Shown piece by piece: positions 1 to 64,000 of a DNA stretch of 64,000 bases; the first letter of the stretch is position 1, and every line of letters begins with the position of its first letter. The position numbers and the translations under genes were made by a program. A model generated the notes under the pieces. That model did no database searches, was not told the origin of the DNA, and saw only the letters and a program-made list of their open reading frames with translations. Location of the stretch: positions 62,001 through 126,000 of the IMG/VR virus record IMGVR_UViG_3300037245_001419, one strand, 5' to 3'.

Positions 1-134
1 ATTCCGTTCAGATCGAATTCTCGTTTTTTGTACATTATTTTTCCTCATATTGTTTTTTTTTCATATTACTTTTTTTTGTAGTGACAGTTAATAAAAAATA
101 TTAACTGCACATAGATGTATGTATATATCATTAC

Positions 135-163
135 ATTATACCCTTAAAAAGGGCAAAAGTCAA
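135..163 (-). promoter_or_regulatory. sigma70-like early promoter TTGACT-N17-TATAAT for a gene running off the left edge
   Basis: Reverse strand reads TTGACT tttgccctttttaaggg TATAAT with a 17-nt spacer. A GAGGA then ATG (position 35) lies downstream. Confidence 0.75.
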
Positions 164-186
164 TAGCAGTGCATATATTTTAGTAA

Positions 187-579
187 TTATTTCTTTTTAG
201 TCCACTTGATAAAATTCTTCAGTATATTGGAGTCCATATTAAAATCATACTTCTCAGCAAACTCCGCTCGAAGCTCGTGATAATTCTCCTCGTTAAAGCA
301 ATCAAAGACGGCTTTTTCCTTAAAGAAATCAGTGTGAAGATATATGGCACATTCAATAAATGTGATATCTGTTTCATTAACTAGCTTCTTAATCAAGTAA
401 TTAAATTTATGGAAGTCCTTATTGTAGGATTTCTTTTTTAGAATTACTTTCTCAAAATCAATACTATTCATATTCATAATTTCAAAGAACTTCTTTTTAT
501 TTATAGTTTTATAAATCTCAGCTTCAACGTCCTTATCTTTCAAATTGTCTGGTAATTTAGGTGTGTTGTCTTCTATCAT
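187..579 (-). CDS. hypothetical protein, possibly a gp33-like late-transcription coactivator
   Basis: 130 aa. FNYLIKKLVNETDITFIECAIYL...ELRAEFAEKY loosely resembles the gp33 core. It follows gp41 in the operon. Confidence 0.35.
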   Translation of the reverse strand: MIEDNTPKLPDNLKDKDVEAEIYKTINKKKFFEIMNMNSIDFEKVILKKKSYNKDFHKFNYLIKKLVNETDITFIECAIYLHTDFFKEKAVFDCFNEENYHELRAEFAEKYDFNMDSNILKNFIKWTKKK

Positions 580-587
580 AAACCCTC

Positions 588-1946
588 CTAACTGAAGTCC
601 AATTCTGCAGGGCTAGTATTATCTTTCTTTAAGATAGCGTGATCCTGTGATGCGAATTCATCGTAAAATTGTTCTTCTTCTTCCTCTGGTTCAAAGTTGT
701 ATAATCTCATTTTCGGTTTACTTACCTTAACTTTAACCTTCCCGAAGTTATCGCCAAAACGGCTCTTCAGTAATTTTAAAAGGTAAACGTTAGCTGCTGC
801 TAGTTCTTCGTTCTGAACTATACCATAAATGGCATCAGCCTTGAATGTAGCACCAATAGATTCTGCAGTGTCGGTTAGCTCAACGTTAACATTACCAAAC
901 CCACCTCTATTAGTTTGAAGTCCAGAGACTATCGGGAAGCCGTATTCCTGGGATATTGCTCTCACTTCTTCTGTTATTGCTTTAAGGACTTCATTAGAAT
1001 TGCCTACCACATTTTTATTAGGCATCATGCAGCCTAAGTAATCGATAAACATTATTTTTGGTTTAAATCCTTTTTTCACTTCAAGTTCTTTTAGGAGGTT
1101 TCTAAGGTGGTTAGCATTGATTGTTCCTCCTGGGTATTCTTTAACAATAAGTCGTTCTGTTTGTTTCTTTAGTTTCTCATGTTTGCGATAGAATTCTTTC
1201 TTTGAAAGATTTTTCAATTCATTGATTTCTACATCAAACATGTTGGCTAGGAACCTCTTAGAGAGCTTATCTTCCGATTCTTCTAGTGAGACATAGAGAA
1301 CATTTTGATTGTCTCTAAGGCAGTTAGAAGCGAAAGCACACTGTACTAGGGTCTTGCCAATATTGGTAGACCCTAGGAATAGGATCAGAGATTTCTCATG
1401 AAAACCTCCGTCGAGTTGTTCATCAAGTTTATCAATACCAGTAGATACAGCTTTTTCTTTATTATGAATATATGTGTACATGCGGTCGGTATCGTTCGAT
1501 ATGTCAAGACCTACATTGGTGTTAAATGAGAACGTTAAGGCTTCTCTAATGTTATCAGCAACATCATTGATGGTGTCGAGTTTTCTTTCTTCAAGAGCGT
1601 CTTTTACGGTAAGAATGTTGTACCATAATAATTTTTCCTGGAAGAACTTTTCAATCTCGTCCATAATTTGATCTTTCTGATATTCTTTCATGTCTATTTC
1701 TAGAATCTTTTTAACATTAGATAAGATCTCATCATTTTTAACGTAGAGTTCTAGATTTTTTATATTTGGGAACTCGTTATATTCTTCTTTATAATTAAAG
1801 TACTTCCGTATTATTTGTTGATTTGATGGGTTGTCAAATATTTTAAACAAAGGTATGGTAGAGAGAAAAGGATATAGCTTTTCTCTGATTACCTTACTTC
1901 TTAATATTGAATGAACTATTATGTTTTCAAAATCCAATTCGTCCAT
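588..1946 (-). CDS. gp41: DnaB-like replicative helicase (T4 gp41 family)
   Basis: Walker A GSTNIGKT, YVSLEESE, IDYLG, SGLQTNRGG and LKSRFG motifs; 452 aa. Confidence 0.95.
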   Translation of the reverse strand: MDELDFENIIVHSILRSKVIREKLYPFLSTIPLFKIFDNPSNQQIIRKYFNYKEEYNEFPNIKNLELYVKNDEILSNVKKILEIDMKEYQKDQIMDEIEKFFQEKLLWYNILTVKDALEERKLDTINDVADNIREALTFSFNTNVGLDISNDTDRMYTYIHNKEKAVSTGIDKLDEQLDGGFHEKSLILFLGSTNIGKTLVQCAFASNCLRDNQNVLYVSLEESEDKLSKRFLANMFDVEINELKNLSKKEFYRKHEKLKKQTERLIVKEYPGGTINANHLRNLLKELEVKKGFKPKIMFIDYLGCMMPNKNVVGNSNEVLKAITEEVRAISQEYGFPIVSGLQTNRGGFGNVNVELTDTAESIGATFKADAIYGIVQNEELAAANVYLLKLLKSRFGDNFGKVKVKVSKPKMRLYNFEPEEEEEQFYDEFASQDHAILKKDNTSPAELDFS

Positions 1947-3005
1947 CTATCCCTCTTCCATTAGATTATCATCAAAGAAATCTGTTGCATCATTTTCAGC
2001 TACATCTATTTCTCGATCTTCGTAGCTATATTTCGATTCTAGAAATTCTTTAAAATCAGTTTTTCTTAATAGGTCTTCCCAGAATTCTTTACAATAAAGT
2101 TTTGATTCTCTCCAATTTTTTCCTTCTTCGTCAAACTCTGGTCTATGATACCAGCCGTTTTTAGGTTTAGTAATACAGCCATGAAGAAGAGCGTCTGGAA
2201 GTAGTCCAAAATAAATATCTAACCCACCATCGTGCTTGATTCTAAACTGAAGTTTAGTTGATTTTTCAATAGCACTTCTGCCTTTGTGAGATTCACACGT
2301 TATGATAGCACCGATAACTTTTCCAGATGAGTCTTTTTCTTTTGCTTTTGATGTTGCAAGTACAATTGATTCACTGTTAAACTTTAGTCTACCACCACCA
2401 CCGATTTGATAAGGGTCTCCAAATCCACCAGTATTTTTGTATACACCGTTCACAACGTAGTATGTCATATCGGTTTCATTCATGTAGTTTGCGAGTTTAT
2501 TTTTCTCTTGTGGTAGTCTCATGTTTTGAGTAGAGTTACCGTCAGCTGCTTTAACCATTGTAGCTTCGTCAACGAGTGTTCCCCATGAGTCGATAAGTAC
2601 AAAGACGTTTCTTCGTTCTTTTCTTGTCTTACCTTCTGTCATAAGAGCGAGTGCTTGAGTGATTTTATGCATGTTAGCGGTTTGTAGTATTGGAAGTTTG
2701 TCAAGATCAACTCCAATACTTCCAGCAAGGTCTTTGTTAAAAGCTCTCTCTGTATCAATCACTACACATTCCATTCCATGTCTTTGTGCGTTCTTAAGGA
2801 TGTTACATGCAATAAATGATTTGCCAAATGAAGAGTCTGCACTTATTTGTTCAATACAACCAATTTTTACAGCCTTATCTACTTTACCTTTGTGTAACAG
2901 GTTCATAACTATAACACCGGATGAGAGGTATTCTGGTTGGTAATCATCTTCCATCATTTTATCTAGCAGGTCTTTATTTCCCATTAATTTTTTATATATG
3001 CTCAT
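1947..3005 (-). CDS. uvsX: RecA-like recombinase (UvsX)
   Basis: Walker A ADSSFGKS, IDTERA, LIDSWG and GGGGRLKF motifs; lies between gp43 and gp41. Confidence 0.92.
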   Translation of the reverse strand: MSIYKKLMGNKDLLDKMMEDDYQPEYLSSGVIVMNLLHKGKVDKAVKIGCIEQISADSSFGKSFIACNILKNAQRHGMECVVIDTERAFNKDLAGSIGVDLDKLPILQTANMHKITQALALMTEGKTRKERRNVFVLIDSWGTLVDEATMVKAADGNSTQNMRLPQEKNKLANYMNETDMTYYVVNGVYKNTGGFGDPYQIGGGGRLKFNSESIVLATSKAKEKDSSGKVIGAIITCESHKGRSAIEKSTKLQFRIKHDGGLDIYFGLLPDALLHGCITKPKNGWYHRPEFDEEGKNWRESKLYCKEFWEDLLRKTDFKEFLESKYSYEDREIDVAENDATDFFDDNLMEEG

Positions 3006-3016
3006 ATCTTCTCCTA

Positions 3017-5608
3017 TTATTTTTTCTTTTTCAGAAATTTACCCAACTGATTTCCACGAAGATTTATTTTTCCCCATCCCAATACTGTAAACATTCTCTG
3101 AATAACATTCATGAAGGTCTTTTCAAATTGAGTGTCGTAATCTATTTTAAATAACTGGTTGAACTCTTTTGGGTAATTTCCAATGTAAGCGATAACATTA
3201 CTATTGATTATGTTCTCGTCTTTTATATATACGTATTTTATTTTGCTACCATTAGCCACTTCCATATATGGATATTCATACTTTTTTATTAGATAATTGT
3301 AACATATACATGCTCTATTATGTATGGGGGTAGATTTCTTAAACACTAATCCTTTCTCGATATAATATTCATGTGGAAATGAATATTTTTCATATCCGTT
3401 TATACCGGACACTGAACTGATATTTTCTATATCTTCTGTCTTAAATGCCTTTTTAGATTTTCTCAATGTTTTAATAGTCATTTCTTTATCGAGATTATCA
3501 AATAATTCCTGAATAACATCTTTGATTGTTTTCCGGCTAAACATAGGGGTATCACTTCTGACAACTTCAACACCTTTATATTTAATTGTTGGTTTATCAT
3601 ATACTTTGTCTTCGTGAGCTAATAGTTCCACTATGTATTTTTTCTTGGCAAGTACAAATTGTTTAGTTATAATTCCTTCACGTTTATATCTTATTAGGTT
3701 TTTAACTCCACGTTTTGCATGATAAATATCTAATATCTTAACAAAGAAAGGTTCTAGTACTTTTTCATCCATTATGGTGGCAAACTCCATGTAGTCCATG
3801 TCAGGAGCGTAGTTCTTCTTAATTTCATTTAGATTGATATAGTTAGAGTCGGTATCAATAACAAATACTAGATCATTTTTAAGTTGGGGTGGATTCTCAA
3901 TTTCAGGAAAATAACAAGTATATACTTTATGCCAATAATTTTTAAAATATTTATTAGTCTCCGCTCCTAAAAATTTGATAAGAACTCTACCACCTCTTGT
4001 TACTGCTCTAGCATTATCAACATCGTAAAAGTGAAAGTATTCTGAACCCATAACACCGTATAAACTATTAATCATAATTTTTCTGATTAGTTGCATTGAG
4101 TAATTAAACTGTTCTCCTTGCTTGTCACCTTTTTTTTCACATTCGCTCATTAGATCTTTAAAGTATTTTCTCTCATCAAAAATTCTTTCAACTATGGATG
4201 GGAATATACCTTGTACATCTTTTTTGTAGTATACCCCGTTGATTTCAGATTTTATTAAATGTTTGGCTCGTTCAGGGGAGGGTTTGATTACTTTAGTTTC
4301 AGGGGAGATATTATAGATCACAATCTCTTTGGGGTATTCAGACTCTACGTCGAATGATAGGCAGTCTTCATAAAACCCAGGCTCTGCATATACATACCCA
4401 CCCTTGATATAAAATGGTTCAAACGTTTTGTTATTTTTATTCTTTTTGTCGTCAGTTTTTACATTTTGAAGTTCACCGTTTACTTTGTAATATCCTTCTT
4501 CCAACCACCAATCACGGGTAATTATTTTTCTATCCGGCATTACCATTTTTCTTTTGTGGAGGTCACGAAGAATAAAGCCTTCAAGTACGGATATAGAACT
4601 AAATACTTTTTCAAATGGTATTAATGTCTGGTAACAAAGTGATACTACTAGTTCAATAAACTTTAGTTTGTTATCTATTTTTTCAACTAAGAGTACATCC
4701 TGAATGTTATATTCTACAAATTTATCCCAATTTGTTTTGTATATTGTATTGATGGTTCCTTCAAGGCCGATCTTGCCTTCTTGGACTTCAGCAATACCAA
4801 TGTTATCTAAAGTATATGAAGGTTGTGTTTCAAATGTGAACTTCTTATATAGTTCAAGGTAATCCAGTTGCGATAGACCTGCTATTTTATACACGTTCTT
4901 AATTTCTATCTTGCCGTCTTGTTTCCGTGTTTTTTTCTCAACGAGTTCTACAATACCAAGTGGTGATAGTTTTTTTTCAATTCCATTGGTTGTAAGGTTT
5001 TTAATTCTATTGATGATATATTTCATATCAAAACCAGTAGAGTTCCATCCTGTTACAATATCAAATTTCATATTTGACCACCAAGTAACAAATGATGTGA
5101 GCATATCAAGTTCATTCTCTATGTATGCATATTTTTCAACTCCTAAACATTTTCGAGTCATTGGTGATGTTCCGAAGGTGTATAGTTTTTTTGTTGTTGA
5201 GCTTTTAACAGTAATTAGATTTATAGGATATAATGCTAAATCTGGTTCTGGAAATTCCTTTTCACCAGCTACTTCAATATCAATATATGCAGTATGAATA
5301 TTATTCATGTCTGTCTTAATATCAACATCCTGGTATCGTTCTTGAAGGTATTTAATATCTTCACTAATGTCAGATTCACAAATTTTAAGTTGGAGTTTTT
5401 TGTATTTCTTAACATCCATATATTTATTGCGAGTATATTTTTTGATTACAGGAGTTCCATAAATGTCAGTATGAACTGTTGCACCGCTGCGATCTTCAAC
5501 GTAGAAATAAGAATTTAGGTCTTCTGTAAGCTTTACAGTTTTACCGTTAAAACATTCCCATATATGGACTTGTTTAGTTTTATTGTCTACATAAATATTT
5601 TTAAACAT
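3017..5608 (-). CDS. gp43: family B DNA polymerase with 3'-5' exonuclease (gp43-like)
   Basis: ExoI YIDIEV, ExoII WNSTGFD, ExoIII YNIQDV; motif B KIMINSLYG, motif C DTDS; KKKY and YKGVEVVRSDTP. Confidence 0.97.
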   Translation of the reverse strand: MFKNIYVDNKTKQVHIWECFNGKTVKLTEDLNSYFYVEDRSGATVHTDIYGTPVIKKYTRNKYMDVKKYKKLQLKICESDISEDIKYLQERYQDVDIKTDMNNIHTAYIDIEVAGEKEFPEPDLALYPINLITVKSSTTKKLYTFGTSPMTRKCLGVEKYAYIENELDMLTSFVTWWSNMKFDIVTGWNSTGFDMKYIINRIKNLTTNGIEKKLSPLGIVELVEKKTRKQDGKIEIKNVYKIAGLSQLDYLELYKKFTFETQPSYTLDNIGIAEVQEGKIGLEGTINTIYKTNWDKFVEYNIQDVLLVEKIDNKLKFIELVVSLCYQTLIPFEKVFSSISVLEGFILRDLHKRKMVMPDRKIITRDWWLEEGYYKVNGELQNVKTDDKKNKNNKTFEPFYIKGGYVYAEPGFYEDCLSFDVESEYPKEIVIYNISPETKVIKPSPERAKHLIKSEINGVYYKKDVQGIFPSIVERIFDERKYFKDLMSECEKKGDKQGEQFNYSMQLIRKIMINSLYGVMGSEYFHFYDVDNARAVTRGGRVLIKFLGAETNKYFKNYWHKVYTCYFPEIENPPQLKNDLVFVIDTDSNYINLNEIKKNYAPDMDYMEFATIMDEKVLEPFFVKILDIYHAKRGVKNLIRYKREGIITKQFVLAKKKYIVELLAHEDKVYDKPTIKYKGVEVVRSDTPMFSRKTIKDVIQELFDNLDKEMTIKTLRKSKKAFKTEDIENISSVSGINGYEKYSFPHEYYIEKGLVFKKSTPIHNRACICYNYLIKKYEYPYMEVANGSKIKYVYIKDENIINSNVIAYIGNYPKEFNQLFKIDYDTQFEKTFMNVIQRMFTVLGWGKINLRGNQLGKFLKKKK

Positions 5609-5620
5609 ATGTTATTTTAT

Positions 5621-6565
5621 TTAGAGTTGAGAGTGTTTTTTACGAATTTCTGGGAAGTTATCATATAGTTCTGATGCTATGCTTCTAACTGTTTCCCGAA
5701 CGTCAATATAAGATTTAGCTGAAAATCCTGCAGCATGCTGATGACCACCACCAATTCCTCTTTCCTTTAATACCTTACCAATATGTATACAATCTAATTT
5801 GCTACGAATTGATACATTGTTAAAGCTGTTGGATGAGAATACAATATTGTATCCTTTGGTCAATTTAATGTTACATATTTCATTTGAGAAGTTATTAAGT
5901 CTTAGAAGTATACCATTAACATGAGTGTAATCCTGACAATTAAAAGAATGATTAGTAGCGTCTAATTCAACTTGTAACTTCTTTTTATCATCATTGATTA
6001 CTTTTAATTCATCTTTATTGAAGTCAACCACGCCTTGAAAGAATCTTTTCTTAAACTGAATAGGTTTGTAGTGATGAAATAATCGTGCAAGATATTTGCT
6101 TCTAGGATTTACTTCAGTCCATAGATCATAGTCTTCAACTAAAGTAATGAAGCTATCGAGATAAGATAAATCTACATCGTACCACTTCTTCATATGTTCT
6201 TTTAATATGTATGAACTACAGTGATCAGAGTTAACTACCTTACCATATTCAGGGTCATTCATTTCAATTGCGGTATCATGATGATCTATAAGGATTATCT
6301 TATCGTAGTTTAACTGATATGCTATGTTATCTGGACTTGGTGTAATATCAGTTATATACACAACGTCATAATTATTAAATTTAACAGTGTCTAAGATTTT
6401 ATCAATGGTCATACCAGATGCTGTAACATAGGTAATGTGACTCCGAGGAAATACATTACCTAATATTAGTTGACATGCTGACCCATCCATATCCCCATCA
6501 GAGATGCTAAGTACTCTCTGACTTTGTAATAATCTAAAGCCACTGTAGATAGAGTTATGTTTCAT
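5621..6565 (-). CDS. DHH/DHHA1 family phosphoesterase
   Basis: SDGDMDG, ITD, IDHH and C-terminal GGGHQHAAGF motifs. Confidence 0.88.
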   Translation of the reverse strand: MKHNSIYSGFRLLQSQRVLSISDGDMDGSACQLILGNVFPRSHITYVTASGMTIDKILDTVKFNNYDVVYITDITPSPDNIAYQLNYDKIILIDHHDTAIEMNDPEYGKVVNSDHCSSYILKEHMKKWYDVDLSYLDSFITLVEDYDLWTEVNPRSKYLARLFHHYKPIQFKKRFFQGVVDFNKDELKVINDDKKKLQVELDATNHSFNCQDYTHVNGILLRLNNFSNEICNIKLTKGYNIVFSSNSFNNVSIRSKLDCIHIGKVLKERGIGGGHQHAAGFSAKSYIDVRETVRSIASELYDNFPEIRKKHSQL

Positions 6566-6585
6566 ATCGACCTACAGTGATTGGT

Positions 6586-7842
6586 TTATTTTTTCATTTT
6601 CTTCTGGATATCGAGTGCCATATTAATGCCAATCATGTCGAGTGGGTTTGCACCACTAGATTGTTTACCACCAACTATAACGATACCTGGAACGTTAATG
6701 TCTTTCAGTGCATTGGCTATGCCTACTTCAGTTTTATATTTCCATGAAGCTTTTTCTTGAGGGGAAAGACCTGCAGCTACCTTTAGTTTATTTGCGGTTG
6801 CTTCAGCTCGACCTTCTGCAATAATCTTCTTAGCTTTCTCGATTGCTTCTCTGGCTCCGAGTTGAGCTATCTTATAATTCTTTTCAGCTTTAAGAATTGC
6901 AACTTCTTTCTCTTTAAGAGCCTCTGTAACGGCTTGAATTTTCTTCACTTCTTCTAGAGCTTTAGCCTCAGCGATAAGTGCCGTACCTTGCATTTCTTTG
7001 GTGATGGCATTTTGTTTAGCGGTTTCAGCTTTTGATTTAGATACTGCTTTATTCTGCTCAATCTCTTTTTTCTCAGCAATCAAACTGTCGATGGTAGGAT
7101 CATAATCAATATCTTTAATAACAAACTGAAGTATCTCTATATCGTATGTTTTAAATGGTGATCCCTTCATGACGACTGGTTGTTTATTGGAGTCTAGTTT
7201 GATTTTAACTTCTCTCTTAATGAACTCTTGATCTTGAGCATCTTTATACTTATACACATGTTTCTCGGTCATGTATATACCGTTTCGTACTTGCCCTTCA
7301 GCTACGGTTGTAAACTCAGATCTTCTAGACGAGTATGATTCTTCGGCTTTCATTAGTGTTGCGGTTTGTTTAAGTGCTTCAGCTACGGTTTGCCTAATGA
7401 GATCTTGCTTAACTGCAGCGTAGCTTTTAAAGTCTTCATGGAGTAGTAATTGAGTGCTATCTACACGAGAAAGTCTGTACTTGATTGAGCCTGAAATAAA
7501 GGCTGTACTACCACCATTAAACCTAATTGAAATAGGGTCTGCTTCTTTTCCTGATCCTCCTTCTTCATCTGATGTAGAGAAGTAGTACATATCAGAAACT
7601 TGATATGGGTGGACAGTTCCAAATGCTTTAGTAAATGTTCCAGTGTTATTGACGACTGACATTGTTCCCCAATATGCTGTTTGCTTTACTTTATAATAAC
7701 CTGAGAAGTTTGTTTCCCATATTTGTGAATAAAGTACTGTAGTTGATATTAGGGTGACGACTGCTAGTATTGCGAGTAAAATTATCCTGCCTTTGTACTT
7801 ATCAAGAAAACTTCTCTGATCATCAGATGATCTATCTTTCAT
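6586..7842 (-). CDS. SPFH/band-7 family membrane protein
   Basis: N-terminal transmembrane helix IILLAILAVVTLISTTVLY, SPFH-like core (IRQTVAEALKQTATLMKAEESYSSRR; IKDIDY) and AE-rich coiled coil. Confidence 0.85.
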   Translation of the reverse strand: MKDRSSDDQRSFLDKYKGRIILLAILAVVTLISTTVLYSQIWETNFSGYYKVKQTAYWGTMSVVNNTGTFTKAFGTVHPYQVSDMYYFSTSDEEGGSGKEADPISIRFNGGSTAFISGSIKYRLSRVDSTQLLLHEDFKSYAAVKQDLIRQTVAEALKQTATLMKAEESYSSRRSEFTTVAEGQVRNGIYMTEKHVYKYKDAQDQEFIKREVKIKLDSNKQPVVMKGSPFKTYDIEILQFVIKDIDYDPTIDSLIAEKKEIEQNKAVSKSKAETAKQNAITKEMQGTALIAEAKALEEVKKIQAVTEALKEKEVAILKAEKNYKIAQLGAREAIEKAKKIIAEGRAEATANKLKVAAGLSPQEKASWKYKTEVGIANALKDINVPGIVIVGGKQSSGANPLDMIGINMALDIQKKMKK

Positions 7843-7875
7843 ATTAACTCCAATTAATATATTTTATGTACTAAT

Positions 7876-7904
7876 AGTATATCAAATATATTAACTAGAG
7901 TCAA
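7876..7904 (-). promoter_or_regulatory. sigma70-like early promoter TTGACT-N17-TATACT
   Basis: Reverse strand TTGACT ctagttaatatatttga TATACT, about 35 nt upstream of the SPFH start, which has a GGAG RBS. Confidence 0.75.
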
Positions 7905-7911
7905 GTAGTTA

Positions 7912-9126
7912 TTAAAATATATTAACTAAACGCTCAATATATTGTCGAGATTCGAGGTAACGACCTTCATTCTCCATTTTTTCATACTGCAGTCTTCGAA
8001 TTCTGTTAAAGTTCTTAGGCTCTGAGTACTTTTTAATCATGGAGTCGATATCTTCGACTGTACAATCTTCCGGCATTGTAAGAAAATTATGGTCATATGG
8101 GGATGATGAACCATCTGTAAATGTACTTCCGATAGCTAATACACCATCTGCTGAATGTTCGAGGAACTTTAGATCGCTCTTTGCACTGTTAAATTGATTT
8201 CTTACGAGAGGCATGATACCAAAGTCTGCTTTTTCGCTTTTAACTAGGTTTGGATACTGGTAAGAATTTACCCATCCATGTACCTTGATCTTATCTTTAA
8301 TCTCATCCATGAACCACGGGAGGCCACCAAACACGGTAAAATCTATTTCATCATTATTGACTGATTTAATTACCCAATCTTTCCATGCGTTATCCCAGTC
8401 CCCAAGTCTCTTTTCACCATTATGATAATGAGTAGGAGAGCCTGTGTAGATGACTTTAGGTTTTTTAATGACTTCAGTTATGTCAGATTTTCTTTCGTGT
8501 CCCCAGAAGTACTGAGGGACGCAGTTGGGTATAACCTGGATCTTTGTCTTAATGCCGAGTTCTTTCTCATAATAATTTTTTAGAAATGGTGTGGAAACGG
8601 TAACAAGATCCATGAGCTTCATGATTTCAACTGATGCTGTTTTAATTTCTTTGGTGATGCCTTTACTGCCGAAGTTGTATGATGGTACGCCTTCATCAGT
8701 AGTACCGCCTTGGTTTTCGTTGAACCCATGGATGTGATCGTCCATCTCCCATATCATTTTATATTTGAACTTAGGTTGATTCTCTTTGTACTGCTTTATA
8801 ACTGTAAGATGATCGGGGGTCATTTGACGTTGGAAAAAAATTGAGCGTGTTCTTGAAAGTATATCGTTTTGATATACGAACGATGGGGCAAGTAGCATGC
8901 TCATCCGACCAGACTTACCAAATACCGAGTTGAGATAAGTCATCCAGAAGATGTTTCTAATATGCCCACAACCGCTAGAATCGCTTAGGAATGATAAAAC
9001 TAAATTCTTTTTTACTTTAACAACACCTGGTGGAAGTTCTTCACTTGCTGTTGTTGGTGGGGTAGCTATTGTAGCTGCTTGTAGTTGCTTTTGAAACTCG
9101 TCTAGGTTGCTGGTTTTTTTACTCAT
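7912..9126 (-). CDS. glycosyltransferase (GT-B fold, GT4-like)
   Basis: DSSGCGHIR, WEMDD, TVSTPFL, VIPN and PLVRNQFNSAKSDLKFLE...SPY motifs typical of phage GT-B enzymes. Confidence 0.8.
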   Translation of the reverse strand: MSKKTSNLDEFQKQLQAATIATPPTTASEELPPGVVKVKKNLVLSFLSDSSGCGHIRNIFWMTYLNSVFGKSGRMSMLLAPSFVYQNDILSRTRSIFFQRQMTPDHLTVIKQYKENQPKFKYKMIWEMDDHIHGFNENQGGTTDEGVPSYNFGSKGITKEIKTASVEIMKLMDLVTVSTPFLKNYYEKELGIKTKIQVIPNCVPQYFWGHERKSDITEVIKKPKVIYTGSPTHYHNGEKRLGDWDNAWKDWVIKSVNNDEIDFTVFGGLPWFMDEIKDKIKVHGWVNSYQYPNLVKSEKADFGIMPLVRNQFNSAKSDLKFLEHSADGVLAIGSTFTDGSSSPYDHNFLTMPEDCTVEDIDSMIKKYSEPKNFNRIRRLQYEKMENEGRYLESRQYIERLVNIF

Positions 9127-10178
9127 AAACAGATGTCCTTCTCATTGTGTAAGTTGCTATATACATTTTCTATGTTTTCATACACATCTTTCTTGCCTAC
9201 CATTTTGATCTCATCGAGGTATTCATCAATAAGCTCTAAGAGGTCAACGGCTTTATAGTCTTCACTAGTTCCTTGTATGTTAGACTTTCGATCGATTGTA
9301 ATAGGGAGAATGGCAGGTTTGAATCCTTCGCAAGTATCAATATACTTTTCAATTTCTTCTTCACTAAACTCTTGATCATAGTTGACTTCGAGTTTTATTA
9401 CGTTCCCTCTTATATCTTTCTTGTATAAGGGTTCAGGATAAACTACTGTTTTAAACTTTAAAGATGTATTGTTATTTATAAATTCGTAATCAAGGGTATC
9501 TAGATCGAGAATACAGAACCCTCGTTCATCACCTTCGTCAGAAAACGTAAGTTGGTATGGATTGCCGATATATTCTATCTTACGTTCTGCTCGCTGCATA
9601 TTACTTCTGGTGTGGAAGTGACCTGAAAATACTAAGTTATAATTATTAAATAGTATCTCTGTGTCCAACCCGTGCTCATTGACTCTTTTATTATTAAGCT
9701 TAAAACCCATAATTGGTAGATGACCAAGCATAACATCACAGAAGATATTATTGTTCGCTATACGGTTCTTGAATTGATCTTCGTCACACTGCCATGGGAC
9801 AAGTAATACCTTACGGTTAGCGATAGATAGGAGTTTAATATCTTCAATTACATCGACGTTAGGATACTTGTCTAAAAACTTAAGTGAATGTGTCTCAATA
9901 TTGTTCTTAAAGTATGAGTCATGGTTCCCGATTAACATAGTGATCTTAAAATCTTTTAGTTCGTTATCAAACAACTCCATGATAATGTTCTTCAATCTAA
10001 TGTTGATAGTAGATCTGTTGTCCCAGAAATCACCCAAATGAAATATACGAGTAATGTTATGTTTCTTTAGATAAGGAACAAATTCTTTTTTGAAGAACTT
10101 TAGTTGGGACTTTAAAAATACATCTGAGTTGCCATGAACTCCAAAGTGTGTATCTGTTATTAGTGCTACTTTAGCCAT
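9123..10178 (-). CDS. gp47: Mre11/SbcD-like recombination nuclease subunit
   Basis: TDTHFG, HLGDFWDNR, IGNHD, SGHFH and GNPYQLTFSD motifs. Confidence 0.95.
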   Translation of the reverse strand: MAKVALITDTHFGVHGNSDVFLKSQLKFFKKEFVPYLKKHNITRIFHLGDFWDNRSTINIRLKNIIMELFDNELKDFKITMLIGNHDSYFKNNIETHSLKFLDKYPNVDVIEDIKLLSIANRKVLLVPWQCDEDQFKNRIANNNIFCDVMLGHLPIMGFKLNNKRVNEHGLDTEILFNNYNLVFSGHFHTRSNMQRAERKIEYIGNPYQLTFSDEGDERGFCILDLDTLDYEFINNNTSLKFKTVVYPEPLYKKDIRGNVIKLEVNYDQEFSEEEIEKYIDTCEGFKPAILPITIDRKSNIQGTSEDYKAVDLLELIDEYLDEIKMVGKKDVYENIENVYSNLHNEKDICL

Positions 10179-10180
10179 GA

Positions 10181-10399
10181 CTACTCCTGTAGTATAAATT
10201 TTCTTATAGTTTCTTCAACCGTCTTTGGGGTAATTACTTCAGTTCCCCATGCTTCATAAGATTGAGTAAGATTTAGGATTATTTTATTATCTTTCCATAA
10301 GGTTAAACCCATGGAGATATTGCAGCATGTACATCCTGGGTTAACCTTATAGGCATACTTGATGTCTTCAACAACTATATCTCGATATTTCTTTTTCAT
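10181..10399 (-). CDS. hypothetical protein
   Basis: 72 aa, overlapping stop/start with its neighbours in the operon. Confidence 0.6.
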   Translation of the reverse strand: MKKKYRDIVVEDIKYAYKVNPGCTCCNISMGLTLWKDNKIILNLTQSYEAWGTEVITPKTVEETIRKFILQE

Positions 10400-10728
10400 C
10401 TTTTTTTCCTCAAAAAGAACATGCAGTACTTAGCAACGACCTCTGACTTACTACGTGAGTGGTTAATGGCATCGCCATATGATACGATCTCACTCATCTT
10501 CTTTAGTTCGCGTTTAGAAGGGGATATCATGGCAATACCTTTCTTACTGTTTTTATATTCAATCCAAGATTCGCACATAGGATTATCACAAATTGTATAG
10601 AAATTTTCAACCGTACTGATATCAATTACTTCTAATAAACAATCTCCATCTTTAGATTGAAATTCATGAATGTCGGTTTCACATACCGGACACTTAGATT
10701 TGTAAGTCACATAGTCATACATTCCCAT
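10396..10728 (-). CDS. Zn-finger-like hypothetical protein with shared C-terminal motif
   Basis: MGMYDYV..CPVC...CDNPMC; C-terminus DAINHSRSKSEVVAKYCMFFLRKKR. Confidence 0.7.
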   Translation of the reverse strand: MGMYDYVTYKSKCPVCETDIHEFQSKDGDCLLEVIDISTVENFYTICDNPMCESWIEYKNSKKGIAMISPSKRELKKMSEIVSYGDAINHSRSKSEVVAKYCMFFLRKKR

Positions 10729-10729
10729 A

Positions 10730-11155
10730 TTATCTTTCCTTTTTAAGATAGTTCCAGCAAAACTCGCTTATGTTTTTGCTTTTGTTTCTAACATTTAATA
10801 TTGCTACTGAGTTAGTAGTAATAAATCTCTTCGCTATAAAGTTTGCCCATCTTCCTTCGGGTCTGTTATCAAAATTGATATCATTGAAGTCACTGAAGTA
10901 TCTTGCATTTCTAATTCGATCACTCATTCTTTTAGATAAGTCATCAGCCTCAAAGTGTATCTTATTTTCAGATTCAAATGATTTGTTATAAGTACATACA
11001 AATCCACAATCTGTACATTCGTGGTGGCTAATATAGTGTGAATGCAGCGGTCTTCCTCTCATTGATGATATAGATTCTATTTTATATCTAATCTTCTTTT
11101 TGCAATATATACATGCAGAGCTTACGGTGTGTTTGGATTTATTTACTACTAGCAT
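10730..11155 (-). CDS. Zn-finger-like hypothetical protein with shared C-terminal motif
   Basis: CIYC...CTDC; C-terminus VAILNVRNKSKNISEFCWNYLKKER. Confidence 0.7.
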   Translation of the reverse strand: MLVVNKSKHTVSSACIYCKKKIRYKIESISSMRGRPLHSHYISHHECTDCGFVCTYNKSFESENKIHFEADDLSKRMSDRIRNARYFSDFNDINFDNRPEGRWANFIAKRFITTNSVAILNVRNKSKNISEFCWNYLKKER

Positions 11156-11158
11156 ACC

Positions 11159-11287
11159 TTATTCTATTTTAACGTGAGAAAATAACCATATAATTATTTC
11201 TACAATTTTCCATATGCCGAACGGTACGAAGCATAGGCACACGAAAAACATTTTTATCAATCCGCTGATTGCATATTCTAAATACAT
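11159..11287 (-). CDS. 42-aa membrane peptide (not in the ORF track)
   Basis: AGGAG RBS then MYLEYAISGLIKMFFVCLCFVPFGIWKIVEIIIWLFSHVKIE*; fills the gap between its neighbours. Confidence 0.7.
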   Translation of the reverse strand: MYLEYAISGLIKMFFVCLCFVPFGIWKIVEIIIWLFSHVKIE

Positions 11288-11751
11288 TTTCTCTCCTTGT
11301 CACTCTTGAGGAAGGCCCAACAATAATCACGGACTTTTTTAGACTCGTGTTTAGAGTGGAGTAGCGCATCTGCATTAGATATGATTAATTTATTCAATAA
11401 AAAATCTGTCCATATTGCATAATGACCTTTGTCAAGATTGTGTTTATGATAGAAGGTAAGTGTTTTGCCTTCATCTATAGATGTTATAACTTGATTGGTG
11501 TAGTGTGAAGTTACGTACATGCCATATTCATTTTCTATGTACGACAAGTCAAGTTCAATAATGAAATGACAAAGGGGGCATGGTTGTTGAATATGGAACT
11601 CTACATGATGATGCTCTGGATTTTGTTCTACGCCAGGTCGTCTTTCTACATCACTGGTTTTTTCGCAGTACGGACAATTGAGGTATAACATACTTGAGTT
11701 AAGTATCATTACGCCTCCTGGCTTCAACGAATATGTTTTAAAATCTTCCAT
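11278..11751 (-). CDS. Zn-finger-like hypothetical protein with shared C-terminal motif
   Basis: CPYC...CPLC; C-terminus DALLHSKHESKKVRDYCWAFLKSDKERK. Confidence 0.7.
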   Translation of the reverse strand: MEDFKTYSLKPGGVMILNSSMLYLNCPYCEKTSDVERRPGVEQNPEHHHVEFHIQQPCPLCHFIIELDLSYIENEYGMYVTSHYTNQVITSIDEGKTLTFYHKHNLDKGHYAIWTDFLLNKLIISNADALLHSKHESKKVRDYCWAFLKSDKERKCI

Positions 11752-11852
11752 TATTTCAATAGTTCCATTATATCTTCAAACAACAAACGGTATCCTGGGT
11801 ATGTAAGACCCAGGAGTAGTGCCGTAAGAATGAATAGCAAGCACCTAATCAT
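11751..11852 (-). CDS. 33-aa hydrophobic peptide (not in the ORF track)
   Basis: MIRCLLFILTALLLGLTYPGYRLLFEDIMELLK*; ATGA overlap with the gp55 stop and TAATG overlap with the next start. Confidence 0.6.
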   Translation of the reverse strand: MIRCLLFILTALLLGLTYPGYRLLFEDIMELLK

Positions 11853-12403
11853 TCCCAGTCGTCCAACATTATAATGTTATCAGATCTGTCAAGGTTCTCT
11901 ATGTAGAACAGTGATGTAAAAGTGCTCATATTCTTGTTGTTCTTATTAATGTTCTGTAAGAATGCATTAAAGGCTATCTGAGTGAAGTATGCGAAAGGGT
12001 TGCTTCTGTCTGTATCATATCTGTCAATGTAAATGCACATGAAGTATACTCCATCACTGACCATTGTATCTTTTCTGAGTGGGTCATAATTAATGAAGTT
12101 GGGTTTCTTCAGAATACCATCACAGATAAGTAGAAAAAATCTACCTAGCTTATTTTTAAGTATGTCGAGTTTCTTAATTCTCATATCTTGCTGTTCAGGT
12201 GTCTCATCTGCAACTAATTTGATTCGTCTTTTGTGAAGTTTTTTTCTTCTTTCAAGAAATTTCTTCTGCGTATCGTCTTTAGCTTTCTTTTTACTGAACC
12301 AGTCGGTGGTATCATAGTTAAGAATTTGATATTCTTTTAGCATTTCTAGGAAGGTTGCATTATCTATGTATCCTTTTTTAGGTTGTTTTTTCTCTTTAGC
12401 CAT
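11849..12403 (-). CDS. gp55: late-transcription sigma factor
   Basis: YIDNATFL, KKPNFINY, DTMVSDG and SNPFAYFTQIAFNAFL motifs. Confidence 0.93.
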   Translation of the reverse strand: MAKEKKQPKKGYIDNATFLEMLKEYQILNYDTTDWFSKKKAKDDTQKKFLERRKKLHKRRIKLVADETPEQQDMRIKKLDILKNKLGRFFLLICDGILKKPNFINYDPLRKDTMVSDGVYFMCIYIDRYDTDRSNPFAYFTQIAFNAFLQNINKNNKNMSTFTSLFYIENLDRSDNIIMLDDWE

Positions 12404-12418
12404 ATAGCTCCCAGGAAA

Positions 12419-14167
12419 TTAAATGTCAGTTCTCACAGTGGAGAAGCCATTCTCTTTCTCTATTCTCAATTTTTTAGCAAACAAGTCTTTACTATGGAGT
12501 CTGTGTGAAATCACATAGATGCATAAGCTCGGATTGCTGTATATCAGATTCTGTAAAGATTCTAATATTTTTTGTAGTCCATCATTATCTGTAGAAGAGT
12601 CCAGGACTTCATCAAGGAATAAAATGTTACATCTCCAATTTGCTATATCTTTCATGATCTGGATAAAGCTAAACATAATACTAAGGTCTATTCTCTTCTG
12701 CTCACCTGCACTAAATGACATGTAGCTGATAGGTTTACGATTAATCATGTTCTCGATGCTCTCTACCATCATATCATCAAACTTAAGTGATACGGGCAAG
12801 GCAAACAGATTAATGTACTCATTGATCTTAGCGTTTAAATTTGGGAGGAACTTTTTGTATAGATATGATTTTATTCCATTGTCAGATAGTACTTCTATCG
12901 ATTTTGTATTTATTTCAATTTTCTTTAACAGGTCTGTATTTATTTCTTTCAGGTTATCTCTTTCTTGCTCTTTTAAACTGAAGTCTTTTCGGAAGGATTC
13001 GATATCTGTGTCAAATTTATCTTTTCCAATGGTTTTATATCGATCCTGGGCAGACTTTAGTTTTTCTGTATTATGCTTTAGATCAGAATCAATCTGAAGC
13101 AAACGGGTCTCTATCTTTCGTTTCTTGTTTTCTTTATCGGTTTCAGTGTTTATATCGGATGATAATTTAACGATAAGGGTTTTTAGTATCTCAATCTCAC
13201 ATCCAAAAGTGATGTTATTAACTTCAAACTCTTCTTTATGTTTGAGTTTATGGTCTTCATCTATCTCTGACTGACAGTGAGGGCAGGTGCTATTATCATC
13301 AAGTAGCGCAATGTCCCTATTGTTTTTATTAATAGAGTTTTGATATTCTGAAATCTTTGCTGATGCTTTAGCTTTATCGTTTATCAGGGTGTCTTTTCCG
13401 GCCAGGATAAGGGTGCTCAGAAGCTCTTCTCCTTTATTCCGACCATTGGTACAGTTAAGTATTTGCGCTTCACACAGGTCTATCTCTGCCTGAATTTCCT
13501 TTAGGTTGCGCTCTTGATTCTTATCGAAGTTCTCTTCTAGAGTTTCAAGCTGATGAATATACTTCTTGGTGCTTTCAATACCGGACTCAGCTGAGAGAAA
13601 AGAAGATTTGTTTAGCTTATGATCAACCTCTACACCTTTTTGCCTGTTCTTAATTTCGGCCAAAATCTTGGAGACGATGCCGATCTGGAATATGTTTTCT
13701 ACCAAATCCCGTTTTTTGTTTTTAGGTAGGATAAGAAAGGGTTCATTATAATTTATTGCTAAACAAATTACTTCTTTGAATAAAGCGAAGTCAATGCCCA
13801 GGATATTATCTATCTCGATCTGTGTCTTGGCAGTGGAAGGTAATTCATCTTGCTCAACCGTGTTCTTATAAACTTTTAAGACTTTGGGTTTAAGTCCTCT
13901 GACGATACGATACTCATCACCGTTAGCTACAAATGTGACTTCAGTAAGTAGATTCTTCTTATTTTTACGGTTGATTAGCTCATCGAGTTTAATTTTACGA
14001 TAAGTTTGACCGAACAAACAAAAGGACAGGGCATCAAGTATTGAACTCTTACCTTGCCCATTCATACCGACAATCTGATTCAACCCTGAGGTAAAATCTA
14101 TAACGGTCTCATTCTTCCCATAACTGAGAATATTCTTAAACTTCAAATTTAGAAAATCTACAAACAT
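12419..14167 (-). CDS. gp46: Rad50/SbcC-like recombination ATPase subunit
   Basis: Walker A GMNGQGKS, coiled coil with CPHC zinc hook, signature FSAGE and Walker B/D-loop LDEVLDS. ATG at 14167 (MFVDF) preferred over the upstream TTG at 14215. Confidence 0.95.
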   Translation of the reverse strand: MFVDFLNLKFKNILSYGKNETVIDFTSGLNQIVGMNGQGKSSILDALSFCLFGQTYRKIKLDELINRKNKKNLLTEVTFVANGDEYRIVRGLKPKVLKVYKNTVEQDELPSTAKTQIEIDNILGIDFALFKEVICLAINYNEPFLILPKNKKRDLVENIFQIGIVSKILAEIKNRQKGVEVDHKLNKSSFLSAESGIESTKKYIHQLETLEENFDKNQERNLKEIQAEIDLCEAQILNCTNGRNKGEELLSTLILAGKDTLINDKAKASAKISEYQNSINKNNRDIALLDDNSTCPHCQSEIDEDHKLKHKEEFEVNNITFGCEIEILKTLIVKLSSDINTETDKENKKRKIETRLLQIDSDLKHNTEKLKSAQDRYKTIGKDKFDTDIESFRKDFSLKEQERDNLKEINTDLLKKIEINTKSIEVLSDNGIKSYLYKKFLPNLNAKINEYINLFALPVSLKFDDMMVESIENMINRKPISYMSFSAGEQKRIDLSIMFSFIQIMKDIANWRCNILFLDEVLDSSTDNDGLQKILESLQNLIYSNPSLCIYVISHRLHSKDLFAKKLRIEKENGFSTVRTDI

Positions 14168-14425
14168 AACACTCACAACTTTGATTTCTGATTTAACGAT
14201 TGCTGCTATTTCCAAGACTCGTCCGAATGTTGATTTACCGAATCCAAGCTCTTCGCTCAGATTGATTCAACTAGTGAACACGACACCAATAGTCTGTCCT
14301 TGAAGAAATCTTGTGAAACTAAAGTCGCTCCTCTAAAGTCATATTGTCGTTTTCTACTTGCGCAAAAAAGATATGGTCAGTTTTGGATATGAACAGTAGC
14401 ACCACAAGTGCTTAATCATTTATTA

Positions 14426-14454
14426 ATTATACATAAAATTTATGTAAAAGTCAA
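14426..14454 (-). promoter_or_regulatory. sigma70-like promoter TTGACT-N17-TATAAT with a palindromic spacer
   Basis: Reverse strand TTGACT tttacataaattttatg TATAAT; points into the gp46-gp55-gp47 operon. Confidence 0.75.
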
Positions 14455-14486
14455 TGTGTATGGATAAAATACATAAAATTTATGTA
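14430..14486. repeat. two identical 17-bp near-palindromes TACATAAAATTTATGTA
   Basis: Copies at 14430-14446 and 14470-14486, 40 bp apart. Confidence 0.85.
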
Positions 14487-14490
14487 CCGA

Positions 14491-14795
14491 TGTAATTATT
14501 ACACATCATATTCCAGATCTCATGAGTAGGTGTAATATCATGAACCGTTATTCCTATTGGGCTAGGGGCGATATTTTTCATATATTACAATATTACATGT
14601 AATTCCGCACCTATAGCCATATATCAGTATACCTATTATCTCTTAATTATCTACCTCTCTATAGTAAGTATATAATATATAATAAGTAATATTGTAATAT
14701 ATAATATAATATATAATCTATACTATATTCTATAAGGGATTTAAGCATTACAAATCATATTACAAAAATAAAAATATTACATTACAATTTGTAAT
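14491..14795. other. candidate replication origin or iteron-like array (ATTACA/TGTAAT) with an AT-only tract
   Basis: 12 copies of ATTACA/TGTAAT counted, several as inverted pairs; TATAAT-rich tract at about 14670-14720; no ORF. Confidence 0.5.
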
Positions 14796-14896
14796 CTTCG
14801 ATTTTAAGCCTTCGGCTCAAAAAACACAAGTAGATATAAGAGAGTATATAAATTATATTAAAAAGGGGTGGCAGGGAGGAAAAGATATTATATTAA

Positions 14897-15172
14897 ATGT
14901 ACACGATAATTAAAACGGGGAAACTAAGAATGAGAAAAATATTAACTGAAGTATACGGAGAGCTGTTATTTGCGGACGGGTTCGACGATGCTATCATAGG
15001 AGTCCATACAGGCTCACCAGCGAGACTTATCTATTCAGTGACCAAGTGCCTTGCCATCTTAAAAGAGGGCGGTATGGACACCGAGGAGGCCATAGAATAC
15101 TTTGATTTCAATGTCGAAGGATCATACGTAGGTGAGCAGACTCCAATATGGTCGGAAGATTTTTATATTTAA
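14897..15172 (+). CDS. conserved phage hypothetical protein
   Basis: ADGFDDAIIG...YSVTKC...GMDTEEAIEYFDFNVEGSYVGEQTP, a pattern I recognise from many phages. The start may be at 14930. Confidence 0.75.
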   Translation: MYTIIKTGKLRMRKILTEVYGELLFADGFDDAIIGVHTGSPARLIYSVTKCLAILKEGGMDTEEAIEYFDFNVEGSYVGEQTPIWSEDFYI

Positions 15173-15179
15173 AAAGAAA

Positions 15180-15217
15180 AAAGTAAAAGCAGACTCAATC
15201 GAATCTGCTTTTACTTT
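15180..15217. terminator. bidirectional intrinsic terminator
   Basis: 14-bp perfect stem AAAGTAAAAGCAGA/TCTGCTTTTACTTT between convergent genes. Confidence 0.8.
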
Positions 15218-15247
15218 AGTTGAAATTATAATTACTACCCTACTACA

Positions 15248-17386
15248 TCAAGAGAAGTCTATACTGTGATCTTCGAATACAACATCTCTTTCTAAAGATG
15301 GCTCTACTTGCCCCTCTTCTAACACGTATGGTATGCCATCAAACCTCTGAGTCTTACCATCAACCAGTATAGGTTTACCTGTTACAAACCCCTCTAAGCG
15401 TGAAATAATAGGTCTGTGTGACTCGTACCCATAGATGGAAAAGATATTATGCAATGATTGGTTGTTAATTCTAAACCATAGGAAGTTATCCTTATACATT
15501 AAACCATTCGTTAGTAATGTATCTTTAATCATATTACCATCTACACTAGATCCTGTCTCATTGGTGATGAGTTTATATAGCCACCCCCTGATAGAAGACT
15601 CATTACCTCGTATATTCAATGGGTGATCCATGAATTTCTGCATAGTATCAGCAAAGCAATCTATTTCTTCTATTGTTTTCTGTGTATCAGTAGTAAAATC
15701 TATAGTACCTATCAACTCTTCCGCACTCTGGGGGGTAATAATATCATCATGGCGTAGGTGGTATAGGCCGGATAGTGGTAACATAAGTTTGCGTGCATTA
15801 CGTGAAGTAACATCTGGGAACAGTTTTCTAAAGGCTTCCTCTAGTATAGCTGCAGATTCAAGGAATTCCTTATGTATCTTTGCGGCTCTCTTCATGATTT
15901 TAAGACCTAACTTGGGAGTAAAGTGATCAAGTAGGGTACTTTCTATCTTAGAGTTCTCGTTTTCAAGCTTCTCTAACTCCACTATGTTGAATCTATCCTT
16001 ATCCTGTACATCTTTAGCAGGGAACATGGTAGCATTGGTGATGAAAAAGCAGTCTAATGATATTTTATTAGCCTTCCCACCACTAGTACCCTTGATAATA
16101 ACACCATCTTTACCCGATGCAGCTGCCCTTGCAAGCTCTAGTATACCATCAATCTTACTACGACCATGTTCACCAGTCGATTTGAACTCATCGAACAGTA
16201 ATACATTAGCCCTATTCTTATATTCTTGCTGTATACCTGCAGCTGATGTAGCATTCAATGCCACCTTATTCTTGAAAACATTGAATAAAGGACGTAGCAT
16301 GTTGTTAGCAACCGTAGATTTACCAGAACCATTAACCCCACCTATGTGTAGGTATGGTCTCCAACTCAATATACCAGTGAGAAACGCAGGAATTATTGTA
16401 CCCATCACTATCATCTTATCTTTATTAGTCTTAAAGTTAAACATATCGAAGTATGTTTCCATTTTGTCTACTTCTTCAGGGGTTATAGAGTCACCTTCCC
16501 ATGATATTTTATGGTCAAAGTCATAGAAGTGTTCACCCCTATACTCATATATCTCTTTTTCTTCACCATCCACCAGTAATTTATCACCTAAGTGTACTAC
16601 CAATTTACCATTATCTTCCCATATACCGTTTCTTTTACCATTAGATATATCTATCTTGCCCTTGCTATCACATATATTCCGTAGTTCATCACACGCAAAC
16701 TCCCAGTCGATGATCTGTTTAGGGTCTGAACTGGGGTAGTAGTACTCCCAAAAGTCATTCTGGGAACACAATACCTTAAGCATGTTCTTATTAACCCTCT
16801 CGAATGGTATACCTACAAATGAATTCTTAGTCTTTGAATAGAATAGGTACTCTTTTTTATCCATATCAAAGCCCATAGGTACTACATAGCTTAGCTTTTT
16901 CTTATAGTTAATCTTCATAAATGCTATAGGGTTCAAGAACCTACCCTTATTCTCCTGCACATAGAAGTCATCTTTCATAGGGTGTTCGAAATAAGTATCA
17001 AGCCTTATGTCCTCATCCCCAAAACCATCCATCAGTATATCATTTAACGAGTTAAATATAATGGAACTAGACAAAGGTCTATCTAAAGGAACAAGCATAT
17101 TATAATTAATGTTATCATTACCCTCAAAGACCATAAAATTATATTCATGGAAGAATGTAACCAATCTATCCTTAACCTGTTTATTAAAGACAATCATCAG
17201 AACATCCATAGTCCTAAAGTCGTAGTGCTTAATATTATCAAGCTTAGTACCGAAGCTTAGCAGAATCTCAGTTGCATTGCGACACTTTAGTTTTTCGACT
17301 ATTTGATACCATTGTAGTTTTTCATTTGCGTTGTCTGGATCGATCAACCCGTCCGGTTGAGTAACAATAAAATTAATATTTTCCAT
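15248..17386 (-). CDS. primase-associated-type P-loop helicase, with a possibly degenerate prim-pol N-terminus
   Basis: Walker A GVNGSGKST, Walker B LLFDE, DKDRF arginine-finger-like motif, and GIWEDNGKLVVHLGDKLLVDG as in phage primase-helicase C-terminal halves. Confidence 0.6.
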   Translation of the reverse strand: MENINFIVTQPDGLIDPDNANEKLQWYQIVEKLKCRNATEILLSFGTKLDNIKHYDFRTMDVLMIVFNKQVKDRLVTFFHEYNFMVFEGNDNINYNMLVPLDRPLSSSIIFNSLNDILMDGFGDEDIRLDTYFEHPMKDDFYVQENKGRFLNPIAFMKINYKKKLSYVVPMGFDMDKKEYLFYSKTKNSFVGIPFERVNKNMLKVLCSQNDFWEYYYPSSDPKQIIDWEFACDELRNICDSKGKIDISNGKRNGIWEDNGKLVVHLGDKLLVDGEEKEIYEYRGEHFYDFDHKISWEGDSITPEEVDKMETYFDMFNFKTNKDKMIVMGTIIPAFLTGILSWRPYLHIGGVNGSGKSTVANNMLRPLFNVFKNKVALNATSAAGIQQEYKNRANVLLFDEFKSTGEHGRSKIDGILELARAAASGKDGVIIKGTSGGKANKISLDCFFITNATMFPAKDVQDKDRFNIVELEKLENENSKIESTLLDHFTPKLGLKIMKRAAKIHKEFLESAAILEEAFRKLFPDVTSRNARKLMLPLSGLYHLRHDDIITPQSAEELIGTIDFTTDTQKTIEEIDCFADTMQKFMDHPLNIRGNESSIRGWLYKLITNETGSSVDGNMIKDTLLTNGLMYKDNFLWFRINNQSLHNIFSIYGYESHRPIISRLEGFVTGKPILVDGKTQRFDGIPYVLEEGQVEPSLERDVVFEDHSIDFS

Positions 17387-17523
17387 AAAGATCCTTGAGG
17401 GCAGAGTTCAACTAAAGTATATCACATTTTTGTATTATACATTATATTAACAGAATATTCAAGACTTAATATATTTTAGGGACTCTTTTACTCAATTAAT
17501 ATATAATAGTAACAGGAGTGCAT

Positions 17524-17955
17524 ATGACAATACCTAGAAGCATGACATTGAATGAATTCGTAAAAATAAAGAATAGGGCTAAAGAAGACATCAGTTTTAC
17601 AGATGAAAACTACCATATGAAGACAATTGAGATACCGAGACTACTTCAGTTTTACACAAACGCATGTCTAAATGAGAGAAGAACCTACAGCCATTATGAG
17701 GAAGAGAAGAGTAGAGTATACAAAAAAATCTACAATTACTACAAGTTCGATGCTCCATGTGAGTGGTCAAATCAGACAGAACTAAAAATTCAAGCTGAAG
17801 GCGATGAAGACTATCTTAAAGTCGTTCGAGAATTGGAATTCCTACAACTTAAAGTTGAATTTCTTGATAGTTGTGTAAAGAACATCCAGACCATGAGCTA
17901 TTCATTGCGCCAGTATCACGACATCAAGCTATTCAAAAATGGCATGATTAAATAA
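17524..17955 (+). CDS. uvsY: recombination mediator UvsY
   Basis: Helical ~143 aa with IPRL..FY, YNYYK, GDEDY, VEFLDSCVKNIQ and KLFKNG; AGGAG RBS before ATG 17524; near uvsW. Confidence 0.8.
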   Translation: MTIPRSMTLNEFVKIKNRAKEDISFTDENYHMKTIEIPRLLQFYTNACLNERRTYSHYEEEKSRVYKKIYNYYKFDAPCEWSNQTELKIQAEGDEDYLKVVRELEFLQLKVEFLDSCVKNIQTMSYSLRQYHDIKLFKNGMIK

Positions 17956-17989
17956 GAAACCAAAAAAATTCAAAAAAAATCGTAGAATT

Positions 17990-17997
17990 TATAAATA
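17990..17997 (+). promoter_or_regulatory. T4-type late promoter TATAAATA
   Basis: Exact motif 48 nt upstream of the 18045 start; gp55 is present in the window. Confidence 0.7.
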
Positions 17998-18044
17998 ATT
18001 TAAAATTACACCCCAATTTTTGTTTTATATTTTAGGAGAATACA

Positions 18045-19862
18045 ATGTCTATAGCAAAATACGTAACACAATTCCTTAGAGAATCTAATAAGATAGTTGT
18101 ACAACCAGTGGTTGTTACTACTCAAACAGATCCTGAAGATGATGTAGAGTATGAAAGCAATATAGATACCGCAAATCTAGATGAGGCAGATCCTCATGCT
18201 GGTGGTACTATGGCAGCTGCAGATTTCAAATCTCAAATTTCTGATGAGGTAACTACTCAGAATAAGAGACAAACTGCAATCAATACTCAAGCAAGTGCAC
18301 AACAAGGTGGTTCTAAATCACATACAAGTGATATAGAGAAATCAGGAAACATATCTGATTATGAAGGTTATAAAGACAACGAGTCTACAGCGCAAGCCCA
18401 AAGACAAGCTGATCTCAATAAACTAAGCACTTTCCAACACAAAGGTTCTAAAACTTTCACATCTGATCTTGACAGTTCTAATAGCGAAAAAGCTATTAAA
18501 GATGGAAAAGATGAGACTAAGAAACTTAAAGGTAAAAGACAAGGCGATCTTTCTACACAGAAAAATACTCAATTAGGCTCTACAGAAATGTCGGGACAAA
18601 GAGATCATCATGGTGTAGATAAAAGAGAATCTATTGACTTTATCGACAAGTTTACTTTTACTGAAGGAAGACCACAGGCTGGATCTTCAAAGAATCCAGA
18701 TGTTGATCCATCTATCGGTGGCGAAGTAAAATCAGGAATTGCTGATTCTGAGAAAGTAATGGCTCAGAGATTAGCCACTCAGGAAAAGCTAAAGAGCAAA
18801 CAAGTTCAAGGCAAAAAAATAACTGCCGATGCTCAATCAACTAATAGTACTGGAACATTCACTAAAGGTGGCGACGAAGCTGACAAGCTTACTGACGCAA
18901 GAGTTAAAGAGTTAGAGAAATTTAATTCATCTCAACACGCAGGTGAAAAATCTAGAGACGCTGACCTTAAAACTTCAGACTCTTTTGCTGCAATGGTAAA
19001 AGCTGCAGGTGAAGCAGATTCACTTCAGTCTCAAAGAACATCGCATTTAGCAGCTCTTCAAGGTAGCCAACAAGCCGAATCATACAAAGATCAAGAGTCT
19101 ATGGATGTATTCAAAGGTGTTTCAAACCCGAACGTAGCATCTTCTAACCCTGCACAGGGAAAGAAAATCATAAACAAAGATAAGATCGATGCTAAATTGG
19201 AAAAACATGGTGATTACGACAATGATGACAACGACATCAATGGAATTAAGAACGCTAAAATCAGAAAGAAAATGAAAGATGAAGCTGTTTTTGATGCTGG
19301 TAATGTTAAAGGGATTGAAGGAATCGACTCTAGAGACGATGTTTCTTTGCCTGGTGGGAAGTTCAAGAAAGGCACTACCAAAACAACAACTACTAAGCAA
19401 GCCGTAGCTAACACTCCTGTGCCAAAAGAAGCTGTCGAACCAGAAGGTAAAGACGTTGAAGATGACGACAAAGAGTTCAACTTCAAGAAGAAGATGAAAG
19501 GCAAAGGTAAAGAAAAAGAAGGTGATGAGAAAGACGAAAGTCAGAACGTTACTGAATTTGGAAAAGAAGCCGAAGCCGCAGCTAAAGCAAACCTTAAGAA
19601 TGGTAAAAAAGAATCAGCTGAAGACAGAGCAGAAGCTCTAATAGATTCAATTACAGAAAAAGTAGTTGGCCTACCTTCAGATGATGTTCTTGTAGCTATG
19701 AAAGGTCTGTTAACAAAAGCAGGTGATGAGTTAGATGAATCCGTAAAGAAAGAGATGGTATTAAAAGGATATATTAATGCCTTCAATGAAATTACAGAAT
19801 CATCAAAACAGATTCTTAGAACAAGAGAAGCAAGACGAAGATTAGCAGAGCTAAGCCTATAA
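18045..19862 (+). CDS. charged low-complexity late protein with ~45-aa repeats, probable internal head or core protein
   Basis: Own late promoter, AGGAG RBS and terminator; several [ILFV]-x-E sites; R-x10-Q repeats. Confidence 0.6.
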   Translation: MSIAKYVTQFLRESNKIVVQPVVVTTQTDPEDDVEYESNIDTANLDEADPHAGGTMAAADFKSQISDEVTTQNKRQTAINTQASAQQGGSKSHTSDIEKSGNISDYEGYKDNESTAQAQRQADLNKLSTFQHKGSKTFTSDLDSSNSEKAIKDGKDETKKLKGKRQGDLSTQKNTQLGSTEMSGQRDHHGVDKRESIDFIDKFTFTEGRPQAGSSKNPDVDPSIGGEVKSGIADSEKVMAQRLATQEKLKSKQVQGKKITADAQSTNSTGTFTKGGDEADKLTDARVKELEKFNSSQHAGEKSRDADLKTSDSFAAMVKAAGEADSLQSQRTSHLAALQGSQQAESYKDQESMDVFKGVSNPNVASSNPAQGKKIINKDKIDAKLEKHGDYDNDDNDINGIKNAKIRKKMKDEAVFDAGNVKGIEGIDSRDDVSLPGGKFKKGTTKTTTTKQAVANTPVPKEAVEPEGKDVEDDDKEFNFKKKMKGKGKEKEGDEKDESQNVTEFGKEAEAAAKANLKNGKKESAEDRAEALIDSITEKVVGLPSDDVLVAMKGLLTKAGDELDESVKKEMVLKGYINAFNEITESSKQILRTREARRRLAELSL

Positions 19863-19884
19863 TCAAACTTCTTTAATAATATTC

Positions 19885-19915
19885 AGGGTAGTGTAATCGC
19901 ACTACCCTTTTTTTT
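19885..19915 (+). terminator. intrinsic terminator
   Basis: AGGGTAGTG-taatcg-CACTACCCT followed by a T run. Confidence 0.9.
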
Positions 19916-19932
19916 GTGCCTTTTTCTGGATA

Positions 19933-19940
19933 TATAAATA
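19933..19940 (+). promoter_or_regulatory. late promoter TATAAATA
   Basis: Exact motif upstream of uvsW. Confidence 0.65.
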
Positions 19941-19962
19941 ATTAATATATCTGGATTGAAAT

Positions 19963-21480
19963 ATGTTTGAAGAAGATGTAATACAACTAACTAAAGTAAA
20001 TGAGATCTATTTTAATGTAGACTGCACCATTGGTCAAAGCCTTGAACTAAAGTCTTTCTTTGAGTGCTACATAAAAGATCATAAATTTCACCCTAAGGTT
20101 AAATGCAAGATCTGGAATGGTAAGATATCATTCTTTAATTTCAAAGATCGTATGCTACCTGTAGGTCTATTAACCCCATTCTATAGTTTCTGCAAGAAGT
20201 TTAAGTATCAATATCGAATAATAGAAAACGAGATACCTTTAGTTAACACTAACATAACTCCCCCTATGATAGTAGAGGGCTGTAAACAGCTTTTCGATGG
20301 TGTTACAGACCGGAACGGTAAACCCTTAATGCCATACAACTACCAGATGAAGGCGGTACACGCAGCCGTTAAAAAGAAAAGAGGGATACTTCTATCTAGC
20401 ACTGGCTCTGGTAAATCTATGATGGCATATATAATGACCAAGATTTTCCTTAACATGGGTAAGAAGATACTCATAGTGGTTCCAACAACTACTTTAGTTT
20501 CTCAGCTATATACCGATTTTCTAGAGTACGGGTGGATGGACATATACGATAATGTATCCAAACTGTACTCAGAAGTAGAACCAGACTTCACAAAGAGCGT
20601 TCTAATCACCACATGGCAGAGTGTATATAAGAAGCACGGTTCATTCTTCCATGACTACGGTGCAGTTATCTTTGATGAGTGTCACTATAATCGTTCTGAT
20701 AGCTTAAAACGTATAGCTGCAAACTGTATTAATGCCGATTACCGTATAGGTACTACCGGAACTTTACCTGATGAGAGAGTAGATCAGTTTAATATCTATG
20801 GTTTCTTAGGGTCAGTGATCTTTGAACAGTATTCAAAGGAATTAATAGACAGGGGTATACTAGCTCAGATAGCAATTCATAACATGGTACTGAAATATCC
20901 AGAGAAATCTATAGCTGAATGTAAGAATTCAACATACCAAGAGGAGGTTGCATACATCAACAACTTCCCTGGACGTAAAAACATATACAAATTCATATTC
21001 GATAAGATAAGAGATAAACAAAACAGTCTAGTATTAGTCAATAAGATAAACACTGTTCTTGATTTGGAGAAATACTTTAAGAATACACTAGATAACAAGT
21101 ATAAAGTGTATGTCGTATATGGTGACATACCAACTGAAGTACGAGAACATGTACGTATGATGACAGAGAACAGTGAGAATGTTATTATCATATCTACATT
21201 CCAATGCTTTTCTACTGGTATAAATATCAAGAGACTACACAATATAATCTTTGGTAGTTCATACAAGTCTAAGATAAAAGTACTTCAGTCTATAGGTCGT
21301 GGTCTAAGAACCCATGAAACTAAAGACAAGATGCATTTGTTTGACATAGTAGATGACTTGAGGTGGAAAAGTAAGAATGGGATCATTCATAATAACCACC
21401 TATTCAATCATTTCATTGAGAGAACAGGACATTACACTAAACAGAACTTCAAGTTCAAAAACATTAAAATCAAATTATAA
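19963..21480 (+). CDS. uvsW: SF2 DNA helicase UvsW
   Basis: STGSGKS, TWQS, DECH, GTTGTL, STGINIKRLHN and QSIGRGLR motifs; N-terminal WNGKISFF. Confidence 0.95.
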   Translation: MFEEDVIQLTKVNEIYFNVDCTIGQSLELKSFFECYIKDHKFHPKVKCKIWNGKISFFNFKDRMLPVGLLTPFYSFCKKFKYQYRIIENEIPLVNTNITPPMIVEGCKQLFDGVTDRNGKPLMPYNYQMKAVHAAVKKKRGILLSSTGSGKSMMAYIMTKIFLNMGKKILIVVPTTTLVSQLYTDFLEYGWMDIYDNVSKLYSEVEPDFTKSVLITTWQSVYKKHGSFFHDYGAVIFDECHYNRSDSLKRIAANCINADYRIGTTGTLPDERVDQFNIYGFLGSVIFEQYSKELIDRGILAQIAIHNMVLKYPEKSIAECKNSTYQEEVAYINNFPGRKNIYKFIFDKIRDKQNSLVLVNKINTVLDLEKYFKNTLDNKYKVYVVYGDIPTEVREHVRMMTENSENVIIISTFQCFSTGINIKRLHNIIFGSSYKSKIKVLQSIGRGLRTHETKDKMHLFDIVDDLRWKSKNGIIHNNHLFNHFIERTGHYTKQNFKFKNIKIKL

Positions 21481-21483
21481 ATA
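21476..21483 (+). promoter_or_regulatory. late promoter TATAAATA
   Basis: Exact motif upstream of 21511. Confidence 0.65.
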
Positions 21484-21510
21484 ATAAGAAATACTTACAA
21501 GGAGTCTTAA

Positions 21511-21930
21511 ATGGCAAGCGTTGTATATAACAATTTTAAAGCTGCAGTAATGGGCGGTTCTTTCAATCTTAGCGCAGCAGATCCAAGTGGATACAATCTA
21601 GCACTAATGAGTGGGTATACTCCTGACGTAGATGTTGAAACTAAATATAGTGATGTTAGTTCATTTGAAACTACAGGTACTGGATACACAACAGGTGGTC
21701 AAGAACTATCAGGAATGACACTCTCAGCAGACAATACAAATGATAGAGGTGTTTGGGATGCTTTAGATGTAACCTTTTCCACATCTACAATAAATTCTGA
21801 TGGTGCGTTACTATATAAAGTATCTGGTGGCAACCTCATATGTTACATAGATTTTGGTGCATTCAAATCAAGCTCGGCAGGTGACTTCAAGATAGCATGG
21901 AATGAAAACGGCATTCTCTCTTTAAACTAA
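21511..21930 (+). CDS. putative virion structural protein
   Basis: Beta-rich G/T/S protein (GTGYTTGG..L, YIDFG, GDFKIAW) of a type common in phage tails; late promoter and AGGAG RBS. Confidence 0.65.
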   Translation: MASVVYNNFKAAVMGGSFNLSAADPSGYNLALMSGYTPDVDVETKYSDVSSFETTGTGYTTGGQELSGMTLSADNTNDRGVWDALDVTFSTSTINSDGALLYKVSGGNLICYIDFGAFKSSSAGDFKIAWNENGILSLN

Positions 21931-21943
21931 AGTAGGATTTATA

Positions 21944-22732
21944 ATGGCATCTATTACGGTATCAGGTTCAACAGATAATAAAAGTTATTTTACTATCTGC
22001 TCACCGATGGTTACAGCTGATGGCAACAATATAATCAATTGTAATAGCAGCTTACCAAATTCATACTGGGATAAAGAAACCCCATGTCATGATGGTGAGA
22101 AAGAGATGTTTAATCAATTAGAAATGGATGCATGGAATTCATTCGGTATTGATATGACTTATTATATTGCTGACTGGAATGTAGATTACGATAGAATTTA
22201 CGGTGAAGATAGAGATAGACATATATTACGTAAATTCTCATTTAAAGGATTTATACCTACATACCCAGAAGAGAAACAACGTTATACAAACTTTGGTATT
22301 GATGGGTTGGATAGTTTTTCATTCTGGTCTAATATAAGCCACTTTAGTTTTGCTTCTAGGTTTGATGATCAAGGAAGCACATGTTATGATGAATACATAG
22401 CACAGGAAGGTGACATTATAAAATTTGATTATAGTGGATTGTATTATGAAGTGATGCACGTTGTTAAATCTGCTAATCAATTTTTACAAACCCAGCACTC
22501 ATATACAATCGTTGTGAGAGTGTTCAGAGATATCCATCTAACACTCAGTCCATTGGTATCATCAGATCCATTATCTGCATTTACAGATAAGCCTAAAGAC
22601 ATATTTGATATATCGGACGACATAGATGACGAAAAATTAGATTTCCTATTTAATACGTCAGCTGCAAACGAAGAACCAATCACACCTGATCCACACCCTC
22701 CGGTAAACGACGACCCTTTTGGTGGTTGGTAA
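21944..22732 (+). CDS. gp14: neck protein gp14 homolog, copy A
   Basis: YDRIYGED, FGIDGLD, EGDIIK, YEV..V and C-terminal DDPFGGW. Confidence 0.8.
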   Translation: MASITVSGSTDNKSYFTICSPMVTADGNNIINCNSSLPNSYWDKETPCHDGEKEMFNQLEMDAWNSFGIDMTYYIADWNVDYDRIYGEDRDRHILRKFSFKGFIPTYPEEKQRYTNFGIDGLDSFSFWSNISHFSFASRFDDQGSTCYDEYIAQEGDIIKFDYSGLYYEVMHVVKSANQFLQTQHSYTIVVRVFRDIHLTLSPLVSSDPLSAFTDKPKDIFDISDDIDDEKLDFLFNTSAANEEPITPDPHPPVNDDPFGGW

Positions 22733-22734
22733 AT

Positions 22735-22742
22735 TATAAATA
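22735..22742 (+). promoter_or_regulatory. late promoter TATAAATA
   Basis: Exact motif upstream of 22780. Confidence 0.65.
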
Positions 22743-22779
22743 AAGATATAAAACATAACACTGATAACAGGAGAAACCT

Positions 22780-23106
22780 ATGTCATTTACAGAATATAAA
22801 TACACAGAAGAAACTAAAGTACAATCAGACAAAAGTAAAGATTGTATGATGGAGTCTATTAATATCGACGAAAAAGATATTAAAATGCTCAAGCTATACT
22901 CAGAGAACCAAGAAGATATTTCTATACCGTCCTTAATAGATTTAGTTCTATTAAACCTTAAAGATAAATCTGTCAAATCTGAAAATTACGATGAACTTAA
23001 GATGTTCAAAATGATAACAGTAGATGGATCGATCACAACTTCTGGTAAGACTTATCTTGAATCTGCAGATGCAAAAGAAAGACTAAAAACTATTTTAAAC
23101 GATTAG
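22780..23106 (+). CDS. hypothetical late protein
   Basis: AGGAG RBS; N-terminus MSFTEYKYTEE. Confidence 0.7.
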   Translation: MSFTEYKYTEETKVQSDKSKDCMMESINIDEKDIKMLKLYSENQEDISIPSLIDLVLLNLKDKSVKSENYDELKMFKMITVDGSITTSGKTYLESADAKERLKTILND

Positions 23107-23112
23107 GTTAAC

Positions 23113-25362
23113 ATGGGACATTTAAACAACGAAGATAAAAAAGCAATTGATTACTATAAGAAGTTTATCAAAGAACAAAGTTTAAATGATAATCCAAGTT
23201 CTTTTATATCTGTAAATGATCAAAATAGATTTAATGTAATAATTCACGAGTTGAATGCACACTTGTTTTCAGGTGGTTCATTCGACTCGTTTTTTGAACA
23301 GAAAGTCGGCAGAACCAATGGTGATATAAACCAGACTAATCTTATCAATACAATTAAGCAATATGTTAATGAAGAACTTAGTAAAATAAATAAACTTTCA
23401 TCTGCAGATTCTTTTAAGTTTGAAGATTTTCAAGATTGGGAAATAGAATTATTGAAAGGTGATTCCTTAACATTTAATGATTTAACTGAAGAACAAAAAG
23501 ATGAACTTAAAGGTCCACCTGGATCGTCATTAACTTTTAATGATTTGAATGAAGCAGAAATAAAAAAGCTTACAGGTAAAAAAGGATCTAAAGGCGACAG
23601 TGCACAACTAAAGTATCGTGGGACACATAATAAACCTCCAACATTACCCAAGCCAGGTGATATCTATAGAGACACTAGTAAGACTCCCTCAGCTGTTTAC
23701 TTGTACGATGGTAAATCTAAAAAATGGATGCTATTAGTACAAGATGGTGATTACATGGGTGGCACTCCTGGCGGTGGTGGACTTGGTGAGAATGATGTTA
23801 ACAAACTCATAAATGCAGTTATTCCACCAAAAGATTTTAATGATGCAACGTTCAACATTTTTGATAATGATGATAATACTAAAAAAATAATATTTCAAGC
23901 ATCAAATATTGCCAGTGGTAATTCTAGAGAAATTACTATGTCAGATTATGATATCGATCTAAGCACGCCTTTTTTCAATTCTGTTTCTGCAACATCAGCA
24001 GATTTTGATTCAGTAACTGCAACATCAGCAGTCATTGGAAATGAAACTCCTGGAAGAGTTTTAAAAATTGGTTCAAATGGTGAACTTCAGTTAGATACTA
24101 CAATATTTCCACCTTATATAAAAGGACAGTTATCTTATGATCCTAGTTCTTTAACAATTGTAGCCGACACTGGTATAAACGATGTTAGACTTCAATTAGG
24201 TGAAGAAGAATATTATTTGGTATATAATAATAGTGGTAATGTGATAGCAAACGGTAAAGCCTGTTTTGCATCTGGTAAAGATACAGTAAGGAAAGTGTTA
24301 ACGGTTGGATTAGCAGATGCAACATTCTTTTTTACATCAGCACAAATACTAGGATTGGCAACTCATGATATCGGTATAGATGAATTGGGACTTGTAACTA
24401 AACGGGGTATAGTTAGAGATTTTGATACTACAGGGTTCAACAGTTCGCTTGTCTGGCTAGGTACATCAGGTGATATGACAACTGAGATACCTAAGTATCC
24501 CACACAACGAATTAACATGGGTGTTAATCTTGATAGTCACGCAACTAGTGGATCTTTTTTTATTGAATCAAGTAGATTAACTAGAGCACCTATTAACGGG
24601 GCATATAGTTTTACTTCTACTGGCGTCAATGCTGGAACTTTCTGGAAAGGAGGTTTTTATGAATGGGAAACAACAAATATTACATTAGCTATTGGTGGTA
24701 GCACTACTATAGGTCAAGCAAATATAGCTAAAGCAGCCCATGTTGGTTTAGTTGCAAGTGGACCAGGTTCAGTTGTTGGTGGTGGACAAGTAGGGATGAA
24801 AGTAACAGGTGTTTTAGATAGTGAAACCGGGACTCAAACAGCAGGTGTAAGTGCAATCATAACAGACGATATAACATCATTAACATTAGATATGTATGCA
24901 GAAACATTAGAGAAATTTTCCGATGTCATTACTTATGAATTATATGTAGTCTCAGGTTCTCCGTCTAGCGCCAGCCTTACTTTTAATAGAGGCTTTAGTA
25001 AATATGATGATTTTGAAGATCGAGATTATACAATTACAGGTCTGGAAATCACATGGCAGGGTAATGCTAATAGCTCTTTAGATATAGGCTTATTGAAACA
25101 CACTACCACTGGTTGGAATTATGCAGCTGCAGGATTTACACCAGGCAATGGAGACATATGTCGTAAGAGTGTAGATCAAGCTTTAGCTGGCGATGTAGCA
25201 AATAATATAGACGGGTCATATAAGCGCACAGCTCTAAATTCATTTATAAACGGCAGATCCGGTACAGAAGGACATATAATACAAATTATAACAGGTGCGA
25301 ATAGTACAATTCAAACAATGGATGTAAGAGTAGACGCAGTAAGTGAAGTATTAGATTTTTAA
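23113..25362 (+). CDS. mosaic virion fibre or decoration protein
   Basis: Two LTFNDL-x7-L..KG repeats with short Gly-X-Y stretches, GGTPGGGG, fibre-type TFNIFDNDDNTKKIIF motif and a beta-rich C-terminus. Confidence 0.6.
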   Translation: MGHLNNEDKKAIDYYKKFIKEQSLNDNPSSFISVNDQNRFNVIIHELNAHLFSGGSFDSFFEQKVGRTNGDINQTNLINTIKQYVNEELSKINKLSSADSFKFEDFQDWEIELLKGDSLTFNDLTEEQKDELKGPPGSSLTFNDLNEAEIKKLTGKKGSKGDSAQLKYRGTHNKPPTLPKPGDIYRDTSKTPSAVYLYDGKSKKWMLLVQDGDYMGGTPGGGGLGENDVNKLINAVIPPKDFNDATFNIFDNDDNTKKIIFQASNIASGNSREITMSDYDIDLSTPFFNSVSATSADFDSVTATSAVIGNETPGRVLKIGSNGELQLDTTIFPPYIKGQLSYDPSSLTIVADTGINDVRLQLGEEEYYLVYNNSGNVIANGKACFASGKDTVRKVLTVGLADATFFFTSAQILGLATHDIGIDELGLVTKRGIVRDFDTTGFNSSLVWLGTSGDMTTEIPKYPTQRINMGVNLDSHATSGSFFIESSRLTRAPINGAYSFTSTGVNAGTFWKGGFYEWETTNITLAIGGSTTIGQANIAKAAHVGLVASGPGSVVGGGQVGMKVTGVLDSETGTQTAGVSAIITDDITSLTLDMYAETLEKFSDVITYELYVVSGSPSSASLTFNRGFSKYDDFEDRDYTITGLEITWQGNANSSLDIGLLKHTTTGWNYAAAGFTPGNGDICRKSVDQALAGDVANNIDGSYKRTALNSFINGRSGTEGHIIQIITGANSTIQTMDVRVDAVSEVLDF

Positions 25363-25386
25363 AAATAAATATGAAAAGGATAAAGT

Positions 25387-25545
25387 ATGAATGAATTTAT
25401 GATAACAGAAGATGAATTAAATGCATTAGCAAGATACCTAGAGCAAAAACCTTTAGGTGAATCAATTGAACTATACATGATACTTAAAAACATTGAAGAA
25501 ACTAGACAAACGTCGGGCGCTAAAGATCATAACGCCTACGAATAG
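25387..25545 (+). CDS. 52-aa small protein (not in the ORF track), fibre-associated type
   Basis: AAGGA RBS; MNEFMITEDELNALARYLEQKPLGESIELYMILKNIEETRQTSGAKDHNAYE*. Confidence 0.65.
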   Translation: MNEFMITEDELNALARYLEQKPLGESIELYMILKNIEETRQTSGAKDHNAYE

Positions 25546-25567
25546 TAAACATTCGAAAAACTAATAA

Positions 25568-25575
25568 TATAAATA
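25568..25575 (+). promoter_or_regulatory. late promoter TATAAATA
   Basis: Exact motif upstream of 25602. Confidence 0.65.
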
Positions 25576-25601
25576 CTACCAATAATAAGTAGGAGAATAA
25601 T

Positions 25602-25943
25602 ATGGCTATTATTGAATTATCAGCAAACTATAATCACACTCTTTTTAATGTTAAAGAAGATGCATTTGTTAGTGTTACTAGTGCTGCAACAACTGATTGG
25701 TATTCAATGCCAGAAGGTATTCAAACCGTTGAAGTCGAACTTGCACCAGAACTAGGTGCACAGGCAAAAATACAAGCAACTATAGATACTGCGGCTGTTG
25801 TAGCCGATACTGCAGACGGTGTAGATTGGCCTTCAGGTTCAGTATCAGAACGCACACAAGACTCTTTAAATGGTGGTTCTTATATTAGAATGGTAGTAGA
25901 CGTTGGCACAGCTAAGATGATTTTACGAGGCATTAGAGCGTAA
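25602..25943 (+). CDS. putative structural protein
   Basis: AGGAG RBS, late promoter, TAATG-coupled to the next gene. Confidence 0.65.
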   Translation: MAIIELSANYNHTLFNVKEDAFVSVTSAATTDWYSMPEGIQTVEVELAPELGAQAKIQATIDTAAVVADTADGVDWPSGSVSERTQDSLNGGSYIRMVVDVGTAKMILRGIRA

Positions 25944-28900
25944 TGAGTATATGGAAAGGCTTTTGGTTTGGGGGAAGTGTAACAGTCCCCGGAATAAGAT
26001 TGGTAGGTGGGTACGTTCTAAATACAGGAACAACCATGGACTTAAATTACGAGCTTAGATATTTTGTTATAGATGATAGTGGCAATAGACACCCATCAAT
26101 AGGTTACGAAGTGCAATCATTTACATATTCGTATGGGCAAAATGATGTCAATATAACCTCTGGTGCACAATCTAGAGATGTTACAATTAATGTTGCAGAA
26201 ACATTTAATATTATATCAACTTCAGGGTTTTCTTTTATAGTTAACCCTGAGCTGTCCGCAACATTATCAGGCGGTGCATGGTCAGATGACGTTCCAGATC
26301 AACTAATAAATACAGACTATACTTTAGTTAACCTAGAAGACAATATTAATTTTCAAGGTGACAATACTGTAATATATACATTAACTGATCCTAATGCAGA
26401 TACATTTTCAGCCGATAATACAATAGTATTACGATATACTCCCGACATTTATATTGTTGCAGTTGATAATAATGCAAATGTCACAGACCCTGTTGAAACC
26501 CCGGAATATCAAGTAGATCTTACTTATGTTTTAGGTGGCGTATTTACAACAAGCGCTGGATTAGAATGGACTGGTGGAACATCTGCAACAGAACCTGCAG
26601 TATCACTACAACCAGGTGATAATAATTTAGTTGTAGGCCCATACCCTGATGACTTTGGTAATGAAGAAAGTTCATTTGCTCAACTAGTAACTAAAGTACC
26701 ATCACTTAATTATGTAGGACTTACTTCAATTGATGCTGAAACATTTGGTACAAGTTATACAGCCACATCAGGATTAGAAATTGATGTAGATGTAGGCGCA
26801 CCTTATGCTACTGCAATAGATGAGACTTTTATATTTACAAGTGGTGACTATAGAACATATGACTTCGACCTTAGCTATAGCTATCCATCACAACCAAGTG
26901 CAAGCGCAACTACTTCAGTTTCTATTGATTACACTGAATTAGCACCCACATTAGATGACCTTCGCATAAACGATGGTTTAGTTGCAGACCTTAAATTTTC
27001 CCCGCATTATGAATCAATTGCAGATACAACAGTCACACCTAAACAAGATACTCAGAGCGGTGTTTCAATCGCAATGACTGGTTCGGGAACTAATAAACTT
27101 ACATACGATCCAGATCAGCCAAACACAGGTTCACTGTCTAGACGATTTTATAATGGTCAAACAATGTACCAACGTGAAAGAGCTTGGTGGGTCAATAACG
27201 GTGACGACTTCGTACCTGCTATACGGTATGAATCTTCTTTTAATGGTGTTGACGATAAGATTGAAATAGTTGGCTCTGAGGCTTGGATGCCTACAGGTTC
27301 AGATTGGACTTATCACCTAACAGATCGAGTAACAACTTTAGAAATTGGCACTCTACTATCTAAAGGTATTAATGGATCTGGAAATGAAACAGAAATAAAC
27401 ATGAATGGTACAGGTGAATTGTCACTAGTATATGGCGGTGTTAGTTGTGGAGTTATTGCAACACAGGAAGCAGATATTTACAATTTTATCACACTGAAGT
27501 ACAATTCAACTAGCAAAGAAATAACAGTATGGTTTGACGGTGAAGTATTGATTGATGCATTTGATGTAACAGGTGCACAAAGCAATACAAGTACTATAGT
27601 TAAGCACTGCCGAAGAACAGGTGCAAGCACTTTTGATAATTATCTAAATGGGTATTGTCATCATGATAGATACTACGATAAAATGTTTGATAATAAACAT
27701 AAAGATGCTTTCTTTTATAATGTTTACTTCTCTTTCATGATTCCTTTTAGTGGTGATTCTACTGGCGGTGGTGTATATCGTTACCTGAATAACCACTACT
27801 TATACTATGGATATGGTGATGGTGATGATGTGTTTATGATGGTAGCTAATTATGGTGGTAGAACCTTCTATGATGTATCTGTACCAGATGACTACACCGC
27901 ACCAGCGTATACAACAGGTGGACGACCAGACCTATTAGAATGGGAAACAATAGGTCACTCAACTTCCAATGTTAATCACGTCGTAGATAGATGTTTATGT
28001 AACATATACAGTAGATCACTTACACAGAATTGGGTGGGTGCTGAATACTACGAAGGCCCAGAAGTTTACTCTGAATATATGGATGCTTTAGCAGCTGAAA
28101 AAGCAATATGTGATTCCTTTAATGTGCCAATGATATTGAGTGGTACAATACCACAAGGTGTTCTAGATGGTGGTGTTGATCACTTGACCACACCTGCATA
28201 TCTGTACATGAAGCCTGTCGACGATCAGATAAAAGCAACTTATAACTCTTCAATTATTAATGATATATGGAATTCATCACTAGATGAACGTCATTGGTGG
28301 GTTTACAATGATATTAACGGAGCGTCACAAGCTGATGCATTTAATGACGATCCAAGATTTCCATCATGGGAAAACTGGAAAAGATTTTCGGACATTTCCC
28401 ACCCATCTATTGCCCAATATTATAGAATTTGTAGAAGGTGGTCTGATCTTTATGATAGTATCTTAGATGGGTTAAATTTACTACCTACATATACAGATCC
28501 TAGATTAACAGCCGATGCATATTTTGATGCGATTGATGATACAACAATAGTTTATCGAGATGAACCTACAGAGTCAGTTGAGTATATAGAAAATAAAGGA
28601 ACCGATCTATCAATACCAAATTTAAAAAATCTACGCTGTGATCACATACTACGTAGGAATGATTATGGAAACGGCATAAAATCTATAGGTGGTACAGGAC
28701 TTGGTGAAATAGCTATTGTTGACTTAGTCGATTCTAAGCTATGGAACACAGATGAATTCACTGTGTCTATAACATTTATACGTGATGTGTATAGTAAAGC
28801 ATCAGTTGATCACACAGGCTTAACCAGCAGTAATATGTGGATTGCTAACATTAACGCACCTGAGGGTGATATACTAGAATTAGCAAACCCACATAATTCA

Positions 28901-29968
28901 GGAGCAGTAACTAAAAATGCAATTGGGATGAATGATAGCGTTGATACCGATATCCTCTATGGTAAGGAATTGGTAACTTATACCTACTCTGCGTACATGG
29001 ATGGTGGGACTCCTAAATATAGAATGTCACACTCAAGATTATTTGACTCTGAGATTATAGGAGGCATCCGGTCTTTCGACGTTACAAGCGAAAACACACC
29101 ACTCCTATTATTCGCAGAACACACACGAGATGCAAATTCAAATTTTGAGCCAAGTAATTACGGTATAACAAAAGATGAGATTGTAAAAGTTTCGTCATGG
29201 GATAGAGCACTCAGTACCGCAGAGATACGGAGCATAGAGTACTTCGATAAACAACTTCCTTTTATTGCTAACGGTGATTTTGAATATTATCAAGAGTCTG
29301 ATTATACACCAACGGCTCCTGTATTACCTACACTCGCACTTGTAAATTCATGGGCATGTGATGCTATTGTTGGAGATCAACTTGTAGATACTGTGAATGG
29401 ATTTAATATAGATTTGTTCGGTACACCTTCAGTAGAGAATGATGGTATTGTCATGAATGCGGTTACTGATTATGGCGTTTTAACTGGTTCAGAAAAAACA
29501 CACTTGAACCCTTTTGAGTCATGGACATTATCATTCCAAGTTAAATTTAAAACTTCATCACAAACAACAACAAGTACAGGACTCATTGGTGCAATTAATA
29601 GAGCTAATGGTTATGGGTGGTCTTCAGGTGTTAGAGTAACATCTAATAAACTTAATGGTATTCCTAATTCGTGGAGTGATCCTGATACTATAACAAAAGA
29701 CGTTTGGATAAATGTTCAATTGGTAAATGATTGGGTTAGCGGTACTACACGGATGTATTTTGATGGTCTTCAGAAAGCAACAGGTGCTAGAGCCAAAATA
29801 AACTCGTTACCAATGTCTTTGATGATATCATCTGATGATGATGTAACTTTTAATGCAGATACAACAACAACACAGATAGATACTGTAATTAGGAACATAT
29901 CGTATTATTGTGGTGCGGCAACTCAGACTGAAGTAAATACTATAAATGCAGGATTGCCATCAGTTTAA
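25943..29968 (+). CDS. large virion protein with three LamG/ConA-like domains and a putative SGNH esterase domain
   Basis: FNGVDDKIEI..WT..WFDGE type LamG patterns occur three times; GHS...DISHP SGNH-like motifs; T/S/V-rich Ig-like N-terminus. Confidence 0.65.
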   Translation: MSIWKGFWFGGSVTVPGIRLVGGYVLNTGTTMDLNYELRYFVIDDSGNRHPSIGYEVQSFTYSYGQNDVNITSGAQSRDVTINVAETFNIISTSGFSFIVNPELSATLSGGAWSDDVPDQLINTDYTLVNLEDNINFQGDNTVIYTLTDPNADTFSADNTIVLRYTPDIYIVAVDNNANVTDPVETPEYQVDLTYVLGGVFTTSAGLEWTGGTSATEPAVSLQPGDNNLVVGPYPDDFGNEESSFAQLVTKVPSLNYVGLTSIDAETFGTSYTATSGLEIDVDVGAPYATAIDETFIFTSGDYRTYDFDLSYSYPSQPSASATTSVSIDYTELAPTLDDLRINDGLVADLKFSPHYESIADTTVTPKQDTQSGVSIAMTGSGTNKLTYDPDQPNTGSLSRRFYNGQTMYQRERAWWVNNGDDFVPAIRYESSFNGVDDKIEIVGSEAWMPTGSDWTYHLTDRVTTLEIGTLLSKGINGSGNETEINMNGTGELSLVYGGVSCGVIATQEADIYNFITLKYNSTSKEITVWFDGEVLIDAFDVTGAQSNTSTIVKHCRRTGASTFDNYLNGYCHHDRYYDKMFDNKHKDAFFYNVYFSFMIPFSGDSTGGGVYRYLNNHYLYYGYGDGDDVFMMVANYGGRTFYDVSVPDDYTAPAYTTGGRPDLLEWETIGHSTSNVNHVVDRCLCNIYSRSLTQNWVGAEYYEGPEVYSEYMDALAAEKAICDSFNVPMILSGTIPQGVLDGGVDHLTTPAYLYMKPVDDQIKATYNSSIINDIWNSSLDERHWWVYNDINGASQADAFNDDPRFPSWENWKRFSDISHPSIAQYYRICRRWSDLYDSILDGLNLLPTYTDPRLTADAYFDAIDDTTIVYRDEPTESVEYIENKGTDLSIPNLKNLRCDHILRRNDYGNGIKSIGGTGLGEIAIVDLVDSKLWNTDEFTVSITFIRDVYSKASVDHTGLTSSNMWIANINAPEGDILELANPHNSGAVTKNAIGMNDSVDTDILYGKELVTYTYSAYMDGGTPKYRMSHSRLFDSEIIGGIRSFDVTSENTPLLLFAEHTRDANSNFEPSNYGITKDEIVKVSSWDRALSTAEIRSIEYFDKQLPFIANGDFEYYQESDYTPTAPVLPTLALVNSWACDAIVGDQLVDTVNGFNIDLFGTPSVENDGIVMNAVTDYGVLTGSEKTHLNPFESWTLSFQVKFKTSSQTTTSTGLIGAINRANGYGWSSGVRVTSNKLNGIPNSWSDPDTITKDVWINVQLVNDWVSGTTRMYFDGLQKATGARAKINSLPMSLMISSDDDVTFNADTTTTQIDTVIRNISYYCGAATQTEVNTINAGLPSV

Positions 29969-30094
29969 TTAATAACCCTTTAGCAGATAGTTTAACCATA
30001 TGATATAAAAATTAGTAAAATAAAACATGCAAATTAAATAATTCAACATGGGAATAAGTAAACAACCATGCAATGTATAACCTAAAGGAACCCT

Positions 30095-30328
30095 ATGTCA
30101 TTTAAACAATTTTATACAGAATCAATGCAACAATGGGCTGGGGATAAACTATACGATGGTTATACTTCAGTTGATAGCGACCACGCTCACTTTTATGAGG
30201 TTAATGCCAGTGGTGACGGTGTAGCAATTAGAGCTGGTGCAGATGATCACCAACACAATGTAGTTGGCTGGGAAATACAAGAATCTGGTGGTCATATACA
30301 TACTATAACAGAAGATCAACAAACTTAA
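30095..30328 (+). CDS. small HxH-repeat protein
   Basis: DHAHF, DHQHN and GHIHT motifs; N-terminus MSFKQFYTES. Confidence 0.7.
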   Translation: MSFKQFYTESMQQWAGDKLYDGYTSVDSDHAHFYEVNASGDGVAIRAGADDHQHNVVGWEIQESGGHIHTITEDQQT

Positions 30329-30339
30329 GTGGTAGCTAA

Positions 30340-30783
30340 ATGGCAACAGGACAAAGAAAAAAAGAAATTGATGCAGCGATTGCCTTTATACTCCTAAAAA
30401 AGTTACTGACCCCTATCAATCAAACTGATGCTTTTAAGACAGGTGTGGTTGATGCTAAAGGTGTCGCTAAGGGTGATGATAAAGAATTGTCTGTTTTAGA
30501 TAAAATAATATTCAAGCTAAAGCGTTTGATGGGTGGTAAGATACACGCCCTTAATAAGTTTATTTATGTCAAAACTCTTGGTGGTGACTACACTCGATAT
30601 TTAATTCCTCAAGCAGGTATTGGTAGAAGAGCTGAAGTTAAAAGATTAATGAGAGACATTGAAAATCTTACAGAAAAGTACGAACTAGAGAGCATCGACG
30701 AGATGTTTGAAATGGTCTTACATGAAGAGTTACAACAGATGACCGATTATAACGGTTACATAAAAGAAGACTATTTTAAATAA
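30340..30783 (+). CDS. conserved T4-like hypothetical protein
   Basis: FILLKKLLTP...AFKTGVVDAKG...LDKIIFKLKRL, a pattern seen in T4-like phages. Confidence 0.65.
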   Translation: MATGQRKKEIDAAIAFILLKKLLTPINQTDAFKTGVVDAKGVAKGDDKELSVLDKIIFKLKRLMGGKIHALNKFIYVKTLGGDYTRYLIPQAGIGRRAEVKRLMRDIENLTEKYELESIDEMFEMVLHEELQQMTDYNGYIKEDYFK

Positions 30784-30802
30784 TACTTCAGTTGAGGATC
30801 AT

Positions 30803-31156
30803 ATGCCATCAGGACTAATATCATCATTCGCAAGCAAGTCAGGAAAATCTACATCAGAAGTAGAAAAACTCTGGGACAAAGCTAAAGCAGCAGCAGAGAA
30901 ACAACTTGGAGTGTCTTCAGGTGATAATTTTTATCGGTTAACAACAGGCATCCTTAAGAGAATGTTAAAGATTGATGAAGATGGAGAAGGTGGTGCAGCT
31001 CCTGTAGCACCATCGAATACATTAACCACAGCCAACATAGCACCTGGTCAAAGCGGAGCGTTCTCTGCAAAGATAACTCCTCTTTTCAAAAGAAAAAAGA
31101 AAAAGAAAAATGAGAGTATCGATTTGATAGAGAGTTATGGCAAGAACGATATCTAA
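30803..31156 (+). CDS. hypothetical protein
   Basis: GAGG RBS; MP..KSGKSTSEVEKLWDKAK...GILKRML. Confidence 0.7.
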   Translation: MPSGLISSFASKSGKSTSEVEKLWDKAKAAAEKQLGVSSGDNFYRLTTGILKRMLKIDEDGEGGAAPVAPSNTLTTANIAPGQSGAFSAKITPLFKRKKKKKNESIDLIESYGKNDI

Positions 31157-31715
31157 TGACGACAAACGTCTAAAACGACTCCCCAGCTACGTTAAGTATA
31201 CACGAGAGGAAGGGGTGAAAACATCACTGGTTAAGCCAGGGTATTTTTACACATACAATTATAAATTTAATATGAATCCGTATTTCGATAGAACTTCATT
31301 TGAAGAGACTAGGTTTTATGATTGGTTTCCTTTGTGTTTTATTTACGATGCTTATAAATCTAAAGATCACGAGTTAATATATAGAGGTTTGAACTTTCAT
31401 CACATACCAGTAAGAGCTAGACGATTGTGGATGACACGATTGAGAAAGTTTATTGGTGATGATGAATTAAATGATGATGAACGAATCAAACAAATGATTC
31501 AATACAAAGAACTATTTTATCTTTTTAGAAAAGCAACATTTGGCATTCGCCAATATCGTAGAGATCGGATGTTTGAAATACGTAGAGTTCCAGCAAATAA
31601 ACTCGATGACTATATGAGTTTTGCATCCAAGACGTACTTTTCGGCCACACTGTCAGAGGTCGGATTAAACTACAAAGACTTCATTCCGTCAGTACACACT
31701 AAACGTAAAATATAA
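31137..31715 (+). CDS. gp2: DNA end protector (gp2-like)
   Basis: PGYFYTYNY, FYDWFPL and GLNFHHIP..R motifs of the gp2 family. Confidence 0.75.
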   Translation: MARTISNDDKRLKRLPSYVKYTREEGVKTSLVKPGYFYTYNYKFNMNPYFDRTSFEETRFYDWFPLCFIYDAYKSKDHELIYRGLNFHHIPVRARRLWMTRLRKFIGDDELNDDERIKQMIQYKELFYLFRKATFGIRQYRRDRMFEIRRVPANKLDDYMSFASKTYFSATLSEVGLNYKDFIPSVHTKRKI

Positions 31716-31718
31716 ATA
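31711..31718 (+). promoter_or_regulatory. late promoter TATAAATA
   Basis: Exact motif upstream of the portal gene. Confidence 0.65.
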
Positions 31719-31757
31719 CAACTAATTACACGTTAATCATAAATTGAGGTTATTTTT

Positions 31758-33398
31758 ATGGCAGATGGATATTTTAATCCTTTCTCAAAATTCTTCCTAC
31801 GAGGAAGACCCAGTGCTGAAAATGTACGGGAAAAACAGATCAATAAAAACACTCAAGGTATTAATGACCAAGATGCTTATTACAAGTACCTATATGGTCA
31901 ACAAAATGGCAATGGGTACGACGATGGTTTCGCCAATGTATACGTAGCTCCCATTCATTTTGACCAATACTTTCAAAGCAAAAAAATAAGAATCCTTAAA
32001 TATCGTGAGATGGCATGGTATCCAGAAATCAATGATGCGTTAGACATGGTATCTGATGAAGCTATCGTAGAAGATGAAAATGGATTAATATTAACCCTTA
32101 ATATTAACAGAGAAGTAACTAAACTTGAACAGCGACAAATAAGAGAACAGTGGGACTATGTTATCAACGACCTTTTTGTGGTTAAAGAAACATTGTGGGA
32201 TCTCTTTAGGAAGTGGCTGGTTGAATCTGAAGTGTTCTTGGAATTAGTTCTCAATGATAAAAAAGATAGTATCATAGGACTAAGATCATTACCAGCATTT
32301 ATTACTTACCCCGTATATGACGGTAGTAAGATAGCGTACTTTATTCAAAAAGTATTACCAGTATCACACAACGCAACAAACCAAACTGGTGCGCCAAATA
32401 CAGATAAAGACGATAAACACCAAATTGTATTCCCACAAGAACAAATTGCATACGCAAACTACGGTGGATACCCAGGAACATCGAGAGCGGACGTTAGAGG
32501 CTACTTAGAGCCAGCTATCCGTATCTACAATATGTTACGATCATTAGAAGATTCAGTGGTGGTATACAGGCTTACAAGAGCACCAGAAAGACGTGTTTGG
32601 AATATTGAAGTAGGGAGAATGCCTACTGGTAAAGTAGAAGAGTATATTAAAAAACTCATCCATAAATACCGAAGACAAATAAATTACAATCCGAAAACTG
32701 GTGCCATAGATGCTTCGCAGAATGTTCAAGCATTATCTGAAGATTTCTGGTTTGCAAAGAGAGATGGGAACGGTACAAACGTTGAAACTCTTCCAAGCGC
32801 ATCTAATCTAGGTGAACTTGGTGACTTGGAGTTCTTCAACGATAAGCTTCTTACAGTATTAAAAATACCTAAAGATCGACACAACACACCGAACGCCCAA
32901 TATCAAGCAGGTTCAACTATTGAAAGAGATGAACTTAAGTTTTGGAATTTTGTTCAAAGATTACAAAAAAGATTTAAGAAACTTGTATTGGATGTATTCA
33001 TGCAACAACTTCGTCTTAAAGGATTTGACCCAAAACTTGTTGATAGAAAATTATATCATATAAAATTTACAGAAGCAAATTTCTTTAAAGAGTATAAAGA
33101 GCTAGGACTATTAGAATTAAAACTAAATGTATTTAGCTCTCTATCAACTTTTATAGTTAGTGAAGAGAATCCTGACGGTGAATTTTCATGGGAATTCGTA
33201 GCGAAGAGTATGATGAATATGAAGGACGATGAGTACGAACTTAATGAAAAACTTAAAAACAAAGAACGCAAAGAAATTCTAGAAACTAGAATTGCATTCA
33301 AGGCAGACATGCTTAAAAAGAAAATTGAATTAGAACCAACAGAAGAAGAAGGCAACCCTGACGCACCCAAATCGGATGTAGCAGTACCGGAAGCCTAA
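31758..33398 (+). CDS. gp20: portal protein
   Basis: YREMAWYPEI..A, EDSVVVYRLTRAPERRVWNIEVGRMP and EDFWF.KRDG.GT.VETLP motifs. Confidence 0.97.
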   Translation: MADGYFNPFSKFFLRGRPSAENVREKQINKNTQGINDQDAYYKYLYGQQNGNGYDDGFANVYVAPIHFDQYFQSKKIRILKYREMAWYPEINDALDMVSDEAIVEDENGLILTLNINREVTKLEQRQIREQWDYVINDLFVVKETLWDLFRKWLVESEVFLELVLNDKKDSIIGLRSLPAFITYPVYDGSKIAYFIQKVLPVSHNATNQTGAPNTDKDDKHQIVFPQEQIAYANYGGYPGTSRADVRGYLEPAIRIYNMLRSLEDSVVVYRLTRAPERRVWNIEVGRMPTGKVEEYIKKLIHKYRRQINYNPKTGAIDASQNVQALSEDFWFAKRDGNGTNVETLPSASNLGELGDLEFFNDKLLTVLKIPKDRHNTPNAQYQAGSTIERDELKFWNFVQRLQKRFKKLVLDVFMQQLRLKGFDPKLVDRKLYHIKFTEANFFKEYKELGLLELKLNVFSSLSTFIVSEENPDGEFSWEFVAKSMMNMKDDEYELNEKLKNKERKEILETRIAFKADMLKKKIELEPTEEEGNPDAPKSDVAVPEA

Positions 33399-33407
33399 GG
33401 AGAAAAC

Positions 33408-33665
33408 ATGGATAATAATGAATTGGATAAAGGATGGGAACTCCCAGGATTTCAAACCGACGATTTAGATAGATACACATCAGACATTGACCATTGGGAA
33501 GTAGCAGCTGACCAAGATTCATTAACTGGTAGAGTCATGAATAAAGATTATGCGACATTAAAAGATGACCTAGACAAGGTTGTTGCTAAAAAAATAGTGT
33601 CAAAAATTGATTCAGAAAAAGAAAATATCTCAATGACGTTTCAAAATCTTGACGATACCTATTAA
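33408..33665 (+). CDS. small acidic protein, gp67-like prohead core by position
   Basis: Directly after the portal; helical LDKVVAKKIVSKIDSEKENIS. Confidence 0.45.
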   Translation: MDNNELDKGWELPGFQTDDLDRYTSDIDHWEVAADQDSLTGRVMNKDYATLKDDLDKVVAKKIVSKIDSEKENISMTFQNLDDTY

Positions 33666-33775
33666 AAAATAGTTTCAAGTGTCAAAAAAGTAGTAGCTGA
33701 ACGTAAAAACCTCAGCTTTTCTTGTTTCCCTATGCATAAAAGCTGTTATAGCTATCCAAAGTGTTAAAAATTTTC

Positions 33776-33807
33776 TGTCTGATTTATAAATAATTAGAAA
33801 TCAGACA
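33776..33807 (+). promoter_or_regulatory. late promoter TATAAATA (33785-33792) enclosed in a 10-bp inverted repeat
   Basis: TGTCTGATTT...AAATCAGACA; the 3' arm abuts the AGGAG RBS of gp21. Confidence 0.75.
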
Positions 33808-33823
33808 AGGAGATTTTTAGATC

Positions 33824-34480
33824 ATGACAAACAATAATATGAAGCTCATAACTGAATATGTTGATTTTGATGAATTAGAAGTTTTTACTGAATCTACTGA
33901 AGATGGGACAAAGAAAAATCTTAAAATCAAAGGCCCATTTATGGGTGCTGAAATTAAGAATAGAAATGGTCGTATCTACCCTCGTGAGTTATTAGAACGA
34001 GAAGTAGCTCGATTTACTATGGAAAAGATTGATAAAAAAAGAGCAATGGGAGAATTAGATCACCCACCAGTTCCTCAATTAAATCTTGACAGAGTAAGCC
34101 ACTTAATAGAATCATTGGAAATGGAAGGCAATAAAGTTATTGGTGTAGCTAAAATATTAGATACGCCTATGGGAAATATTGCCAAGTCACTAATTGAATC
34201 CGGTGTTAACCTGGGAACTAGTTCTCGTGGTATCGGAACCTTGAAAGGTAATACAGTTAATCCAGACTTTAAACTACTTACAGTAGATATCGTTGGAGAC
34301 CCTAGTTACACAGAAGCATATGTTGAAGGTATTCTTGAAAATAAAGAATATATAATCCAGGGCAACGACATTATCGAAGTTGCTGTTAGCAACCTCAAAA
34401 CAAACTTAGACAATCACGGCTCTTCAATAATAAAAGAAGCTTTAGACGATTTTTTAACTGAATTAAGAAACAACTTATAA
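33824..34480 (+). CDS. gp21: prohead protease
   Basis: MKLITE, KNRNGRIYP, GELDHP, RVSH, TPMG and SSRGIG motifs. Confidence 0.96.
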   Translation: MTNNNMKLITEYVDFDELEVFTESTEDGTKKNLKIKGPFMGAEIKNRNGRIYPRELLEREVARFTMEKIDKKRAMGELDHPPVPQLNLDRVSHLIESLEMEGNKVIGVAKILDTPMGNIAKSLIESGVNLGTSSRGIGTLKGNTVNPDFKLLTVDIVGDPSYTEAYVEGILENKEYIIQGNDIIEVAVSNLKTNLDNHGSSIIKEALDDFLTELRNNL

Positions 34481-34490
34481 GGAGCACATT

Positions 34491-34763
34491 ATGGACGAAA
34501 ACATAATAGACTTTGCGAATCACTACATTACTGATAACTATGTGGATGTAGACTCAAAGAATGAAGAAGCTAAAGCAGTAAGATTGAAAGCATATCTTGC
34601 AGAAGAAGCCGAACAAAAAGAAAAACTTAAAACTCTTATTAGCGAAGACCATACTGATATTATCGGAAAAGCTACAGGGATATTATTAATAGATGAACAA
34701 TCAACTCTAAAAAGAGGATCAGCTGACGCTGGACTGTTTGGTGATGTAGAAAAGTACCTATAA
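34491..34763 (+). CDS. hypothetical protein
   Basis: AAGGAG RBS; lies between gp21 and gp22. Confidence 0.7.
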   Translation: MDENIIDFANHYITDNYVDVDSKNEEAKAVRLKAYLAEEAEQKEKLKTLISEDHTDIIGKATGILLIDEQSTLKRGSADAGLFGDVEKYL

Positions 34764-34786
34764 TAACTTTTTTTTCAATAGTCAAT

Positions 34787-34794
34787 TATAAATA
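34787..34794 (+). promoter_or_regulatory. late promoter TATAAATA
   Basis: Exact motif upstream of gp22. Confidence 0.65.
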
Positions 34795-34829
34795 TTGATA
34801 ACTAAAATAAATTTTTAGGAGGAATTCAA

Positions 34830-35666
34830 ATGACAAAAATGGATAACATTTTAAAAAAATTAAAAGATGTTCTTTCAGAAGAAGACGTTAAATCTTTTCA
34901 AACTGAAGTATCAACAATGATTGAAGAAAAAGCTTCTATCAGAGTAGACGCTGAAAAAGTTAAGGTGGAACGACTTGCTGAAGAATATTGTGATATGAAA
35001 ATTCAAGAAGGTGTTAAGAAAGTGGCAACAACTCTTATTAAAGAGTATGACCAAAAACTTGATGCGTTAGAATCTACTTTAGTTGAAAAACTAGACAAAT
35101 TTCTTGACTTGGAAATTACATCAAAAATTTCTGAAGATACGTTAAAACAGATAGCTGTAAATGAAACATATGGCCCGATCATCATGGGTATACAATCATT
35201 ATTTGAGCACCAGCATGTAGCTCTAGACAGTGATGGATATGCGTCTCTAAGAAAATATCAAGAGAAAATTAGTGAACTAACTGATCAACTTGCTGAATCT
35301 ATTGCCGATAAAATCGAACTAGAAGAATCAGTTGACACAGCCGCTTCTAAGCTTCTTATTGCCAAGAAAACAGAACACATGACTGAAAGTGAAAAATCTT
35401 CAGTGTTCGAGTTCTTTTCTGGTAAAGCTCTTAACGAAACTCAAAGTAAACTTGATAATTTCATAGAGTTAATCACTGAAACAAAAGAAACAACTTCTAG
35501 TTTAGAAGCTAATAAAACTGTTATAAGCGAACAATCAGGTAGTATATCTGAAGACGAATATATCGCTGAAGAACGAACAATTAACCTTACTGAAAAAGAT
35601 AAAGACATTGACGATATAGCTAATCAACAAGCAGATATCTATAGCGCAGCTAACAGATTTATCTAA
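34830..35666 (+). CDS. gp22: prohead core scaffold protein
   Basis: Glu-rich coiled coil (LVEKLDKFLD) between the protease and the major capsid gene. Confidence 0.85.
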   Translation: MTKMDNILKKLKDVLSEEDVKSFQTEVSTMIEEKASIRVDAEKVKVERLAEEYCDMKIQEGVKKVATTLIKEYDQKLDALESTLVEKLDKFLDLEITSKISEDTLKQIAVNETYGPIIMGIQSLFEHQHVALDSDGYASLRKYQEKISELTDQLAESIADKIELEESVDTAASKLLIAKKTEHMTESEKSSVFEFFSGKALNETQSKLDNFIELITETKETTSSLEANKTVISEQSGSISEDEYIAEERTINLTEKDKDIDDIANQQADIYSAANRFI

Positions 35667-35681
35667 AATTTTTTTCAAAAA

Positions 35682-35689
35682 TATAAATA
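35682..35689 (+). promoter_or_regulatory. late promoter TATAAATA
   Basis: Exact motif upstream of gp23. Confidence 0.65.
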
Positions 35690-35726
35690 TTAAAAAATAT
35701 ATAAATTCTTTAGGAGGATAATACAT

Positions 35727-37046
35727 ATGTATAGTACACCTGATAAAGCGAAATTGGTTCAAAAGTGGGAAAATGTTCCTGGCAATCTCTCTATTGCAGA
35801 TATTGAAGATAGAGATACCAAAGAAAACATGGCAACACTTCTTGAAAACCAAACTACTCGACTATTCAATGATGGAAACGCATTCGGTTCCCTGAACGAA
35901 GCTTCACAAGCTTCAAACACACTAGGTACAGCAACACTAAACGATCCTAACGGTGGACAATTTAGACCTATGACTCTTGCACTTGTTAGAAGAACTTTCC
36001 CAGTTCTATTCGCTAACAAAGTAGTTGGTGTTCAGGCTATGAGTACTCCTGTTGGACTTGCTTACGCTCTAAGATTCTTATACAAAGACTTTCCACAGAA
36101 TGAAGCAGCATTTAACGATGTAGCAAAATTCTCAGGATTCACTGGTAATGAACCACAGAACGGAACTGTACCATCAGTAAACAACCCTAACACTGCTCCT
36201 GGCCTAGACGTATCTGGTATTACATCAGCTATCGACACAGGTGTTGGCGCTCCTTCAGTATCTGGTGAGGCTTTCCAATTTGGTGGAACTGGCACAGAAA
36301 AAATGCCTGAACTATCATTCAGAGTTGACCAGACTTCAGTTGTAGCAAAAACTCGTAAAATGGCAGCAAGCTTCTCTCTAGAATCAGCACAGGACATCAA
36401 AGCGATGCACGGTGTTGACATTGAAAGAGAAATGTTAAGCGTACTTCAGTATGAAATAATGGCTGAGCTTGACAGAGAGCTTCTACAAAGAATGAAATCA
36501 GCAGCAGTTACTATCTCTTTCGGTGGAGAAGCAGTTACAAACATTGACGTAACAGCAAATAACCCACTTGACGGAAGATGGTCACAAGAAAGATATGCAG
36601 GACTTATTACTTCTATAATCAAGAAGTCAAATGACATTGCGATCTCAACCAGACGTGGCGCAGGTAACTTCGTTATCGTTTCAGGAAGAGTTGCAACTGC
36701 TCTACAAGCAGCTGGCCCACAATTCTCAAGAAACACAGCACTTGTTGACGCAACTACTACTCTTGCAGAAGTAGGAACAATCAACGGTACAATCACTGTT
36801 TACAGAGATTCATATGCTGTTAACGATTACGCTCTGATCGGTTACAAAGGCCCAGGTATCAGTGACTCAGGAATTATCTTTAGTCCATATATCACAGGCG
36901 TAACAAACAGAACTGTAGCTCAAGAAGACTTCAGTCCAAGACTAGGTGTTATGTCTAGATATGGAATCACTGATTCTCTACTTGGATCTGGTAGATACTA
37001 CAGATTAATTAACTATCAAAACATGGCAGCAATTGTCCCTGGTTAA
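35727..37046 (+). CDS. gp23: major capsid protein
   Basis: LVRRTFP, VGVQAM..PVGLAYALR, AKTRKM...SLESAQDIKAMHG.D.E.E and SRYG motifs; probable processing site LNE. Confidence 0.97.
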   Translation: MYSTPDKAKLVQKWENVPGNLSIADIEDRDTKENMATLLENQTTRLFNDGNAFGSLNEASQASNTLGTATLNDPNGGQFRPMTLALVRRTFPVLFANKVVGVQAMSTPVGLAYALRFLYKDFPQNEAAFNDVAKFSGFTGNEPQNGTVPSVNNPNTAPGLDVSGITSAIDTGVGAPSVSGEAFQFGGTGTEKMPELSFRVDQTSVVAKTRKMAASFSLESAQDIKAMHGVDIEREMLSVLQYEIMAELDRELLQRMKSAAVTISFGGEAVTNIDVTANNPLDGRWSQERYAGLITSIIKKSNDIAISTRRGAGNFVIVSGRVATALQAAGPQFSRNTALVDATTTLAEVGTINGTITVYRDSYAVNDYALIGYKGPGISDSGIIFSPYITGVTNRTVAQEDFSPRLGVMSRYGITDSLLGSGRYYRLINYQNMAAIVPG

Positions 37047-37071
37047 TAGTTAATCTATACCCCCGAATAAT

Positions 37072-37101
37072 AAAGGCAGTGAATTATCACTGCCTTTTTT
37101 T
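37072..37101 (+). terminator. intrinsic terminator after gp23
   Basis: AAAGGCAGTGA-atta-TCACTGCCTTT followed by a T run. Confidence 0.9.
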
Positions 37102-37108
37102 GTGTTTA

Positions 37109-37116
37109 TATAAATA
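37109..37116 (+). promoter_or_regulatory. late promoter TATAAATA
   Basis: Exact motif upstream of 37138. Confidence 0.65.
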
Positions 37117-37137
37117 ATAATAAAATGGAGTATTACT

Positions 37138-37620
37138 ATGTCATTCGGTTCCTTTTATTTTATAGAGAAAGAAGAAGATGATTTCGATGTAGTCCATGAC
37201 GACCAGGTGTACATCGACAAAAACCTAGATGGTGAAGTGGACGATGAAGTTAAAAAAGAATTAAAAAAAGAACTTGAAGACGATGACGACGAAGATGATG
37301 ATGAAGATGATAAAATCAATGAGATCAAAAGATCACCACGGCAAAAAAGACAAGTAGCAAGAGCCAAGAGAAGTGCAATTCAAACAGCAACTGGTGGCAA
37401 GTTCTACAATTCAAGCTTAAAAGACAGAGCTAAATTTCTTTCACGATTCGAATTTAAAAAAGTAACACCGACTACTGGTATTTTCATACCTAGAAAACGA
37501 CCCCTTCCACAACTAAAGTTGTTCAGACGACTTAGAAAAGCAGCTAAAGTCATGAGAAAATTCGGTAGAATTAGAGCTAAAGGTAAAGCAGCTAAGAAAA
37601 GATCAAAAGGTAAATTCTAA
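37138..37620 (+). CDS. acidic-then-basic protein, gp68-like prohead core candidate
   Basis: D/E-rich N-half, INE site, then an Arg/Lys-rich C-half containing RSAIQTATG (compare T4 gp68 RNAFQTTG). Confidence 0.45.
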   Translation: MSFGSFYFIEKEEDDFDVVHDDQVYIDKNLDGEVDDEVKKELKKELEDDDDEDDDEDDKINEIKRSPRQKRQVARAKRSAIQTATGGKFYNSSLKDRAKFLSRFEFKKVTPTTGIFIPRKRPLPQLKLFRRLRKAAKVMRKFGRIRAKGKAAKKRSKGKF

Positions 37621-37631
37621 ACGGAGTCATC

Positions 37632-38435
37632 ATGGATGTAAGTGCAGTTGAATGTTCGGCAGTATTTAATATAAATCAACCCCAGGTTATTATGATACCT
37701 GGTTCTATATTTGCAAGTAGTTGCTTTAAGAAAGACTATTTTAATCATTTAACTAACCCGTGTTACGATAATGAAAAGAAAATGTTTGCCAACATAGCCA
37801 CTGAAATGTGGAACCAACAGGGCGTTAAACTCATCTACTACAAAGTTGACTATAACACATCTTACGACAAATTATATGGCGAAGATCGAGATAGACATAT
37901 CGAGAGACAATTCCCATTCCAAGGATACTTTATATTACCTACTGAAGAAGAGCTAATGACTCTATTTGGTATCGATGTAAAAGATATCTTCAAAATATAC
38001 GTAGCTAAACAACACTTCGAAGTCGCTTCTACTCTCAGTAATACAGGCTGTGGAGTATATGAATATGATCCATACGAACCTTGTGAAGGCGATATAATCA
38101 AAGGCAAGTGGAATGATACATTCTATGAAGTCATTGAAGTGAAAGATTCTGAAGGTACAATGCTTCAAACTAAATTAGCATGGACTCTTATTGTTAGAAT
38201 CTTCAGAGATAATCACTTTTCTGTTAATGAATTCCAACCTCCAATACCTTCAGTTAAAGCTAAAGAACTTGAAATATCTGCAGTTACAGATAAACCTACT
38301 GACATTCTCCAAATCAATGAAGAAATTGATGAAGAAAAAGAAGAGTTTCTATTCAATACATCAGCTGCTAACGAAGAACCAATAAACCCAGATCCTTACC
38401 CTCCGGTAAACGACGATCCCTTTGGTGGATGGTAG
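37632..38435 (+). CDS. gp14: neck protein gp14 homolog, copy B
   Basis: YDKLYGEDRDRHI, FGIDVKD, EGDIIK, FYEVIEV and DDPFGGW. Confidence 0.8.
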   Translation: MDVSAVECSAVFNINQPQVIMIPGSIFASSCFKKDYFNHLTNPCYDNEKKMFANIATEMWNQQGVKLIYYKVDYNTSYDKLYGEDRDRHIERQFPFQGYFILPTEEELMTLFGIDVKDIFKIYVAKQHFEVASTLSNTGCGVYEYDPYEPCEGDIIKGKWNDTFYEVIEVKDSEGTMLQTKLAWTLIVRIFRDNHFSVNEFQPPIPSVKAKELEISAVTDKPTDILQINEEIDEEKEEFLFNTSAANEEPINPDPYPPVNDDPFGGW

Positions 38436-38474
38436 TACGATTAAAGCCATTTTAAAGAGGCTGGACAGCATTTA

Positions 38475-38528
38475 AAACTGAAGTATGATAGATAATACTT
38501 CAGTTTGATAGAGGGCCTTAGGGGCCCT
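38475..38528. terminator. two tandem hairpins between the convergent gp14-B and gp13 genes
   Basis: 12-bp stem AAACTGAAGTAT/ATACTTCAGTTT (38475-38506) and AGGGCC/GGCCCT (38512-38528). Confidence 0.6.
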
Positions 38529-38586
38529 TATACGGCTACTTTAGTTGATAATGTTCTTTTGATATAAAACCCATAATCCCTACATG

Positions 38587-39366
38587 TTATGCGATATAAA
38601 AATCTGGTGGTTGACTTTCCGATAAGATAGCATCAGTTGCTTTATCTTCCTCGATTAGAGCGTCTTGATATAAGACATCCCCATTTACCGTAGACTGACC
38701 TGGCATTGTAATACTATATTTCTTTAGATTTGTAGCCCATATCTTTTTTGATTTAGCTACTGCAAGTTGTCTGATGAGAATGTGATTATATAATTTATCA
38801 CATTGTTCACGTCTCCACACACTAACCAGACCCACACCTCCGGCTTCCGGTGTTGGTGTCACTATCAATTCTTTTCTATTTTCTCTGTATTTAACTCCAT
38901 ACATTTTACCAAACATATTATACGCATCATTTTGATACATGAATGCTATTTGAGCACTAGCTAAAGACATTCCTTGTCCGAGAGCAGTTATAGAACCACC
39001 ACCCCCCATTCCACCACCGCCACCACTACCAGCCATGCCGTAGAAGTTAAAGTTGTTTTGTAGGGTCATCCAATATGGATCAAATAAAAGAGATCCACCA
39101 CCAGTGTTATTAAAAGTAATATCGTAGGCATCCTCGATATCATCATCTAAAGGATATGCAGACACCCCAGCAGAAACTGTGAATGCGATATAGTCAGCAA
39201 ACAAAGCTTCACCGTACAGATATCTATAAGCATAATCAATACTATCTTTTATAGATAGATCTATCTGATCATCAGACAGCTCAAGGCAGATTACAGGAGC
39301 ACCCAGTGAAATTTTAATATACTCCCTGAACTGAGTAAGAGTGTTTATTCTATTAGAACATGTCAT
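38587..39366 (-). CDS. gp13: neck protein gp13 (inverted relative to its neighbours)
   Basis: FREYI..SLGAPVI.LELSDDQID and A..K..W..NLKKY....PG...NG..LY..A motifs. Confidence 0.88.
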   Translation of the reverse strand: MTCSNRINTLTQFREYIKISLGAPVICLELSDDQIDLSIKDSIDYAYRYLYGEALFADYIAFTVSAGVSAYPLDDDIEDAYDITFNNTGGGSLLFDPYWMTLQNNFNFYGMAGSGGGGGMGGGGSITALGQGMSLASAQIAFMYQNDAYNMFGKMYGVKYRENRKELIVTPTPEAGGVGLVSVWRREQCDKLYNHILIRQLAVAKSKKIWATNLKKYSITMPGQSTVNGDVLYQDALIEEDKATDAILSESQPPDFYIA

Positions 39367-39404
39367 ATTTTAACCTCTATATATAATAATAAGTGATTTA
39401 CAAA

Positions 39405-39412
39405 TATTTATA
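39405..39412 (-). promoter_or_regulatory. minus-strand late promoter TATAAATA for gp13
   Basis: The plus strand reads TATTTATA about 40 nt upstream of the gp13 ATG. Confidence 0.6.
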
Positions 39413-39428
39413 CTTTATACGGAATAAT

Positions 39429-39749
39429 ATGCCAATATATAGATGTCATTTCCCAGGATGCGATCACGTAACAAGAAATAGAAACCACATAGACTATCAT
39501 CATATCGTCCCCGTACATATGGGCGGTAGCAACAAACCCTTTAATTTAATACCAATATGCCCTACACACCACAGACATATTTTCATTCAAGGTGAGACAC
39601 AGGGTATTCACTCAGTCAGAAACTTAGAATCCATACAAATTAAGCATGTTTTAGAATCAACAGATGGAAAAGTCCTAATATATACAGACATGTATGATGA
39701 CAAAGAAAAGGCTTATTACTTCAATAATAACACAATAATTGACATGTAA
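39429..39749 (+). CDS. HNH endonuclease
   Basis: C..PGC...IDYHHIVP...GGSNKPFNLIPICPTHH motif; ATG at 39429 preferred. Confidence 0.8.
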   Translation: MPIYRCHFPGCDHVTRNRNHIDYHHIVPVHMGGSNKPFNLIPICPTHHRHIFIQGETQGIHSVRNLESIQIKHVLESTDGKVLIYTDMYDDKEKAYYFNNNTIIDM

Positions 39750-39757
39750 TATAAATA
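39750..39757 (+). promoter_or_regulatory. late promoter TATAAATA
   Basis: Exact motif upstream of gp15. Confidence 0.65.
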
Positions 39758-39786
39758 ATTAAAAATAGATAGGTTAAAAGACTCTT

Positions 39787-40644
39787 ATGGGTGGCAATCA
39801 ATACTTTTATTTTAATACGATCAGAGCAATCACTGTTGCTTTTTCTGATCTTTTCAATAATATTCATGTTGAAAGAAAGGACGATGATGGTAATGTAGCT
39901 AAATACTTTAAGTTACCCTTAACATTTGGCCCCGTAAATAAATATCAATTTGTAAAACTAGAAAAAGAATCTGGTAAGAAGTATTATTTACAACTTCCCA
40001 GATTAGCTATTACCCTTGAAGGATTCAAGTATAATGCAGAAAGAGCTACAGGTGTTAACGAAATACGTCACCTACTCTCTACAAGTGCTGACATGGATCT
40101 AGTCGATAGATTTATTACAAGCATCCAACCTACACCATATGACTTTTCATACTCACTCCATGTATTCACAGAAACATTGGATGAGTTTAATCAGGTATTA
40201 GAACAAATAATACCTTTCTTTAATCCAGCAACTCATTTACGGTTAAAAGAATTCGGTTCACTAAACCTCGAACGTGATATTAAAGTATCAATCGAAGGTA
40301 TGAATGTAGAATACATTAACCCCCAGGAAGAAGATGAGAAACGACAGATCAACGGTACATTAACATTCAATGCACAAGCATTCATGTATAGACCATTGAC
40401 AGACGCTGCGATCATTAAAGAGATCAGAACTAAATACTTTGTAAGAGATACTGATGTTACGAGTGCAGGTGTTGCAGAGGTTAATATATTAGCCGAACAA
40501 TACAACACTTCAGGTTTCAGTAATGTCTCTGCAGCCCCAGATACATCAGCCTATGATTTTTCAGCAACATTCGATTACATAGACGTGTCTGACAATTCAA
40601 TTAAAACCGGAGGTGCTTTCACGAGTGCGATAAGGGGAGATTAA
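39787..40644 (+). CDS. gp15: tail terminator / sheath stabiliser
   Basis: YFY..TIR..TVAF..LFNNI, LPR, QPTPY and EQIIPFFNP motifs. Confidence 0.9.
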   Translation: MGGNQYFYFNTIRAITVAFSDLFNNIHVERKDDDGNVAKYFKLPLTFGPVNKYQFVKLEKESGKKYYLQLPRLAITLEGFKYNAERATGVNEIRHLLSTSADMDLVDRFITSIQPTPYDFSYSLHVFTETLDEFNQVLEQIIPFFNPATHLRLKEFGSLNLERDIKVSIEGMNVEYINPQEEDEKRQINGTLTFNAQAFMYRPLTDAAIIKEIRTKYFVRDTDVTSAGVAEVNILAEQYNTSGFSNVSAAPDTSAYDFSATFDYIDVSDNSIKTGGAFTSAIRGD

Positions 40645-40647
40645 TTT

Positions 40648-41232
40648 ATGTCCAAAAAAGACAACTCTACAGATCTAGGTGCACTGAATAAATTATCAGA
40701 TGCGTTAGACGTAGATTTTGAAAGCGAAGAAATTTTGAATAAAGCTAACGAAATACAAGTAAGAAAAAATAATATCGTTGATACCTTGAATAAGGATGAG
40801 TGGACTTTAGATGATAAAATCTACATGGAAGCCGAGATCAAGGAAACCATTTGTGGTGTAGATGACGTTATGGATATGCTCAAGAAAGATATCAAGATCG
40901 GCACACAGCCGAGAACTCACGAAGTGTACGCAACGTTAGCGAAGATCAAAATAGATGCCTTAAAGGAACTTAGAGAACTAAGTAGATCAGTTATAGATAT
41001 GAAACTCGTTAAAGCTAAAGCAACGGGTTCCGGTTCAGCTAGTAATGTTCAAGTCAATAACTATAATATGTCATCGACCGATTTGTTACAGATGGTTAAG
41101 AAAGCTAAAAACAATAACGCTCTTAATGATGTAGAAGCAAAGTTTGAGATTGATGAGAAAGATGTAGCACTCAGTTCACAGAACCCATCAGATGTATCCC
41201 TTAGCTCGAAGAATAAAAACGATGAAATTTAA
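40648..41232 (+). CDS. gp16: small terminase subunit
   Basis: PRTHEVYATL.K...DAL.EL coiled-coil motif; lies between gp15 and gp17. Confidence 0.7.
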   Translation: MSKKDNSTDLGALNKLSDALDVDFESEEILNKANEIQVRKNNIVDTLNKDEWTLDDKIYMEAEIKETICGVDDVMDMLKKDIKIGTQPRTHEVYATLAKIKIDALKELRELSRSVIDMKLVKAKATGSGSASNVQVNNYNMSSTDLLQMVKKAKNNNALNDVEAKFEIDEKDVALSSQNPSDVSLSSKNKNDEI

Positions 41233-41554
41233 AGCCTTCTATGAATTAGATCAGAAAGAACAAGAGATATTTGAAGATGTCTTTAATAGCTATTATAAGA
41301 AAGGCTATTTCGGAGACATTGACAAAGAAGAGATTAAATCCCATCAGCAGGACTGGTTTAAAAAACTCAGTCACTTCATAAAAGAAAAGAACGCTAATGA
41401 ACTCGCAATGGCTTTATCTAATAAAGAGAACAAGCTATCCAGAGAATGGTTTACTCAAATAACCGAATTGAATGTCAGGTACAAAACCAAAGAAAAAATA
41501 TTAGAAATAATAAAGGGTTATGTCGATAAGACACGAAATGAATTGAGGGAATAA
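41222..41554 (+). CDS. hypothetical protein
   Basis: Probable start MKFKAFYE at 41222, overlapping the end of gp16. Confidence 0.65.
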   Translation: MKFKAFYELDQKEQEIFEDVFNSYYKKGYFGDIDKEEIKSHQQDWFKKLSHFIKEKNANELAMALSNKENKLSREWFTQITELNVRYKTKEKILEIIKGYVDKTRNELRE

Positions 41555-41555
41555 T

Positions 41556-42335
41556 ATGTTCAAATTGAAAAGAACAAAACTTGAAAAGAAACATCAGCTA
41601 AAGCAACACACAAAATGCAAAGTTGATATTGTATACTTCGCTGAACATTATGTTAATATCAGCACCACAGACCGTGGTATTCACAAAATAGAGTTATATG
41701 ACTTTCAAAAAAGAGTATTAAATGAGTTTGTCAATAAAGAGTTTTCTCGTAATAGCATTCTATTAGCAGGTAGACAAGCAACAACTACTACTTTAGTTGC
41801 CATTTATATACTATGGTACTCATTATTTCATGAAGATAAATCTATTGCAGTATTACGGAAAAGACAATCATATGCTAATAATATTAATGGAATTATAAGA
41901 ACAGCTTATGATCAATTGCCTGACTGGCTAAAGCCTGGAATAAAAGGCGATAAGACTCGTACAGAATTTGGTACGGGCTGTGTAATACTATATATAAAGT
42001 CACATGAATCAAATCTAGCCTTACGAGGGCAATTTATATCATTGTTATATAGAGAAGAACACGAAGACCCAATAACAAAAGAAGATCAAGATTTTTTCTA
42101 TAGCGTTATACCCACATTATTATCCAGCGCCACAGCTGAAGTAATATTTACTTCGTACAAATCAACAGACGTATACAGAAAGGCTTTAGCTGGTGATAAT
42201 ACTTTTAAGCCTATTAAAATTAACTGGTGGGAAATACCAGGAAGAAGTGAATCATGGAAAAGGGATATGATAAAACATATCGGTCGTGATGGCTTCAATA
42301 AGGAGTTTGAATGTTTAACAACGACCCAAACCTAA
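41556..42335 (+). CDS. degenerate ATPase-domain-only paralog of the large terminase
   Basis: Aligns by eye over its whole length to the gp17 N-domain. Walker A GRQATTTT vs SRQIGKTT, Walker B LLYREE vs LLYLDE; no nuclease domain. Confidence 0.85.
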   Translation: MFKLKRTKLEKKHQLKQHTKCKVDIVYFAEHYVNISTTDRGIHKIELYDFQKRVLNEFVNKEFSRNSILLAGRQATTTTLVAIYILWYSLFHEDKSIAVLRKRQSYANNINGIIRTAYDQLPDWLKPGIKGDKTRTEFGTGCVILYIKSHESNLALRGQFISLLYREEHEDPITKEDQDFFYSVIPTLLSSATAEVIFTSYKSTDVYRKALAGDNTFKPIKINWWEIPGRSESWKRDMIKHIGRDGFNKEFECLTTTQT

Positions 42336-43909
42336 GAGCTGCAGCTGAAAAGATTCGTCTCAGTCCAGAGATACTTACAAAATACGTTAGAGCATCAACA
42401 GATTTAATTTATTTTGCTGAAGAATTTTTCCAGATTGTAAATATAGATGAAGGTAAACAAAAGATACGCTTACATGAGTATCAGAAAAGAGTACTTAAAG
42501 CATTTGTTGGCGATGAAGACCCTCGTATTCATAATATATTACTATCCTCTCGTCAGATTGGTAAGACAACCCTCGCAACCATATACATTCTATGGTATGC
42601 ATTATTTCGGGAAGATAAAGTTATAGCCATCCTTGCGAACAGAGAGAAAACCGCAATGGAAATATTGAGAAGAATTAAGGAAGCCTATCATGAACTTCCT
42701 TTGTGGCTTCAACAAGGTATTGTGGACTGGTCTAAAACTACAATTACATTAGAGAATGGATCAAGAATTCTTTCAGGATCAACTGCGTCTTCATCATTTC
42801 GTGGTGAATCAATTGCATTACTTTATCTTGACGAATTTGCATTCGTACCTACTCACGTAGCTGATGACTTCATACGATCAGTATTCCCTACTATTTCGTC
42901 TGGTAAGACCTCTAAGATCATTATATCGTCAACCCCTAATGGTATGGGGCCGTTCTATCATCTGTACCGTGGGGCCGTTAAAAACGAAAATAACTTTAGA
43001 CCTATTAAGGTTAATTGGTGGGAAGTTCCAGGTAGAGACGAAGAATGGAAAGAAGCTATGATCCGAGATATCGGAGCAATCAGTTTCAACCAGGAATATG
43101 GGGCAGTGTTCTTAGGATCATCAAGCACCCTTATCGATGGTAACTTATTAGAAAGACTAGGCAACTATACTAAAGAACCAATAACAGTAATACATAAACA
43201 TTTAATGAGAGTATATGAAGAGCCAGAGCCTGATGGGTTCTATATTCTCGGTGTTGACTCAGCTAAAGGAACTGGTAATGACTATTCTGTCATACAAGTA
43301 TTAAAAGTTGTAGATGAATATGAGATACATCAAGTAGCCGTATATAGAAACAATATGATTTCTACTAATGATTTTGCTCAAGCAGTGATTGGAGTATCAG
43401 AATACTATAACGGTGCTTATGTCATGATAGAAAATAATGACGTTGGTGGTGAAGTAGCTCAAAGTATGTTCTATGAATTTGAGTTTGAGAACATCCTTAA
43501 CTGTGATAAAGAAGGAATTGGTATTAGATCTACCAAGAAATCTAAATTAGCTGCTAATATTTTACTAAAAAGATATGTAGAAGCCAGTTGGTTACATATT
43601 TATGATAAACAATCGTTTTTCGAACTATCAGTTTATGAAGAAACAGCACCTAATGTGTTTAAAGCATCAGGTAACGAGCACGATGACTGTGTCACATCAA
43701 TGTTCTGGGGTCTTTATTTTGTAAAGACTGAATTTTTTGATGGTAAAGACTTATCTAAGAAAACCATAGCAGAAAAATTTAGATTGAAAGAGGTTACAGA
43801 TGAAGAAGAACCAGTTCTGATTGATGACCGACCTGTAGTTGATGGTGATGGTTTCGACTGGTCTAAAGCAATAGCAGATCATGATAACAGTTTTAATGAT
43901 TTTGCATAA
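42311..43909 (+). CDS. gp17: large terminase subunit
   Basis: SRQIGKTT, LYLDEFAF, SSTPNG; nuclease motifs GVDSAKG.G.DYS, ENN and HDDCV. Confidence 0.97.
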   Translation: MFNNDPNLRAAAEKIRLSPEILTKYVRASTDLIYFAEEFFQIVNIDEGKQKIRLHEYQKRVLKAFVGDEDPRIHNILLSSRQIGKTTLATIYILWYALFREDKVIAILANREKTAMEILRRIKEAYHELPLWLQQGIVDWSKTTITLENGSRILSGSTASSSFRGESIALLYLDEFAFVPTHVADDFIRSVFPTISSGKTSKIIISSTPNGMGPFYHLYRGAVKNENNFRPIKVNWWEVPGRDEEWKEAMIRDIGAISFNQEYGAVFLGSSSTLIDGNLLERLGNYTKEPITVIHKHLMRVYEEPEPDGFYILGVDSAKGTGNDYSVIQVLKVVDEYEIHQVAVYRNNMISTNDFAQAVIGVSEYYNGAYVMIENNDVGGEVAQSMFYEFEFENILNCDKEGIGIRSTKKSKLAANILLKRYVEASWLHIYDKQSFFELSVYEETAPNVFKASGNEHDDCVTSMFWGLYFVKTEFFDGKDLSKKTIAEKFRLKEVTDEEEPVLIDDRPVVDGDGFDWSKAIADHDNSFNDFA

Positions 43910-43943
43910 TTAAGTATAATAGTTAATTAATTAAATCCCAAAT

Positions 43944-43951
43944 TATAAATA
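43944..43951 (+). promoter_or_regulatory. late promoter TATAAATA
   Basis: Exact motif in the gp17-gp18 intergenic region. Confidence 0.65.
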
Positions 43952-44033
43952 ATTAAAAGTGTGATTTATTACACGATATTGATTGATTGAAAGGAGTTTG
44001 TATGTAGTATAATATTATTTAGGAGATTTAATA

Positions 44034-45962
44034 ATGGCTCAAAAATTTATCGCTCCAGGAGTATTCAGAAAAGAACAAGATATCAGCGAAGTTGTAGTCC
44101 CAGCCGGAACCAGTATTGGTGCAATGGTGGGAAAAACTAGCAAAGGTATCGTAAACTCAAGAGTATTGGTTACAACCGACCAAGACTTTCATGAGACATT
44201 TGGTACACCAGTTTCTGGTCTATCTTCTGAAAACGCCTATTACGCAGCGCCAGCATTCTTACAAGAATCTAGCTTCCTATGGTTCGTAAGACCATCATTC
44301 GGAAGCGAACAATACTCAAACCTCGCTATTAACAGTGACCAAACTATATTATCAGGAGACTTCACAGTAGGTACTTTTGGATATACAGGCTCTGCAGCAG
44401 ATGTTTCAGCTCATCCAACAGCTTATGACGATGTTATAACAAGATTAGAAGTAGATGCTAACGACCCTGCATTTGCAACTATCAACCCATTAGATCCAAG
44501 TCAGCTCTTTGCAGAGAATGGATTTGAAGATGGTAATAAAGCAAACAAGATTTTCGATCTTGATAACGCATCTCTAGGATTAATTGCAACAATTTCTGCC
44601 GTAGACACACCTGCTACAAGCGGTATATCAGCTACAGTAGAATTCGATGAAGCACTTATAGTAGGATCTATCGGCCCTGGACTGTACGGTGACGACATCG
44701 GTGTTGCGATCATCACAACCGCCTCTGAACAAAAAGACGGTCTTTTCGATTGGGGATTCACATTTGATGATCCTACAATTATCGGAACTTCTTCAGTGCC
44801 AAGCACTGCAGTAGACGCAACTTGGAAGTCAGTGTACAAGGTTAAACTCTTTACTAAGACTACTGGATCAGATGAATCTATATTCGCTGACAACGGTGGA
44901 ATAAGTGCAGTACCTGATGAAGAATATCTAGTTAGTAATAACCCACAAGCTAAAAATGCTGGTGGTGGTACATTATATGCGCCAGATGTTATTAATGGAT
45001 CTTCACTATTAGCTTACGTCAATCCTTCGGACTTCAAATATCCACAGAATATGACCGTAACAAAAGCTTTAGGCAATGGTCTTGACGATATATCTAATAC
45101 TCCTGCAGAAACAATTGCTGCATGGGATTTATTTGCATCTAGAGATAGAGTAGCAGTTAACATACTAATACCACCCGATGAAGCTTCAGCTTCAAGAGTA
45201 CCTATCTTTGTTAAAGTTGCAACTATTGCAAGTACAAGATTGGACGCTATCGGTGTCGCACAGATTGGCCCTAGAACATTAACTAAACCAACACAAATAG
45301 TTGATTTCTTAAACAACAACGGCTACTCTTACCCAGCTCCTTCGTATATGGCTAACTATGCCGGATATGATGAGATCTACGACAGTTTCACAGACAAAAG
45401 AGTACTTATACCTAAATCAATTTATGGTGCTGTACTAATGGCTAGAACTGACAGAGTAAGTGACACATGGCAAGCACCAGCAGGAATCAACAGAGGGATC
45501 ATACCTTCATTAGATCAAAATATTGTTTTCACAGAACCTGAATTAGGCTTCTTATATGATAACAACATTAACACATCTAAGTTGATCAGAAACACTGGTA
45601 ATGTTATGTGGGGACAAAAAACTGCACAAAGAAAAGCATCAGCATTAGACAGAATAAATGTTAGAAGACTTTTACTATTTGTTGAAAATAGTGTAGAACC
45701 TGGATTACTACCATTTGTTTTCGAACTTAATACTCTATCAACAAGACAGAGAGTATTTGCGGTAGTAAATTCATTTATGTCAACTGTAAGATCTGCAGGT
45801 GGTGTGACTGATTACCAAGTAGTTGTAAATGAGACAAATAACCCACCACAGGTTATTGATAACAACCAACTTAATGTGTCGATTTTTGTACAACCTACAA
45901 AAGTTATCGAATTCATTGAGATGACAGTAATCATAACTCGAACTGGGGTTTCTTTCGCATAA
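44034..45962 (+). CDS. gp18: tail sheath protein
   Basis: APGVFRKEQDIS, W.APAG.NRG, WGQKT...SALDRINVRRL and QP.KVIEFI motifs. Confidence 0.96.
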   Translation: MAQKFIAPGVFRKEQDISEVVVPAGTSIGAMVGKTSKGIVNSRVLVTTDQDFHETFGTPVSGLSSENAYYAAPAFLQESSFLWFVRPSFGSEQYSNLAINSDQTILSGDFTVGTFGYTGSAADVSAHPTAYDDVITRLEVDANDPAFATINPLDPSQLFAENGFEDGNKANKIFDLDNASLGLIATISAVDTPATSGISATVEFDEALIVGSIGPGLYGDDIGVAIITTASEQKDGLFDWGFTFDDPTIIGTSSVPSTAVDATWKSVYKVKLFTKTTGSDESIFADNGGISAVPDEEYLVSNNPQAKNAGGGTLYAPDVINGSSLLAYVNPSDFKYPQNMTVTKALGNGLDDISNTPAETIAAWDLFASRDRVAVNILIPPDEASASRVPIFVKVATIASTRLDAIGVAQIGPRTLTKPTQIVDFLNNNGYSYPAPSYMANYAGYDEIYDSFTDKRVLIPKSIYGAVLMARTDRVSDTWQAPAGINRGIIPSLDQNIVFTEPELGFLYDNNINTSKLIRNTGNVMWGQKTAQRKASALDRINVRRLLLFVENSVEPGLLPFVFELNTLSTRQRVFAVVNSFMSTVRSAGGVTDYQVVVNETNNPPQVIDNNQLNVSIFVQPTKVIEFIEMTVIITRTGVSFA

Positions 45963-45973
45963 AGTTACCAAAA

Positions 45974-45995
45974 GAAGGGCGAAAGCCCTTCCTTT
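45974..45995 (+). terminator. GNRA-loop hairpin, probable partial terminator or mRNA stabiliser
   Basis: GAAGGGC-GAAA-GCCCTTC with a short T tail between the sheath and tube genes. Confidence 0.6.
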
Positions 45996-46020
45996 AAAAG
46001 TTTTTTAAAAGGAGAAAAAT

Positions 46021-46596
46021 ATGCCTCAAAAGCAATTTCACATAAACCAACGAATATCAAAAAATAAAGATATTCTAAGACAGTATCTCTTTGAAGTGAG
46101 AATTCCTACGCCACCAGGCTTACAGAATGCATGGGACGAAGATGATATGGTTATAAGAGTAAGAACCGCTCAGATACCAGCTCGTGGGAACGAACCTATC
46201 CAGAGTGATTTTTTCGGTATGAAAAGATTTTATCATGGTAAAGTAAACTATGAAAATACATTAACTCTTCAAATAGAAGAATATGATGATACAAAATCTA
46301 TGCTCAGATTCGAACAATGGAATAACTTACTCACTGACATGAATCATAAACAGAATTCTGGTGCAGCAAAAGAGACAAGAGAACAACTTATTAGTGATAT
46401 AGAATTAATAACTTATAAAGCTAATGGTCATGAAACAGAAGCTCACGTAACACTTTACAATGCTTTTATTAGCAATGTAGCTACAGTATCGCTTGCATAT
46501 GGAGTAAATGAATCTGTAAAATATGAAGTAGTTTTCACATACGACTACTGGTTATTTACAGATCCTAACAACACAGATTCACCAGTAGATGATTAA
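46021..46596 (+). CDS. gp19: tail tube protein
   Basis: YLFEV.IP, TAQIPA, G...YHGK..Y...LTL, FEQW and FTYDYW; follows the sheath gene. Confidence 0.88.
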   Translation: MPQKQFHINQRISKNKDILRQYLFEVRIPTPPGLQNAWDEDDMVIRVRTAQIPARGNEPIQSDFFGMKRFYHGKVNYENTLTLQIEEYDDTKSMLRFEQWNNLLTDMNHKQNSGAAKETREQLISDIELITYKANGHETEAHVTLYNAFISNVATVSLAYGVNESVKYEVVFTYDYWLFTDPNNTDSPVDD

Positions 46597-46601
46597 TAAC
46601 T

Positions 46602-47336
46602 ATGGCTAAACTAAATTCAGGATCTAAGTTGGTTGAGAGCTTTTTTAGTGACTCTCGATCAATTCAGAGAACCTATAATTTTATGATAGATTTCCCTGAT
46701 TCGAATAACGATTCAGGGAATCTTAAACATAGACTCAGCGTACTCTCAGAGTCCGCTGGTTTTTCTAATTTTAGCCCTAGAACTTATTTGAGTAATTATC
46801 ACGTTAAGAAAGTAAATGTTGATCAGTATGCATTTAAAAAAGAAATGCAACAGATTGGAGTTTTTCCAAAAACTATTCCCGTATTAGACCATAAAGGTTT
46901 TGAATTAGAAATAGAGTTAGAAGAAGACGCAAGAGGAACTATTGGATTCTTTATACAATGGCTTCAAGCAAGAATCTTAGATGAATTTGGACTCTATACA
47001 GATCCAAATACTGCAAGATTAGGCCCAGTCAACATAAACATCACAGATGAGACATCAGATCTCATAGCAACATATTCATTCATGGATTGTTACTTCCTAA
47101 AAGCGAGTAAGCCTGAATATAATTACAGAAACAACAATACCATCACATATACAATTACCTTTGGATCAGATTACTATGAACTAGTGTATTCTAAAGGCAG
47201 TGTACCTGCGGTCAACACTAAACAAAACCCTATAAATTCTGGTGGTAAAGGTCACGGTAGTCAAGGTGGTGGTGGTGGAGCTGGATCAATTCTTGGTGGT
47301 GCTGGGCCAATGATACAAATACAACCTCTTCTCTAA
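46602..47336 (+). CDS. tube-fold baseplate/tube initiator (gp54-like)
   Basis: Tube-like fold pattern (ELEEDA...FIQW, TYSF..CY, TITF..DYY); position after gp19. Confidence 0.6.
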   Translation: MAKLNSGSKLVESFFSDSRSIQRTYNFMIDFPDSNNDSGNLKHRLSVLSESAGFSNFSPRTYLSNYHVKKVNVDQYAFKKEMQQIGVFPKTIPVLDHKGFELEIELEEDARGTIGFFIQWLQARILDEFGLYTDPNTARLGPVNINITDETSDLIATYSFMDCYFLKASKPEYNYRNNNTITYTITFGSDYYELVYSKGSVPAVNTKQNPINSGGKGHGSQGGGGGAGSILGGAGPMIQIQPLL

Positions 47337-47338
47337 AA

Positions 47339-47346
47339 TATAAATA
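47339..47346 (+). promoter_or_regulatory. late promoter TATAAATA
   Basis: Exact motif upstream of gp26. Confidence 0.65.
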
Positions 47347-47381
47347 ACTGTATACAAATTTATTTTATACGGAGAATTGAT

Positions 47382-48206
47382 ATGAAAATGGAAGATGTAG
47401 ATGAAAATGGATCTGTTCCAAATCAAACAACTGAAGTAAAGACCCCTAAAAAGTCGAAACCAGTTGAACCTATTTCAAAAGATACCTATCACCCAATAGA
47501 CGATTTACCTTCAAAGTTCAAAATGTACCCTAAAGGTACTAAACTTTCAGCCAGACCCCTAAAGGTTATGGAAGTTAAAATGCTTTCTACAATGAACGAA
47601 GATAACGCCAACTATGTAATAAATCAAGTACTGAAGAAAACAGTCAGAGGATATTCTATTGACGAATTATATGTCTCGGATAAACTTTTCTTGATTTTCT
47701 GGCTTAGAGCCAACACTTACGCTGATTCTGGTTACTCTATTGAGTTCGAATGTCCATTGTGTGAAGAGAATTCTAATTATGACTTCGACCTAGACTGTCT
47801 TGATATTCTAGATATTAAAGATGATTATGATATCAATAAAGATATTATTCTTCCTGGATCAAAGCACACTATTAAAGTTACTCAACTTAAGATAAAAGAT
47901 GAAAATAATGTTCAGAATTTTATCGAAAAGAGTAAGAAACTTCCCATCAAATACGAAACAGACGTGCTGGCTATTGCAAATTTAATCACTCACATCGACG
48001 ATAAAGAAATAACTGATTTGAAACAGAAGTATAATTACCTATTGGATATCCATCCTAGTGATTATGCATACCTTGAATCATATATTCTGCATTATGAGAT
48101 GGGTGTAAATCCATTTATGGACGTTAAATGCAATAAATGCGGAGGGTCGTCGCCTATGGCGGTAACGTTTCGTGCCGATTTCTTTGTTCCCAAGTATAGA
48201 TTTTAA
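47382..48206 (+). CDS. gp26: baseplate hub assembly protein (gp26-like)
   Basis: RPLKVME.K.L, DKLFLIFWLRA and two CxxC pairs (CPLC, CNKC). Confidence 0.8.
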   Translation: MKMEDVDENGSVPNQTTEVKTPKKSKPVEPISKDTYHPIDDLPSKFKMYPKGTKLSARPLKVMEVKMLSTMNEDNANYVINQVLKKTVRGYSIDELYVSDKLFLIFWLRANTYADSGYSIEFECPLCEENSNYDFDLDCLDILDIKDDYDINKDIILPGSKHTIKVTQLKIKDENNVQNFIEKSKKLPIKYETDVLAIANLITHIDDKEITDLKQKYNYLLDIHPSDYAYLESYILHYEMGVNPFMDVKCNKCGGSSPMAVTFRADFFVPKYRF

Positions 48207-48411
48207 TGACATCTTGGAAATGGAGTTTATTCTAGCCCTATATGTCCACATACCACCGGACAACAATAGGGACTTCCTAGAAGTAGACTGGCACTATAAG
48301 CGATATCTTCAACATCAGAAGGAAGTTTCTGAAGCTCAGAACGATACTGGTGGATCAATGGACATCAGAGAGATGTTAAAAAATCATCCCGATATAAATA
48401 ATAATAAATAG
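48172..48411 (+). CDS. baseplate hub assembly catalyst (gp51-like)
   Basis: Small protein overlapping the end of gp26 and preceding the tape-measure-like gene, as in T4-like phages; start uncertain. Confidence 0.5.
   Translation: MPISLFPSIDFNDILEMEFILALYVHIPPDNNRDFLEVDWHYKRYLQHQKEVSEAQNDTGGSMDIREMLKNHPDINNNK
48393..48400 (+). promoter_or_regulatory. late promoter TATAAATA
   Basis: Exact motif upstream of 48435. Confidence 0.6.
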
Positions 48412-48434
48412 TTCTTTTTATATCGGGATTTAAT

Positions 48435-50681
48435 ATGGCTGATGAACAAGATAAAAAATTAAAAGCAGAGAAATCTTTAAATCTTAGATTGATGAAACAA
48501 CTGAATACATCGTTGACGAAAGCCAACGATATTCAAAAAGATAAGAATAAATCAGATAATTCGCTTAATAAAAACATATCTAAACTAAATACAAATATTG
48601 CTAACATCAATAAACTTCTATCACCTTCAAATTTACCGAAGTCTTTAGATAATTTAAACGATAAAGTTAAATCTTTCACAAAAGCTTTTGATGCCAGAGT
48701 AATACCTAATAAACTCAATAGATTATCTAAAAACATAACTAATCTTAATAGACTTTTAGAAACTGAAGTACTAAAAGGGTTTAAAAACGTATCTAATAAA
48801 GCAAACCGTGCCTCAAAAAAGGCTTCAGCTGGTAGCTCATACAATGGAGCAATGACGACACCTGGTAAAGGGTTTGAGTTTTCTGGTGGTTATAACACCA
48901 TATATAGAAACCAAACAAGAGGCCCTATGGGTCTATTAGGTAGAGGTGATAACTCCGGTAAAGATATGGAGCCTCACTTAAATACTTACTACCCTGACGA
49001 GCAATTATTATTAGGCGCTCCTGGCAAGCAAAGAAAACCTAGACAGCCAAAAGGCGCTACAATGGTAGTTACTTCAATGCTCGTTAAAAAAGCATTATTT
49101 GAAAGTGCAGTATTTAAAAATGCAATATTCAAAGGATCTAAAGGTGGATTGGGTGGTAAAAGCGATAAAGATAAAAAAGATACGAAAGATAAAAAAGATA
49201 AGAGCATTGAGACAACTCAGTACAGTGGTAGTTTAGGCGCACGCCCTGAAGTTGAACAAAAGTTTCAACGCTTGTTCCCGGACGTAATATCTATAGTTAA
49301 AGGACAACGCAAAACACAGCAACAATTTTTAAAGCAAACTCCCCAACAATTATTTAAAGAACTTAGAAAAGCTGGATTAGCTCCACAAGAAGCAAGACGA
49401 CAAGCAACACGACAAGCAAGAACTCGAAATATTGGAGCTTCGGCAGAATCGGGATTTGATGTAGCAAAAGAACAAGTAATGTCAGGATTTACAGATTTTG
49501 GTGTTCCCGATTCTATGGAAGCACAATTTTTACGTGGAATTCGAGGCTTGAAAAGTAGTTTTAAATCTCGTAGACGAGAACTGTTAGATCCAGAACAAAC
49601 AGAATCAAATTTTGGAACAAAAGACAGACCGTATAGACCAATAACACAACCAATTCCAGGACAACTAAGACTACCCCCAGGTCTGAAAAAGCTTCCTGCA
49701 CCAACAGACTTACTCAGAACTGACGATAAGATAAAGCAAAAGAGTGACAAGACTAGAAATGTAACCTTGGCTAATATATTAAAAGCTATTAAAGGTGTCA
49801 AAGGTGGCGGTGGTGACGGTGGTGGTATATTTACAATGCTTAAAAGATTACCAGGATTATTAATGCCTTTCCTTAGAACTGCAGGAGGATTAATAGCCTC
49901 AGGTGCAGGGTCATTAATATCAGGTGCAGGTTCATTGATATCAGGTGCAGGAAGTGCAATAGCCTCAGGTGCAGGTGCTGTAGCCTCAGGTGCAGGATCA
50001 TTACTCGCAGCAGGTGGTACAGCCGTTGGTGCAGCAGGAGCAGCTACAGTCGCTGGTGTAGCTGCAGCAGCCGGAGCTATAGGCGCAGGTATTGGATTGA
50101 CGATTAACGAAGTCATGGAAAAGAAATTTCCCGAAGCCGATAAAGCTGTTAGCGGTTTCTTCGAAGGTGTAGGAAGATTTTTTAGTGGTGACTTAGATGA
50201 TATCATGAAAAACAATGAAGCTAATTCTAAAAAACTATTAGACCAAAACCTTAGACTATTTGGTACAGAATCTGTTAGGCTTGAAAAAGAAGCAGATAAG
50301 CTAAAGCAAGAAGCTAGATCTGCAAGAAACGAAATATTTGGTTTAATTGGTGGTGATGAAAAAGAGGCTATAAAACTCGAAGCAAAAGAAAAAATATTAC
50401 GAGCACAAGCATCATTAGCTGGTAGAAAGTTTTATTTAGAAAATAAAACCGTATCATCAAAAACATCACCATTAATAAAGCAATCAATTACAGAACCAAC
50501 GTCAGAACCTCTATCTAAAGTAGAGATAGATTCTAAAGATACAAGAAAATCCGAGAAAGAAAAATTTGCTGATTTCTTACTAGGTGAATTTATAGATACA
50601 CTTGTAACTAAACTAAATGTTGGTGGAGGTGGTGATCAGCAAATGCCTAATAACACAATAGGAATCAACCCTAACGGATAG
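48435..50681 (+). CDS. tape measure / baseplate hub protein (gp29-like)
   Basis: Helical N-terminus, G/A-rich hydrophobic segment, position after gp26/gp51. Confidence 0.7.
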   Translation: MADEQDKKLKAEKSLNLRLMKQLNTSLTKANDIQKDKNKSDNSLNKNISKLNTNIANINKLLSPSNLPKSLDNLNDKVKSFTKAFDARVIPNKLNRLSKNITNLNRLLETEVLKGFKNVSNKANRASKKASAGSSYNGAMTTPGKGFEFSGGYNTIYRNQTRGPMGLLGRGDNSGKDMEPHLNTYYPDEQLLLGAPGKQRKPRQPKGATMVVTSMLVKKALFESAVFKNAIFKGSKGGLGGKSDKDKKDTKDKKDKSIETTQYSGSLGARPEVEQKFQRLFPDVISIVKGQRKTQQQFLKQTPQQLFKELRKAGLAPQEARRQATRQARTRNIGASAESGFDVAKEQVMSGFTDFGVPDSMEAQFLRGIRGLKSSFKSRRRELLDPEQTESNFGTKDRPYRPITQPIPGQLRLPPGLKKLPAPTDLLRTDDKIKQKSDKTRNVTLANILKAIKGVKGGGGDGGGIFTMLKRLPGLLMPFLRTAGGLIASGAGSLISGAGSLISGAGSAIASGAGAVASGAGSLLAAGGTAVGAAGAATVAGVAAAAGAIGAGIGLTINEVMEKKFPEADKAVSGFFEGVGRFFSGDLDDIMKNNEANSKKLLDQNLRLFGTESVRLEKEADKLKQEARSARNEIFGLIGGDEKEAIKLEAKEKILRAQASLAGRKFYLENKTVSSKTSPLIKQSITEPTSEPLSKVEIDSKDTRKSEKEKFADFLLGEFIDTLVTKLNVGGGGDQQMPNNTIGINPNG
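49899..49996 (+). repeat. five TCAGGTGCAGG (SGAG) units inside the tape-measure-like gene
   Basis: Encodes SGAGSLISGAGSLISGAGSAIASGAGAVASGAG. Confidence 0.85.
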
Positions 50682-50690
50682 GAATAAATT

Positions 50691-51524
50691 ATGGCTTCTC
50701 CACAGAAAATAAACAAAAAGAACATACACTTATTCGACGATACTTCTCGTACAGAAGGTGCATTATACAATAATAAAGTTACAATCATATCGCACGGATC
50801 TAATAGTGCTGTAATCGTAGGCTATCTTTCAGATCCTTTTAAGTGGAATATGTCAGCCTCGTGGAAAGGAATGTTTGAGGGTTTTGGTAAATTTTCAGTC
50901 ATACAAAAAAGTTTTGAAGTGACAGGTGAACAGTTTTTAAATCAAGGAATATTTACTCGTAAAATATATAAAGGAAATGCATATGTTGAACTACCTTTAA
51001 AATTTAGAGTGACTGATTATAACGGCACTGGAAACGTAATGCAATATTCTCAAGCACTAGCAAACGCAATGCTCCCTCACCATTCAGATATTATTGTAGG
51101 TTCAGCCATTAATACAAAAGCACTCCCGACAAAAGACAATGTACAAAGTGGTGACATACGAACATCAAAAGTTGGAACATTACTTGATACTGCAGGTGGA
51201 ACAATAGCTGCAATCCTTAATGTCGGTGGTGAACTAACACAAAAAAATAGTGACATGGAAGCAGCACTAGACAAAGCTGAAGGGCCAAGATCACCAACAG
51301 TATCTGTAACAGTCGGAAATTTATTTTCAAACCAATCTATGATAGTTGAAAGTGGTAGTGTTACTTATTCAATAGCACAAGTTAAAAATCCTGCAACTGG
51401 CGCTTTAGCTGGGCCTCTATACGCAGACTTCGATGTTAAACTAAGTGCAAGATCAGTGAAACCTAAAAATCAATCAGGTGTTCACGGCAAACCAAGTTTT
51501 TATAACGTATCAATAAACAGATAA
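50691..51524 (+). CDS. baseplate tube-cap protein (gp48-like)
   Basis: Tube-fold pattern (LPLKFRV, VTVGNLF, IVESGSVTY, DFDVKL); position before gp53. Confidence 0.5.
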   Translation: MASPQKINKKNIHLFDDTSRTEGALYNNKVTIISHGSNSAVIVGYLSDPFKWNMSASWKGMFEGFGKFSVIQKSFEVTGEQFLNQGIFTRKIYKGNAYVELPLKFRVTDYNGTGNVMQYSQALANAMLPHHSDIIVGSAINTKALPTKDNVQSGDIRTSKVGTLLDTAGGTIAAILNVGGELTQKNSDMEAALDKAEGPRSPTVSVTVGNLFSNQSMIVESGSVTYSIAQVKNPATGALAGPLYADFDVKLSARSVKPKNQSGVHGKPSFYNVSINR

Positions 51525-51533
51525 GAGGATCGT

Positions 51534-51854
51534 ATGGCAGATAAATATAGCAGAACAAATTTTTTTGATAAAAATAATATAGACGGCATCCTTGAAAATG
51601 ACCTTATATCTAATAACTTCAATCAGACTCGTTTCGAAAGAGCTAAAACATTTTATACAGTCAAATCTCAAGACATCCAGAGACCTGAGCTGTTAGCTAA
51701 TAAAAATTATAGTAAACCCAATCTATGGTGGTTCACTATGAAGTTTAATAACATTGATGATATCTGGAATGACATGGAACCAAATGATTCGCTAACATTA
51801 CTTAATGAGATGGACATTGAAGATTACTATAAAGACTTCAGGAAGAAAAAATAA
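51534..51854 (+). CDS. gp53: baseplate wedge protein, LysM-like
   Basis: YTVK..D..RPELLA...Y....LWW....FNNI.D motif. Confidence 0.85.
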   Translation: MADKYSRTNFFDKNNIDGILENDLISNNFNQTRFERAKTFYTVKSQDIQRPELLANKNYSKPNLWWFTMKFNNIDDIWNDMEPNDSLTLLNEMDIEDYYKDFRKKK

Positions 51855-53089
51855 TGGCCGATAACAATATCAAAAAAATTAATAACAAAGCTTCACTGAC
51901 AGCCACGGTTAATTTTTACTCACTTCTTACCATAGGTGAAGTAGACGTTCCGTCAGAAAGTATTCTAAACCTTCATTTGTATGAATGGATATTTGACATT
52001 ATACCCAGAATTGACATCGTATTAAATGACAGTGGAACTTTTAATGAGAAGTATCCAATTGTTGATGGTACACCAATTAAGCTAGAATATTCTATAAACG
52101 AAGATACTGAAAATTTAATAGTAGTTAACTTTGTAGCAGAATCTGTATCAATAGAAAATAGTAATACTGGTGAAAATACATCATCATTAGTTCGAATAGT
52201 TGGAGTGTTGAAGAATAACAAATTATTATTCCCTTTAATAAGCCAAGCCTTTGAAGACCAGCCATCATCTAAAGTAATAGAAACTATCGCTAAGAACACA
52301 GGGTTTACCCCTGACATAAGAATACAAACTTCAGACAACATGACCTGGCTTCAAACACATTTATCTAATGGTGAAATGATAAAAGATATAACCGATAGAG
52401 CATTCTTATCCGAAGCTGACTCTGTATTCTGCTTTACAAACCGTAATAGTGAAATGGTATATACCAGCATAGAAACTGAAGCCGCAAACGAATCAAAATT
52501 CATTGCAATGTATTCAGCATTAGCAACATCACATCCAGGAAACATGCCTGAAGATGACGCAACCAAAGAAGTAATAACATATAATAGCTTAGACTATAAA
52601 AGCCTAGCACCTATTGTTAATAAAAATATGGCCTACGGTTCAAACGTATCATATTATGACGGCAATAACAACACTTCAATAAATTTAGACAGTGACATCC
52701 ACTCGATGTCAACCACTTCGTTAAAAAACAAAGCGCATGCAGGTGAGATAGTTGATCATAATGTATATGGAATAGAAAATAACGTACATCAGAATTATTT
52801 TAGAAGTCTTTCAGAAAACAGATACATTAAACAAGGCTTCTTCTCAGCCCCTATTATGATTAATTCGAAACCAAATAACAATCTCAACCTATTTGATAAG
52901 ATCGATTTAACAGTTAACTCACAAGATGGACTGTCAACAAATGATGTTCTTTCAGGAAAATATCTAGTTGGTGGGATCGTACATCACTTTTCTAAAGATG
53001 GTATATATAATACATTACTCACAGTATTCAGAAATGGATTAGAGCCACCTACATTTGATAAGGATTTTGAACTCAATTTGACATCCTAA
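51854..53089 (+). CDS. baseplate hub protein (gp27-like)
   Basis: Between gp53 and gp5; LSGKYLV.GIVH.F C-terminal hub motif. Confidence 0.65.
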   Translation: MADNNIKKINNKASLTATVNFYSLLTIGEVDVPSESILNLHLYEWIFDIIPRIDIVLNDSGTFNEKYPIVDGTPIKLEYSINEDTENLIVVNFVAESVSIENSNTGENTSSLVRIVGVLKNNKLLFPLISQAFEDQPSSKVIETIAKNTGFTPDIRIQTSDNMTWLQTHLSNGEMIKDITDRAFLSEADSVFCFTNRNSEMVYTSIETEAANESKFIAMYSALATSHPGNMPEDDATKEVITYNSLDYKSLAPIVNKNMAYGSNVSYYDGNNNTSINLDSDIHSMSTTSLKNKAHAGEIVDHNVYGIENNVHQNYFRSLSENRYIKQGFFSAPIMINSKPNNNLNLFDKIDLTVNSQDGLSTNDVLSGKYLVGGIVHHFSKDGIYNTLLTVFRNGLEPPTFDKDFELNLTS

Positions 53090-53099
53090 GGATTACAGC

Positions 53100-53963
53100 A
53101 TGAACGAAAATAAGTTATTAAGATCAAGACTTACAGAACAAATAAATGACTCCCTTAAAAACTTCATAGATCAGCAACACCCCAACGCTGAGAAAAAACT
53201 ATCATTCTATTCTGGACAAGTAGTCGATAACAACGACCCCGACCAACAAGGAAGAGTTCGAATACGAATTTTTGGTGTGTTCGATGAAGACATTCCTGAT
53301 AATAACCTCCCGTGGGCAATACCAGACTTTAACTTCATAGGTAGTACACTCGGTTCATTCGTAGTCCCACCACTAGAAACTTTAGTTAAAGTCTATTTCG
53401 AGAACGATGACATCTATTTACCTCGCTACACAACTAAAGTACTTAAGAAAGATCAGATGAATGATTCACATTTTATTGCTGGTCTTACTGAAAATTATCC
53501 TGATTCAATGATATTTTTTGAGACAGATACCGGAGAGTATTTCAAGATCAATAGAGCTACTAATGTAACAACCTATAGACACTCATCAGGATTGATGGTA
53601 GACATAGATGCAGATGGTAATCTAAAGATCGACAATACAGACATAAGCATTTCATCTAACCCAAATAATGCAAGTGACTCATCAAAGATAGGAAACATTA
53701 CATTAAACATCAAAAGTAATCTCGATATCAATGTCGGTGGTGATATGACTATAATGTGTGAAGGTAAATTTAAGGTACAGTCTACTGAGAATACTATAAA
53801 GGCTGAGAACCTTATCAATCCTTTAGGTGCTAAGAATAAAATCATAGGCCCTGATAGCTTTAACTGGGTTCCTAATACATTAAAAGTTGATCCATATACA
53901 ACAGCTCCACATGGTGGAGATATAGGCATACCACCATGTGGAAGTATAACAGGAATTGAGTAA
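53100..53963 (+). CDS. gp5: central spike gp5 (OB-fold plus beta-helix), no lysozyme domain
   Basis: YSGQVVDNNDP..QGRVRIRIFG, LPWA, VPP...VKVYFEN.D...P and HSSG motifs. Confidence 0.88.
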   Translation: MNENKLLRSRLTEQINDSLKNFIDQQHPNAEKKLSFYSGQVVDNNDPDQQGRVRIRIFGVFDEDIPDNNLPWAIPDFNFIGSTLGSFVVPPLETLVKVYFENDDIYLPRYTTKVLKKDQMNDSHFIAGLTENYPDSMIFFETDTGEYFKINRATNVTTYRHSSGLMVDIDADGNLKIDNTDISISSNPNNASDSSKIGNITLNIKSNLDINVGGDMTIMCEGKFKVQSTENTIKAENLINPLGAKNKIIGPDSFNWVPNTLKVDPYTTAPHGGDIGIPPCGSITGIE

Positions 53964-55337
53964 ATGATTATATTGAGAAGATTCATGATAGCTAATATCG
54001 TAGCTAATATAGCTCCTTTAATAGTAACCCCAGGTACAACACCACTTCAGTTTAAACAGGCTACCAATCAAGGTATAGCAAATGCATTATACTTCTACTT
54101 AAATTTGCAGAAAATAATGCTATTACCCCCTGTTTTTCCATCAGTTGGTGTCATTGCTACTGCCCCTCCTATACCAGGAGCAGCTATGTGTTCAATGAAC
54201 GTGGTCATACCACCACCAGCCACCCTTAAAACGCTTTTAGATACAGTTGTAGGCCCTGGAATTGCAAACCCTGTACCTGACAACCAGTTTTATCAAGCGA
54301 TCGCTACGTGGCTCTCATCACCCCCTATGGTGACATCAATTAATACACCCTTCTCTATACCCCCAACAGTCTTTGGTACTTCAGTTGTTAACTTCCCATT
54401 AATGCCTATAATGGGAACAGTATCATTTTATAGCATGCTTGCAGCAGGTGCAGCAGGGTTATTTTCTGACCTAGCATCACTAAATCCATTAGAAGCACCA
54501 TTTGAGATACTGTCTAACTTTATATTCGCAGGTTTCTTAGCTAATTTCATAACTCCTGTAGCTACTACTGGCATAATAGGCTCTGCATATTCAGGAATGA
54601 CGTTTCCTTTCTGGTTAATGCTTGATTGTCCAGACTTTCCAGTAGGGATAGCCTGTAAAACTGAAGTACTCGCTGAGATGTTAAGTCTATTTGGTATGAG
54701 TGATCTGTCAGACGAGTCTATTATAGCAAAACAACAAGAAATATTAGACAATCTTGTCGATCAACCAGTAGATAATGGTAAATGTTCTATCATATATAAT
54801 GCAGACACTGACAGTTACACCCCAGACCCATCATGTGATGATGAATTTATCAATAATGTAGTATCTGCAGGATGTGATCCTGACTCAGATGACTCTATGT
54901 GCTGTATAGATAGTGGTAATGGTATAGATTCAGAATCATTTGATGTACCTATAGGTGAATATCTATTAGGAATACCTGAGACATCAGCTATATCCGATAC
55001 AGTATTCAAGACTATACCAGATGATGCTAGAGAGGTAATAGAAGATAACCCTACAACAACCAGTTTATTCGAAGGTTTACCAGATGAAACCGCCAATGCA
55101 TGTGAAGATCTACTCAATAATGCAGACATAGATAACATTAATACTAACTACGACAACATAGACTCTAATGCTTTAGCTACCCCCGTAGTAGTGGACGGCA
55201 TACAGGAAGCTGAATTAGAATTTGCAAATATAAATATAAGTGTATTAGAACCAACAGTAACAGGATTCTTTATACAACCTGAAGAACCATTTGAAGGTAT
55301 CGACCCTACAAGAGTAGTGATTACCAATAAATCGTGA
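53964..55337 (+). CDS. hypothetical spike-associated protein
   Basis: Pro-rich hydrophobic N-half and Asp/Glu/Cys-rich C-half; directly downstream of gp5. Confidence 0.6.
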   Translation: MIILRRFMIANIVANIAPLIVTPGTTPLQFKQATNQGIANALYFYLNLQKIMLLPPVFPSVGVIATAPPIPGAAMCSMNVVIPPPATLKTLLDTVVGPGIANPVPDNQFYQAIATWLSSPPMVTSINTPFSIPPTVFGTSVVNFPLMPIMGTVSFYSMLAAGAAGLFSDLASLNPLEAPFEILSNFIFAGFLANFITPVATTGIIGSAYSGMTFPFWLMLDCPDFPVGIACKTEVLAEMLSLFGMSDLSDESIIAKQQEILDNLVDQPVDNGKCSIIYNADTDSYTPDPSCDDEFINNVVSAGCDPDSDDSMCCIDSGNGIDSESFDVPIGEYLLGIPETSAISDTVFKTIPDDAREVIEDNPTTTSLFEGLPDETANACEDLLNNADIDNINTNYDNIDSNALATPVVVDGIQEAELEFANINISVLEPTVTGFFIQPEEPFEGIDPTRVVITNKS

Positions 55338-55344
55338 GGATAAC

Positions 55345-55512
55345 ATGCCAGACGTAACTTTACCAACATTTTATTTTGATACCGCAATATTACCTGCAAC
55401 TAATTCATTGTTATCAATTTCGGAACCAACAGTAACAGCAATATTTACACAACCAATAGAATCATTTGAAGGTATTGAACCTACTTCAGTTGTAGTGACT
55501 AACCCAACATAA
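55345..55512 (+). CDS. 55-aa protein paralogous to the C-terminus of 53964..55337 (not in the ORF track)
   Basis: GAGGA RBS; MPDVTLPTFYFDTAILPATNSLLSISEPTVTAIFTQPIESFEGIEPTSVVVTNPT*. Confidence 0.75.
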   Translation: MPDVTLPTFYFDTAILPATNSLLSISEPTVTAIFTQPIESFEGIEPTSVVVTNPT

Positions 55513-55523
55513 GGAAATATATC

Positions 55524-56327
55524 ATGGGAGCATTCTCACCAGAAGTAATTTATTGCCAAATGGCAGAACAGATCTATGAAGAAATAGTTGCGACTATTAA
55601 AACTGCACTATCTATTCCCCAATTAGCTTACAGATCTTTTATAAGCATTCTTAAAAGAATATTTTCAGTCATATATGCAGCTATAGAAACCGCTATTGTT
55701 ATCATAGAACAACAAGTATTATCTATACTTAATGTAGACGCATTAGACCTTCTAGACATAAAAGCAAACTTTTGTGAAGTACTGAGTCAATGTGAAGCAT
55801 TAATTGATTTTATTTTAGCACCTGACAGTACATTATTAGGCTTAACTGACGCACAAAAGATCGCTGCTAGAGAAAGTTTTGAGAATTTTGAAGAATTAGT
55901 TTGTAGAACATCACTAAGAAGTCTACTAGAAAACTACACAGATGAATTACTCGATAGAATCAGTGAGCAACTTGATGCATTAGAGCAACAATTACTCGAC
56001 CAAGATATATTTCAATTAATAGAAGAATACCTAGAAGAATTAAGAAACCTGGGAATATTAGATTTATTTGATACCTTAGATCCTTTTTTCCAATGTGCAT
56101 TCGCCCTTTGTAATTTCGCAGTAGCTGGAACTCGTCAAAAGGAAGAATTCCAAGACTTACTACAAGTTCAGAAAACTAGTGGACGTTATTTCCTAACAGT
56201 AGATCCATTCGTAGAAAGTATTGTAGAAAAAGATAACGATTTAAAACAAAGAATCGCAAATTTACGACGAGAAATCCTATCAAAACAACCACCAAGAGGT
56301 GTTCCTGTAGACGAAACTCTTTCATAA
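55524..56327 (+). CDS. helical hypothetical protein of the baseplate cluster
   Basis: AAGGA RBS; amphipathic helices with scattered Cys. Confidence 0.7.
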   Translation: MGAFSPEVIYCQMAEQIYEEIVATIKTALSIPQLAYRSFISILKRIFSVIYAAIETAIVIIEQQVLSILNVDALDLLDIKANFCEVLSQCEALIDFILAPDSTLLGLTDAQKIAARESFENFEELVCRTSLRSLLENYTDELLDRISEQLDALEQQLLDQDIFQLIEEYLEELRNLGILDLFDTLDPFFQCAFALCNFAVAGTRQKEEFQDLLQVQKTSGRYFLTVDPFVESIVEKDNDLKQRIANLRREILSKQPPRGVPVDETLS

Positions 56328-56335
56328 TATAAATA
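56328..56335 (+). promoter_or_regulatory. late promoter TATAAATA
   Basis: Exact motif upstream of gp25. Confidence 0.65.
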
Positions 56336-56352
56336 ATTGAAAAAGGTTTTTT

Positions 56353-56766
56353 ATGTCTAACGGTATCTTACATCCAGGCTCTACTTTAAGGAACGATTTT
56401 ACGAATCCTTATGCATACGATTTGTCAAAAAACATATTAACTGAAGTAGAAGTTATTAATGACAAAGCTATCAACGTATCTATAGAAAATATACTCCTTA
56501 CCATATTTGGTGAGAGAGTTTTCGTATTATCTTTCGGATCATTACTTCAGTTGAGTCTTTTCGACGCTATAACAACATCAGACGCTGTAGGTATATTCGA
56601 GAGTGTATTAGACGCTATAGAAGCCTGGGAAACCAGAGTAATATTAGACAGACAAAACGCAAAATTAGATCTTTTTCTTGATAACAACACCATGTTACTT
56701 CAGATTCCTTACACAATTAGAAATAGTGGCATTCAAAGTAATTTTAAAAAGAAAGTAATATTATAG
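56353..56766 (+). CDS. gp25: baseplate wedge protein
   Basis: AINVSIENILLT..GERVF...FGS and I..WE.RV motifs. Confidence 0.88.
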   Translation: MSNGILHPGSTLRNDFTNPYAYDLSKNILTEVEVINDKAINVSIENILLTIFGERVFVLSFGSLLQLSLFDAITTSDAVGIFESVLDAIEAWETRVILDRQNAKLDLFLDNNTMLLQIPYTIRNSGIQSNFKKKVIL

Positions 56767-56782
56767 GACAATGGGAGTAACA

Positions 56783-59209
56783 ATGGCTAACGGAAATAAC
56801 AGCTCAAGTAATGTTGGTAACTTTTTAAACTACACCAACCTAACATTCGATGAAATTAGAAGTGATATCTCAAACAGATTGGATGCAGATCCCAGGTTTG
56901 AGAACTTCTTAGAAAGCTCAATATCTCAAACAATCATAGAGATATTTGCAGCAACTACAGATTTAACGAACTACTATCTAGAACGAAGAGCTGAAGAACA
57001 GTATTTTGATACTGCACGGTTAAAATCTTCAGTTATTGTATTAGCTAAGATACTTGGCTATATAGTTACAAGACCTATCCCAGCTTCGAGTTCACTCGAA
57101 ATCGTTATAAAAGGGCCACTACCCTCAGGTTTAGAGGCTGGTGATGAGGTATACTTTCAGAAGTTTAATACCAAGTTCCAACACCAAGGCTTCCCATACA
57201 TCTTAACTAAGACGTATAAGTATATTTTTACCGCTAATGATATTGCAGACGGTACAAGTAACCCAGCATTTAGAAAAACAGTTAACGTAGCCGTTACGAG
57301 TGAATCAGATTTAGTACTTAATGAATTCGGTAATGTACCTCTTTCAGCAACCGAACCAATTGCTATCCTCCAAGGTGAGATTATAGTTCAAGAAGTTCCA
57401 GGTAGCGCTAACTCACAAGCCGGACAAATATTTCAAAAGTATATTATCCCAGACAATCGATTCTCAAACCTATACGGCACAGAAGATCTTAACTATGATA
57501 CTGACACTGCAGTCTTTGACCTTGTCGAGGGGTTAACTAAAGTAGGTGTAGGCCCAGATGAAGATACCGCTTTAGATACAGAAGATAACTTATTTGCTAT
57601 AGATAGACGATCATTACTTACAAATCCAGAAGTATTAAACCAAACTCAGACTTTAGTTGTACCGAAGGTATGTTTATTAAGAACAACTCCTAAAGAAGAA
57701 GTAGAACTATTATTCGGTGATGACTTGATATCTCAGATTGGCGCTAGAACAACCTCTGACAATATATACATTCAATACTTTGCTACAGATGGAACTACAC
57801 CAAATAAAGTAGGCGTACAAACTGAACTAGTCCAAACAAGTAACACACTTGAAGTGATTGGAAAGCCATCTTTATTAATAACTAAGAATTTTGAGTTTAG
57901 ACTTAATAGTAACATCGTTGGCGGTGCTAACTTGGAAAGTATGGAGTCTATTAAAGTAAATGCCCCTTCCCTATTTCAGTCACTTGACAGATTAGTATCA
58001 AAGCAAGACTATGTTATATTTCTTAAGTCGTTAACATCACCAATAAATGTCAATAATGCTTTAGCTTGGGGTGAACAAGAAGAAGTTGAAGCCCTTAACA
58101 AGGCAGGCATCCAAACTAGAGCACTTGTAAAATTATTTAATATAGTATTTTTCTCAGTAGTTGGTGACTTATATCTATTGCCTCCTGGTGGACAGTACTC
58201 ACCTAAAGACTTAACTACTGCCGATAGCTCTAGCTACACAACAACAATACTTGAGGGTGACTATTTCCTAAGTACAGATGAAAATCCAAGTTTTGGTGAG
58301 CAGACTTATTTTAACGTTTACATTAAAAACTCATCTACAAGTTGTGGTGGTGGCGTAATAGAAGCACTTAACGATCAGGAAAGCTTAAATGCAATAGAGA
58401 ATGTAAGAAAAGTAGTTGCCGATCTTCAGACACGAGCACAGATTACAACTAAGAACTTATACATGTCTCCAATCATTCAAAAGTATGGTATTGACGGTAA
58501 CGTTTACCTCCGTAACCTAACAAGCATTAACGATCTTAGAACTAGAGTTAACAATCAGATCTATACATTCTTAAACGATAATGCTGACTTTAATGTACCT
58601 GTATTCATATCTAACATCGTAGAAATTATAGAGAACAACAGAGAAGTTATCAATGCAGATATTTCTTTCGAACCTCTCCCTGTAACATCAGGTACATATA
58701 CTCCGGTGACAGATCTATCTACAGACCCTGACATAGTAGGTACTGGTCTAGTCCCATTAGCGTATGAACCAACCTTAGTATCATTGATAGAACAAGCAAT
58801 ATTTGAGTATCAAACGAACAGACCAAACGCTTTTTTAGGTTCATTGCCAATAGATTCTGAATATTATGATATATCAGACTATAAACAGATTGAATTAGAA
58901 ACCCCACCATTTGCAGTCGGTACTTGGTCTACATATGAATCAGGTGAAATACGAACTGCAGGAATAACAGAGAGAACATTTTATCAAGAACTAATGGATA
59001 ACATGTATAATAACAAATTGAACACTCCTGTAGCGGATGCATATAGAGATTCTGATTTTTTCAGATCATTCACTTCTAGATTAAATAAAACAATGAAGGA
59101 AGCAATTAGAAACAGTATGAGAGATAGTAGCGGTAACATAACAAACTATTCATTAGCTTTAGAAATAGTTCAAATGGTATCTAACATCACATACAGATAT
59201 AAGTTATAA
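56783..59209 (+). CDS. gp6: baseplate wedge protein
   Basis: LNYTNLTFDEIR, YFDTARL.SSV..LAK.LGY, GGANLESMESIK.NAP and RLVS..DY motifs; GGGAG RBS favours ATG 56783. Confidence 0.9.
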   Translation: MANGNNSSSNVGNFLNYTNLTFDEIRSDISNRLDADPRFENFLESSISQTIIEIFAATTDLTNYYLERRAEEQYFDTARLKSSVIVLAKILGYIVTRPIPASSSLEIVIKGPLPSGLEAGDEVYFQKFNTKFQHQGFPYILTKTYKYIFTANDIADGTSNPAFRKTVNVAVTSESDLVLNEFGNVPLSATEPIAILQGEIIVQEVPGSANSQAGQIFQKYIIPDNRFSNLYGTEDLNYDTDTAVFDLVEGLTKVGVGPDEDTALDTEDNLFAIDRRSLLTNPEVLNQTQTLVVPKVCLLRTTPKEEVELLFGDDLISQIGARTTSDNIYIQYFATDGTTPNKVGVQTELVQTSNTLEVIGKPSLLITKNFEFRLNSNIVGGANLESMESIKVNAPSLFQSLDRLVSKQDYVIFLKSLTSPINVNNALAWGEQEEVEALNKAGIQTRALVKLFNIVFFSVVGDLYLLPPGGQYSPKDLTTADSSSYTTTILEGDYFLSTDENPSFGEQTYFNVYIKNSSTSCGGGVIEALNDQESLNAIENVRKVVADLQTRAQITTKNLYMSPIIQKYGIDGNVYLRNLTSINDLRTRVNNQIYTFLNDNADFNVPVFISNIVEIIENNREVINADISFEPLPVTSGTYTPVTDLSTDPDIVGTGLVPLAYEPTLVSLIEQAIFEYQTNRPNAFLGSLPIDSEYYDISDYKQIELETPPFAVGTWSTYESGEIRTAGITERTFYQELMDNMYNNKLNTPVADAYRDSDFFRSFTSRLNKTMKEAIRNSMRDSSGNITNYSLALEIVQMVSNITYRYKL

Positions 59210-59212
59210 ATA
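59205..59212 (+). promoter_or_regulatory. late promoter TATAAATA
   Basis: Exact motif upstream of 59244. Confidence 0.65.
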
Positions 59213-59243
59213 TAAAAAAGTATACTCATACTAAGGACAAAAA

Positions 59244-61322
59244 ATGGCTGACGAAAAAATATCCGACTTAAATGTCGCAGGTGCTCTAGCAGGAACGGAG
59301 CCTTTAGCTATCGTTCAAAATTCTGAAACAAAAAAAATTAATGCGGTTGATCTACTGGACTTAAGTTTAAAACAACATTCCGATCTTGGAGATGTTACTT
59401 CAGTTGACACCCATGTCAGTGCCACACCTAATCATAATTTATTTATTGGTGAATTTGCAGGACAAGACAACACAGGAAGTGACAATATATTTTTTGGTCT
59501 TAATGCAGGTAGGGCTTCCACATCTACATCACAATCTGTAGTTATAGGAACCAGTGCTGTAGCGGACGGTAATGCAAGCGGAGTTTACATCGGAAATAGT
59601 GTATGTGGACACGGAGGTGGTACTACAGAGGTAATAATTGGTACTAGTGCTGCATCTGGTCAATCGTACGACGGCCAGGGAAATCTTATAATTGGACAAT
59701 ACGCAGGAAGAGCACTTGAAGTCGTACTCCGCAATACTATTGTTGGAACTGAAGCCGGATCTGGTTTCACTGGAAGCCATCTCCCTGGTGGTGATGTTGG
59801 CGGTGGTGGTGGATGGTATAATACTATTATGGGCTATAGGGCAGGTGTTTATGCTGACGCTTCTAGTTCTGTATGGATTGGTGATTCTGCAGGACGTAAT
59901 ACAAGTGCATCTTATTCAGTTATGATTGGTAGAGATGCAGGTCATGATAATGCAGGTGATTACAACGTTGCAATAGGTATAAACTCTGGTTATAACTCTA
60001 CAGGTGCAAATAATACATCATTAGGTTCAGATACTTTAGTTGAGAATCTTAGCGGTCATGACACAGTTGCAATTGGGTTTGAGGCATTTAAAGAAAACTC
60101 AAATACAAATTCTGTAGCAATTGGATCAAAAGCAGGAGCTAGTGCATCAGGCATGTATCACACTTTAGTTGGTAGTTATGCAGGTGTTGCTACTGATGAA
60201 CATTCAAATACTTTTATAGGGTATAAATCTGGATATTTAGCATCAGGTAACTCCAATACTGGTATTGGTGCAAATGCATTTAGCAGTGGTAACGGATATG
60301 ATGTTGTCATGATAGGACAAGGTGCAGGAAAATATTCTCAAGGTGATAATAATATCGCAATAGGTGCACTCGCATGTAGTGACGCAGGATTTACAGGTGA
60401 GTTAAATACTGTGATCGGCTCGCATGCAGCTAAAAGTCTAACAATCGGAAATCACAATGCAATAATTGGAACTAGTGCTGGATGCGGTTTAACATCTCAA
60501 GATGATAATACGTTTGTTGGTATGGGTTCAGGCGGTTCATCATCTGCAAATAAATGTACACTGATAGGTGGAGAAGCTGGTAATAATTCAATTGGAACTC
60601 AATGTGAGTTTATAGGATATAGATCTGGATTTAATAATACGGGCACGTTAAATGTTGCCATAGGCTCACAATCAAGCTTCAATACAACTGGCGATCTAAA
60701 CGTAGCAATAGGTAGTAATTCATTATTTAGTAATATCGGTGGTAGCGAAAATGTTGCCATTGGTTATGTAGCATTGCAAATACCAACAGCTGTATATAGC
60801 AATGTGGCTATAGGCGCATATGCAGGACAGAACATAGCAGGATCATCAACATCCAATGTATTAATTGGTCATAGGTCAGGACAAAATTCATCGGGATCTC
60901 AAAATGTCGCTATTGGTGATAATACATTAAACAGTACTGTAGGGTCTTCAAATGTTGCTGTAGGATGGAATACAATGGCTGCCTCATTATCAGCTGACTT
61001 TAACGTATCTATCGGTAGTTTCGCTGGCGAATCACTTCTTGGTGATAGAAACGTCATGATAGGATATGGGGCAGGAGCTGCTAACACATCTACAAGTGGG
61101 TGTGTTAAAATTGGTTATGATGCAGGTAAGACTCTAAGCGATGATAATACACTTATTATACATAATTCAGACTCAGCGAGTCCATTGATATCTGCAGACT
61201 TTTCATCGGGAGTATTTGACCTGAATGGCTCATACTCTGTTAATGGAACACCAGGAGTAAGTTTCTCAGGTGCAGTATCAAATATAACAGTAGTAAACGG
61301 ATTAGTAACAGCAGTTTCATAA
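59244..61322 (+). CDS. tail fibre with YadA-head-like left-handed beta-roll repeats
   Basis: Dozens of ~15-aa N-x-[AFM]-IG-x-x-[AS]G repeats; N-terminal KISDL and C-terminal ITVVNGLVT fibre motifs. Confidence 0.75.
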   Translation: MADEKISDLNVAGALAGTEPLAIVQNSETKKINAVDLLDLSLKQHSDLGDVTSVDTHVSATPNHNLFIGEFAGQDNTGSDNIFFGLNAGRASTSTSQSVVIGTSAVADGNASGVYIGNSVCGHGGGTTEVIIGTSAASGQSYDGQGNLIIGQYAGRALEVVLRNTIVGTEAGSGFTGSHLPGGDVGGGGGWYNTIMGYRAGVYADASSSVWIGDSAGRNTSASYSVMIGRDAGHDNAGDYNVAIGINSGYNSTGANNTSLGSDTLVENLSGHDTVAIGFEAFKENSNTNSVAIGSKAGASASGMYHTLVGSYAGVATDEHSNTFIGYKSGYLASGNSNTGIGANAFSSGNGYDVVMIGQGAGKYSQGDNNIAIGALACSDAGFTGELNTVIGSHAAKSLTIGNHNAIIGTSAGCGLTSQDDNTFVGMGSGGSSSANKCTLIGGEAGNNSIGTQCEFIGYRSGFNNTGTLNVAIGSQSSFNTTGDLNVAIGSNSLFSNIGGSENVAIGYVALQIPTAVYSNVAIGAYAGQNIAGSSTSNVLIGHRSGQNSSGSQNVAIGDNTLNSTVGSSNVAVGWNTMAASLSADFNVSIGSFAGESLLGDRNVMIGYGAGAANTSTSGCVKIGYDAGKTLSDDNTLIIHNSDSASPLISADFSSGVFDLNGSYSVNGTPGVSFSGAVSNITVVNGLVTAVS

Positions 61323-61333
61323 TAGGATAAATC

Positions 61334-63997
61334 ATGGCGTTTAATTTTATATTAAAAGAAGATGGTGGACACCTTCTTCAAGAAGATGGTGTTTCGAATC
61401 TTATTCTTAATGAAATACAACTACCCCAAAAAATTAATTTGGAAGTTAAACGTACTGTAGCGACAAGTACTGACGTTGAGTACACATTTAGAATTACATC
61501 TCACGACCCAGTCGAATCTATTGATCTATCAAACTATAGAATCGTTCAGTACCTTAACACTAGATGGCCTGGTTCACTCACATATGGATTAGGTCAAGTT
61601 CCAACACCATTCGGTGGTGCTGGCCCTGGTCTAGCTGTATTCGCAGCCCCAGACGATATTGCATTTATAACTGAAGATAAACCACCCCACATATACCCAG
61701 AACGAGATAGATTTTCAATTAAAAGAGCAACTAGATTTGTTCAAGGTACATTACCGTTATCAGGCTCTGGTTATGAAGGTAACTCAATCACAACACACCA
61801 TGGCGTTAATACATGGTCTACAAATTCAGATACAAGATATGATTACGAACCTGAGCACTGCTATACCGCTACTACAGCTACTGACTTTGAAGACAATCAT
61901 ACATTCGTATTAGAATTCAATAGTACAGAAACTAAGACAAATCCAACGTCTCCTGACTGGGATATTGTTACCGAATATATAACCTCAGCAACTATAGACC
62001 CAGAGACTTCAGTTTACCCCTTAAGTGCAGACGGTGACAATACAAAAACATATAATAGAATAGTATACCCAACTAAAGATAATATTATAAAAGAGTTATT
62101 CCCAGCGACAGTTTTTAATAGTGATCCTTTACACTTACTACGTAAAGGCCCTGGTGCAAATGTGAGAATACTAGAATACTACCCTATTAGCGTTCCATTT
62201 AGAGATCAAGTTCTTGCACTAGGAACTTCTGCAGAAAGCTTAACAGACGTTAGAGCAGCAGAATTTTGGAAGTATACAGTTAATACTTTTACTGCAACTA
62301 CAATGGATCTAAATATGTTATCATCAGATTTCGATTCATCAACAGCGACATGGAATACTGAAGTTGACAACGTTAGCGCCAATATGTCAGACACTAATTT
62401 TACAGGTTTATCAGTCCATGACAATCTTGAATTTGCAAGATGGGAAATAACAGACAAAGACATTATTAAATCATGGATGATTCCAACCACATCAGCAAAT
62501 AATAAAGGCGTAGTTACAAAGTATGAAGTTGAATCTTCACCAGTTACAGAAGGCCCATATTTTTCGTCGTTGGAAACAACATTGGGAAATGAAACTAGAC
62601 CAGCATTTGTTATTAACACTAATTTTATTCTAGGTGGTGAACAAATTTGGACTGGTGCAATAAATTCTAACTGGTCTAATCCTGGAAACTGGCAAAATAA
62701 TGAAATACCAAGCATAGGATCAGTAGCAGCTTTTGATGGTGGTGTGTCAACAGTCCCATGTGTATTAGACTCAAACCAATCAGTATATAACCTAACATCA
62801 AATGCAGGTAGTGGAAGTATAAACTTATCGTCATTCGATTTGACAATTGAGGGTAGTATTTGTGACTTTAATGGATTCAGTTCATTGACACAAGAAACAG
62901 GAGGCAAATTAATATTAATAAACTCATGCGTATTAAATCTAGGTCAAGAATTTGCTACCGCATCTTTGCAAACATTGGAAATAACAGAAAATGCACATGT
63001 AAATTATTTCGCAGATAAATCTCTGAGATTGACTGAAAACTTTAATGTCAGTGGTACATTTATGATGCATTCTAATCTTACATTAGATGGGGCGCAATCA
63101 TCGTTTGGTGAAAATGCAATTATAGATTCTGAAAGATCTGGTTCTACAGCATTGTACACAATAACATTATTCGGTGGTTCACTTTCAAACACAGGCACTT
63201 TAAATACTAAAGTTCATTATACTTTTTCTGATAATGTAATAACTGGAAGATTTTATGGGGGAAAAGTATCAGTATCTAACGATGGCAGTCCTTTCGCTTC
63301 AACTACAACTATGACATTTGGAGATGGACAACATACATACCTTGATGGCCTCTTTATTAATAGCTCTCAACAAGGTAGCTTATTAGTAATAGATGCCTCA
63401 GCCAACGACCCAGATATATTAATGTTACAGGGATCAGGATTACTTACAATAGCAACAGGTTTTCCACCTGAAGATGAACTTATATTTTTAATGGGATCAA
63501 AAGATTGGATAATATCTACAGACCAACTAGATTTAGCATTTGTAGATAGTTTCGATTTAGGTGGAGGTGGTGGTTTTTACGTAAATGGTGATACTACTAG
63601 TATAATGTCCCCACTAACAGATATCATAATGCCACCATTAACAATAAATTCATCAACTGAAGTAATTGATATTAATAATAACATATACACACAAAACTTT
63701 ACAATGAATATAGGGTCAACAGTTAATTTTAATCACTTTAATATTAGTGCAGTTGATGCAATCAATATATCAGGAAATTCAGACTCAGTAAATCTATTAT
63801 CTGGAACTTCTCTCGCAGCATCTAACATAAATATTGTTGGAGATCCTTTAGATTATATAGACTTATCGACTGAAGAGTTTTGGTATATAAGTGCATCAGA
63901 TACATTAGATGTTGTTCATGTTGATTTAAAATCTTCAGATGCATCTGGTGGTGTAACTGGTATAGCAATAAGATCAAATGATTTGGGAGAACCATAA
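61334..63997 (+). CDS. virion adhesin-like protein (DNRLRE/CBM-like domain plus beta-helix)
   Basis: N-terminal ILKEDGGHLLQEDG; DNRLRE-like block (ATWN...RWEITD..KSW...NKGV...FSSLE...RP); WTGAINSNWSNPGNW followed by beta-helix-like sequence. Confidence 0.6.
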   Translation: MAFNFILKEDGGHLLQEDGVSNLILNEIQLPQKINLEVKRTVATSTDVEYTFRITSHDPVESIDLSNYRIVQYLNTRWPGSLTYGLGQVPTPFGGAGPGLAVFAAPDDIAFITEDKPPHIYPERDRFSIKRATRFVQGTLPLSGSGYEGNSITTHHGVNTWSTNSDTRYDYEPEHCYTATTATDFEDNHTFVLEFNSTETKTNPTSPDWDIVTEYITSATIDPETSVYPLSADGDNTKTYNRIVYPTKDNIIKELFPATVFNSDPLHLLRKGPGANVRILEYYPISVPFRDQVLALGTSAESLTDVRAAEFWKYTVNTFTATTMDLNMLSSDFDSSTATWNTEVDNVSANMSDTNFTGLSVHDNLEFARWEITDKDIIKSWMIPTTSANNKGVVTKYEVESSPVTEGPYFSSLETTLGNETRPAFVINTNFILGGEQIWTGAINSNWSNPGNWQNNEIPSIGSVAAFDGGVSTVPCVLDSNQSVYNLTSNAGSGSINLSSFDLTIEGSICDFNGFSSLTQETGGKLILINSCVLNLGQEFATASLQTLEITENAHVNYFADKSLRLTENFNVSGTFMMHSNLTLDGAQSSFGENAIIDSERSGSTALYTITLFGGSLSNTGTLNTKVHYTFSDNVITGRFYGGKVSVSNDGSPFASTTTMTFGDGQHTYLDGLFINSSQQGSLLVIDASANDPDILMLQGSGLLTIATGFPPEDELIFLMGSKDWIISTDQLDLAFVDSFDLGGGGGFYVNGDTTSIMSPLTDIIMPPLTINSSTEVIDINNNIYTQNFTMNIGSTVNFNHFNISAVDAINISGNSDSVNLLSGTSLAASNINIVGDPLDYIDLSTEEFWYISASDTLDVVHVDLKSSDASGGVTGIAIRSNDLGEP

Positions 63998-64000
63998 TGC

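What the first reader, a model, noticed from the sequence alone, without database searches (positions are those of the whole stretch)
10396..11751. Three divergent Zn-finger proteins carrying the same C-terminal tag between gp55 and gp47
Three ORFs have different N-terminal two-Cys-pair domains (CPYC/CPLC, CIYC/CTDC, CPVC/CDNPMC) but end in one alignable motif: DALLHSKHESKKVRDYCWAFLK, VAILNVRNKSKNISEFCWNYLK and DAINHSRSKSEVVAKYCMFFLR. The first two also share the preceding W..F[IL]..[RK][FL]I..N. DNA similarity is low, so the motif is old and kept at protein level. Inference: a modular family of variable recognition heads on a common docking or oligomerisation helix. These could be early host-takeover or anti-defence effectors that bind one shared partner.
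Basis: partly seen in the sequence, partly recalled or inferred. Interest (0 to 1): 0.62.

Follow-up and report, generated by a model that had tools for sequence, protein, structure and literature searches.

The report
Expanded phage family with shared helical core
The three small zinc-ribbon proteins between gp55 and gp47 do share a conserved end piece, and it marks an undescribed family with at least 15 copies in this uncultured T4-like marine-sediment phage; what the family does is still unknown.

Summary
Three minus-strand ORFs (A 11278-11751, B 10730-11155, C 10396-10728) lie between a gp55-like late sigma factor and gp47. Each has two Cys knuckles, and all three end in one alignable motif.

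The similarity is significant by BLASTP and by shuffling. It is held at protein level: third codon positions are at random identity.

Three details of the finding need correcting:
- A and B are whole-length paralogues, not different heads.
- The "tag" is the ~33-45-aa, three-helix core of a larger family. A profile of the tails finds 12 more copies in this 212-kb phage and about 50 metagenomic relatives.
- The core lies within 8 residues of the C-terminus in only 19 of 66 members.

Modularity is partly supported. The N-terminal parts of 65 members fall into 43 clusters with no detectable similarity between them. C's zinc ribbon also occurs alone as 73-90-aa phage proteins. Four relatives carry a piece resembling the L7/L12 C-terminal domain.

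In a syntenic sister phage the trio is only 30-44% identical, against 61-78% for the flanking core genes. The tail is the best-kept part.

Pfam, PHROGs, PDB sequences, fold searches and GenBank phages gave no match. The only lead is a profile-profile resemblance to one DUF4116 alpha-solenoid repeat. A shared-partner docking role is plausible but untested.

The parts
11278..11751 (-). Gene A (P0001): 157 aa as the longest ORF, probably 143 aa from the ATG at 11709. Zn-ribbon head plus family core at the C-terminus.
   Evidence: ORF list. AGGAGG lies 5 nt before the ATG at 11709. The same gene is called on 6 other contigs. The family profile hits it at E 1.3e-11.
11569..11676 (-). Two Cys knuckles of A (CPYC ... 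CPLC, residues 26-61), a putative 4-Cys zinc ribbon.
   Evidence: Sequence. Both knuckles are kept in the orthologue in L017. They align with the knuckles of B.
11296..11394 (-). Family core of A (residues 120-152), the conserved tail.
   Evidence: Profile alignment. AlphaFold2 helices at 112-122, 126-131 and 138-153, with pLDDT 84-92.
11159..11287 (-). 42-aa hydrophobic ORF between A and B. It sits inside the cluster but is not a family member.
   Evidence: GGAGAG lies before its ATG. A 60-aa counterpart holds the same position in sister phage L017, at 38% identity.
10730..11155 (-). Gene B (P0002, 141 aa), a whole-length paralogue of A.
   Evidence: BLASTP A-B 2e-13 over 129 columns. N-terminal halves alone: 3 of 2000 shuffles reach the score. 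Family profile E 6.5e-9.
11006..11113 (-). Two Cys knuckles of B (CIYC ... CTDC, residues 15-50).
   Evidence: Sequence. Both are kept in the L017 orthologue.
10733..10831 (-). Family core of B (residues 109-141), ending at the C-terminus.
10396..10728 (-). Gene C (P0003, 110 aa): a separate zinc-ribbon domain fused to the family core. Its ATG lies one base after B's stop codon.
   Evidence: Orthologues are P0061 (43% identity, syntenic) and P0058 (33%).
10573..10692 (-). Cys knuckles of C (CPVC ... C-x4-C, residues 13-52). They belong to a head domain that also exists alone.
   Evidence: Seven head-only proteins of 73-90 aa (P0067-P0073) are 39-48% identical over about half of the query and lack the tail.
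10399..10503 (-). Family core of C (residues 76-110), ending at the C-terminus.
10181..10399 (-). 72-aa ORF (P0004) between C and gp47. Not a family member.
   Evidence: No significant profile hit (E 3.4). Absent from the syntenic locus L017.
11849..12403 (-). gp55-like late sigma factor (upstream flank).
   Evidence: phrog_234 at 4.5e-24.
9123..10178 (-). gp47, SbcD-like nuclease subunit (downstream flank).
   Evidence: phrog_100 at 2.6e-76. tblastn hits to gp47 of T4-like phages.

Best explanation
A, B and C belong to a previously undescribed multigene family of small accessory proteins. The family is specific to a lineage of uncultured T4-like phages from marine sediment.

Shown:
- The family is defined by a core of about 33-45 aa, predicted as helix, short helix, loop, helix. 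Its signature is an invariant Ala followed by L/I-L, a basic residue five positions later, then I/V, L/F-Cys and K-L-K.
- This phage has 15 copies. All are outside late-promoter contexts. They sit in variable slots among replication genes or in two arrays of small ORFs.
- A and B are tandem paralogues with the same zinc ribbon. C is a fusion of the core with a different zinc-ribbon domain that also exists alone.
- The genes evolve about twice as fast as their neighbours, while the core is held.

Inferred:
- The core is a constant structural and interaction module, possibly a solitary DUF4116-like alpha-solenoid hairpin. It would dock on a common partner of the host or of the phage replication and expression machinery.
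- The fast-changing heads would give each paralogue its own target or specificity.
- That would make the family a set of non-late host-takeover or counter-defence adaptors.

The partner and the activity are unknown.
For: Family and copy number:
- Tail profile and iteration on the own genome.
- 15 hits with the 66-sequence profile.
- 65 proteins at E<=1e-3 among 1.84 billion representatives, about 50 of them foreign.

Core conservation: Ala in 62 of 62, I/V 88%, R/K 83%.

Structure: the core helices are modelled at pLDDT 84-96 in two models.

Modularity:
- N-terminal parts fall into 43 clusters.
- C's head occurs alone in phage-like contigs.
- Four relatives carry L7/L12-CTD-like additions.

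Selection: in sister phage L017 the trio is 30-44% identical against 61-78% for gp46, gp55, gp47 and the glycosyltransferase. The tails are the best-kept stretch.

Timing: TATAAATA is absent within 120 nt upstream of all 15 genes, while it clusters in the structural module.

DUF4116 lead:
- hhalign of the core against the repeats of P0029 gives probability 76%, E 2.3e-5 and score 22.7. The column-shuffle null has mean 5.3 and maximum 11.
- The helical half of A gives only weak matches to alpha-solenoid and TPR chains.
Against: - No partner is known.
- The complex prediction for B+C gave no answer.
- Fold searches gave nothing above noise (Z<=5.1).
- The models are only moderate overall (mean pLDDT 67-69) and rest on a 15-sequence alignment.
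- The profile aligns about 90-100 positions in most paralogues. The core could therefore be just the best-kept part of one fast-evolving domain rather than a separable module.
- The DUF4116 link rests on the repeats of one protein. Pfam's own model hits only 1 of 66 members, at 0.0083.
- Non-late timing is inferred from a T4-type promoter motif, not measured.
Confidence: 0.45

Rival explanations
1. One fast-evolving single-domain family with no real modularity. The C-terminal helices are the folding nucleus and so the only part that stays recognisable. The heads are the same domain diverged beyond detection, apart from the zinc-ribbon additions.
For: The 66-sequence profile aligns over about 90-100 positions in most own-genome members. 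AlphaFold2 places the N-terminal strands and a strand after the core together with the helices. A and B are alike over their full length.
Against: C's head is an independent domain found without the core. A, B and C have zinc knuckles that no other member has. Head lengths range from 11 to 119 aa and fall into 43 clusters. Some members carry additions after the core.
Confidence: 0.3
2. Small nucleic-acid-binding regulators. The zinc ribbon together with a helix-turn-helix-like basic core would bind DNA or RNA, and the paralogues would recognise different sites.
For: Basic positions in the core are conserved (R/K 83%, K/R 72% and 88%). Zinc ribbons are common in nucleic-acid binders. The genes sit among replication and transcription genes.
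Against: No helix-turn-helix family or fold was matched. The median net charge of the core is only +2, and whole-protein pI ranges from 4.2 to 10. The loop between helices 2 and 3 is longer than a classical turn. Most members lack a zinc ribbon.
Confidence: 0.15
3. The shared tail is an oligomerisation element that lets the paralogues form homo- or hetero-oligomers, for example B with C.
For: B and C are translationally coupled here (stop, one base, ATG). Their orthologues overlap in L017. All members share the same helices.
Against: There is no direct support. Promiscuous hetero-oligomerisation among 15 paralogues encoded at dispersed loci is hard to reconcile with separate functions.
Confidence: 0.07
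4. The tail is a sorting signal, for capsid packaging or injection, carried by different cargo proteins, like the capsid-targeting sequence of the T4 internal proteins.
For: A common short motif on otherwise different small proteins.
Against: The T4 signal is N-terminal and cleaved (own knowledge). No late promoter motif precedes any of the 15 genes. The motif is internal in most members.
Confidence: 0.03

Closest known systems
DUF4116 repeat (Pfam PF13475), modelled as an alpha-solenoid (PMC8078820)
   Same: The pattern and spacing match over 29 columns: N-x-x-A-L, then a hydrophobic residue 11 positions on, then L plus a small residue. hhalign gives probability 76% and E 2.3e-5, well above the column-shuffle null. 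A DUF4116 protein (P0029) was itself pulled in by the family profile.
   Different: The phage core is a single copy, not a tandem array. Pfam's model reaches only 1 of 66 members, at E 0.0083, and none of A, B or C. The conserved Cys and the K-L-K end are not DUF4116 features. DUF4116 itself has no known function.
Free-standing phage zinc-ribbon proteins P0067-P0073 (73-90 aa, no curated family)
   Same: They have the same head as C, at 39-48% identity. Both knuckles and the conserved stretches between them are kept.
   Different: They lack the family core. Pfam and PHROGs give only sub-threshold generic zinc-ribbon hits.
Small ORFs of the T4 variable region between genes 55 and 47 (a-gt.2 to a-gt.5, 47.1, mobB)
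   Same: They occupy the same kind of slot: small, unexplained, non-late ORFs between conserved replication and transcription genes.
   Different: There is no sequence relation. The family profile finds nothing in T4 bases 1-42000 in six frames. The gene order also differs: here it is 46-55-trio-47.
Virus multigene families with a constant docking module and variable parts, such as poxvirus ankyrin/F-box proteins or the T4 internal proteins with their common targeting sequence (own knowledge)
   Same: The logic proposed here is the same: many paralogues, one conserved short module, variable remainder, fast evolution.
   Different: There is no sequence or fold relation. A docking function is not shown here.

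Membership tests
DUF4116 (PF13475) | Match to the Pfam model at or above its gathering score (24.9 bits) | tested here: not met
   A, B and C give no hit at E<=1. Among 66 family members one hits, at E 0.0083.
DUF4116 (PF13475) | Tandem repeats of the unit | tested here: not met
   Each phage protein has one core (domain tables). P0029 has about 9 units with a 22-residue spacing.
DUF4116 (PF13475) | Profile-profile similarity of the unit | tested here: inconclusive
   hhalign probability 76%, E 2.3e-5, score 22.7, against a shuffle maximum of 11.0. The template profile comes from one protein only.
4-Cys zinc ribbon (generic) | Two Cys knuckles about 25-35 residues apart, conserved in orthologues | tested here: met
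   All eight Cys of A and B and all four of C are kept in L017 and P0058. Metal binding itself was not testable.
Curated zinc-ribbon families of Pfam (zf-Di19, Zn_ribbon_Top1 and others) | Score at or above the gathering cut-off | tested here: not met
   The best is 15 bits against a cut-off of 27.5.
Helix-turn-helix DNA-binding domains | Match to a helix-turn-helix family or fold | tested here: not met
   No Pfam helix-turn-helix hit in 66 members. No helix-turn-helix chain appears among the structural matches. The models are of moderate quality, so this is not excluded.
T4 RpbA (considered for the paralogue upstream of gp45) | Sequence similarity to RpbA | tested here: not met
   No Pfam hit. 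The family profile does not hit the rpbA ORF in T4 locus L015.
NUMOD-type DNA-binding modules of free-standing homing endonucleases | Match to a Pfam NUMOD model, or an adjacent nuclease domain | tested here: not met
   No such hit at E<=0.1 or 0.01. A, B and C contain no nuclease motif.
T4 internal-protein capsid-targeting sequence | N-terminal cleaved signal and late expression | tested here: not met
   The motif is C-terminal or internal. No late promoter motif lies upstream.

The most novel reading that the evidence does not exclude
The core is a universal docking module. Through it this phage lineage would deliver 15 or more different heads (zinc ribbons, beta-rich parts, L7/L12-like pieces) to one hub of the host or of its own replication, transcription or translation machinery. 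That would be an expandable adaptor toolkit analogous to the ankyrin/F-box families of large eukaryotic viruses, and it has not been described for T4-like phages.
Probability: 0.15. Interest if true: 0.75.

Novelty: new variant of a known kind. Interest (0 to 1): 0.45.

Why it matters
T4-like phages carry many small non-late genes of unknown function. Several of those that have been solved turned out to be host-takeover or counter-defence factors.

This family has features that make it easier to study than a typical orphan ORF:
- It has 15 copies in one genome.
- It has a sharply conserved core and fast-changing heads.
- It has no hit in Pfam, PHROGs, PDB or any cultured phage searched.
- One profile finds all members, and the conserved core offers a common bait for partner searches.
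- Natural fusions (a free-standing zinc ribbon, an L7/L12-like piece) hint at partners.

If a common partner exists, it would point to a vulnerable hub in the still unknown marine-sediment host. If none exists, the family remains one more lineage-specific expansion of small phage genes.

Tried and rejected
Searches that found nothing:
- Pfam and PHROGs scans of A, B, C and P0004, of all 15 paralogues, and (Pfam only) of 66 family members gave nothing at or above a cut-off.
- tblastn of A, B, C, P0022 and P0061 against 50,697 GenBank phage records found nothing. Megablast of the locus found nothing either. The only hits were weak ones to the zinc knuckle of Gordonia and Vibrio phages.
- Word-indexed search of 5.8 billion proteins with the family alignment and with A+B+C returned only this phage's own proteins.
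- A pattern scan of IMG/VR with A alone found nothing.
- A PDB sequence search with the family profile gave a best E of 0.68.
- Fold searches gave no significant match: Foldseek against PDB and BFVD, VIA-align wide on both models, and the ESM Atlas by shape and by features.

Ideas tested and dropped:
- RpbA for the paralogue upstream of gp45, and any relation to T4 ORFs in bases 1-42000.
- A DNA-level repeat under the tails.
- sigma-70-type promoter and terminator scans of the locus: counts were at shuffle level and gave no information.

Other:
- Complex prediction for B with C returned "no answer" (score 0.00). This is not evidence for or against binding.
- Sequencing-run search found only two marine-sediment DNA runs, which may be the source, and no RNA run.
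- No genetic code other than table 11 was used.

Full report
**Setting.** The window is bases 62001-126000 of a 211,777-bp IMG/VR virus record with a CheckV completeness of 93%. The runs that hold this DNA are marine sediment metagenomes.

It is a deeply divergent T4-like phage. gp47 is at most about 34% identical to any GenBank phage. The locus has no nucleotide match there.

On the minus strand the gene order is:
- gp46 (SbcC-like)
- gp55-like late sigma factor
- A
- a 42-aa hydrophobic ORF
- B
- C
- a 72-aa ORF
- gp47 (SbcD-like)
- a glycosyltransferase

T4 also has a variable stretch of small ORFs between genes 55 and 47, in a different gene order.

**The observation.**
- A (11278-11751), B (10730-11155) and C (10396-10728) exist as described, with the quoted Cys knuckles and tails.
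- Independent gene calls on other contigs of the same phage agree.
- The tail similarity is not chance. BLASTP gives 1e-5 for A-C and 1e-3 for B-C over the last 30 residues.
- In 2000 shuffles the real score was reached 0, 0 and 8 times for A-B, A-C and B-C.
- The similarity is held at protein level. Nucleotide identity in the tail is 40-53%, and third codon positions are 27-37% identical.
- There is no DNA repeat under the tails.

Two corrections apply:
- A and B match over their whole length (2e-13). They still match when the tails are removed (3 of 2000 shuffles). They are tandem paralogues with the same zinc ribbon. Only C has a different head.
- A most likely starts at the ATG at 11709, which follows AGGAGG. 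That makes it 143 aa, close to B's 141.

**The tail is the core of a much larger family.**
- A profile of the three tails, run on all 2830 stop-to-stop ORFs of the phage, found two more ORFs at 4.8e-7 and 2.2e-5. Four more were borderline, with the motif in the same place.
- Iteration converged on nine ORFs.
- By eye, and then with a 66-sequence profile, the count is 15, with a possible sixteenth.

Besides the trio, the members lie at these sites:
- Immediately upstream of the gp45 clamp gene.
- Between the putative primase and RNase H genes; these two are named from their size, position and sequence by eye, with no family scan.
- In one array of four at 144.4-147.9 kb.
- In a run of five adjacent genes at 152.4-154.0 kb, with one more at 156.2 kb.

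None has the T4-type late promoter motif within 120 nt upstream. That motif clusters in the structural module.

**Relatives elsewhere.**
- The exhaustive profile search of 1.84 billion representatives gave 65 proteins at E<=1e-3, about 50 of them not from this phage. They are 55-237 aa long.
- All share the core: Ala in 62 of 62, L/I-L after it, R/K in 83%, I/V in 88%, L/F then Cys (68%), and K-L-K.
- No cultured phage has the family at tblastn sensitivity.
- T4 bases 1-42000 have no hit.
- Pfam, PHROGs and PDB sequences have nothing.

**Is it a tag, a helix or a domain?**
- AlphaFold2, with the 15 paralogues as alignment, gives moderate models: mean pLDDT 68.6 for A and 66.8 for paralogue F (P0005).
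- The core is confident, at pLDDT 84-96. It is predicted as a helix, a short helix, a six-residue loop and a long helix.
- In 47 of 66 members more than 8 residues follow the core. The median is 15 and the maximum 150. Often this is a short strand with a conserved F-P.
- A strict C-terminal position is therefore a peculiarity of A, B, C and a few others.

**Modularity.** Three results support it:
- The parts N-terminal to the core (11-119 aa) fall into 43 BLAST clusters among 65 members. Cys knuckles occur only in the A, B and C types.
- C's head is a domain of its own. Seven proteins of 73-90 aa are 39-48% identical to it and have no core. One of them lies on a phage-like contig with PhoH, an RNA ligase and a methyltransferase.
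- Four relatives carry, after the core, a piece that matches part of the L7/L12 C-terminal domain. It scores 19-24 bits, just under Pfam's cut-off of 25.9.

Against strict modularity, the 66-sequence profile aligns about 90-100 positions in most paralogues. Part of the head may therefore be one diverged domain.

**Selection.**
- A sister phage has the same arrangement: gp46, gp55, A', a small membrane ORF, B', C', gp47. It is locus L017, from a 104-kb IMG/VR contig.
- Its core genes are 61-78% identical to the window's. A, B and C are only 39, 30 and 44% identical.
- All Cys knuckles are kept, and the tails are the best-preserved stretch.
- That 42%-complete contig holds five family members. 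A third phage fragment holds one.
- The trio is thus conserved as a unit, evolves fast, and is constrained mainly in the core.

**What the core resembles.**
- Fold searches gave nothing significant: Foldseek against PDB and BFVD, VIA-align wide, and the ESM Atlas.
- The helical half of A gives only weak matches to alpha-solenoid and TPR chains, with Z up to 5.1.
- One lead came from the big search. The 438-aa protein P0029, matched in four stretches, is a DUF4116 repeat protein (Pfam 3.3e-20).
- hhalign of the 33-column core against its repeats gives probability 76%, E 2.3e-5 and score 22.7 over 29 columns. In 200 column shuffles the mean was 5.3 and the maximum 11.
- DUF4116 has been modelled as an alpha-solenoid (PMC8078820). 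It has no known function.
- The core may therefore be a solitary DUF4116-like hairpin. Membership is not established, because Pfam's model hits 1 of 66 members at 0.0083.

**Mechanism.** The following is shown: a multigene family, a conserved helical core, variable and partly independent heads, fast evolution with a constrained core, and a non-late genomic context.

The following is inferred. The core is a constant interaction or scaffold module, and the heads give specificity. That would make the family a set of accessory adaptors for host takeover or counter-defence. I put this at 0.45.

The rivals are:
- One fast-evolving domain without real modularity (0.3).
- Nucleic-acid-binding regulators (0.15). 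This is weakened by the modest core charge, the pI range of 4.2-10 and the absence of any helix-turn-helix match.
- An oligomerisation element (0.07).
- A packaging signal (0.03).

The single complex prediction (B with C) returned no answer and counts neither way.

**Verdict.**
- The family is new to the curated libraries and to cultured phages. It belongs to a familiar kind, the lineage-specific expansions of small phage accessory genes.
- Interest is moderate.

Noticed in passing
window 11159-11287 (-): A 42-aa hydrophobic ORF between A and B has a GGAGAG ribosome-binding site. A 60-aa counterpart (38% identity) holds the same position in sister phage L017 (6395-6577). It is probably a real small membrane protein gene.
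   Followed up: partly
window 11751-11852 (-): A 33-aa hydrophobic ORF has a start codon that overlaps the gp55 stop (ATGA). It ends where the longest reading of A begins.
   Followed up: no
window 9123-14215 (-): The gene order 46-55-small ORFs-47-glycosyltransferase differs from T4, where the order is 55, a-gt.x, mobB, a-gt, 47.1, 47, 46.x, 46. Here the late sigma gene sits between the two nuclease subunit genes.
   Followed up: partly
window 10181-10399 (-): A 72-aa ORF (P0004) overlaps C's stop codon by ATGA. It is absent from the syntenic locus of the sister phage and has no family match.
   Followed up: partly
L004 4357-6018 (+) = genome 152357-154018; L006 2358-5918 (-) = genome 144358-147918: Family paralogues lie outside the window in two arrays. 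One is five adjacent genes, some overlapping. The other is four genes, three of which share an N-terminal M-A-K/N-L-D-x-R-K start.
   Followed up: partly
L005 2613-2918 (-) = genome 52613-52918: A family member lies directly upstream of the gp45 clamp gene. That is the position of rpbA in T4, but it shows no similarity to RpbA.
   Followed up: yes
L007 3168-3593 (-) = genome 59168-59593: A 141-aa ORF with a GIY-YIG-looking N-terminus lies next to a family member, between the putative primase and RNase H genes. It may be a free-standing homing endonuclease.
   Followed up: no
proteins P0043, P0049, P0055, P0059 (metagenomic relatives): In these the family domain is followed by a piece matching positions 5-43 of the L7/L12 C-terminal domain model. 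Scores are 19-24 bits, just under the cut-off. This is a possible hint at a link to translation.
   Followed up: partly
proteins P0067-P0073; L019 5001-5243: The head of C exists as a free-standing 73-90-aa zinc-ribbon protein family with no curated name. At least one copy lies on a phage-like contig.
   Followed up: partly
genome 40089-40706 (-), outside the window: A 205-aa ORF is a possible sixteenth family member, hit at E 0.011 with the 66-sequence profile.
   Followed up: no
L017 (IMGVR_UViG_3300043172_001415): The sister phage contig is labelled 'provirus' by IMG/VR, although the part read is a T4-like replication module.
   Followed up: no

What the first reader, a model, noticed from the sequence alone, without database searches (positions are those of the whole stretch)
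41556..42335. Catalytically dead, ATPase-only copy of the large terminase directly upstream of the real gp17
Seen in sequence: the 259-aa ORF aligns by eye to the gp17 N-domain (YFAE, QKRVL, IYILWY.LF.EDK.IA, LP.WL..GI, F.PIK.NWWE.PGR.E.WK..MI) and stops at the ATPase/nuclease boundary. The catalytic residues are gone: Walker A SRQIGKTT becomes GRQATTTT (no Lys), Walker B LYLDE becomes LYREE, and SSTPNG becomes TSYKS. Structural residues are kept, the frame is intact and its end overlaps the gp17 start, which suggests selection rather than decay. Inference: a pseudo-ATPase that could regulate or join the packaging motor. Alternatively it could be a decoy for host sensors that recognise the terminase ATPase domain, since Avs-type antiviral STAND NTPases are known to do so.
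Basis: partly seen in the sequence, partly recalled or inferred. Interest (0 to 1): 0.78.

Follow-up and report, generated by a model that had tools for sequence, protein, structure and literature searches.

The report
Dead, hypervariable copy of terminase ATPase
A T4-like phage from marine sediment carries, just upstream of its DNA-packaging enzyme gene, a copy of that enzyme's ATPase domain that has lost its catalytic residues yet stays open under selection. This copy is also the one hypervariable gene in an otherwise nearly clonal phage population, which suggests a non-catalytic mimic caught in an arms race.

Summary
ORF 41556-42335 (259 aa) is 42% identical (E 2e-59) to the ATPase half of the adjacent large terminase (TerL). 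It lacks the Walker A lysine, has altered Walker B and coupling motifs, stops at the ATPase/nuclease boundary and overlaps the TerL start by 25 nt.

It is not decaying. Three alleles stay open across synonymous divergence above 1 (dN/dS about 0.1-0.45). The AlphaFold2 model (pLDDT 92) matches the T4 gp17 ATPase domain (TM 0.85).

Two findings are new:
- **Divergence hotspot.** Related contigs are 99.5% identical over 14.5 kb, but the gene's core is about 40% identical in protein. Three alleles coexist in one sample at about 86, 11 and 3%, next to an identical TerL.
- **Recurrence.** Short TerL-ATPase paralogs beside TerL occur in other T4-like phages. Some are dead; others keep the motifs. In the cultured Sinorhizobium phages phiM12 and phiN3, the annotated 'gp17.2' is likewise a local divergence hotspot.

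The sister phage and nearer outgroups lack the gene.

The function is not established. I favour a non-catalytic TerL mimic that faces a variable antagonist over a motor subunit that co-evolves with TerL.

The parts
39750..39757 (+). T4-type late-promoter-like motif TATAAATA ahead of the gp15-like gene. There is no further copy until 43944.
   Evidence: 22 matches in the window against 10.5 expected, 19 of them on the + strand.
40648..41232 (+). Candidate small terminase (194 aa)
   Evidence: Weak PHROG hit to phrog_445, terminase small subunit, E 3.6e-4. It sits between gp15 (Pfam T4-gp15_tss) and TerL.
41192..41554 (+). Conserved 120-aa ORF of unknown function. In the sister phage L020 its stop lies one base before the TerL start codon; in outgroup L022 the ORF overlaps the TerL start.
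   Evidence: No Pfam or PHROG hit. Homologues of 110 and 117 aa in L020 and L022.
41545..41550 (+). Shine-Dalgarno sequence GAGGGA of the paralog. The same junction precedes TerL in the sister phage.
41556..42335 (+). Catalytically degenerate paralog of the TerL ATPase domain (259 aa)
41769..41792 (+). Degenerate Walker A (residues 72-79, GRQATTTT). The Lys is replaced by Thr; Arg73 is kept.
   Evidence: The other alleles read GRQATTTT and GRQASTST.
42042..42059 (+). Degenerate Walker B (residues 163-168, LLYREE). It differs among alleles (LLFIDD, LLYRED).
42150..42164 (+). Degenerate coupling (C) motif TSYKS, followed by a 5-residue deletion relative to TerL
41717..42136 (+). Hypervariable core. 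The P0002 allele diverges over about 41717-42136. The P0003 allele diverges from the ATG (41556) to about 42133. Both share a right border near 42136.
42300..42305 (+). Shine-Dalgarno sequence AAGGAG of TerL, formed by paralog codons Lys249-Glu250
42311..43909 (+). Functional-looking large terminase (532 aa) with intact Walker A, Walker B and C motifs and a nuclease domain
43944..43951 (+). Next late-promoter-like motif, ahead of the sheath gene

Best explanation
Shown: the ORF is a partial copy of a T4-type large-terminase gene (start codon to the ATPase/nuclease boundary). It sits exactly where TerL starts in the sister phage. It has lost the P-loop lysine and canonical Walker B and C motifs, so it almost certainly cannot hydrolyse ATP the way TerL does. 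It is kept as a foldable protein-coding gene. No late-promoter motif separates it from the candidate small terminase and TerL, so one late transcript probably carries all three (inferred from motifs). Its core is a population-level hypervariable region of single origin, and its alleles coexist next to an invariant TerL. Inferred mechanism: the protein acts by shape, as a non-catalytic mimic of the TerL ATPase domain that binds something which normally binds TerL. TerL and the candidate small terminase do not change when the paralog's core does, and three old alleles are kept at this locus only. The partner that shapes the core is therefore most likely an external, variable antagonist. Candidates are host sensors of the terminase ATPase domain (Avs1-3, Upx), or terminase-hijacking or competing mobile elements. 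The loss of nucleotide binding and the rapid turnover would then serve either to evade or to jam such recognition. My confidence that it is a selected, non-catalytic TerL paralog is about 0.9. My confidence in the 'mimic facing a variable antagonist' mechanism is about 0.4.
For: - Homology and motif loss.
- Fold: AlphaFold2 pLDDT 92.4, pTM 0.90; Foldseek TM 0.84-0.86 to T4 gp17 ATPase 2O0H/2O0J/3CPE.
- Coding constraint: open frames in three alleles, P(open) 0.0003 in shuffles, 16-33 stops in the other frames. dN/dS is 0.11-0.17 in the N segment and 0.27-0.46 in the core, with dS 1.15-1.8.
- Hotspot: 183 of the 254 differences between the window and L007 over 15.3 kb lie in this 780-bp gene; the rest is 0.49% divergent.
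- Core identity between alleles is 36-45%, no closer than to real TerLs.
- A tree of the core columns alone still joins the three alleles at 100/99 support, so the core has a single origin.
- Coexistence: in run X1 the allele unitigs have depths 376.9, 46.7 and 14.1, against flanks of 429 and 419.
- TerL is 100% identical in L002, which carries another allele.
- Co-transcription is inferred from late-promoter motifs at 39750 and 43944 only, and both genes have strong Shine-Dalgarno sequences.
- Independent replicate: between phiM12 and phiN3, gp15 and gp16 are 100% and gp17 99.1% identical in protein, but gp17.2 is 82.5% (dS 0.47 against 0.06-0.10, dN 0.100 against 0.005).
- Precedent: terminase ATPase domains alone, and T4 vs.8, are recognised by EcAvs2, and Upx senses the ATPase domain (bioRxiv 10.64898/2026.04.30.721860).
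Against: - I have no expression or protein data.
- No host or defence system is known for this phage.
- Published data show that ATPase-only domains activate Avs2 rather than block it, so a decoy would need an unproven non-activating binding mode.
- Variation affects buried strands as much as helices (invariant positions: 15% in helices, 24% in strands, 26% in loops). This looks like a 'must only fold' constraint rather than surface-targeted diversification.
- A recombination hotspot combined with weak constraint could produce the polymorphism without diversifying selection.
- The sister phage and outgroups do without the gene, so it is dispensable.
- The AlphaFold2 alignment was dominated by real TerLs, which biases the model toward the TerL fold.
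Confidence: 0.4

Rival explanations
1. It is an intrinsic accessory of the phage's own packaging motor. A dead ATPase-domain subunit would bind the portal, TerL or the small terminase through its conserved N- and C-terminal segments. It would tune initiation, motor assembly, speed or nuclease activity, for example by occupying portal or ring positions or by titrating the small terminase.
For: - It lies in the same late gene block as the candidate small terminase and TerL and overlaps the TerL start.
- The C-terminal 65 residues (the subdomain-II-like part) are 94-100% identical among alleles, and codons 211-240 are the part most similar to the phage's own TerL at DNA level (70% identity).
- Arg73 and Gln51 are retained.
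- The T4 motor tolerates 1-3 dead subunits, and a peptide of the portal-interacting helix-loop-helix inhibits packaging (review PMC9958956).
- Short paralogs recur next to TerL in several T4-like lineages.
Against: - The core varies freely while TerL is identical and the other packaging genes are nearly so, unlike a co-evolving subunit.
- The conserved 3' end shows almost no synonymous change either (dS 0.03), so it reflects a recombination border as much as purifying selection.
- The sister phage and outgroups lack the gene.
- phiM12 gp17.2 lacks the subdomain-II part altogether.
Confidence: 0.3
2. It is a weapon or shield in conflicts between mobile elements. One version is a dominant-negative ATPase domain that poisons the packaging motors of co-infecting related phages. 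The other is a sponge for small terminases or other terminase-hijacking proteins of phage satellites.
For: The same population signature applies: three old alleles at one locus in a clonal background. A second, 81%-identical phage without the gene co-occurs in the same sample. Dead subunits slow T4 motors.
Against: There is no direct evidence. No satellite or interference system was identified here. The protein would have to spare the phage's own motor although it keeps TerL-like conserved segments.
Confidence: 0.1
3. It is a tolerated remnant of a tandem partial duplication with no function of its own. It persists only because its 3' end supplies the ribosome-binding site and coupled start for TerL, and its core drifts and picks up recombinant tracts.
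For: The catalytic motifs are gone. The gene is absent in close relatives. The TerL Shine-Dalgarno sequence lies inside the ORF. Amino-acid evolution is strongly accelerated (core dN 0.41-0.53 against 0.115 for the TerL N-domain between the window and L020).
Against: - Three alleles stay open through dS above 1, with in-frame indels only. P(open) is 0.0003 per allele in shuffles.
- dN/dS is below 0.5 everywhere and 0.11-0.17 in the N-terminal segment.
- Hydrophobic core positions and TerL-invariant structural residues are kept.
- Independent lineages keep similar full-domain ORFs that end at the same boundary.
Confidence: 0.08
4. The two ORFs are joined by programmed frameshifting into a TerL isoform with an extra dead ATPase domain at its N-terminus.
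For: There is a 25-nt overlap, and TerL lies in the -1 frame relative to the paralog.
Against: There is no X_XXY_YYZ slippery heptamer in the overlap. TerL has its own AAGGAG Shine-Dalgarno sequence and an ATG at the same N-terminus (MFNNDP) used in the sister phage that lacks the paralog.
Confidence: 0.02

Closest known systems
T4 gp17 large terminase, N-terminal ATPase domain (PDB 2O0H, 3CPE; Pfam Terminase_6N)
   Same: Clear sequence homology (E 1.4e-20 to PDB chains; 42% identity to the phage's own TerL) and the same predicted fold (TM 0.84-0.86). Same domain limits. The Q-motif Gln and the Arg next to the P-loop are kept.
   Different: No P-loop Lys. Walker B and the coupling motif are altered. 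No nuclease domain. It falls below the Pfam reporting limit (no family at E <= 0.01). Its amino-acid substitution rate is roughly ten times that of TerL, and it is polymorphic where TerL is invariant.
'gp17.2' of Sinorhizobium phages phiM12, phiM7, phiM19 and phiN3 (GenBank annotation), and PHROG phrog_5989
   Same: A short TerL-ATPase paralog between gp16 and gp17 that overlaps the gp17 start. phrog_5989 is the best PHROG hit of both proteins (2.2e-39 for the window ORF; 4.5e-73 for gp17.2). It is also a local divergence hotspot.
   Different: gp17.2 keeps GKT and the Walker B Asp-Glu pair and stops earlier, at the coupling motif (196 aa). It is only 34% identical to its own gp17. In the first tree it is a long branch that does not group with the window's clade. 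I found no published discussion of it.
T4 vs.8 (uncharacterised TerL-like ATPase)
   Same: A stand-alone protein of a T4-like phage that is homologous to the terminase ATPase domain. [quoted passage not shown]
   Different: vs.8 has intact Walker A and B motifs. It lies far from gene 17, in the vs-denV region of the T4 genome. It shows no significant BLASTP similarity to the window ORF.
Other metagenomic short TerL paralogs (P0017, P0134, P0070, P0064, P0152, P0049)
   Same: ATPase-domain-only ORFs that end at the same boundary, located next to or near TerL in T4-like structural modules. P0134, P0070, P0152 and both halves of P0049 have also lost the Walker A Lys.
   Different: They are separate lineages. 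P0017 groups with its own TerL clade and is 49% identical to that TerL. A single clade of the window's alleles with P0017, P0064, P0070 and P0134 is marginally rejected (p-AU 0.042). P0017 and P0064 keep the catalytic residues. Their polymorphism was not examined.
Split-intein N-terminal fragments of TerL in metagenomes
   Same: ORFs of similar length (about 300 aa) that end just after the QE[FY]xC motif at the domain boundary.
   Different: Those ORFs keep all catalytic motifs, continue into an intein N-fragment and are halves of one enzyme. Here the downstream TerL is complete, and the tail after Cys253 is the TerL 5' end read out of frame.

Membership tests
T4-type large terminase (functional TerL) | Homology to the Terminase_6N ATPase domain | tested here: met
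   BLASTP E 2e-59 to the neighbouring TerL. PDB gp17 E 1.4e-20. Fold TM 0.85. Pfam itself reports no family at E <= 0.01.
T4-type large terminase (functional TerL) | Walker A with the GK[T/S] lysine | tested here: not met
   GRQATTTT in the window allele; GRQATTTT and GRQASTST in the other alleles.
T4-type large terminase (functional TerL) | Walker B hhhhD followed by the catalytic Glu, and the S/T-S/T-T coupling motif | tested here: not met
   LLYREE, LLFIDD and LLYRED among alleles. The coupling motif is TSY, followed by a deletion.
T4-type large terminase (functional TerL) | C-terminal RNase H-like nuclease domain (Terminase_6C) | tested here: not met
   The ORF ends at the domain boundary. 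Terminase_6C is found only in the neighbouring gene.
gp17.2 / phrog_5989 short TerL paralogs | Best profile match to phrog_5989, and a position upstream of TerL and downstream of the small-terminase gene | tested here: met
   phrog_5989 E 2.2e-39; gp17.2 scores 4.5e-73 to the same family. Gene order. In the window a 120-aa ORF lies between the candidate small terminase and the paralog.
gp17.2 / phrog_5989 short TerL paralogs | Common descent with gp17.2 (one clade) | tested here: inconclusive
   gp17.2 is a long branch placed elsewhere. A clade of the window's alleles with four metagenomic short paralogs has p-AU 0.042. gp17.2 was not in that test.
T4 vs.8 family | Sequence similarity to vs.8 and intact Walker A/B | tested here: not met
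   BLASTP is not significant (E 0.12 over 15 residues). The Walker motifs are degenerate.
Diversity-generating retroelement target gene | A template repeat near-identical to the variable region, and adenine-specific substitutions without indels | tested here: not met
   There is no second copy of the variable region in the 64-kb window apart from a 49-nt match to the TerL homologue. The alleles differ by indels and by saturated synonymous change. The rest of the genome, about 150-185 kb, was not searched for a reverse transcriptase.
Anti-defence decoy or inhibitor of terminase sensors (Avs1-3, Upx) | Binding to the sensor, and relief or triggering of its toxicity | not testable with these tools
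   Only indirect evidence: the population signature and published recognition of ATPase-only domains.
Split-intein TerL N-fragment | An intein N-fragment after the boundary Cys, and a separately encoded C-terminal half | tested here: not met
   The tail is six residues read from the TerL 5' end. The downstream TerL is full length with its own ATPase domain.

The most novel reading that the evidence does not exclude
Short, often catalytically dead, fast-evolving copies of the terminase ATPase domain may form a recurrent class of phage counter-measure in T4-like phages. They would be molecular mimics of the protein that many bacterial immune sensors (Avs1-3, Upx) or hijacking satellites recognise. 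They would be kept as balanced polymorphisms because their targets vary between host strains. The loss of the P-loop lysine would be adaptive, removing the nucleotide that the sensors read.
Probability: 0.25. Interest if true: 0.85.

Novelty: new variant of a known kind. Interest (0 to 1): 0.65.

Why it matters
The large terminase is the most conserved protein of tailed phages and a main target of bacterial pattern-recognition immunity. A selected, non-catalytic and hypervariable copy of its sensed domain, arising repeatedly next to the real gene, would add either a new layer of packaging control or a new kind of anti-defence or anti-parasite mimic. The same pattern in cultured Sinorhizobium phages (gp17.2 of phiM12 and phiN3) gives a genetically tractable system in which to test it. 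It also matters for annotation: PHROG and GenBank label these ORFs 'terminase large subunit', which hides that some cannot be enzymes.

Tried and rejected
- **Diversity-generating retroelement.** There is no template-like repeat in the window. The alleles differ by indels and saturated synonymous change.
- **Silent cassettes inside each genome.** Alternative-allele unitigs have depths of 14 and 47 against about 429 for the flanks, so they are population variants.
- **Independent capture of the cores from different real TerLs.** The core-only tree joins the three alleles at 100/99 support.
- **Duplication after the split from the sister phage.** A clade of the paralog with the window's TerL, excluding L020, is rejected (p-AU 0.008). 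A clade with both TerLs is not rejected (p 0.108). Long branches make both tests soft.
- **Membership in the T4 vs.8 family.** There is no similarity.
- **Programmed frameshift.** There is no slippery site, and TerL has its own Shine-Dalgarno sequence and ATG.
- **Assembly artefact.** The arrangement is present in five samples or assemblies.
- **Charge or pI signature.** The window's alleles are basic (pI 9.0-9.3), but other short paralogs are not, so this is uninformative.
- **Searches that found nothing.** megablast against INPHARED, two scans of metagenome contigs, and literature searches for gp17.2 and for terminase pseudoenzymes.
- **Runs that did not complete.** A 75-row AU test did not finish in time and was redone on 32 rows.
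- **Reads.** The public runs are held only as contigs, so rare alleles and RNA expression could not be assessed.

Full report
**1. What is there**

The window is part of a T4-like myovirus assembled from a marine sediment metagenome.

Genes near the finding, with Pfam evidence:
- a gp13-like gene on the minus strand
- an HNH-like ORF
- gp15
- a 194-aa candidate small terminase (weak phrog_445 hit)
- a conserved 120-aa ORF
- the finding's ORF (41556-42335, 259 aa)
- a 532-aa large terminase (TerL, 42311-43909; Terminase_6N + Terminase_6C)
- tail sheath and tail tube genes

The T4 late-promoter motif TATAAATA is enriched in the window and occurs mostly on the + strand. It is present at 39750 and 43944 but not between them. 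The genes from gp15 to TerL therefore look like one late transcription unit; this is an inference from motifs. Both the paralog and TerL have strong Shine-Dalgarno sequences.

**2.

- The ORF aligns with TerL residues 22-266 at 42% identity, E 2e-59.
- The P-loop Lys is replaced: SRQIGKTT in TerL against GRQATTTT here.
- Walker B LLYLDE becomes LLYREE.
- The coupling motif SSTPNG becomes TSYKS, followed by a 5-residue deletion.
- The Q-motif Gln51 and Arg73 remain.
- phmmer finds T4 gp17 structures at E 1.4e-20. The degenerate P-loop aligns with gp17 residue 161 onward in 3EZK numbering.
- An AlphaFold2 model built on a 44-row alignment has pLDDT 92.4. It superposes on the gp17 ATPase domain at TM 0.84-0.86. 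The alignment was mostly real TerLs, which favours this outcome.

**3. Origin**

- In the sister phage L020 (TerL 81% identical, same sample), the 110-aa ORF is followed directly by TerL (its stop ends one base before the TerL ATG). The junction sequence is the same one that precedes the paralog in the window.
- The paralog therefore occupies the ancestral TerL start. Its last six codons are the TerL 5' end read out of frame, and TerL's AAGGAG is made of paralog codons 249-250. This is the footprint of a tandem duplication of the 5' 0.75 kb of a TerL gene.
- Outgroups with 58-61% identical TerL also lack the paralog.
- Trees do not resolve its position.
- AU tests do not reject a clade of the paralog with the TerLs of the window and L020 (p 0.108). 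They reject a clade with the window's TerL alone (p 0.008).
- The donor was therefore the TerL of this phage group or a near relative. The timing remains open, because the long branch weakens both tests.

**4. Not a pseudogene**

- Two further alleles exist. P0002 (253 aa) is found in four samples. P0003 (256 aa) lies on a 981-bp contig from the window's own sample.
- All three are open and differ only by in-frame indels.
- Shuffled versions of the variable 110 codons stay open in 0.0003 of trials, and the other frames hold 16-33 stops.
- dN/dS is 0.11-0.17 in the first 84 codons and 0.27-0.46 in codons 85-194, where dS is 1.15-1.8 and near saturation.
- By comparison, the TerL N-domain between the window and L020 has dN 0.115 and dN/dS 0.04.
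- The paralog is thus constrained, but its protein sequence evolves about ten times faster than TerL.

**5. The unexpected part: a hypervariable gene in a clonal background**

- Over 15.3 kb aligned with L007 there are 254 differences. Of these, 183 lie inside this 780-bp gene. The remaining 14.5 kb is 0.49% divergent.
- The alleles share 36-45% protein identity in the core (residues 85-194), no more than with real TerLs.
- The last 65 residues and the flanks are 94-100% identical.
- The P0002 allele diverges over about 41717-42136. The P0003 allele diverges from the start codon to about 42133.
- In the source run the assembly graph splits here. The allele unitigs have depths 376.9, 46.7 and 14.1, and the flanks 429 and 419. 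A second run carries only the P0002 allele.
- The cores have one origin: a tree of the core columns alone joins them at 100/99 support.
- Their synonymous divergence is far higher than that of the flanks. They are therefore old alleles moved by recombination, not recent hypermutation.
- There is no template repeat, and the unitig depths exclude silent cassettes.
- TerL is 100% identical in L002, which carries a different allele.
- Within the core, variation is spread over helices, strands and loops. Strand positions that vary mostly keep hydrophobic residues.

**6. The arrangement recurs**

An exhaustive phmmer search of 1.84 billion representative proteins found no further member of this exact family. 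It did find other ATPase-only TerL paralogs that end at the same boundary:

| Protein | Length | Motif status | Context |
|---|---|---|---|
| P0017 | 258 aa | motifs kept | 49% identical to the TerL that follows it |
| P0134 | 265 aa | Lys to Val; Walker B Asp-Gly | a TerL start follows 7 nt later |
| P0070 | 273 aa | Lys to Gly | before a gp16-like gene; TerL lies four genes further on |
| P0064 | 261 aa | Walker A/B kept; coupling motif degenerate | follows a 194-aa ORF downstream of gp15 |
| P0152 | 396 aa | Lys to Val | short contig |
| P0049 | 612 aa | two tandem dead domains | short contig |

- Cultured Sinorhizobium phages phiM12, phiM7 and phiN3 carry an annotated 'gp17.2' between gp16 and gp17. 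phiM19 shows the same second terminase-like match in tblastn. gp17.2 keeps GKT and the Walker B Asp-Glu pair but is truncated at the coupling motif.
- Between phiM12 and phiN3, gp15 and gp16 are 100% and gp17 99.1% identical in protein. gp17.2 is 82.5% identical (dS 0.47 against 0.06-0.10).
- The hotspot behaviour is therefore not peculiar to this window.
- A single clade of the window's alleles with P0017, P0064, P0070 and P0134 is marginally rejected (p 0.042), which suggests repeated origins.
- Many other hits of about 300 aa are split-intein halves of real TerLs and are a different thing.

**7. Mechanism**

Shown:
- a foldable, non-catalytic copy of the TerL ATPase domain
- maintained by selection
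- polymorphic at population level, next to an invariant TerL

Inferred:
- **Expression.** It is expressed late together with the packaging genes.
- **Mode of action.** It acts by mimicry of TerL's ATPase domain.
- **Partner.** The partner that shapes its core is external and variable.

Published work bears on the last point. Terminase ATPase domains alone activate EcAvs2 and Upx. The T4 ATPase-only paralog vs.8 is toxic with EcAvs2. The authors suggest that such proteins may be anti-defence factors. This makes an immunity link plausible. It also shows that such a domain can be a liability, in which case losing ATP binding and varying quickly could be evasion rather than decoying.

The main rival is an intrinsic motor accessory:
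- The T4 motor tolerates 1-3 dead subunits, and a portal-binding peptide inhibits packaging.
- The C-terminal subdomain is invariant among the alleles.
- However, that segment lacks synonymous change too, so it marks a recombination border as much as constraint.

I rate the antagonist-mimic model at about 0.4, the motor accessory at 0.3, inter-element conflict at 0.1, a functionless remnant at 0.08 and a frameshift fusion at 0.02.

**8. Novelty**

Stand-alone TerL-like ATPase proteins are on record: vs.8, the GenBank 'gp17.2' annotation and phrog_5989. In the searchable literature I found no description of a catalytically dead, selected, hypervariable copy next to TerL, nor of the recurrence of such copies. 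I file this as a new variant of a known kind.

Noticed in passing
window 39393-39749 (+); L020 1884-2216: A 118-aa ORF with an HNH-type motif lies between the gp13-like gene and gp15. Its Pfam HNH score is 20.1 bits, just under the 21.4 cut-off. It is also present in the sister phage that lacks the terminase paralog, so it is not linked to the duplication.
   Followed up: partly
window 41192-41554 (+): A 120-aa ORF with no Pfam or PHROG hit is conserved between the candidate small terminase and TerL in this phage group (110 aa in L020, 117 aa in L022). It may be a second packaging accessory or part of the small terminase.
   Followed up: partly
whole window: The T4 late-promoter motif TATAAATA occurs 22 times against 10.5 expected, 19 times on the + strand. 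This fits T4-type late transcription in this distant relative.
   Followed up: partly
L011 3375-3965, L025 1878-2462 (Sinorhizobium phages phiM12 and phiN3): gp17.2 is a local divergence hotspot in cultured phages: 82.5% protein identity against 99-100% for gp15, gp16 and gp17. This offers a laboratory model for the phenomenon.
   Followed up: yes
L015 436-2274 (P0049): A 612-aa metagenomic protein consists of two tandem TerL-ATPase-like domains, both without the Walker A lysine. It forms a clade with P0152 (396 aa, Lys to Val). Its genomic context is unknown because the contig is short.
   Followed up: partly
proteins P0008, P0010, P0015, P0019, P0037, P0038, P0062 and many hits longer than 600 aa: Many metagenomic T4-like TerLs are split by split inteins at the ATPase/nuclease boundary, or carry inteins inside the Walker A motif (GK|C...HN|TT).
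   Followed up: no
window 22572-22731 and about 38278-38437: A 160-nt stretch at the 3' end of the 267-aa ORF (37632-38435) has a 79% identical second copy near 22.6 kb. This may be a C-terminal module shared by two structural genes.
   Followed up: no
window about 46059-47560 and 37059-37560: There are minor clusters of differences between the window and L007 (4-13 per 500 nt) in the tail-tube region and the following genes, and in the region just upstream of the 267-aa ORF. They are far weaker than the hotspot in the paralog.
   Followed up: no
window 38587-39366 (-): The gp13-like neck protein contains a glycine-rich run (GSGGGGGMGGGG) that differs in length from the sister phage.
   Followed up: no
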